A stretch of 20,344 bases of DNA from positions 1 through 20,344 of the forward strand of contig JBGSTX010000073.1 of the NCBI GenBank assembly GCA_041736305.1, in the 5' to 3' direction. The position numbers and the translations under genes were made by a program. This document shows, piece after piece, positions 1 through 20,344 of this stretch (positions are counted from its first letter, which is position 1; every line of letters starts with the position of its first letter). The notes beneath the pieces were generated by a model. The model ran no database searches. It saw only the letters and a list, made by a program, of their open reading frames with translations, and had not been told where the DNA came from. Origin of the DNA: Oligoflexus sp. (lineage in GTDB: Bacteria > Bdellovibrionota_B > Oligoflexia > Oligoflexales > Oligoflexaceae).

Positions 1-1648
1 TGCCAGATTTAACATTACCCACAGCGAGATCAACGTCACCGCTGATAAAATGCCTTGCGCCGGTCGCATCCCAGAATTCCGAGTTGGTCGGGCTCGCGAT
101 GCGCGTGTGAAAGTTAGCTGCGGTGAGTCCCGTCGCGGTACCCGCGATGCTGAGGTCCATCGCTTTATAAGTGATAGTCGTAACGCAATCAGTCGAACCA
201 CCTGCTGAACAATTAGCCAGGGTTCCTGTTGCGCCGTTAACTGTATCAATCGCGCGAACATTAGCTGCACTCGGAAAGTCCGGACTGTAGGATGGACTTA
301 AGGTTGCACCCTGGTCACCATAAGTTCCACTCCCGATTAGAACGTTAGATGCCAAAGGCAAAGTTAGCGTCCCGGTTGAGCCTGAGCCTCCGGCACCATA
401 GGATGTTCCTGTTAAAACTTTAGCTACAGGTGGCAGAGTCAAGGTACCGTTAACTCCGGCCACGGTTTGACTAACTAGAATCTTGCTAGCCAAGCCTGTT
501 GTCAACGCAGCCGCATAAGTTGGACCGACGACAACGCAGCCTGTGGCACCATCGGCCCCGCAGTTGGTGTGAGTTTCAGAAGTTGCCGAACCTGAGATAC
601 CATGAATCACAACACCGCTGACAATATTCGTAGCAGAAAGATCCGCGTCACCTGTTACTTGATGCCGGGCACCTGTTGAGTCCCAGAATTCAAAATTGGC
701 AGCGGTTTTGAGGCTTGTATTGAAGTTAGTGGCATTTAGTCCTGTCGAGCTGTTGGAGCCGAGGGCGCTTAGATCGATCGATTTATAGGCGGTGGTGGTG
801 ACGCAACCAGTAGTGCCAGACGCCGAGCAATCCTGGAGAGTCCCTGCAATTCCTGCGAGCGTTAGAGACGTGCGAATCGCAGCCTTTCCGTTATCGATGT
901 CATCGTAGCTGATAGCTCTGAGGGGTTGAGTTGTAGCAGCATAGGTGCCAACGAAGCAATTCGAGCTATTGGCTGTACATTGTGTGCCCGCGTAGAAGGT
1001 GCCAGTGGCGACGCAGTTTTGAGAGCCGTTGGAACTGCAGTTGGGAGTACCCGAAGCACTTCCGGTGATCCCAAAAACCGAAACGCCAGTTTTGATATTG
1101 GCAACAGAAAGATTGCTGTCGCCGCTTACGCTGTGACGGGTTCCCGACGCATCCCAGAATTCGAAGTTGGTTCCGGAGCTAATTGCTGTATTGAAATTAG
1201 AAGCTGTGAGACCTGTCTCGCTTCCAGAGCCAGTAAGATTCATGGACTTATAGGTGGAGCTTGTTACGCAGCCGCTCTGATTAGCACCAGTACAGTTATT
1301 AAGAGTTCCTGTGGAACCATTTACCGTATCGCTAGAGTGCACATTGGCTAACGCAGGAAAATCGGGAGAATAGGTCGGCGTAATCTGGGCAGCAGAATCT
1401 CCGTAGACCGAAGAACCAACTAGCACACTAGAGGCTGCAGGCAAGGTCAGCGTCCCGCTCAGAGCATTACCACCGGCTCCGTAGAGGGTACCCGTGAGAA
1501 CCTTGCTCACAGTAGGCAGAGTCAGCGATCCGCTGATTCCGGCAATGCTTGAGCCCGAAAGTATTACGGAGGCCGTGACTCCGGACATCTTCGCCGCTTT
1601 GAAAGCTCCCGTGGTGATACACCCCGTCTGCCCATCGCTGCTACAGTC
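1..1648 (-). repeat. Intragenic protein-level repeats arranged B1-A1-linker-A2-B2-A3
   Basis: Module A lies at ~1061-1309, ~590-844 and 1-226 (truncated by the edge). Module B lies at ~1310-1648 and ~227-565 (339 bp each). The B+A unit recurs at an offset of 1083 bp (361 aa). Confidence 0.85.
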
Positions 1649-2668
1649 ACTGTAGAGAGGTTCCGCTACGGCAGCGGTCGCGTTACAGATCCGGGTACCT
1701 TCGAGCAGGTCACCATTAGCATTGTAATATTTTTGCCCTACGCAGACTTCGCTGGCTGGCAAAGTCATAAGAGGAAAATCACTGCTGCTTCCCGCATAAG
1801 CTAAGGCGAAGGAGCGTTCAACTCCGTCCTGGGCGAGAAAGATCGCACCGCTGCCCCGGCGAGGTGCCTCGTCGATGACTACCGTTAGAGCGGTATCACT
1901 CTGGATTTCAAGCTGACTAAGAGGCCGGCCTAGATAGGCTAGCTTGATGCCCGGTCGGAAATTGCTGCCCGTAATGCTTACCTTCTGGCCTTTGTAAGCG
2001 ATCAGGGGACTGATTCCCGCGATAGTCATCGACGGAAGTTCAAGCTGGGCACTCTTGCTCAGAATCTTGGTTTCCTGGGACGCTACCTTGATCTCCTCTT
2101 TCAATTCCACTTTAAGGCGAACGGCCTGATAGTTGCCAAAACCAAGCATCTTGAAGGTGGCCAGTGATTCGGCGACCTTGAAGTTGGCTGGCGGTATAGC
2201 ACCAATTAAAGTCTTACCATCGGCGTCAGTGATTTGATAAATGACGGCAAGAAAAGAACCGTCCAAAGCCAGTGAGCTGGACTCGGAGAGAGGTATGGAA
2301 ATTTCGAGCCGACCGATCTGCGTGAAGTCGACGGCGGCGTTGGCTGAAACATTGATCGAGGGTCCTGCTTGAGTCAGAGAAGTCTCGCCGATATTGAGCG
2401 CTGCAGCTGTCGCCGCATCCGTAATCGGTACGCCTTCCTCGATCTGTAGTTTGCCGCTCAGATCGGAGAACTGTGCTGGTATGGATATCTTAGCTGCTGC
2501 AGATTGATCATTCCTATCTGAGGAAAGGAGCAGCATAGGCTCTAGGGGTGTGCGGTAGTTAGCCGAGCCTGGCTTCTTCTGACAAGACAAAGCTATGAGA
2601 CTAAGGAGGGCCAGAGAGAGGAGCTTCTTTGCAAAAGCTAGGTCCCTTCGGTCTTGCATTTTTAGCAT
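1..2668 (-). CDS. Large surface lipoprotein with IPT/TIG-like domain and Cys-paired, tail-fibre-like internal repeats (partial; 3' end off the left edge)
   Basis: Hand translation of the - strand is open from ATG 2668 (GGAGG 6 nt upstream) to base 2 (889 codons). N-terminus MLKMQDRRDLAFAKKLLSLALLSLIALSC has a lipobox at Cys29. IAGISPLIAYKGQKVSITGSNF resembles an IPT/TIG domain. Ser/Thr/Gly-rich repeats follow: three copies of C-x7-CVT...EFWD..G.RH...GD.(D/N)L...N(I/V)..G and two copies of LTLP.V.KVLTGT.YGAGG...YSPDFP..ANV...DTVNG. Confidence 0.9.
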   Translation of the reverse strand, partial: MLKMQDRRDLAFAKKLLSLALLSLIALSCQKKPGSANYRTPLEPMLLLSSDRNDQSAAAKISIPAQFSDLSGKLQIEEGVPITDAATAAALNIGETSLTQAGPSINVSANAAVDFTQIGRLEISIPLSESSSLALDGSFLAVIYQITDADGKTLIGAIPPANFKVAESLATFKMLGFGNYQAVRLKVELKEEIKVASQETKILSKSAQLELPSMTIAGISPLIAYKGQKVSITGSNFRPGIKLAYLGRPLSQLEIQSDTALTVVIDEAPRRGSGAIFLAQDGVERSFALAYAGSSSDFPLMTLPASEVCVGQKYYNANGDLLEGTRICNATAAVAEPLYSDCSSDGQTGCITTGAFKAAKMSGVTASVILSGSSIAGISGSLTLPTVSKVLTGTLYGAGGNALSGTLTLPAASSVLVGSSVYGDSAAQITPTYSPDFPALANVHSSDTVNGSTGTLNNCTGANQSGCVTSSTYKSMNLTGSGSETGLTASNFNTAISSGTNFEFWDASGTRHSVSGDSNLSVANIKTGVSVFGITGSASGTPNCSSNGSQNCVATGTFYAGTQCTANSSNCFVGTYAATTQPLRAISYDDIDNGKAAIRTSLTLAGIAGTLQDCSASGTTGCVTTTAYKSIDLSALGSNSSTGLNATNFNTSLKTAANFEFWDSTGARHQVTGDADLSATNIVSGVVIHGISGSATSETHTNCGADGATGCVVVGPTYAAALTTGLASKILVSQTVAGVNGTLTLPPVAKVLTGTSYGAGGSGSTGTLTLPLASNVLIGSGTYGDQGATLSPSYSPDFPSAANVRAIDTVNGATGTLANCSAGGSTDCVTTITYKAMDLSIAGTATGLTAANFHTRIASPTNSEFWDATGARHFISGDVDLAVGNVKSG

Positions 2669-2959
2669 CGGCAGCCTCCGTAATCTTTTGCGAGCTTTTC
2701 CAGTAAGGAAGGGGGCTCGAACTAATCGTTGAGATGTTTACGGAGCTATCTGCCTAATTCTTAAATGCCGCATTTTTTCTGGTATAAGCCAAAGACTTGG
2801 CAGATAAAACGGCGATACTTTCGATGAGGAATACTGGCTGTTTCCAGATGTGAGGGATAGCTTTTAGCGGATTATGCCGCCCAAGGCCGATCTCCGGTGA
2901 GTTTCCCCCCCCCACCGCAATCAAAAGTCTGATCTTTTGCGTGGACTAGGCGATAAACA

Positions 2960-2987
2960 TTGACAAAAGCATCGATTTAAAGAAAAT
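2960..2987 (+). promoter_or_regulatory. Putative sigma70 promoter for the ATPase gene
   Basis: Perfect TTGACA at 2960-2965, 16-nt spacer, GAAAAT at 2982-2987, about 48 nt before ATG 3035. Confidence 0.4.
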
Positions 2988-3034
2988 GGTGATGCTGTCA
3001 CGAAATTAGATGTAATTTGGTGGAGAAGTCCCGA

Positions 3035-4180
3035 ATGTACAAAAGGTATCTTCAGCTGCCTGATATTATAAGAAAAAAGAGCGTTTTTCTCTTGGGTCCT
3101 AGACAGACTGGAAAGAGTACATTGTTACGCACTCAGTTTCCATCAGCACGCTACGTCGACTTACTAGAAGCCGATACTTTTCGTGAGCTGAGTGCGCATC
3201 CTGAAACACTGCGTCAAAGGCTGCAGCCTCATGAGACAATCGTCATCATTGATGAGATCCAAAAACTCCCTAGTTTACTGGATGAAGTCCAGCTCCTGAT
3301 TGATCGCAATAAAAGTCTTCGATTTGTCCTCACTGGCAGCAATGCACGTAAACTAAAAAGAGGCGCGGCAAATCTCTTAGGAGGTCGAGCTTACTTCATG
3401 AACTTCCATCCTCTTGTAAGTATTGAATTGGGAGGAGGGGCGCAGCGAATTCTGGATCGCTGCAACTACGGCAGTCTCCCGGGTATCATCGATGCGCAAA
3501 GACCTAAGACTGATCTAGATGCCTACGTTGGCATTTATCTGAAAGAAGAGATTCAGGCTGAAGCACTGACTCGATCAATTGAAAATTTTGCGCGTGTTCT
3601 AAATTTTTCAGCACAACTTAATGCGGAGCAGATCAATTACACGAAAGTTGGAAATGATGCAGGAGTCCCACCCAGAACCGTACGCGATTATTTTCAGATA
3701 TTTTCGGACACTCTGATTGCTCATATATTGCCTCCTTTTCAGAAGACGAGTAAACGCAAACCCGTTGCCACCGAGAAGTTCTATTTTTTCGATCTAGGTG
3801 TTGCGCGAAGCTTGGCCCGAGCAGGTGAAATTTCTCTGGAAACCTCAGCTTTTGGCAAAGCGCTGGAGCATCTTGTCCTGCTCGAGATTCTTGCTTACAA
3901 GGACTACAATTGGAAGAATATCGAGGTAAATTACTGGCGAAGTCAATCCAAAATGGAAGTGGATTTTGTTTTGAATGGGGCGATTGCGATAGAAGTTAAG
4001 GCGAGCGCTCGAGTCTCGCGTCAGGACCTTAAAGGTCTCAAAGCGTTGGAAGAAGATATTCCTCTCAAACGTAAAATTGTTGTGTGCAGTGAACCGGAAA
4101 GAAGGGTCATGGATGATATTGAAATCATTCCCTACCAGGAATTTCTTGACGATCTTTGGCAACACAGAGTCACTGAGTGA
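3035..4180 (+). CDS. ATP-binding protein, AAA_14 ATPase with C-terminal DUF4143 (PD-(D/E)xK-like) domain
   Basis: Walker A GPRQTGKST, Walker B IIDEIQ, LTGSN and LLGGRA motifs, KFYFFDLG, and C-terminal YWRS...EVDFV...AIEVK. ATG 3035 follows GGAG and is preferred over TTG 3017. Confidence 0.9.
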   Translation: MYKRYLQLPDIIRKKSVFLLGPRQTGKSTLLRTQFPSARYVDLLEADTFRELSAHPETLRQRLQPHETIVIIDEIQKLPSLLDEVQLLIDRNKSLRFVLTGSNARKLKRGAANLLGGRAYFMNFHPLVSIELGGGAQRILDRCNYGSLPGIIDAQRPKTDLDAYVGIYLKEEIQAEALTRSIENFARVLNFSAQLNAEQINYTKVGNDAGVPPRTVRDYFQIFSDTLIAHILPPFQKTSKRKPVATEKFYFFDLGVARSLARAGEISLETSAFGKALEHLVLLEILAYKDYNWKNIEVNYWRSQSKMEVDFVLNGAIAIEVKASARVSRQDLKGLKALEEDIPLKRKIVVCSEPERRVMDDIEIIPYQEFLDDLWQHRVTE

Positions 4181-4353
4181 CACTGCGGAGATATATATTC
4201 GTCCTGGGCAGTTCATTTGACCTAGTTATTTTTGGTTGATCAGCCTTCGTTTTCAGATCAATATGCGAAAAATGACTCGACCTTGGTGAGAGCAAGTTCT
4301 GCAGCTTTTTGCTATGCCTCCCTACAGTCGCCTTAATGGAGGTTCTTGACTCT

Positions 4354-5043
4354 ATGGATGAGAGCAGAAAGTCTCAGCAGTATTTCAGTCAGTTCGAAAA
4401 GTCCATACTGCAGGGCAGCGTACTCGATATTGGGGCAGGCAAAGACCCTGTTGTAGGCCACGCTAAGGTCTTTGACCTAGCCGATGGCGATGCCAATCAT
4501 ATTACGCAGTACGTGAAGCAGCAGTTCGACTGCGTTTACTCATCGCACTGCTTGGAGCATATGCAAGCGCCACGGGAGGCTCTGCAAGAGTGGTGGAAAC
4601 TGGCAAGGCCTGGTGGTTTTCTGTTTTTCATCGTACCAGATGAAGATCTTTATGAGCAGGGTCTTTTCCCGAGTCGCTTCAATGGTGACCATAAGCATAC
4701 TTTTACTATATCCAAGAAAAAGAGCTGGTCCCCGGTCTCCTACAATGTCCTAGACCTGGTGCAGACTCTTCCGGACGCTGAAGTAGTAAGCATCAGGTTG
4801 AATGACATCAACTACGATCGACGCTTCGATAAGCACGGCACCTTCAAAACCGGCTTTATGACCCGCTTTTTGCTAAGGCAGCTGGAAAGCCTCAAAAAGC
4901 GCAGTCTGAACGCATTTCCGCTCTCGTTTGAAGTGGGCCTTAAGAAGAGAGCGCTCATCGATCAGACCCGCGCAGAAGCCATGGCTCAGATCGAAGTCGT
5001 TCTCAAAAAGAAAGCGAGTCTAGGCCCGGAGGCCCGAGTCTAA
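4354..5043 (+). CDS. Class I SAM-dependent methyltransferase
   Basis: VLDIGAG (motif I), FDCVYSSHCLEH and LARPGGFL. GGAGG at 4339-4343 supports ATG 4354. Confidence 0.85.
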   Translation: MDESRKSQQYFSQFEKSILQGSVLDIGAGKDPVVGHAKVFDLADGDANHITQYVKQQFDCVYSSHCLEHMQAPREALQEWWKLARPGGFLFFIVPDEDLYEQGLFPSRFNGDHKHTFTISKKKSWSPVSYNVLDLVQTLPDAEVVSIRLNDINYDRRFDKHGTFKTGFMTRFLLRQLESLKKRSLNAFPLSFEVGLKKRALIDQTRAEAMAQIEVVLKKKASLGPEARV

Positions 5044-5054
5044 ATGTCTCAAGT

Positions 5055-6290
5055 TTAGCGTGCGATCTGCATAGTTGTGCAGTGAACCGCTCCACCTTTG
5101 GAGATGAGGCTGTCCGATTCGATCCAACGAACCTTCAAACCACTGTCCCGATATGCCTTCTGAACCGCCTGATTGTATGCCGCGGTGAAATCAGCATCGA
5201 TATACGCGCCATTGATACCATCAAGCTCGTTGTAAGGCTTCTTGTACTCGGGAACGAAGGCGGTACCATTGAGAATCAACGAGTTGGTATACGAGCGGAA
5301 TAAAATAAAACCGTCGCTAGCAAACGAGGGAGCCGGCATGGGAACTCGGACGACTTTGAAGTTGAGGGCTTCGATTTGCTTGATTCGCTCACTTAGGAAG
5401 TCTCTCACTTCCTGAACCTTTTTGCGCTCTTCGTCTGTATAAGCCTTCAAAGCCATAACATGGTCGGGAATTTCAGCCACCATGATGCTGCGATCATCGA
5501 GAAACTTAGCCCACAAATCAATATGCTGAGTCCCTTCCAAAGGCATTATTGGGAAAATATGCACGGTCTTGCAGCCGAAGAAGTCTTTGTAATAAGCGAC
5601 AATCTGCTCCTTCGATAAGATGCGGTCTCCCGGGAGTTCGTTCTTGCTATTGGCTCTTAAGACCTTTTCGGTCATCATGCAGTCGCCCTGAGTGTTGTTC
5701 ATAAAGTTGCCGCCCTCGGTGTAGATCGGCAAGCTTACTCGATCGAGAGACATCATGCGGGCCATCTCCTGGGGTACACTGTCGTCAGCTGGACGATCGG
5801 GGTAATAGTTCAAATCCAGCAGAACTTTTTTGCCATCTTGATCGCGCGCTGCGTAGGGACCAAAGTCTCGCGCCCATTCCCGCAGCTCTCCCGCAATTGG
5901 TTCGCGGAGGAGCTTGATTTTTTCTGCAGCCTTTCCAGCGGAACTTCGGAGTTGAGCGAGTTCCTCGGCTTCCTGCTTTGACGTGTAATCGTTAGGCACG
6001 ACGACCCACAGAGTGTCGATAGATTCCTGAAGAAAGGCTAGGGCCATATCCTCACGCTTATGCTCGGAGAACATCGTGTGCGACATGACGATACCTTCAG
6101 AAGGTTCGTGCTCAGCGATCACGTTCAACTTCCCTTTATACCGGGCCAGATTCTCTTCGTTAAAGTCTTCAAAGTGACCTTGCGATTAACTTTGGGTCGG
6201 CGAAGAGCAGGCCCCAAGGCCTAGCAGATTAAAGAGGCTTAAAGACGATAAGCAAACAAGAGCTGGGGACGCACCCTTCAAATTCCACAT
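5055..6290 (-). CDS. Agmatine deiminase / peptidylarginine deiminase family lipoprotein, interrupted by an in-frame TAA at 6186-6188 (possible pseudogene or base-call error)
   Basis: Catalytic motifs WARDFGP, EGGN, HID and GGAVHCTTMQ are intact in the 5055-6128 ORF. The same frame extends to ATG 6290 (GGAG upstream) and reads MWNLKGASPALVCLSSLSLFNLLGLGAC-SSPTQS*SQGHFEDFNEENLARYKGKLNVIAEHEP. Confidence 0.85.
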
Positions 6291-6692
6291 CAAAATCAAT
6301 CTCCACATTTACATTTACGGCAAGGACTAAGAATACCCTGTTTCGCGACAGTTCGGGTCCCATACTCAAGCTCTGTGCCAGCAAATTACTTGAGTAATAA
6401 TTGATCTTTTTGGGTCTTTACAAGGCTAGCGATGAGTGAAAAGGAAGTGAGTGTCCAAAATTTTAGCACTTTGCCTGAGCCCAAACTATTGAGCCAAGCT
6501 GTCGATCCAGACGATATAGATGTTTCGACGTAAAAACCTCGCAAAAATACGCCGAAAGTATAAAGAGTGCCGCCAGCCACCACTTACAGAAAAACCATTT
6601 TGTAAAAAATAGAAACCAGGATACAGCTTAAAAATCGGCCGTTTTCCTTGCATGAGCGACATTAGGTGGCAGCCATAATATTCGGGGGCAAA

Positions 6693-8555
6693 ATGAGTAT
6701 GGAAATTTTATATGAGCCTAAGGGGCGTCGCAGCTTTTTAAAATCAAGCGGGTCTTTGAGCTTAGGCGCTTGGGCCTTAGCGCAAAACTCCCCACTCTCG
6801 GCAGAAGCTGGCGAAAATCTGTCTTTTAATTACCCCAGCTCTATCCTCAATGCTCTTAGAGAAGAATTAGATATTCCACTCTATACGCTGCAGGGGAAGC
6901 TGCCGACAGATATCGCGGGCCACGCGTTTATCGTATCAGCCTTGCCTCAAGGCGACGGCAGTCCCGTGACAAATGGTGATGGTATGCTTTACCGCTGCGA
7001 CTTCGGCAGTGGTCCAAGCGGTGTCCAACTGAAGACTCGGATCGCCAAAACCCCTTGTTATTATGCCGACCAAGCAACAAAGGGAACTGCACTTGGGTTT
7101 AAGAACTCGGGTATCTTGCGGCGGAGCGATCGCCTTGGAGTTCGTAATCAGGTGAACACAGCTTTCACCTGTATGGGTTCCCGGCTTCTCGTCACTTTCG
7201 ATGGTGGCCGCCCCTATGAAGTCGATACGGAGACTTTGGAACTCGTGACGCCTGTTGGCAAGACCAGTGAGTGGACTACCGTAGTTTCGCCGCCTGCCAG
7301 TAATTTGCTTAAGCTGGTTTTCATGCCGTATCTCTCGGGTGCCCATCCCTTCTACGATGACTATACGGGCGAACTTTTCTTGGCTAACTATCAACCTGCC
7401 GTCCCGCTCTTGCCATCGAAGACCTTTCTCCTCCGTTGGGATGGGGAAGGCGAGCTTGAAAAATTTAAGGTTCAGGTCCAGGGCAAGGACGTAAAGATCG
7501 CGCAGAGCATGCACCAACTGGCGGCAACTAGAGATCACATCATCCTGGTCGATACAGCGTTTCGCATCGAGTTAGAGCAAATCATCTTTACCGAATCGCT
7601 ACAGCGAGAGCTCTGGGATACCACCCTCTACCTTATTCGGCGCGCTGACCTCAAAAAGGGTCAAACGACGGTCGAAGCTCGCAAAGTTCTCATTCCCAGG
7701 GAAATTGCCCACTTCGTGGCTGACTACGACGACAGCTCTGGGCAGATCATTCTGCACCTCACGCATAGCGCCGCCTGGGCAACCTCAGAGTGGCTGCGGA
7801 AAAGCGATAAAGAGGTTCACAGTGGACAGGCCATGCGCAAGGATCTACAGGGGATGCTGGTCATGGCTAGCGATATGACCCCGATGGCTCGCTATGCTCT
7901 CGATGCGGCGACCGGAGAAATCAAGGAGGCCACTCTCCTCTATGATGAACAATTAACTTGGTCGGTAAACCTCTACACCCATCAGGGCAGTACAGTCGAT
8001 CGCTTTGAAAACATGTACTGGACCTCAGTAGGCTTTCACCCCGAGCTCCTGCCCAAGCGCATTTACGATCTCGAAACGTCTTATAAGTACCGCAAAGTAC
8101 CTACTAAGGACTTACCCTTCGCTGAAGCCAAGCCAGCTAGTCTATTTCGAGTCAATGCTCGCCAACTCGATAAGCAGAATCTGGACGCCTATATCTTCCC
8201 CAGAGGTCGCGTGGTCAGTTCTCCGATCTTTGTACCTGCAGCTGGTTCTAAGAGCTCGGACGGCGGTTACGTGGTGGTGAGCGTGGTCTCCGATGACAAG
8301 TCACTTGTTCGCTCCTCAGGCGATGAATTATGGATCTTCGATGCTCGGAGCCTGGCCGATGGACCCGTCTGTCGACTGGGACACCCCCTATTGAGCTTTG
8401 GCTATAGTCTGCATACCGCTTGGCTGCCAGAGGTCCAGGCCCGCACTGCGGGCTATAAAATTTCTCCGCGCGAGGATTATTCCTTAGCCTTGGCCAGTCA
8501 GAGGCGGGATGTGGTCGAGCTGTTTGAGAAGTCAGTGTTTCCCATGTTTGATTGA
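6693..8555 (+). CDS. Carotenoid oxygenase (RPE65/lignostilbene dioxygenase) family protein with twin-arginine signal peptide
   Basis: NGDGM, NTA, GRPYEVD..TLE, and four candidate Fe-ligand His in SGAHP, SMHQLA, IAHF and SLHTAW, plus SSPIFVP. The N-terminus carries GRRSFLK...AEA. Start could be 6666, 6693 or 6699. Confidence 0.85.
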   Translation: MSMEILYEPKGRRSFLKSSGSLSLGAWALAQNSPLSAEAGENLSFNYPSSILNALREELDIPLYTLQGKLPTDIAGHAFIVSALPQGDGSPVTNGDGMLYRCDFGSGPSGVQLKTRIAKTPCYYADQATKGTALGFKNSGILRRSDRLGVRNQVNTAFTCMGSRLLVTFDGGRPYEVDTETLELVTPVGKTSEWTTVVSPPASNLLKLVFMPYLSGAHPFYDDYTGELFLANYQPAVPLLPSKTFLLRWDGEGELEKFKVQVQGKDVKIAQSMHQLAATRDHIILVDTAFRIELEQIIFTESLQRELWDTTLYLIRRADLKKGQTTVEARKVLIPREIAHFVADYDDSSGQIILHLTHSAAWATSEWLRKSDKEVHSGQAMRKDLQGMLVMASDMTPMARYALDAATGEIKEATLLYDEQLTWSVNLYTHQGSTVDRFENMYWTSVGFHPELLPKRIYDLETSYKYRKVPTKDLPFAEAKPASLFRVNARQLDKQNLDAYIFPRGRVVSSPIFVPAAGSKSSDGGYVVVSVVSDDKSLVRSSGDELWIFDARSLADGPVCRLGHPLLSFGYSLHTAWLPEVQARTAGYKISPREDYSLALASQRRDVVELFEKSVFPMFD

Positions 8556-8597
8556 TGCTTCTATCAATTAGTACGAAATTTTCACGAAGGAAGATAT

Positions 8598-9563
8598 ATG
8601 CCGATATCGAGTCGAGCTTCATTTAAAACTGTTTTGGTCTTATTCACAGCCCTTCTCATGCTGGGGGTGCCTACCTCGCTTATAGCCTGGGCGCACGGAG
8701 GACAGAGCAATGCAAGGCTTTCTCCCAGCCCTTATCAGCTATGTCCTAAGCCTCTAGCTAAGCAACCTGCACAAGTCCTTTATAGCTGTGCTGAGCAAGA
8801 GTTCTGGCATGGGCTCTCTGATGGTAGCTTCGAAGTTCGGCAGTCGGTCGAGAAGCATCTCACTAGCATCCTGAGTCTCACGGCTGCTGATAAAGATAGA
8901 GTCAAGCAAGGTCGCATGGCAGGATTGCGAGCCTATCTACGTCTGGCCTTAGCCTTAGAAAATGGTCGTATTGAGCACGTGCTTCTTGGAGGCATGGAGC
9001 GAGATTTTTTAAAAGCAATGGCCAACGATCGGGCAAACACTACATATAAGACGTTCTACGATACAATCATTATCGCCAAATCTGCCATGATGGGCGATTG
9101 GACTAAAGCTGTGAAAGTGAGTGGACCAGCTTTTGATGTTTTGGCAGTGGATCCAATTAATATTCTCTCGCTCTCTGGAACGACGATCGGCTTTCCACTC
9201 AATACCGGGGTGCCCCAGCGCACGATCGCTATGATGGATGCTTGGGTCTGCCCAGCGGAAGAGAAAGATTTTTGTACGCAAAACACTCAGAAAGCGCCGT
9301 TTGCTCGGCCCGGGCTCAGCTTCCATTTCGCAGAAGCTTATGCGCGGGTCGGTGATCGTGCTAAGACCTTGGCCTACCTGCTAGCTGCTCAGGAGGCGCC
9401 TGGATTTGAGAAGTGGCAGCATAAGGAGCTGGTTGAGAAGCCTCTGGCTGATTTGGATAGTTATATGGCTTATTGGGCTAATTTTGGGGAGGATGGGAGC
9501 GCTTTTGATAAGGTCTATGCTAACCAACCCTTTGGTTGTGTTATGTGTCATGGTCGCTGGTAA
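8598..9563 (+). CDS. Secreted helical (TPR-like) protein with a single C-terminal CXXCH haem-c motif
   Basis: Signal peptide ending AWA|HGG, TPR-like segment FHFAEAYARVGDRAKTLAYLLAA, and C-terminus PFGCVMCHGRW. Starts 42 bp after the oxygenase stop on the same strand. Confidence 0.75.
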   Translation: MPISSRASFKTVLVLFTALLMLGVPTSLIAWAHGGQSNARLSPSPYQLCPKPLAKQPAQVLYSCAEQEFWHGLSDGSFEVRQSVEKHLTSILSLTAADKDRVKQGRMAGLRAYLRLALALENGRIEHVLLGGMERDFLKAMANDRANTTYKTFYDTIIIAKSAMMGDWTKAVKVSGPAFDVLAVDPINILSLSGTTIGFPLNTGVPQRTIAMMDAWVCPAEEKDFCTQNTQKAPFARPGLSFHFAEAYARVGDRAKTLAYLLAAQEAPGFEKWQHKELVEKPLADLDSYMAYWANFGEDGSAFDKVYANQPFGCVMCHGRW

Positions 9564-9620
9564 ATTCAAGGAGCCGCCTCTCACTCTGCGTAATCCGCCG
9601 GACTGGCTGCTAATTCATAC

Positions 9621-9658
9621 GTTTCGCTAAATAACTTCTTAGCGAAGCATTTGATTTC
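9621..9658 (+). terminator. Probable intrinsic terminator after the CXXCH gene
   Basis: Stem gtttcgctaa (9621-9630) / ttagcgaagc (9639-9648) with an 8-nt loop, followed by atttgattt. Confidence 0.5.
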
Positions 9659-9790
9659 GTTGCATTGTAAATATATCGCTAACACATTGACCCCATTGAG
9701 TAATTACGAAGCTCTAAATTTTTCTCACAGAATGACGATGAATCAACTAGCGCGGATTTTCGCATATGCCTAGCAGATAGGAAGAATCAA

Positions 9791-11272
9791 ATGGATCGTC
9801 GTCTTTTCTTAAAGTTTGGATCTTTAGCCGCCGGTACCTACGCCCTCGCTGCTTGTGCTGAAACTCCAGTAAACGACAGGCGACAATTTGGGCCGGCTTC
9901 AGGTGCCAATGTGGAAGGCGAAACACCCGATGATTCCTCGAAAAATCCGGGAGCAACGGCGCTGGCGGGAGAAGTGGTCTATACGCGTGCCGCTCCCGGC
10001 CCTTGGGCTGGGAAAGAAGCAGCCCATCTGCCTAAGCTCACTGTCGTTGACAAAAGGCTGCTCCTAAAAACGGAACATGCGATGACTCCCGAACACTTTA
10101 TCTCGCGTCATCAGCTACGTGATGCCAAAGGCATCATACTCTACGACAGAATTCTAGCCCCTGACGCGGTACCTGAGAGCAAGTTTACCCTCCCCTTACC
10201 TGCTGGACAGACGGTTTCAGCAATGTCGCTTTGCAATTTGCATGGTATGTGGAAAGAGGATTTTCCCATCGCTGATCTCAAGGCAGGTTTTCTAGTGAAT
10301 CCTGTTTATACCCAAGAAAACCCTGGACCTTGGACAGGTAAGGAAGCGGGCCACTTGCCAGCTCTCAAAACAGCGAGAACCCTCGTCAATGGACGCATAA
10401 GCCTGGAAGTCGTGACTAGCCATCCCATGACCCCTGAGCATTATATCTACTCCCATCAGGTTAGAAACTTTCAGGGTGAGACTCTCGCTAAGTCTTATCT
10501 CTCACCTGAAACTGATAAGACCGCCGTAAGCATCATGGAAATCCCGGCGCCGCAGTCTGGTATTGAACTGCTATCCTGCTGCAATCTCCATGGTATTTGG
10601 ATGACGTCGGTTGCCTTTGACGCGCTTTCACCAGTTTATACTGCAGCGGCGCCTGGTCCGGTCGGTGCTCCCGCAGCTCACATACCAACTATAGCCCTGA
10701 CGGATACAAGTGCCGTTGGCGCGCCCAGCCACACGGTTACGGTTACGAATGCGCACGAAATGATTGATGGGACTCACTTCGTTTTTAAGCATCAGGCTCG
10801 CACCGCCGGTGGTGATCTCATCGCTGAACGTTTGCTGAATCCTGCCACTGCAACTACTGCAGTTTCGACTTTCGAAGGCCGGCTCTTCCAAGGCGGTGTC
10901 GGCAAATTTATGATGTACGCCTACTGCAACCTGCATGGGATTTGGAAAGATGAGTTCAACTTCGAACAAATCAATATCCTTTACACCGATACCCCAGGAC
11001 TCGCAGGTGGCGCAGCCGCGACTCATAGACCAATCGTAACTGTCGAGGGCGATAAGATTACTGTGAAGACGGAGCACGCGATGACCGTTGAACACTATAT
11101 TTCCAAGCACCAGATTCGTGCTCTAGATGGTAGCTTAATCGGTGAGAAGAATTTCGCACCTACCGCTGCAGCACCGCTGAGCGTCTATCCAAAAGGCGCC
11201 CTAGCAGGTAATTTTATGGCCTATTCCTATTGTAACTTACACGGTATCTGGAAATCGCCTTTTACTGTCTAA
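9791..11272 (+). CDS. Tat-exported lipoprotein with four tandem desulfoferrodoxin/neelaredoxin (superoxide reductase-like) Fe-binding domains
   Basis: MDRRLFLK twin-arginine motif, lipobox LAAC (Cys22), and four copies of HxP...HxMx(3-4)H(F/Y)(I/V)...CNLHGxW. Confidence 0.88.
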   Translation: MDRRLFLKFGSLAAGTYALAACAETPVNDRRQFGPASGANVEGETPDDSSKNPGATALAGEVVYTRAAPGPWAGKEAAHLPKLTVVDKRLLLKTEHAMTPEHFISRHQLRDAKGIILYDRILAPDAVPESKFTLPLPAGQTVSAMSLCNLHGMWKEDFPIADLKAGFLVNPVYTQENPGPWTGKEAGHLPALKTARTLVNGRISLEVVTSHPMTPEHYIYSHQVRNFQGETLAKSYLSPETDKTAVSIMEIPAPQSGIELLSCCNLHGIWMTSVAFDALSPVYTAAAPGPVGAPAAHIPTIALTDTSAVGAPSHTVTVTNAHEMIDGTHFVFKHQARTAGGDLIAERLLNPATATTAVSTFEGRLFQGGVGKFMMYAYCNLHGIWKDEFNFEQINILYTDTPGLAGGAAATHRPIVTVEGDKITVKTEHAMTVEHYISKHQIRALDGSLIGEKNFAPTAAAPLSVYPKGALAGNFMAYSYCNLHGIWKSPFTV

Positions 11273-11295
11273 AGATTGCGGTTACTTCCTAATCA

Positions 11296-11324
11296 GGCTC
11301 CTCCTTACCGGGTGGAGCCCTTTT
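11296..11324 (+). terminator. Intrinsic terminator after the SOR-like gene
   Basis: GGCTCC (11296-11301) pairs with GGAGCC (11314-11319), with an inner CC/GG pair, followed by CTTTT. Confidence 0.65.
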
Positions 11325-11403
11325 CCTCGTTCATTTTTCCTTGCATCCCACTAAGCACTTGCCTAACCTTCGGCCTGAAACCTCTTGGGTCCAGGGAGTG
11401 TCC

Positions 11404-12549
11404 GTGCACGTCAAAATTCTCTCATCTGTGGAAGCTATTGGACGACCGAGCTGGGAAGCGCTCCGAAGCCCCGATTATCCCTTCCATCACTATGCATTCC
11501 TGCAGGCACTGGAAAAAACCGGCAGCGTCGGCCCTGAGAGCGGATGGCAGTTGGCCTATCTGGTCCTCGAAGATGCCGAGGGCGTGCGTGCCGTGCATCC
11601 GAGCTATGTAAAAGCCCATAGCTACGGCGAATACATCTTTGATTGGGAATGGGCCAGGTTCTACAGCCAAAACCAGAGAGCATACTATCCCAAGCTCTTG
11701 AGCGCCACTCCCTTCACTCCGGCTACAGGCACCCGCCTGCTGCTTAGAGCTGATGCGGAAACGTCCGATAAAGAGCTGCTTATTGCCACTGCTCTTCAGA
11801 CCGCCCGGAACTCAAATATGAGCTCCTATCACGCGCTCTTTCTCGAGGAAGATGAAGCCAAGCTCTATCAAGAACAAGGCTGCATGATCCGCCACTCGCT
11901 CCAGTATCACTGGCGAAACGGGGGTTATCGAGATTTTAATGACTATCTCGAAGGCTTCGTCGGCAAGAGACGACGCGATATTGTTCGCGAACGAAAGCGG
12001 GCTCAGAGTCAAGGGCTCGATATCAGGCATTTAAGTGGAGCAGAATTGAGCGAAGCGCTAGCCGAGCGGATGGAAGAGCTCTACCTCGCGACGATAGATA
12101 AAAAGGAGTCCTTCGCCTACCTCCAGCCCGGATTCTTCAAGGAAATCTTTGCCAGCATGGGCGACAGTGTTCTGCTGGTAGGAGCCTTCGCCGGCGAGAC
12201 GATGGTAGCGGCGGCGCTCAATTTCTTCCAAGGCGAGAAGCTCTATGGCCGCTACTGGGGGGCGCAGGAGCACTATCCGGACCTACACTTCGAACTCTGC
12301 TATTACCAGACTCTGGATTTCGCAATCGCTAGAAAAATCAAAATTTTCGAAGCCGGTGCGCAGGGGGAGCATAAGATTCAGCGTGGCTTCCTGCCGAAGA
12401 TTATTCTGAGCGCCCACGAGATCTTCGATCCACGCTTCCGGCCTGCGATTGCAGCTTATGTCGAAGCCGAGAAGCAAAAGCTCAGCGAAGCTATCGACTC
12501 GCTCGGGGGTCTCAACCCATTTCGCGAGACTCCCGCGCTCAATAATTAG
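11404..12549 (+). CDS. GNAT-family N-acetyltransferase, FemAB-like (DUF482 type)
   Basis: HSYGEYIFDWEWA, YYPKL..ATPFTPATG, LYGRYWG, LHFELCYYQ and EAGAQGEHKIQRGF are diagnostic. GTG 11404 follows GGGAG. Confidence 0.9.
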   Translation: MHVKILSSVEAIGRPSWEALRSPDYPFHHYAFLQALEKTGSVGPESGWQLAYLVLEDAEGVRAVHPSYVKAHSYGEYIFDWEWARFYSQNQRAYYPKLLSATPFTPATGTRLLLRADAETSDKELLIATALQTARNSNMSSYHALFLEEDEAKLYQEQGCMIRHSLQYHWRNGGYRDFNDYLEGFVGKRRRDIVRERKRAQSQGLDIRHLSGAELSEALAERMEELYLATIDKKESFAYLQPGFFKEIFASMGDSVLLVGAFAGETMVAAALNFFQGEKLYGRYWGAQEHYPDLHFELCYYQTLDFAIARKIKIFEAGAQGEHKIQRGFLPKIILSAHEIFDPRFRPAIAAYVEAEKQKLSEAIDSLGGLNPFRETPALNN

Positions 12550-13349
12550 TAGGCGAAAGTATCGTAGGATTCGCGCCGGGGCTGAAAACTCACTTTTTCG
12601 CTAATAGGATTAAAGCGCAAGAGCTGCTTAGCCCGTGCCGAAAGCTCCTCAAAAGCACGCTGCGAGATGTCGATCGAAACCTCAGGCCGAAACATCCAGC
12701 TGCGACTATAGCCGATGACGACCATCGGTCGCGCCACGTGGCTGCGATTAGGCGTTCCCCTGTGGAGACCTCTGACATCTCGAATCATGACGTCGCCTAG
12801 TTCCATGGTGATAGGCTCTAGCCTGGTCTCGCCACTTTCCAGGCGACGCATGGCTTCGGATTTGGGAATCATATGGGTGCCCCGTGCGATCTCAATAGGC
12901 CCATTTTCGAGCGTGATGTCGACCAGAGGAAAATTGATGGCTAACTGAAAAGGAGGCGTCTCTTCACCAGTCTCTGGAAAAAGAGGCGGCGCATCTCTAT
13001 GGGTTTCTTGGTAGTCAGATCCCAATAAGGGAGTGTCCGTCGCTAGCTGGCACATAATAAAATTCTCTCCGACCAGACCCTTGCAAATGGCCAGAATATC
13101 GTCGTTTTCAAATACTTCAGGGTCAGCAAAAGGCCGAAGAAAAGGCAGGGTTACATAGTAGCGGCAAGCACCTCGCTTGAGATCACTCCCACCATCCGCA
13201 AGGTACTCCTCGAGCAGAGGAGTAAAGGCTTCGTTCCACGCTTCGAGCTTTTGGCGTGGGAAAGCCTGTTTAATCACGCAAAAACCATCCTTCAGTACTT
13301 CGCTGGTGTAAAAAGCGATTTGCTCCGCACTCATAAGCTTCGATCCCAT
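12546..13349 (-). CDS. Phytanoyl-CoA dioxygenase (PhyH) family Fe(II)/2-oxoglutarate oxygenase
   Basis: DGFCVI, HRD (HxD), DITLENGP..IARGTH, GDVMIRD..GLHRGTPNRS..ARP. Start is uncertain (13334, 13349 or 13364). The stop overlaps the GNAT stop by 4 bp (TTAG). Confidence 0.88.
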   Translation of the reverse strand: MGSKLMSAEQIAFYTSEVLKDGFCVIKQAFPRQKLEAWNEAFTPLLEEYLADGGSDLKRGACRYYVTLPFLRPFADPEVFENDDILAICKGLVGENFIMCQLATDTPLLGSDYQETHRDAPPLFPETGEETPPFQLAINFPLVDITLENGPIEIARGTHMIPKSEAMRRLESGETRLEPITMELGDVMIRDVRGLHRGTPNRSHVARPMVVIGYSRSWMFRPEVSIDISQRAFEELSARAKQLLRFNPISEKVSFQPRRESYDTFAY

Positions 13350-13514
13350 GCCAGCCCCATTCAATTTGGTCGGTTAAATCGGGTTTTTACCCACAAAATC
13401 ATATTTATCCGGAAGACCGCTACAAGTAAATAAGCTTAACAGCGTCAAGATATTCGTGAATTTATAGAGATAACTGAGTCGAAGCCGCGGATGCCGCACA
13501 GAGCCTTGAGTTGA

Positions 13515-13542
13515 TTGATTCTGCCGTAGGTCGTGCTATGAT
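13515..13542 (+). promoter_or_regulatory. Putative sigma70 promoter with extended -10 for the AI-2E gene
   Basis: TTGATT (13515-13520), 16-nt spacer, TG at 13534-13535, TATGAT (13537-13542). Confidence 0.5.
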
Positions 13543-13579
13543 CCCTGCCTCCAGGACTTCAAGAAGGAAAATAGGCGCG

Positions 13580-14656
13580 ATGAGTAACTCGGTCGAAAAC
13601 AGTCAAAGCAAAGCTTCGCTCATCAGCTTTCTAGCCATACTGCTGGGCTTTATATATTTCAGCTACAAGCTGCTACAACCCTACCTTCTATCGCTCGTCA
13701 TGGGTGGGATCTTAGCGCTCCTTGCTTGGCCGCTTCGTCGACGTATGATTCGTAGAGGTACCGGACGTCGCTTAGCTTCAGGTCTTATCACAACAGGGGT
13801 TGTGCTTCTCGTCGTCACACCGCTCTTAACTTTCGCTACTTTAGCTATAAATCAAGGTGTAGCTGCTGCTAAAGGTTTGTCAGGTTCCGAAGAGCTATCG
13901 ATTGACGGCCTTAAAAATGCACTGACCCAGTGGGAGCCGCTGGCGAGGTTTGTCAATGCCTCGCAGATAGATCTCTATCTAAACCGAGCTCTGCAAGCAG
14001 TAGGTAGAAGTGCGAGTGAGCTGATCCTCAGTTTAGCCAAAAGCATTCCGGAAGCCAGTTTACAGATCGTTCTGGTCTGTCTGACCTGTTATTTCATGCT
14101 GGTCGACGGTCCCGCTTTCCTCAAGTGGACCTACGCAAGGATACCGCTCGCTTCGGATGTTAGAATGAAGCTAACTTCGGCCTTTAAAGATACGGCGATA
14201 GCAGTCGTCTGGGCGTCGATGGCCGCGTCCTTAGCCCAGGCCTTTATCATGCTCGTGTCGTTTCTTATCTTAGGTGTGCCCGCTGCTTTCCTAGCTGGAG
14301 GGCTTACCTTTATCTTCGCCTTTATTCCCTTCGCGGGAAGCGTTCCCGTTTGGCTTGGAGGGGCCATCTACCTCTTCGCGCAAGGGAGTACAGCTAAAGC
14401 CGTGCTGATGATAGTCTTCGGCCTGCTTACCACCCTCGTCGATAATTTTATCCGACCTTGGATCCTCGAAGGACGCAACGAGATGCATCCCTTCGTAGCG
14501 CTACTGGCCATTTTCGGGGGTATAGAGATGTTCGGACTATTCGGGGTTTTTCTAGGACCTATACTTGCCGCGATCGTCATCACGCTCTTGCAGATCTGGC
14601 CCGTGATCGGTCATCGCTATGGGATGGAATTCAATGGTCCTTCTGGAGACAGTTAA
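13580..14656 (+). CDS. AI-2E family transporter
   Basis: Multiple transmembrane segments, FIPFAGS, VDNFIRPWI and HPFVALLAIFGGIEMFGLFGVFLGP signatures. ATG 13580 is consistent with the upstream promoter. Confidence 0.9.
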   Translation: MSNSVENSQSKASLISFLAILLGFIYFSYKLLQPYLLSLVMGGILALLAWPLRRRMIRRGTGRRLASGLITTGVVLLVVTPLLTFATLAINQGVAAAKGLSGSEELSIDGLKNALTQWEPLARFVNASQIDLYLNRALQAVGRSASELILSLAKSIPEASLQIVLVCLTCYFMLVDGPAFLKWTYARIPLASDVRMKLTSAFKDTAIAVVWASMAASLAQAFIMLVSFLILGVPAAFLAGGLTFIFAFIPFAGSVPVWLGGAIYLFAQGSTAKAVLMIVFGLLTTLVDNFIRPWILEGRNEMHPFVALLAIFGGIEMFGLFGVFLGPILAAIVITLLQIWPVIGHRYGMEFNGPSGDS

Positions 14657-14702
14657 GCTGGGCTTCAGCTTGGGTACACTTCTCAAGCTCGACTTTGAGA
14701 AG
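14655..14702. terminator. Two hairpins between the convergent AI-2E and SEC-C genes (possible bidirectional terminator)
   Basis: AAGCTG-ggctt-CAGCTT (14655-14671) and CTTCTCAA-N8-TTGAGAAG (14679-14702). There are no strong U-tracts. Confidence 0.35.
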
Positions 14703-14807
14703 CCTTGGAGAAAACTTCCAGCTCATAAAAGTCTGTTCACGAGACCTTGCAGGAGCGTCTCGTAAATGTTTCGCTCTGAAGGTAATTACAGTCGGTCCCG
14801 CCTGATC

Positions 14808-14984
14808 TCACTTGCCGTGACACTTTTTATATTTTTGCTGCGATCCGCAGGGACAAGGGTCATTGCGTCCGACTTTGGTACCCGTTCGTACGAAAGTTTG
14901 GGGAGCTGCCCCATGTCCATGGGAGCAATTCGGTCCATGTACGTGGCCATCAGTCATTTCGACTTCTTTAGTCTCTGTAGTCAT
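14808..14984 (-). CDS. Small His-rich SEC-C metal-binding protein (58 aa)
   Basis: [58 protein letters not shown]. Canonical SEC-C motif [18 protein letters not shown], with AAGAGG 6 nt upstream of the ATG. Confidence 0.93.
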
Positions 14985-15112
14985 ATCAATCCTCTTCTTG
15001 AGTAGCTGCCGACTTACTTCAGCCGTTTGTACACAGAACCCCCGAAAACCTGCAAGCGTCTTTCAAGCTCTTTTAGGATGAACTGCCAGAACCTCAATCG
15101 GGATATTCGCTT

Positions 15113-15976
15113 CTAGTCCATGCCCGGGCACTGCCCATCGCGGCGGAAAGTCGTATGATTGTGGATATTGTAATCATAAACGCGAACTTCCTGCGTCACG
15201 TATTTAGGATGTGGAACCCAGCAGTAAGCATTTTCGCCGTTCGAAAAGAATATCCCCCCGTCACCTAGAACTGCAAAAAAACCCAGTTCGATTCGGTAGC
15301 GACAGCCACCATGGAAGGCAAACCAACTCGTCTTGAGAATGTCCATATCATAGCGCCGGACAGTATCGGCTATGAGGCTAGGAGCCGGCACATGGCAGTA
15401 AGCATTATCACCATTTGACCAGTACACCGCGGGTTCATCTCTTATCCTAAAGAAACCCAGTTCAATCTTTTCAAAATACTTCAAGACTTCGCTCCGTTCA
15501 GCCTGTAGCGATTGACGTCGGTCGTCCAGTTCTTGCCTGCACTTTTCGATAGCAGCGAGATCAACAACGGCCGGAAACAGATCAATAGCAACCGTTCCTA
15601 CTACTATAGGACGCTGAGGAGCGATGGTGCTTAGACAGACCGGTGGTCGAGGTATAAGACCGAGGATAATTTCGAACATTTTATCTTCTTGGCTCTGCAC
15701 TATTGTGATCTGTTCGGGACTCTCATCCATGCAAGATCTTGGCAGAAATGCTCCAAGATTCAAATACTGACAGACTGCTCTGGGGCTACAATCAATCTGA
15801 CTGCAGTCAATGCGATTTAGCAGTTGTTCTAGATTATTGCGATAGTAGTGGGGTCCAGCTTTGGCAAGGTTTGCGGCCGCTCCATTTAGCCATGCAACCT
15901 GCACTGGGTTCAGTGCCATTGCCGTGTCTAACCAAAGGCCTGTGACCAGAAGCAGAAGATGCATGAGTCTTGGCAT
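15113..15976 (-). CDS. Secreted Cys-rich protein with a central coiled coil and two C-terminal ~58-aa repeats
   Basis: Signal peptide ending TAMA|LNP and GGAG upstream. Repeat consensus IELGFF...SNG(D/E)NAYC.VP.P......VR.YD..I...F...G.C occurs twice. Confidence 0.8.
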   Translation of the reverse strand: MPRLMHLLLLVTGLWLDTAMALNPVQVAWLNGAAANLAKAGPHYYRNNLEQLLNRIDCSQIDCSPRAVCQYLNLGAFLPRSCMDESPEQITIVQSQEDKMFEIILGLIPRPPVCLSTIAPQRPIVVGTVAIDLFPAVVDLAAIEKCRQELDDRRQSLQAERSEVLKYFEKIELGFFRIRDEPAVYWSNGDNAYCHVPAPSLIADTVRRYDMDILKTSWFAFHGGCRYRIELGFFAVLGDGGIFFSNGENAYCWVPHPKYVTQEVRVYDYNIHNHTTFRRDGQCPGMD

Positions 15977-16009
15977 AAAATTCCTACTCCAAAAAATTAT
16001 ATATGATAT

Positions 16010-16230
16010 TTACTGCATTCCACCGCAGGTACCATCTCTGCGGAAAGTTGTATGGCCGTGCATATCAAAATCGTAAATATGCACCGGACGCGTCACGAAT
16101 CTGGGTTCAGGCACATAAGATCGGGAATGAGCCCGCTACGCCAGTCACCGGTACCCCCGCAACGAGATTCGGCTTCTGCGAGAGAACTGAGCAGCAAACT
16201 GAAAAACACCGCTAAGCGCAAAAGAATCAT
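16010..16230 (-). pseudogene. Internally deleted, frameshifted paralog of the 15113-15976 secreted protein
   Basis: ATG 16230 with GGAG encodes MILLRLAVFFSLLLSSLAEAESRCGG... and stops at 16093. In another frame, 16114-16010 encodes VPEPRFVTRPVHIYDFDMHGHTTFRRDGTCGGMQ*, homologous to the neighbour's C-terminus VPHPKYVTQEVRVYDYNIHNHTTFRRDGQCPGMD*. Confidence 0.8.
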
Positions 16231-16395
16231 AGAAAAGGCTCCACTGCCTGATAGTTTTTATTGATCACTAAGGCGGTCCTATAACACGTATGAATAAGTC
16301 ATTACAAGCGAGGAAACTGTCTCATGCCGCTGCTCTGTCTGCCCGAGGTGGAGTGAAAATCACGGGGGTCAGGTGCCGTAAAGTTGGCCAAGAGG

Positions 16396-16676
16396 TTCAA
16401 TTGTCATTCTGGAGACAATTAAGCTGGGCTTCAGCTTGGGCACACCTCTCAAGCTCGACTGTGAGAAGCCTTGGAGAAAACTTCCAGCTCATTAAAGTCT
16501 GTTCACGGGACATTGCAGGAGCGTCTCGTAAATGTTTCGCTCCGAAGGTAATTTCAGTCGGTCGCGCCTGATCTCACTTGCCTTGACACTCTTTATATTT
16601 TTGCTGCGATTCGCAGGGACAAGGTTCATACACAGAACCCCCGAAAACCTGCAAGCGTCCTTCGAGCTCTTTTAGG
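16396..16676 (+). repeat. Direct repeat copy 2, lacking 167 bp present in copy 1
   Basis: Joins the equivalent of 14863 directly to the equivalent of 15031, with a 1-nt T microhomology at the junction. Confidence 0.95.
16574..16629 (-). pseudogene. Decayed SEC-C gene remnant within repeat copy 2
   Basis: Reads EPCPCESQQKYKECQGK* against [17 protein letters not shown]. The start codon, RBS and His-rich N-terminus are deleted, and the metal-ligand His has become Gln. Confidence 0.85.
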
Positions 16677-16735
16677 CCTGATTCCTGCTTAGCTCAGGTG
16701 GGTTTCGAACAAGCGTCTCTTTCCTAAAGGAGTAC

Positions 16736-17890
16736 ATGATGTTAGCTATGACATATCGAGGGCCTTACAGGGTGAGGGCTGAGCAGAAAGCGGAGCCGAA
16801 ACTCGAGCATCCAAACGATGCTCTTGTTAGAGTGACGCGTTCCGCTATTTGCGGGTCTGATCTTCACCTTTACCATGGTCTCGTACCGGATACTCGGGTG
16901 GGAACGACCTTTGGTCATGAGTTTACTGGGGTTGTAGAAGAGGTCGGTTCTTCAGTCGAAAATCTCAAAGTTGGCGATAGGGTTTTGGTACCTTTCAACA
17001 TCGCCTGCGGTTCTTGTGTCTTCTGCAAGAAAGAACTCTATGGCAACTGCCATGATTCAAATCCTGAAGCTACAGCCATCGGCGGGATCTTCGGCTATTC
17101 CCATACCGCGGGAGGCTACGATGGTGGCCAGGCTGAATATGTGCGTGTACCCTACGCCGATATTAGCCCTATGAAGATACCCGACGATATTGACGTCGAC
17201 GATGCTCTCATGCTCACCGATGCTCTGCCTACCGGCTATCAAGCTGCTGAAATGGGAGATATTAAACGCGGTGATACTGTGGTGGTCTTCGGGGCTGGAC
17301 CGGTTGGGATTTTCGCAGCTCGCAGCGCCTGGCTTTTGGGAGCTGGCCGGGTCATTGTCGTCGATCACGTCGATTATCGACTTCAGTTTGTCAAAGACTA
17401 TGCGCCAGCGGAAATTATCAATTTCAAGGAAATTGATGATCCGGTGGTGCATCTGAAGAAAATAACGGATTGGATTGGCCCTGACGTTTGTATCGATGCG
17501 GTAGGGGCTGAGGCTAGCGGCAGCGCTCTGCAAAGACTTACAGGCATTACGCTACCGCTGCAGGGTGGAGCTGCTACGGCTCTCTTTTGGGCCATTAATT
17601 CGGTACGCAAGGGGGGAAATGTCTCTATCGTCGGGGTGTACGGACCTACCTTTAACCTCGTGCCGATCGGCAATGCGATAAATAAAGGGCTGACGCTGCG
17701 CATGAATCAGGCCAGCGTCAAACGTCACCTCCCGCATCTTATCGAGCACATTAGGGCTGGGCATATCGATCCCAAAGCGATTATCACCCACCGGGTGCCG
17801 CTAGGCGAGGTGGCGGAAGCCTACCATATGTTCTCGAGCAAGCTCGATCATTGTATTAAGACAGTTTTGATCCCACCCACGGCGATGTGA
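16736..17890 (+). CDS. Zinc-dependent alcohol dehydrogenase, glutathione-dependent formaldehyde dehydrogenase-like (MDR family)
   Basis: CGSDLH, GHE, structural Zn CGSCVFC...C, Rossmann GAGPVG, DAVG. AAGGAG RBS. Confidence 0.92.
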   Translation: MMLAMTYRGPYRVRAEQKAEPKLEHPNDALVRVTRSAICGSDLHLYHGLVPDTRVGTTFGHEFTGVVEEVGSSVENLKVGDRVLVPFNIACGSCVFCKKELYGNCHDSNPEATAIGGIFGYSHTAGGYDGGQAEYVRVPYADISPMKIPDDIDVDDALMLTDALPTGYQAAEMGDIKRGDTVVVFGAGPVGIFAARSAWLLGAGRVIVVDHVDYRLQFVKDYAPAEIINFKEIDDPVVHLKKITDWIGPDVCIDAVGAEASGSALQRLTGITLPLQGGAATALFWAINSVRKGGNVSIVGVYGPTFNLVPIGNAINKGLTLRMNQASVKRHLPHLIEHIRAGHIDPKAIITHRVPLGEVAEAYHMFSSKLDHCIKTVLIPPTAM

Positions 17891-17902
17891 AAGGATTTCT
17901 CT

Positions 17903-18397
17903 ATGGAACAGTCTATAAGACAAACATCCGTAAAAGGCTGGGGCGTTGACCTCGATGCTGCACAGAGACCAGCAGTCCCGATGGAACACACGCCGCCTGG
18001 TGGTACAGGAGCTCACTGGGAGCAGCCAGAGCCGCAGTTTTCCGGCATCCGCGTCTTCCAGTCGATAGAACGGCCGGCGATGACTCACGTCTACGGGACT
18101 TCTGCGCCCCCGCGTGGAATCAGCGGCAGGATGCGCGCTTATGCTTATGAGTTCGGGGAGGCTCGTCTGGCTCGCTGGATGACCTTGCTCGCTGCTGATC
18201 GGGTGGATGTAATCGAAGGGCTCGTCGACGATTTGCAGCGCGGTAAGATCCCAAATATTTTTGCCGAAATGGGCTTGGGCGCCGAGTGGAAGTACAATAA
18301 GAAAGCCCTGGTCCGCCGTGCCCTCGTCGGTGCGAGTGCGGTGGCGGCGGGAGCTTTTATTGTTAGTTCAGCGCGTAAAATAGCGAGAATTATCTGA
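17903..18397 (+). CDS. Hypothetical protein with C-terminal hydrophobic anchor, co-transcribed with the Zn dehydrogenase
   Basis: Starts 12 bp after the dehydrogenase stop with an AAGGA RBS. Contains GWGVD..RPAVPME, GTSAPPRGISG and WMTLLAADRVDVIEG. Confidence 0.8.
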   Translation: MEQSIRQTSVKGWGVDLDAAQRPAVPMEHTPPGGTGAHWEQPEPQFSGIRVFQSIERPAMTHVYGTSAPPRGISGRMRAYAYEFGEARLARWMTLLAADRVDVIEGLVDDLQRGKIPNIFAEMGLGAEWKYNKKALVRRALVGASAVAAGAFIVSSARKIARII

Positions 18398-18412
18398 GTC
18401 GATTCGATCGCT

Positions 18413-19333
18413 TTAGTGCGGTGCAGCTACATGGGGTTTTTCCCCTGTTGGCTGCTTCGCTCGGAGAATATCGCTGCGTGCCTTGGCCGAGAGATTATAG
18501 CTTTGACCAGCCAGGCGTTCGAATTCTACTATGTCGTGAGCGCAGAAGACTTCGACTTCATCTCGCTGTGAGTTGGCTAGTTCTCTCAAACGTTGCTGAT
18601 TCCAAAGCCTAGCCAGACGATCTTTCTCCATCATCGACTGATAGAAGCGGAGGCCCGGCGTACAGTGGGGTCGATCGAGCTTCATTTCTTCATGGTAAAA
18701 ATAAGCGTCTCCGGTTTGAAACAACCAACGCCCTGAAACCTGTATCGCGATACCTGCATGCCCGAAGGTATGCCCGACTAAGGGAACCATGACGATTTCA
18801 GGCGGCAGCCCTTCTAGTTGATGAACACGGTCAAATCCATACCAGGGCTCGGCTTCACCAGCTTGGTAGACCCTCCAATTCTTCTGCGTGGACCACTGCT
18901 GGGGCCGAAAGCGTTGACGATCGAGCCAGCTTCCCTGCTTGAAGGCCTCAGTCTTTTCTCGCTTCATCAGATGCACGCTTGCCCAGGGAAAATCATCGAG
19001 ACCCCCTGCATGATCGAAGTCGAGGTGAGTCAGGACTATATGCCGAACATCGTGAGGATCGAACCCGAGCGCTTCGATCTGCCGAATCGCAGTCATTTCC
19101 TCGCGAAAGTCGGGACTCAGCAGACTGAGAAAAAAACTGCTGAGACGACTCTTCGGATTTCTGACGTCTTTAAGTCCAAAGCCGGTGTCGACGAGTACGA
19201 GTGTAGAATCTGTCTCTATCAAGAGGCAGTGGCAAGCAAGATGCCCCCGCTCTAAGGGCGAGCTAGAGAAACCATCCATGAGACGACCACCTAGGGGACA
19301 GGAAGAAATGCAGTTGAGATGATGAACGCGCAT
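18413..19333 (-). CDS. MBL-fold metallo-hydrolase
   Basis: VHHLNC, CHCLLIET..LVLVDTGFG, THLDFDHAGG, GHTFGH, GDAY and CAHD. GGAGG upstream. Confidence 0.92.
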   Translation of the reverse strand: MRVHHLNCISSCPLGGRLMDGFSSSPLERGHLACHCLLIETDSTLVLVDTGFGLKDVRNPKSRLSSFFLSLLSPDFREEMTAIRQIEALGFDPHDVRHIVLTHLDFDHAGGLDDFPWASVHLMKREKTEAFKQGSWLDRQRFRPQQWSTQKNWRVYQAGEAEPWYGFDRVHQLEGLPPEIVMVPLVGHTFGHAGIAIQVSGRWLFQTGDAYFYHEEMKLDRPHCTPGLRFYQSMMEKDRLARLWNQQRLRELANSQRDEVEVFCAHDIVEFERLAGQSYNLSAKARSDILRAKQPTGEKPHVAAPH

Positions 19334-19553
19334 GCGAGACCTCCTTCAGCTATTGGGCGTTGAATTGCCCATCATGCGGCACGGAGTATGGATAGATCTT
19401 GCACAGGATGAGCCAAACTTAGTAGGCAGTCAATGTTTCAAAAGATGTGCACTGCTTTTCTTTTGCATGCTTATGCATATTGCCTCTTAGGTAGAGAGTT
19501 GCCACACTCCTGTTTAGCGCGTGATTAAACGCAGCAGAAGGAGGACTATTATC

Positions 19554-20344
19554 ATGACAACATCAACGTCGAGCTCGACCATAAATCCTCTTGCGGTTGT
19601 TACCGGCGCATCTGATGGCATTGGGTTTGAACTCGCCAAGCAATTTGCGCAAAATGGCTTTGACCTCATCATCGCCGCCGAAGATCCTGGCATCATCGAA
19701 GCTAGGCAGGTATTCGAGAATCTTGGAGTTACGGTGAGCAGCGTCCAAGTGAATTTAGCTCATGCGAAAGGAGTTGAGTTTCTCTATGCAAAGATTAAAG
19801 AGAATGGCCGCCCCGTTGCAGCTATAGCCATCAATGCTGGAGTTGGAGTCGGAGGATCCTTCGCACGTGATACGGACCTGCAAGCTGAACTCAATATGAT
19901 TAATCTTAATGTGACCTCGTCAGTGCATCTCGCCAAACTCATTGTCAAAGACATGCTGCAGCTGGGACAGGGCCGCATCCTTTTTACCTCTTCGATCGCC
20001 GCGACGATGCCCGCTCCATTCCAAGCTGTCTACGGCGCTACAAAAGCCTTCATCCAGTCCTTTGCAGAAGCCCTGAGGAATGAACTCAAAGACAGCGGTA
20101 TTGTCGTCACAGCGTTGATGCCCGGAGCTACAGAAACTAAGTTCTTCCAGCGAGCTAGAATGGAAAATACTAAGGTGGGGGCCGAGCAAAAGGATGATTC
20201 GGCAGAAGTCGCTCGCGAAGGATTTGAGGCGCTCATGGCTGGGAAAGACCATATCGTGGCAGGATCCTTGAAGAACAAGATTCTTGCCTACGGAGGTAAG
20301 ATTCTACCTGAAAAACTAAAGGCTGGAATGCATCGCCGGGAATC
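19554..20344 (+). CDS. SDR family NAD(P)-dependent oxidoreductase (partial; 3' end off the right edge)
   Basis: Hand translation from ATG 19554 (GGAGG upstream) is open to the edge, with TGASDGIG, INAGVG, TSS, YGATK and MPGAT motifs. Confidence 0.93.
   Translation, partial: MTTSTSSSTINPLAVVTGASDGIGFELAKQFAQNGFDLIIAAEDPGIIEARQVFENLGVTVSSVQVNLAHAKGVEFLYAKIKENGRPVAAIAINAGVGVGGSFARDTDLQAELNMINLNVTSSVHLAKLIVKDMLQLGQGRILFTSSIAATMPAPFQAVYGATKAFIQSFAEALRNELKDSGIVVTALMPGATETKFFQRARMENTKVGAEQKDDSAEVAREGFEALMAGKDHIVAGSLKNKILAYGGKILPEKLKAGMHRRE

What the first reader, a model, noticed from the sequence alone, without database searches (positions are those of the whole stretch)
9791..11272. Single-chain, four-domain superoxide-reductase-like lipoprotein exported by Tat
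Seen: a twin-arginine lipoprotein signal (RRLFLK...LAAC) followed by four complete His4Cys ligand sets: H79/H96/H102/C148/H151, H188/H211/H217/C264/H267, H297/H322/H329/C379/H382 and H412/H429/H435/C481/H484. Known: 1Fe-SORs (neelaredoxins) are ~125-aa single-domain proteins, typically cytoplasmic homotetramers of anaerobes, and single-domain Tat-SORs have been described. Inference: this gene fuses a tetramer's worth of domains into one membrane-anchored extracytoplasmic chain. Its neighbours include O2-dependent dioxygenases, so the host probably meets oxygen. It could act as an envelope superoxide sink or a multi-metal storage/relay protein. I do not know of a described four-domain form.
Basis: partly seen in the sequence, partly recalled or inferred. 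Interest (0 to 1): 0.85.

Follow-up and report, generated by a model that had tools for sequence, protein, structure and literature searches.

The report
Four-domain Tat-exported superoxide-reductase-like lipoprotein
This gene encodes a lipid-anchored, exported protein made of four superoxide-reductase-type iron-binding domains in one chain, a rare and uncharacterised variant of a known antioxidant enzyme found in an oxygen-respiring bacterium.

Summary
ORF 9791-11272 (+) encodes 493 aa with a twin-arginine motif (RRLFLK), a lipobox (LAAC22), a disordered tether of about 40 residues and four Desulfoferrodox domains (Pfam E 4.4e-37, 4 stretches). The predicted domains match solved superoxide reductases (SORs) (Z 12.5-13.5). 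In 11 full-length relatives, 19 of 20 ligand columns are invariant.

It belongs to a small family: 15 hits in 5.8 billion clusters and 3 of 95 genomes of its order, with two paralogs in each of two genomes. Each domain position forms its own clade, so the four-domain form arose once. A complex model packs the D1-D2 half against the D3-D4 half (0.72, best control 0.00).

- **Catalytic motif:** the canonical Glu-Lys-His motif is missing. D1 and D2 carry Lys at -4, as single-domain Tat-SORs do; D3 and D4 have none.
- **Neighbours:** no neighbouring gene is conserved, so the dioxygenases nearby say nothing about function.
- **Host:** it is an aerobe with its own Fe/Mn and Cu/Zn superoxide dismutases.
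- **Architecture:** tandem SOR arrays of 2 to 6 domains exist elsewhere, unstudied.

The most likely role is an envelope superoxide reductase. Activity, metal content and electron donor are untested. I rate it a new variant of a known kind, of moderate interest.

The parts
9621..9648 (+). Terminator-like stem-loop between the upstream gene (ends 9563) and this gene. It suggests a separate transcription unit.
   Evidence: Consensus match only: 3 sites were found against 1.9 +/- 1.3 in shuffles, so this is weak.
9779..9784 (+). Shine-Dalgarno-like AGGAAG, 6 nt before the ATG
   Evidence: Sequence printed
9791..9856 (+). Signal peptide, residues 1-22: twin-arginine motif RRLFLK (residues 3-8, nt 9797-9814) and lipobox L-A-A-C (residues 19-22, nt 9845-9856). 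Cys22 is the predicted lipidated N-terminus of the mature protein.
   Evidence: sequence. M1 is invariant, and D2, R3, R4, F6, F9, G10, G15 and C22 are at least 90% conserved. TatC and LspA are present in the genome.
9857..9970 (+). Disordered tether, residues 23-60. Its length and composition vary among relatives.
   Evidence: pLDDT below 50 for residues 1-60; the alignment is gapped and unconserved here.
9971..10270 (+). SOR-like domain D1 (about residues 61-160). Ligands H79, H96, H102, C148, H151. Motif GKEAAH with Lys75 at -4.
10292..10615 (+). SOR-like domain D2 (about residues 168-275). Ligands H188, H211, H217, C264, H267. Motif GKEAGH with Lys184 at -4. In the complex model it contacts D3 and D4.
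   Evidence: (6gq8, Z 12.5 over 171-276)
10631..10960 (+). SOR-like domain D3 (about residues 281-390). Ligands H297, H322, H329, C379, H382. There is one extra residue between the second and third His (H-x6-H) and no Lys before the first His.
10973..11269 (+). SOR-like domain D4 (about residues 395-493). Ligands H412, H429, H435, C481, H484. No Lys before the first His. H412 is Glu in 5 of 11 family members.
   Evidence: (1dfx Z 13.5, 4d7p Z 12.5)
11270..11272 (+). Stop codon

Best explanation
The gene encodes an iron metalloprotein that most likely folds and takes up its metal in the cytoplasm. It is exported folded by the Tat pathway, lipidated at Cys22, and held to a membrane of the cell envelope by a disordered tether of about 40 residues. 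The mature part is four superoxide-reductase-type beta-sandwich domains of the 'TAT-SOR' class. Each has a His4Cys site, and the domains pack into one compact body.

The most likely function is reduction of superoxide to hydrogen peroxide in the periplasm or at the envelope. Electrons would come from an unidentified periplasmic carrier, such as a c-type cytochrome. The peroxide would be removed by the genome's cytochrome c peroxidase homologues.

The four sites are not equivalent. D1 and D2 carry the Lys at -4 that is typical of single-domain Tat-SORs and are the likeliest catalytic sites. D3 and D4 lack it and may be slower sites, electron-entry sites or structural sites.

Shown here: the ORF, the signals, four domains, the fold, ligand conservation, and family distribution. 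Supported only by models: the compact packing. Inferred: iron binding, Tat and lipoprotein processing, SOR chemistry, the donor, and the division of labour between domains.
For: Domains and fold:
- Four PF01880 / TIGR00332 domains score over their cut-offs.
- The ligands align with those of solved SORs.
- AlphaFold2 gives pLDDT 84 for the whole protein and 89.7 for residues 61-493.
- The four top structural matches out of 48,161 chains are all SORs: Z 12.5-13.5, rmsd 1.7-2.2 A, 85-96 residues aligned. The next tier is at Z 8.9.

Conservation:
- 19 of 20 ligand columns are invariant in 11 full-length members that are only about 50% identical. The second-sphere C-N-x-H-G-x-W motif is kept in all four domains.
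- Each domain position is its own starred clade across 11 full-length proteins (the D1 clade also holds the single-domain P0018, and the D2 clade also holds P0016_D1): 97/93, 99/95, 100/98, 98/95. The architecture is old and has been maintained.

Export:
- The Tat motif and lipobox Cys are at least 90% conserved.
- TatC, LspA, five CCP_MauG matches and three haem-copper oxidase subunit I matches are present in the genome.
- Single-domain Tat-signal relatives share the [GK]-K-x-x-x-H-x-P and H-Y-I-x-R-H motifs (read by eye).

Packing:
- The half-against-half complex model gives a median ipSAE of 0.72 against a best control of 0.00. That mark was reached by 58 of 80 solved complexes and 2 of 110 mismatched pairs. 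The runs share at least 88% of contacts and partner pLDDT is at least 92. My own alignment was used, so those counts hold only roughly.

Literature:
- SORGOdb defines TAT-SOR as active site II plus a twin-arginine signal (PMC3116461, passages).
- A TAT-1Fe-SOR is reported as highly transcribed in an aerobic Sulfurimonas and given a putative periplasmic scavenging role (PMC10066037, passages).
Against: - No activity, metal content or localisation has been measured for this protein. In the papers I could search, none has been measured for any TAT-SOR either.
- The Glu-Lys pair next to the first His of canonical SORs is absent from all four domains. D3 and D4 have no Lys nearby in 0 of 11 members.
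- The first His of D4 is Glu in 5 of 11 members.
- No electron-donor gene, and indeed no gene at all, is conserved next to the four full-length loci compared.
- The host already has one Fe/Mn SOD and two Cu/Zn SOD homologues, so the need for an envelope SOR is not obvious.
- The gene is patchy: 3 of 95 genomes of the order and 0 of 13 other genomes of the same genus (completeness 72-97%).
- pTM is only 0.58-0.62, so the overall domain arrangement is not firmly predicted.
- SOR dimers and tetramers are solved structures, so the complex pass may reflect likeness to them.
Confidence: 0.55

Rival explanations
1. The four His4Cys iron sites are used for redox chemistry other than superoxide reduction. 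Examples are an extracytoplasmic electron-transfer protein, an Fe(II)-dependent oxidase or peroxidase, or a sensor of oxidants. The SOR scaffold would have been re-purposed in an aerobe.
For: - The canonical Glu-Lys motif is absent from all four domains.
- The domain positions are non-equivalent and each is conserved in its own way: K(-4) in D1 10/11, D2 7/11, D3 0/11, D4 0/11; His to Glu in D4 in 5/11; H-x6-H spacing in D3.
- The host is an aerobe with its own SODs.
- A fifth His per domain (I-x-[KR]-H-Q) replaces the position that reads Trp in the solved SORs aligned (HYIAW, HHIAW, HWIEW).
Against: - The full SOR first- and second-sphere signature (H..H-x5-H..C-N-x-H-G-x-W) is what is most conserved.
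- The nearest structures are all SORs.
- The K(-4) and extra-His motifs are shared with ordinary single-domain Tat-signal SOR homologues, so they are class features and not specific to this protein.
- A natural SOR lacking the Glu ligand is reported as active (title of Rodrigues et al. 2008, seen in the reference list of PMC3116461). One lacking the Lys is also active (recalled, not seen in any call).
Confidence: 0.2
2. It is a metal buffer, store or chaperone. The four sites would bind and hand on Fe(II) or another metal in the envelope.
For: There are four metal sites per chain, an extracytoplasmic location, and no partner genes.
Against: - Tat export implies that the metal is loaded before export and kept (established knowledge of Tat substrates, not tested here).
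- His4Cys sites buried in a rigid SOR fold are not typical of labile transfer sites (inference).
- No metal transporter is conserved next to any copy.
Confidence: 0.1
3. It is a non-metal structural array of Ig-like domains, such as an adhesin or spacer, that merely descends from SOR.
For: A whole-chain Foldseek search returns only strings of Ig/FN3-like domains such as complement C3 and adhesins, at TM about 0.2. One distant four-domain relative (P0016) has Tyr in place of the Cys ligand in its second domain.
Against: 19 of 20 ligand columns are invariant at about 50% overall identity. The Foldseek hits have rmsd around 20 A and only reflect the presence of many beta-sandwiches.
Confidence: 0.03
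4. It is a SoxY/SoxZ-like sulfur-carrier relative from a sulfidic hot-spring organism.
For: SoxZ and SoxY are the next structural tier (2ox5_Z Z 8.9, 2oxg_Y 8.2, 2nnc 7.9). Some Atlas clusters carry both PF01880 and SoxY/SoxZ labels (scores 0.76, leads only). The best DNA holder is labelled a hot springs metagenome.
Against: SORs score 3.6 to 4.6 Z units higher. Pfam reports only Desulfoferrodox. The His4Cys sets are intact. The protein ends ...WKSPFTV, without the Gly-Gly-Cys-Gly-Gly carrier end of SoxY (that motif is recalled, not taken from a call).
Confidence: 0.02

Closest known systems
TAT-SOR class of SORGOdb (single-domain 1Fe-SOR with a twin-arginine signal, e.g. the Geobacter and Desulfuromonas proteins named in PMC3116461)
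   Same: Both have a twin-arginine signal plus SOR active site II. They share the class motifs [GK]-K-x-x-x-H-x-P and H-Y-I-x-R-H. The nearest single-domain sequences in the domain tree carry Tat signals.
   Different: This protein has four domains in one chain instead of one. It also has a lipobox Cys and a disordered tether. D3 and D4 lack the Lys, and the host is an aerobe. No TAT-SOR characterisation was found in my searches.
1Fe-SOR / neelaredoxin (P. furiosus 1DO6, P. horikoshii 2HVB, N. equitans 6GQ8, Giardia 4D7P)
   Same: Same fold (Z 12.5), same His4Cys ligands and same C-N-x-H-G-x-W motif. The number of domains equals the subunits of the homotetramer (that the enzyme is a tetramer is recalled).
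   Different: The canonical enzyme is a cytoplasmic homo-oligomer of about 125-aa chains with an E-K-H-x-P motif. Here there are four diverged domains (36-46% pairwise identity) that are covalently linked, exported and lipid-anchored, and the motif is G-K-E-x-x-H or has no Lys at all.
2Fe-SOR / desulfoferrodoxin (1DFX) and T. pallidum SOR (1Y07)
   Same: These are the best structural and sequence matches to single domains (Z 13.5 and 12.8, E 7e-8).
   Different: There is no desulforedoxin (FeCys4) domain here. TIGR00320 scores 79.7, below its cut-off of 146.9.
Other tandem Desulfoferrodox proteins in sequence collections (uncharacterised): Tat-lipoprotein forms with 2-4 domains (P0011-P0017) and eukaryote-looking membrane proteins with 2-6 domains, some with DOMON (P0019, P0020, P0052, P0120, P0162)
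   Same: They share tandem SOR-type domains on a chain that is exported or membrane-anchored.
   Different: They are independent duplications. The eukaryote-looking ones keep a K-H motif next to the first His and end in a transmembrane stretch (read by eye). None is described in the papers I could search.

Membership tests
Superoxide reductase centre-II domain (Pfam PF01880 / TIGR00332) | Profile score over the curated cut-off | tested here: met
   PF01880: 127 bits against 22.2, 4 stretches. TIGR00332: 91.8 bits against 61.9, 4 stretches.
Superoxide reductase centre-II domain (Pfam PF01880 / TIGR00332) | SOR-type seven-stranded beta-sandwich fold | tested here: met
   the top four of 48,161 chains are SORs (Z 12.5-13.5). 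They cover D2 (171-276) and D4 (about 366/408-493). D1 and D3 were not matched separately in that list. Their pLDDT is similar.
Superoxide reductase centre-II domain (Pfam PF01880 / TIGR00332) | Four His plus one Cys iron ligands in the order H ... H-x5-H ... C-x2-H | tested here: met
   All four sets are present in the window protein and align to ligands of 1y07 and 2hvb. 19 of 20 columns are invariant in 11 members. D3 has H-x6-H. H412 is Glu in 5 of 11 relatives.
Superoxide reductase (functional enzyme) | Glu-Lys directly before the first His ligand (E-K-H-x-P) | tested here: not met
   The alignment to 1y07 puts Ala-Ala opposite Glu-Lys. The motifs are GKEAAH, GKEAGH, GAPAAH and GAAATH. 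Lys is at -4 in D1 and D2 only.
Superoxide reductase (functional enzyme) | Binds Fe and reduces superoxide to H2O2 | not testable with these tools
   This needs purified protein.
Superoxide reductase (functional enzyme) | Electron donor encoded nearby (rubredoxin, etc.) | tested here: not met
   No ORF of at least 100 aa is shared between the flanks of the window, the paralog contig, L008 and L009 at blastp E 1e-8. Pfam scans of the flanks show unrelated genes. Many true SORs also lack such neighbours (PMC3116461, passage).
TAT-SOR class (SORGOdb) | Active site II plus an N-terminal twin-arginine signal | tested here: met
   RRLFLK at residues 3-8, conserved in the family. TatC is present in the genome. 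No TatP/TatFind program was available, so the motif was read by eye.
TAT-SOR class (SORGOdb) | Single SOR module without further domains | tested here: not met
   Four modules.
2Fe-SOR / desulfoferrodoxin (TIGR00320 equivalog) | Score over the equivalog cut-off, and an N-terminal desulforedoxin FeCys4 domain | tested here: not met
   79.7 bits against a cut-off of 146.9. The only Cys residues are C22, C148, C263, C264, C379 and C481.
Bacterial lipoprotein | Lipobox [LVI][ASTVI][GAS]C at the end of the signal peptide, and signal peptidase II in the genome | tested here: met
   L-A-A-C22. C22 is at least 90% conserved. Peptidase_A8 match at E 5.3e-30. The lipobox consensus is recalled. Lipidation itself is not testable here.
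SoxY/SoxZ sulfur carrier | Closest fold and profile match, and a C-terminal carrier Cys motif | tested here: not met
   Z 8.9, 8.2 and 7.9, against 12.5-13.5 for SORs. No SoxY/SoxZ Pfam hit at E up to 10. The C-terminus is ...WKSPFTV. The carrier motif is recalled.

The most novel reading that the evidence does not exclude
The chain is a self-contained, hetero-functional redox machine and not four copies of one enzyme. The four positionally conserved iron sites would divide the work. Two Lys-bearing sites (D1, D2) would do the superoxide chemistry. Two Lys-less sites (D3, D4, the latter switching its first His for Glu in about half of the family) would accept electrons from a periplasmic carrier or perform a second reaction. 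This would give an aerobe an extracytoplasmic, lipid-anchored device for handling reactive oxygen. It would be convergent with the membrane-anchored multi-SOR / DOMON proteins seen in eukaryote-like sequences.
Probability: 0.2. Interest if true: 0.7.

Novelty: new variant of a known kind. Interest (0 to 1): 0.5.

Why it matters
SORs are textbook cytoplasmic enzymes of anaerobes, built as homo-oligomers of small subunits. Here the oligomer appears to have been written into one exported, lipid-anchored chain in an oxygen-respiring bacterium. Each domain position has then evolved on its own.

If the protein is active, it would show three things:
- Superoxide reduction is used outside the cytoplasm by aerobes, alongside SODs.
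- Covalent fusion lets the sites specialise.
- The still uncharacterised TAT-SOR class has a tractable multi-site member for spectroscopy.

The finding also points to a wider, unstudied set of tandem SOR-domain proteins in bacteria and eukaryote-like sequences.

Tried and rejected
- **Gene context.** Flanks of the window, the paralog contig C326, L008 and L009 share no ORF. Pfam scans of those flanks gave unrelated functions. Context was dropped as evidence.
- **Whole-chain Foldseek against PDB.** It returned only multi-Ig strings at TM about 0.2 and rmsd about 20 A, which is uninformative. VIA-align wide gave the SOR matches instead.
- **Comparison with the P. furiosus tetramer.** This was not possible. 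Model coordinates are not delivered to the script box and the libraries hold single chains.
- **Expression.** No RNA holder is listed among 6 runs.
- **ESM Atlas.** The best score was 0.89, below the tool's 0.9 mark, and no structure search was possible. I used it only as a lead to the SoxY/SoxZ rival.
- **NCBIfam on the unexplained neighbours.** Nothing was found for 8598-9563, 2-2668, 15113-15976 or 17903-18397.
- **Literature.** Searches for tandem, multidomain, periplasmic or lipoprotein SORs, for SOR+DOMON and for SOR in Oligoflexia found no description of a multi-domain SOR. The library lacks most subscription journals. The Chem. Rev. 2014 SOD/SOR review was not held. Supplements are closed, including the SORGOdb TAT-SOR alignment figure.
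- **Antisense ORF 10628-11110 (-).** I reject it as a gene. Its only matches are the antisense strands of the homologous genes.
- **Assembly artefact.** I considered repeat mis-assembly as the source of four domains and rejected it. The domains are only 36-46% identical, and the same architecture recurs in independent assemblies.
Full report
**1. The observation**

The ORF at 9791-11272 (+) is real and 493 aa long. An AGGAAG hexamer lies 6 nt before its ATG. It also shows the twin-arginine motif RRLFLK (residues 3-8) and the lipobox LAAC (19-22).

Pfam finds four Desulfoferrodox stretches (E 4.4e-37, 127 bits against a cut-off of 22.2). NCBIfam finds four ferrous-iron-binding-domain stretches (TIGR00332, 91.8 against 61.9). 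The 2Fe-SOR equivalog TIGR00320 stays under its cut-off (79.7 against 146.9).

HMMER alignments to solved SORs put the D1 and D2 residues on the known ligands. These include T. pallidum 1y07 (E 7e-8), 2hvb and 1dfx.

**2. Structure**

AlphaFold2 on a 17-row alignment gives mean pLDDT 84 and pTM 0.58, with residues 1-60 below 50. The mature part alone (61-493, 13 rows) gives pLDDT 89.7 and pTM 0.62.

Whole-chain Foldseek was uninformative and returned only strings of Ig-like domains at TM about 0.2. VIA-align against 48,161 representative chains gave four SORs as the four best matches:

| Chain | Z | rmsd (A) | Residues aligned |
|---|---|---|---|
| 1dfx | 13.5 | 2.0 | 89 |
| 1y07 | 12.8 | 2.2 | 92 |
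| 4d7p | 12.5 | 1.7 | 85 |
| 6gq8 | 12.5 | 2.0 | 96 |

These matches cover D4 and D2. The next tier is SoxZ at Z 8.9.

I gave the two halves (61-280 and 281-493) to the complex predictor as separate chains:
- The median ipSAE was 0.72 and the best of 3 controls was 0.00.
- That mark was reached by 58 of 80 solved complexes and 2 of 110 mismatched pairs.
- The runs share at least 88% of contacts and partner pLDDT is at least 92.
- My own alignment was used, so the calibration counts hold only roughly.

D2 (residues 200-255) touches both D3 (338-370) and D4 (422-467). This supports, but does not show, a compact body rather than beads on a string. SOR oligomers are solved structures, so the pass may come from likeness to them. 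I could not superpose the model on the P. furiosus tetramer because coordinates are not delivered.

**3. The family**

The word-indexed search of 5.8 billion clusters returned 15 proteins, including the window's own:
- Ten are other full-length forms (450-522 aa, 36-52% identity, 91-100% coverage).
- Four are shorter (316-398 aa).
- The names given by sources are 'desulfoferrodoxin family protein [Oligoflexales bacterium]' and 'superoxide reductase'.

The exhaustive HMMER search of 1.84 billion representatives found 327 proteins at E up to 0.001, 66 at up to 1e-10 and 5 at up to 1e-30.

The window's genome is 5.02 Mb in 392 contigs and 92.7% complete. It holds a second full-length copy on contig C326 at 48.6% identity. 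These two genes contain all the PF01880 matches in the genome (7 matches).

In genome contigs, 2 of 43 confirmed loci are full-length, and both lie in one Oligoflexales MAG. Across the order, 3 of 95 species genomes have a match: G000, G057 with two copies, and G013 with a three-domain form. None of the 13 other genomes of the same genus has one (completeness 72-97%). It is therefore a rare accessory gene.

**4. Domain evolution**

I built a maximum-likelihood tree of 82 domain sequences, cut from 18 multi-domain proteins and 15 single-domain hits. D1, D2, D3 and D4 of the window protein, its paralog and P0002-P0010 each form a well-supported clade (97/93, 99/95, 100/98, 98/95). The D1 clade also holds the single-domain P0018, and the D2 clade also holds P0016_D1. 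D3 and D4 are sisters (95/84).

The other multi-domain proteins duplicated independently: P0011/12/13, P0014/15, P0016 and P0017. They also carry RR motifs and a lipobox Cys.

Within the window protein the domains are 36-46% identical. The four-domain form therefore arose once and has been kept, with each position diverging.

**5. Active-site reading**

I aligned 11 full-length members: the window protein, its paralog and P0002-P0010. P0011 and the shorter forms were left out.

- 19 of 20 ligand columns are invariant.
- The exception is H412, which is His in 6 and Glu in 5.
- The C-N-x-H-G-x-W motif is kept in all four domains.

The Glu-Lys pair that precedes the first His in the solved enzymes is absent; Ala-Ala aligns to it. 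Instead, Lys sits at -4:

| Domain | Members with Lys at -4 |
|---|---|
| D1 | 10 of 11 |
| D2 | 7 of 11 |
| D3 | 0 of 11 |
| D4 | 0 of 11 |

The paralog's D1 reads D-K-H. D3 has one extra residue between its second and third His.

The Lys(-4) motif and a fifth His (H-Y-I-x-[KR]-H) recur in the single-domain Tat-signal relatives I printed (read by eye). They are therefore features of the TAT-SOR class.

Natural SORs lacking the Glu are reported as active (title of Rodrigues et al. 2008, seen in a reference list). One lacking the Lys is also active, but that is recalled and comes from no call. The missing motif therefore lowers the odds of SOR chemistry without excluding it.

**6. Context and host**

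The neighbours are:
- an RPE65-type oxygenase (6666-8555);
- an unknown secreted protein (8598-9563);
- a FemAB_like protein (11341-12549);
- a PhyH dioxygenase (12546-13364, minus strand).

None recurs beside the paralog or the two MAG copies. A terminator-like hairpin at 9621-9648 lies upstream of the gene, but such sites are no more frequent there than in shuffled sequence.

The genome has:
- three haem-copper oxidase subunit I matches;
- TatC;
- one Fe/Mn-SOD match and two Cu/Zn-SOD matches;
- five CCP_MauG matches;
- LspA.

The host is therefore an aerobe with the export and lipidation machinery, with peroxide-removing enzymes, and with SODs of its own. The best DNA holder among public runs is labelled a hot springs metagenome and may be the source sample.

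**7. Mechanism**

The most likely sequence of events is:
1. The protein folds and takes up iron in the cytoplasm.
2. It is exported by Tat and lipidated at Cys22.
3. A flexible tether holds a compact four-site body in the envelope.
4. The body reduces superoxide to peroxide with electrons from an unidentified periplasmic carrier.

D1 and D2 are the likeliest catalytic sites. All steps after the sequence features are inferred.

The rivals, in order of likelihood, are:
- other redox chemistry on the same sites;
- metal buffering;
- a metal-free structural array;
- a SoxY/Z-like carrier.

**8. Comparison and novelty**

SORGOdb (PMC3116461, passages read) defines TAT-SOR as active site II plus a twin-arginine signal. 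It predicted seven such proteins. The passages I read mention no tandem SOR modules.

A Sulfurimonas study (PMC10066037, passages) reports a highly transcribed TAT-1Fe-SOR with a putative periplasmic role.

Nine literature searches found no description of a multi-domain SOR. Subscription journals and supplements were out of reach.

Tandem forms are nevertheless present in sequence collections. I scanned 20 of the 150 listed representatives, chosen for length or several stretches. All 20 carry PF01880, with 1 to 6 stretches, and five also show DOMON (four with a matched stretch; for P0042 only a whole-protein E of 0.00035). Several look like eukaryotic membrane proteins.

My verdict is a new variant of a known kind, rare and uncharacterised, of moderate interest.

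Noticed in passing
window 8598-9563 (+): A 321-aa protein with an N-terminal hydrophobic signal-like stretch and no Pfam or NCBIfam match. It ends in ...GCVMCHGRW, a CxxCH motif four residues from the C-terminus. It starts 43 nt after the RPE65-type oxygenase gene (6666-8555) and may form an operon with it.
   Followed up: partly
G000 contig C326:75-1553 (-) = L051: A second full-length four-domain paralog, 48.6% identical. Its D1 reads D-K-H (canonical-like) and its D4 has Glu in place of the first His. It is closer to P0003/P0005 than to the window copy in the domain tree.
   Followed up: partly
P0019, P0020, P0052, P0082, P0120, P0127, P0133, P0162: These are long, eukaryote-looking proteins with 2-6 Desulfoferrodox domains and a C-terminal hydrophobic stretch. 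Some also have DOMON domains and a multi-pass membrane region. They may be extracellular SOR arrays fed by a transmembrane electron route. P0073 (6147 aa) shows 22 matched stretches in the phmmer table. I found no paper with 'desulfoferrodoxin' and 'DOMON'.
   Followed up: partly
P0016 (509 aa): This is an independent four-domain Tat-lipoprotein lineage. In its second domain Tyr replaces the Cys ligand (..SEYNLHEVW), so that site is probably degenerate.
   Followed up: no
L008 9595-10887 and 10913-12019 (+): Two adjacent genes with ADP-ribosyltransferase exoenzyme-like domains (PF03496, E 3.4e-8 and 6.7e-11) lie directly downstream of the homologue in the Oligoflexales MAG. They are not present next to the window gene.
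   Followed up: no
window 2-2668 (-), 15113-15976 (-), 17903-18397 (+): Three sizeable ORFs (889 aa open-ended, 287 aa and 164 aa) have no Pfam or NCBIfam match.
   Followed up: partly
window 10628-11110 (-): A 160-aa antisense ORF lies inside the gene. Its only matches are the antisense strands of homologous genes, so it is a shadow of the conserved sense frame.
   Followed up: yes
ESM Atlas clusters: Clusters named SoxY/SoxZ family carry PF01880 on 79-100% of their members. This suggests profile overlap or real fusions between SOR-like and SoxY/Z-like domains. The two folds are also neighbours in the structural search.
   Followed up: no
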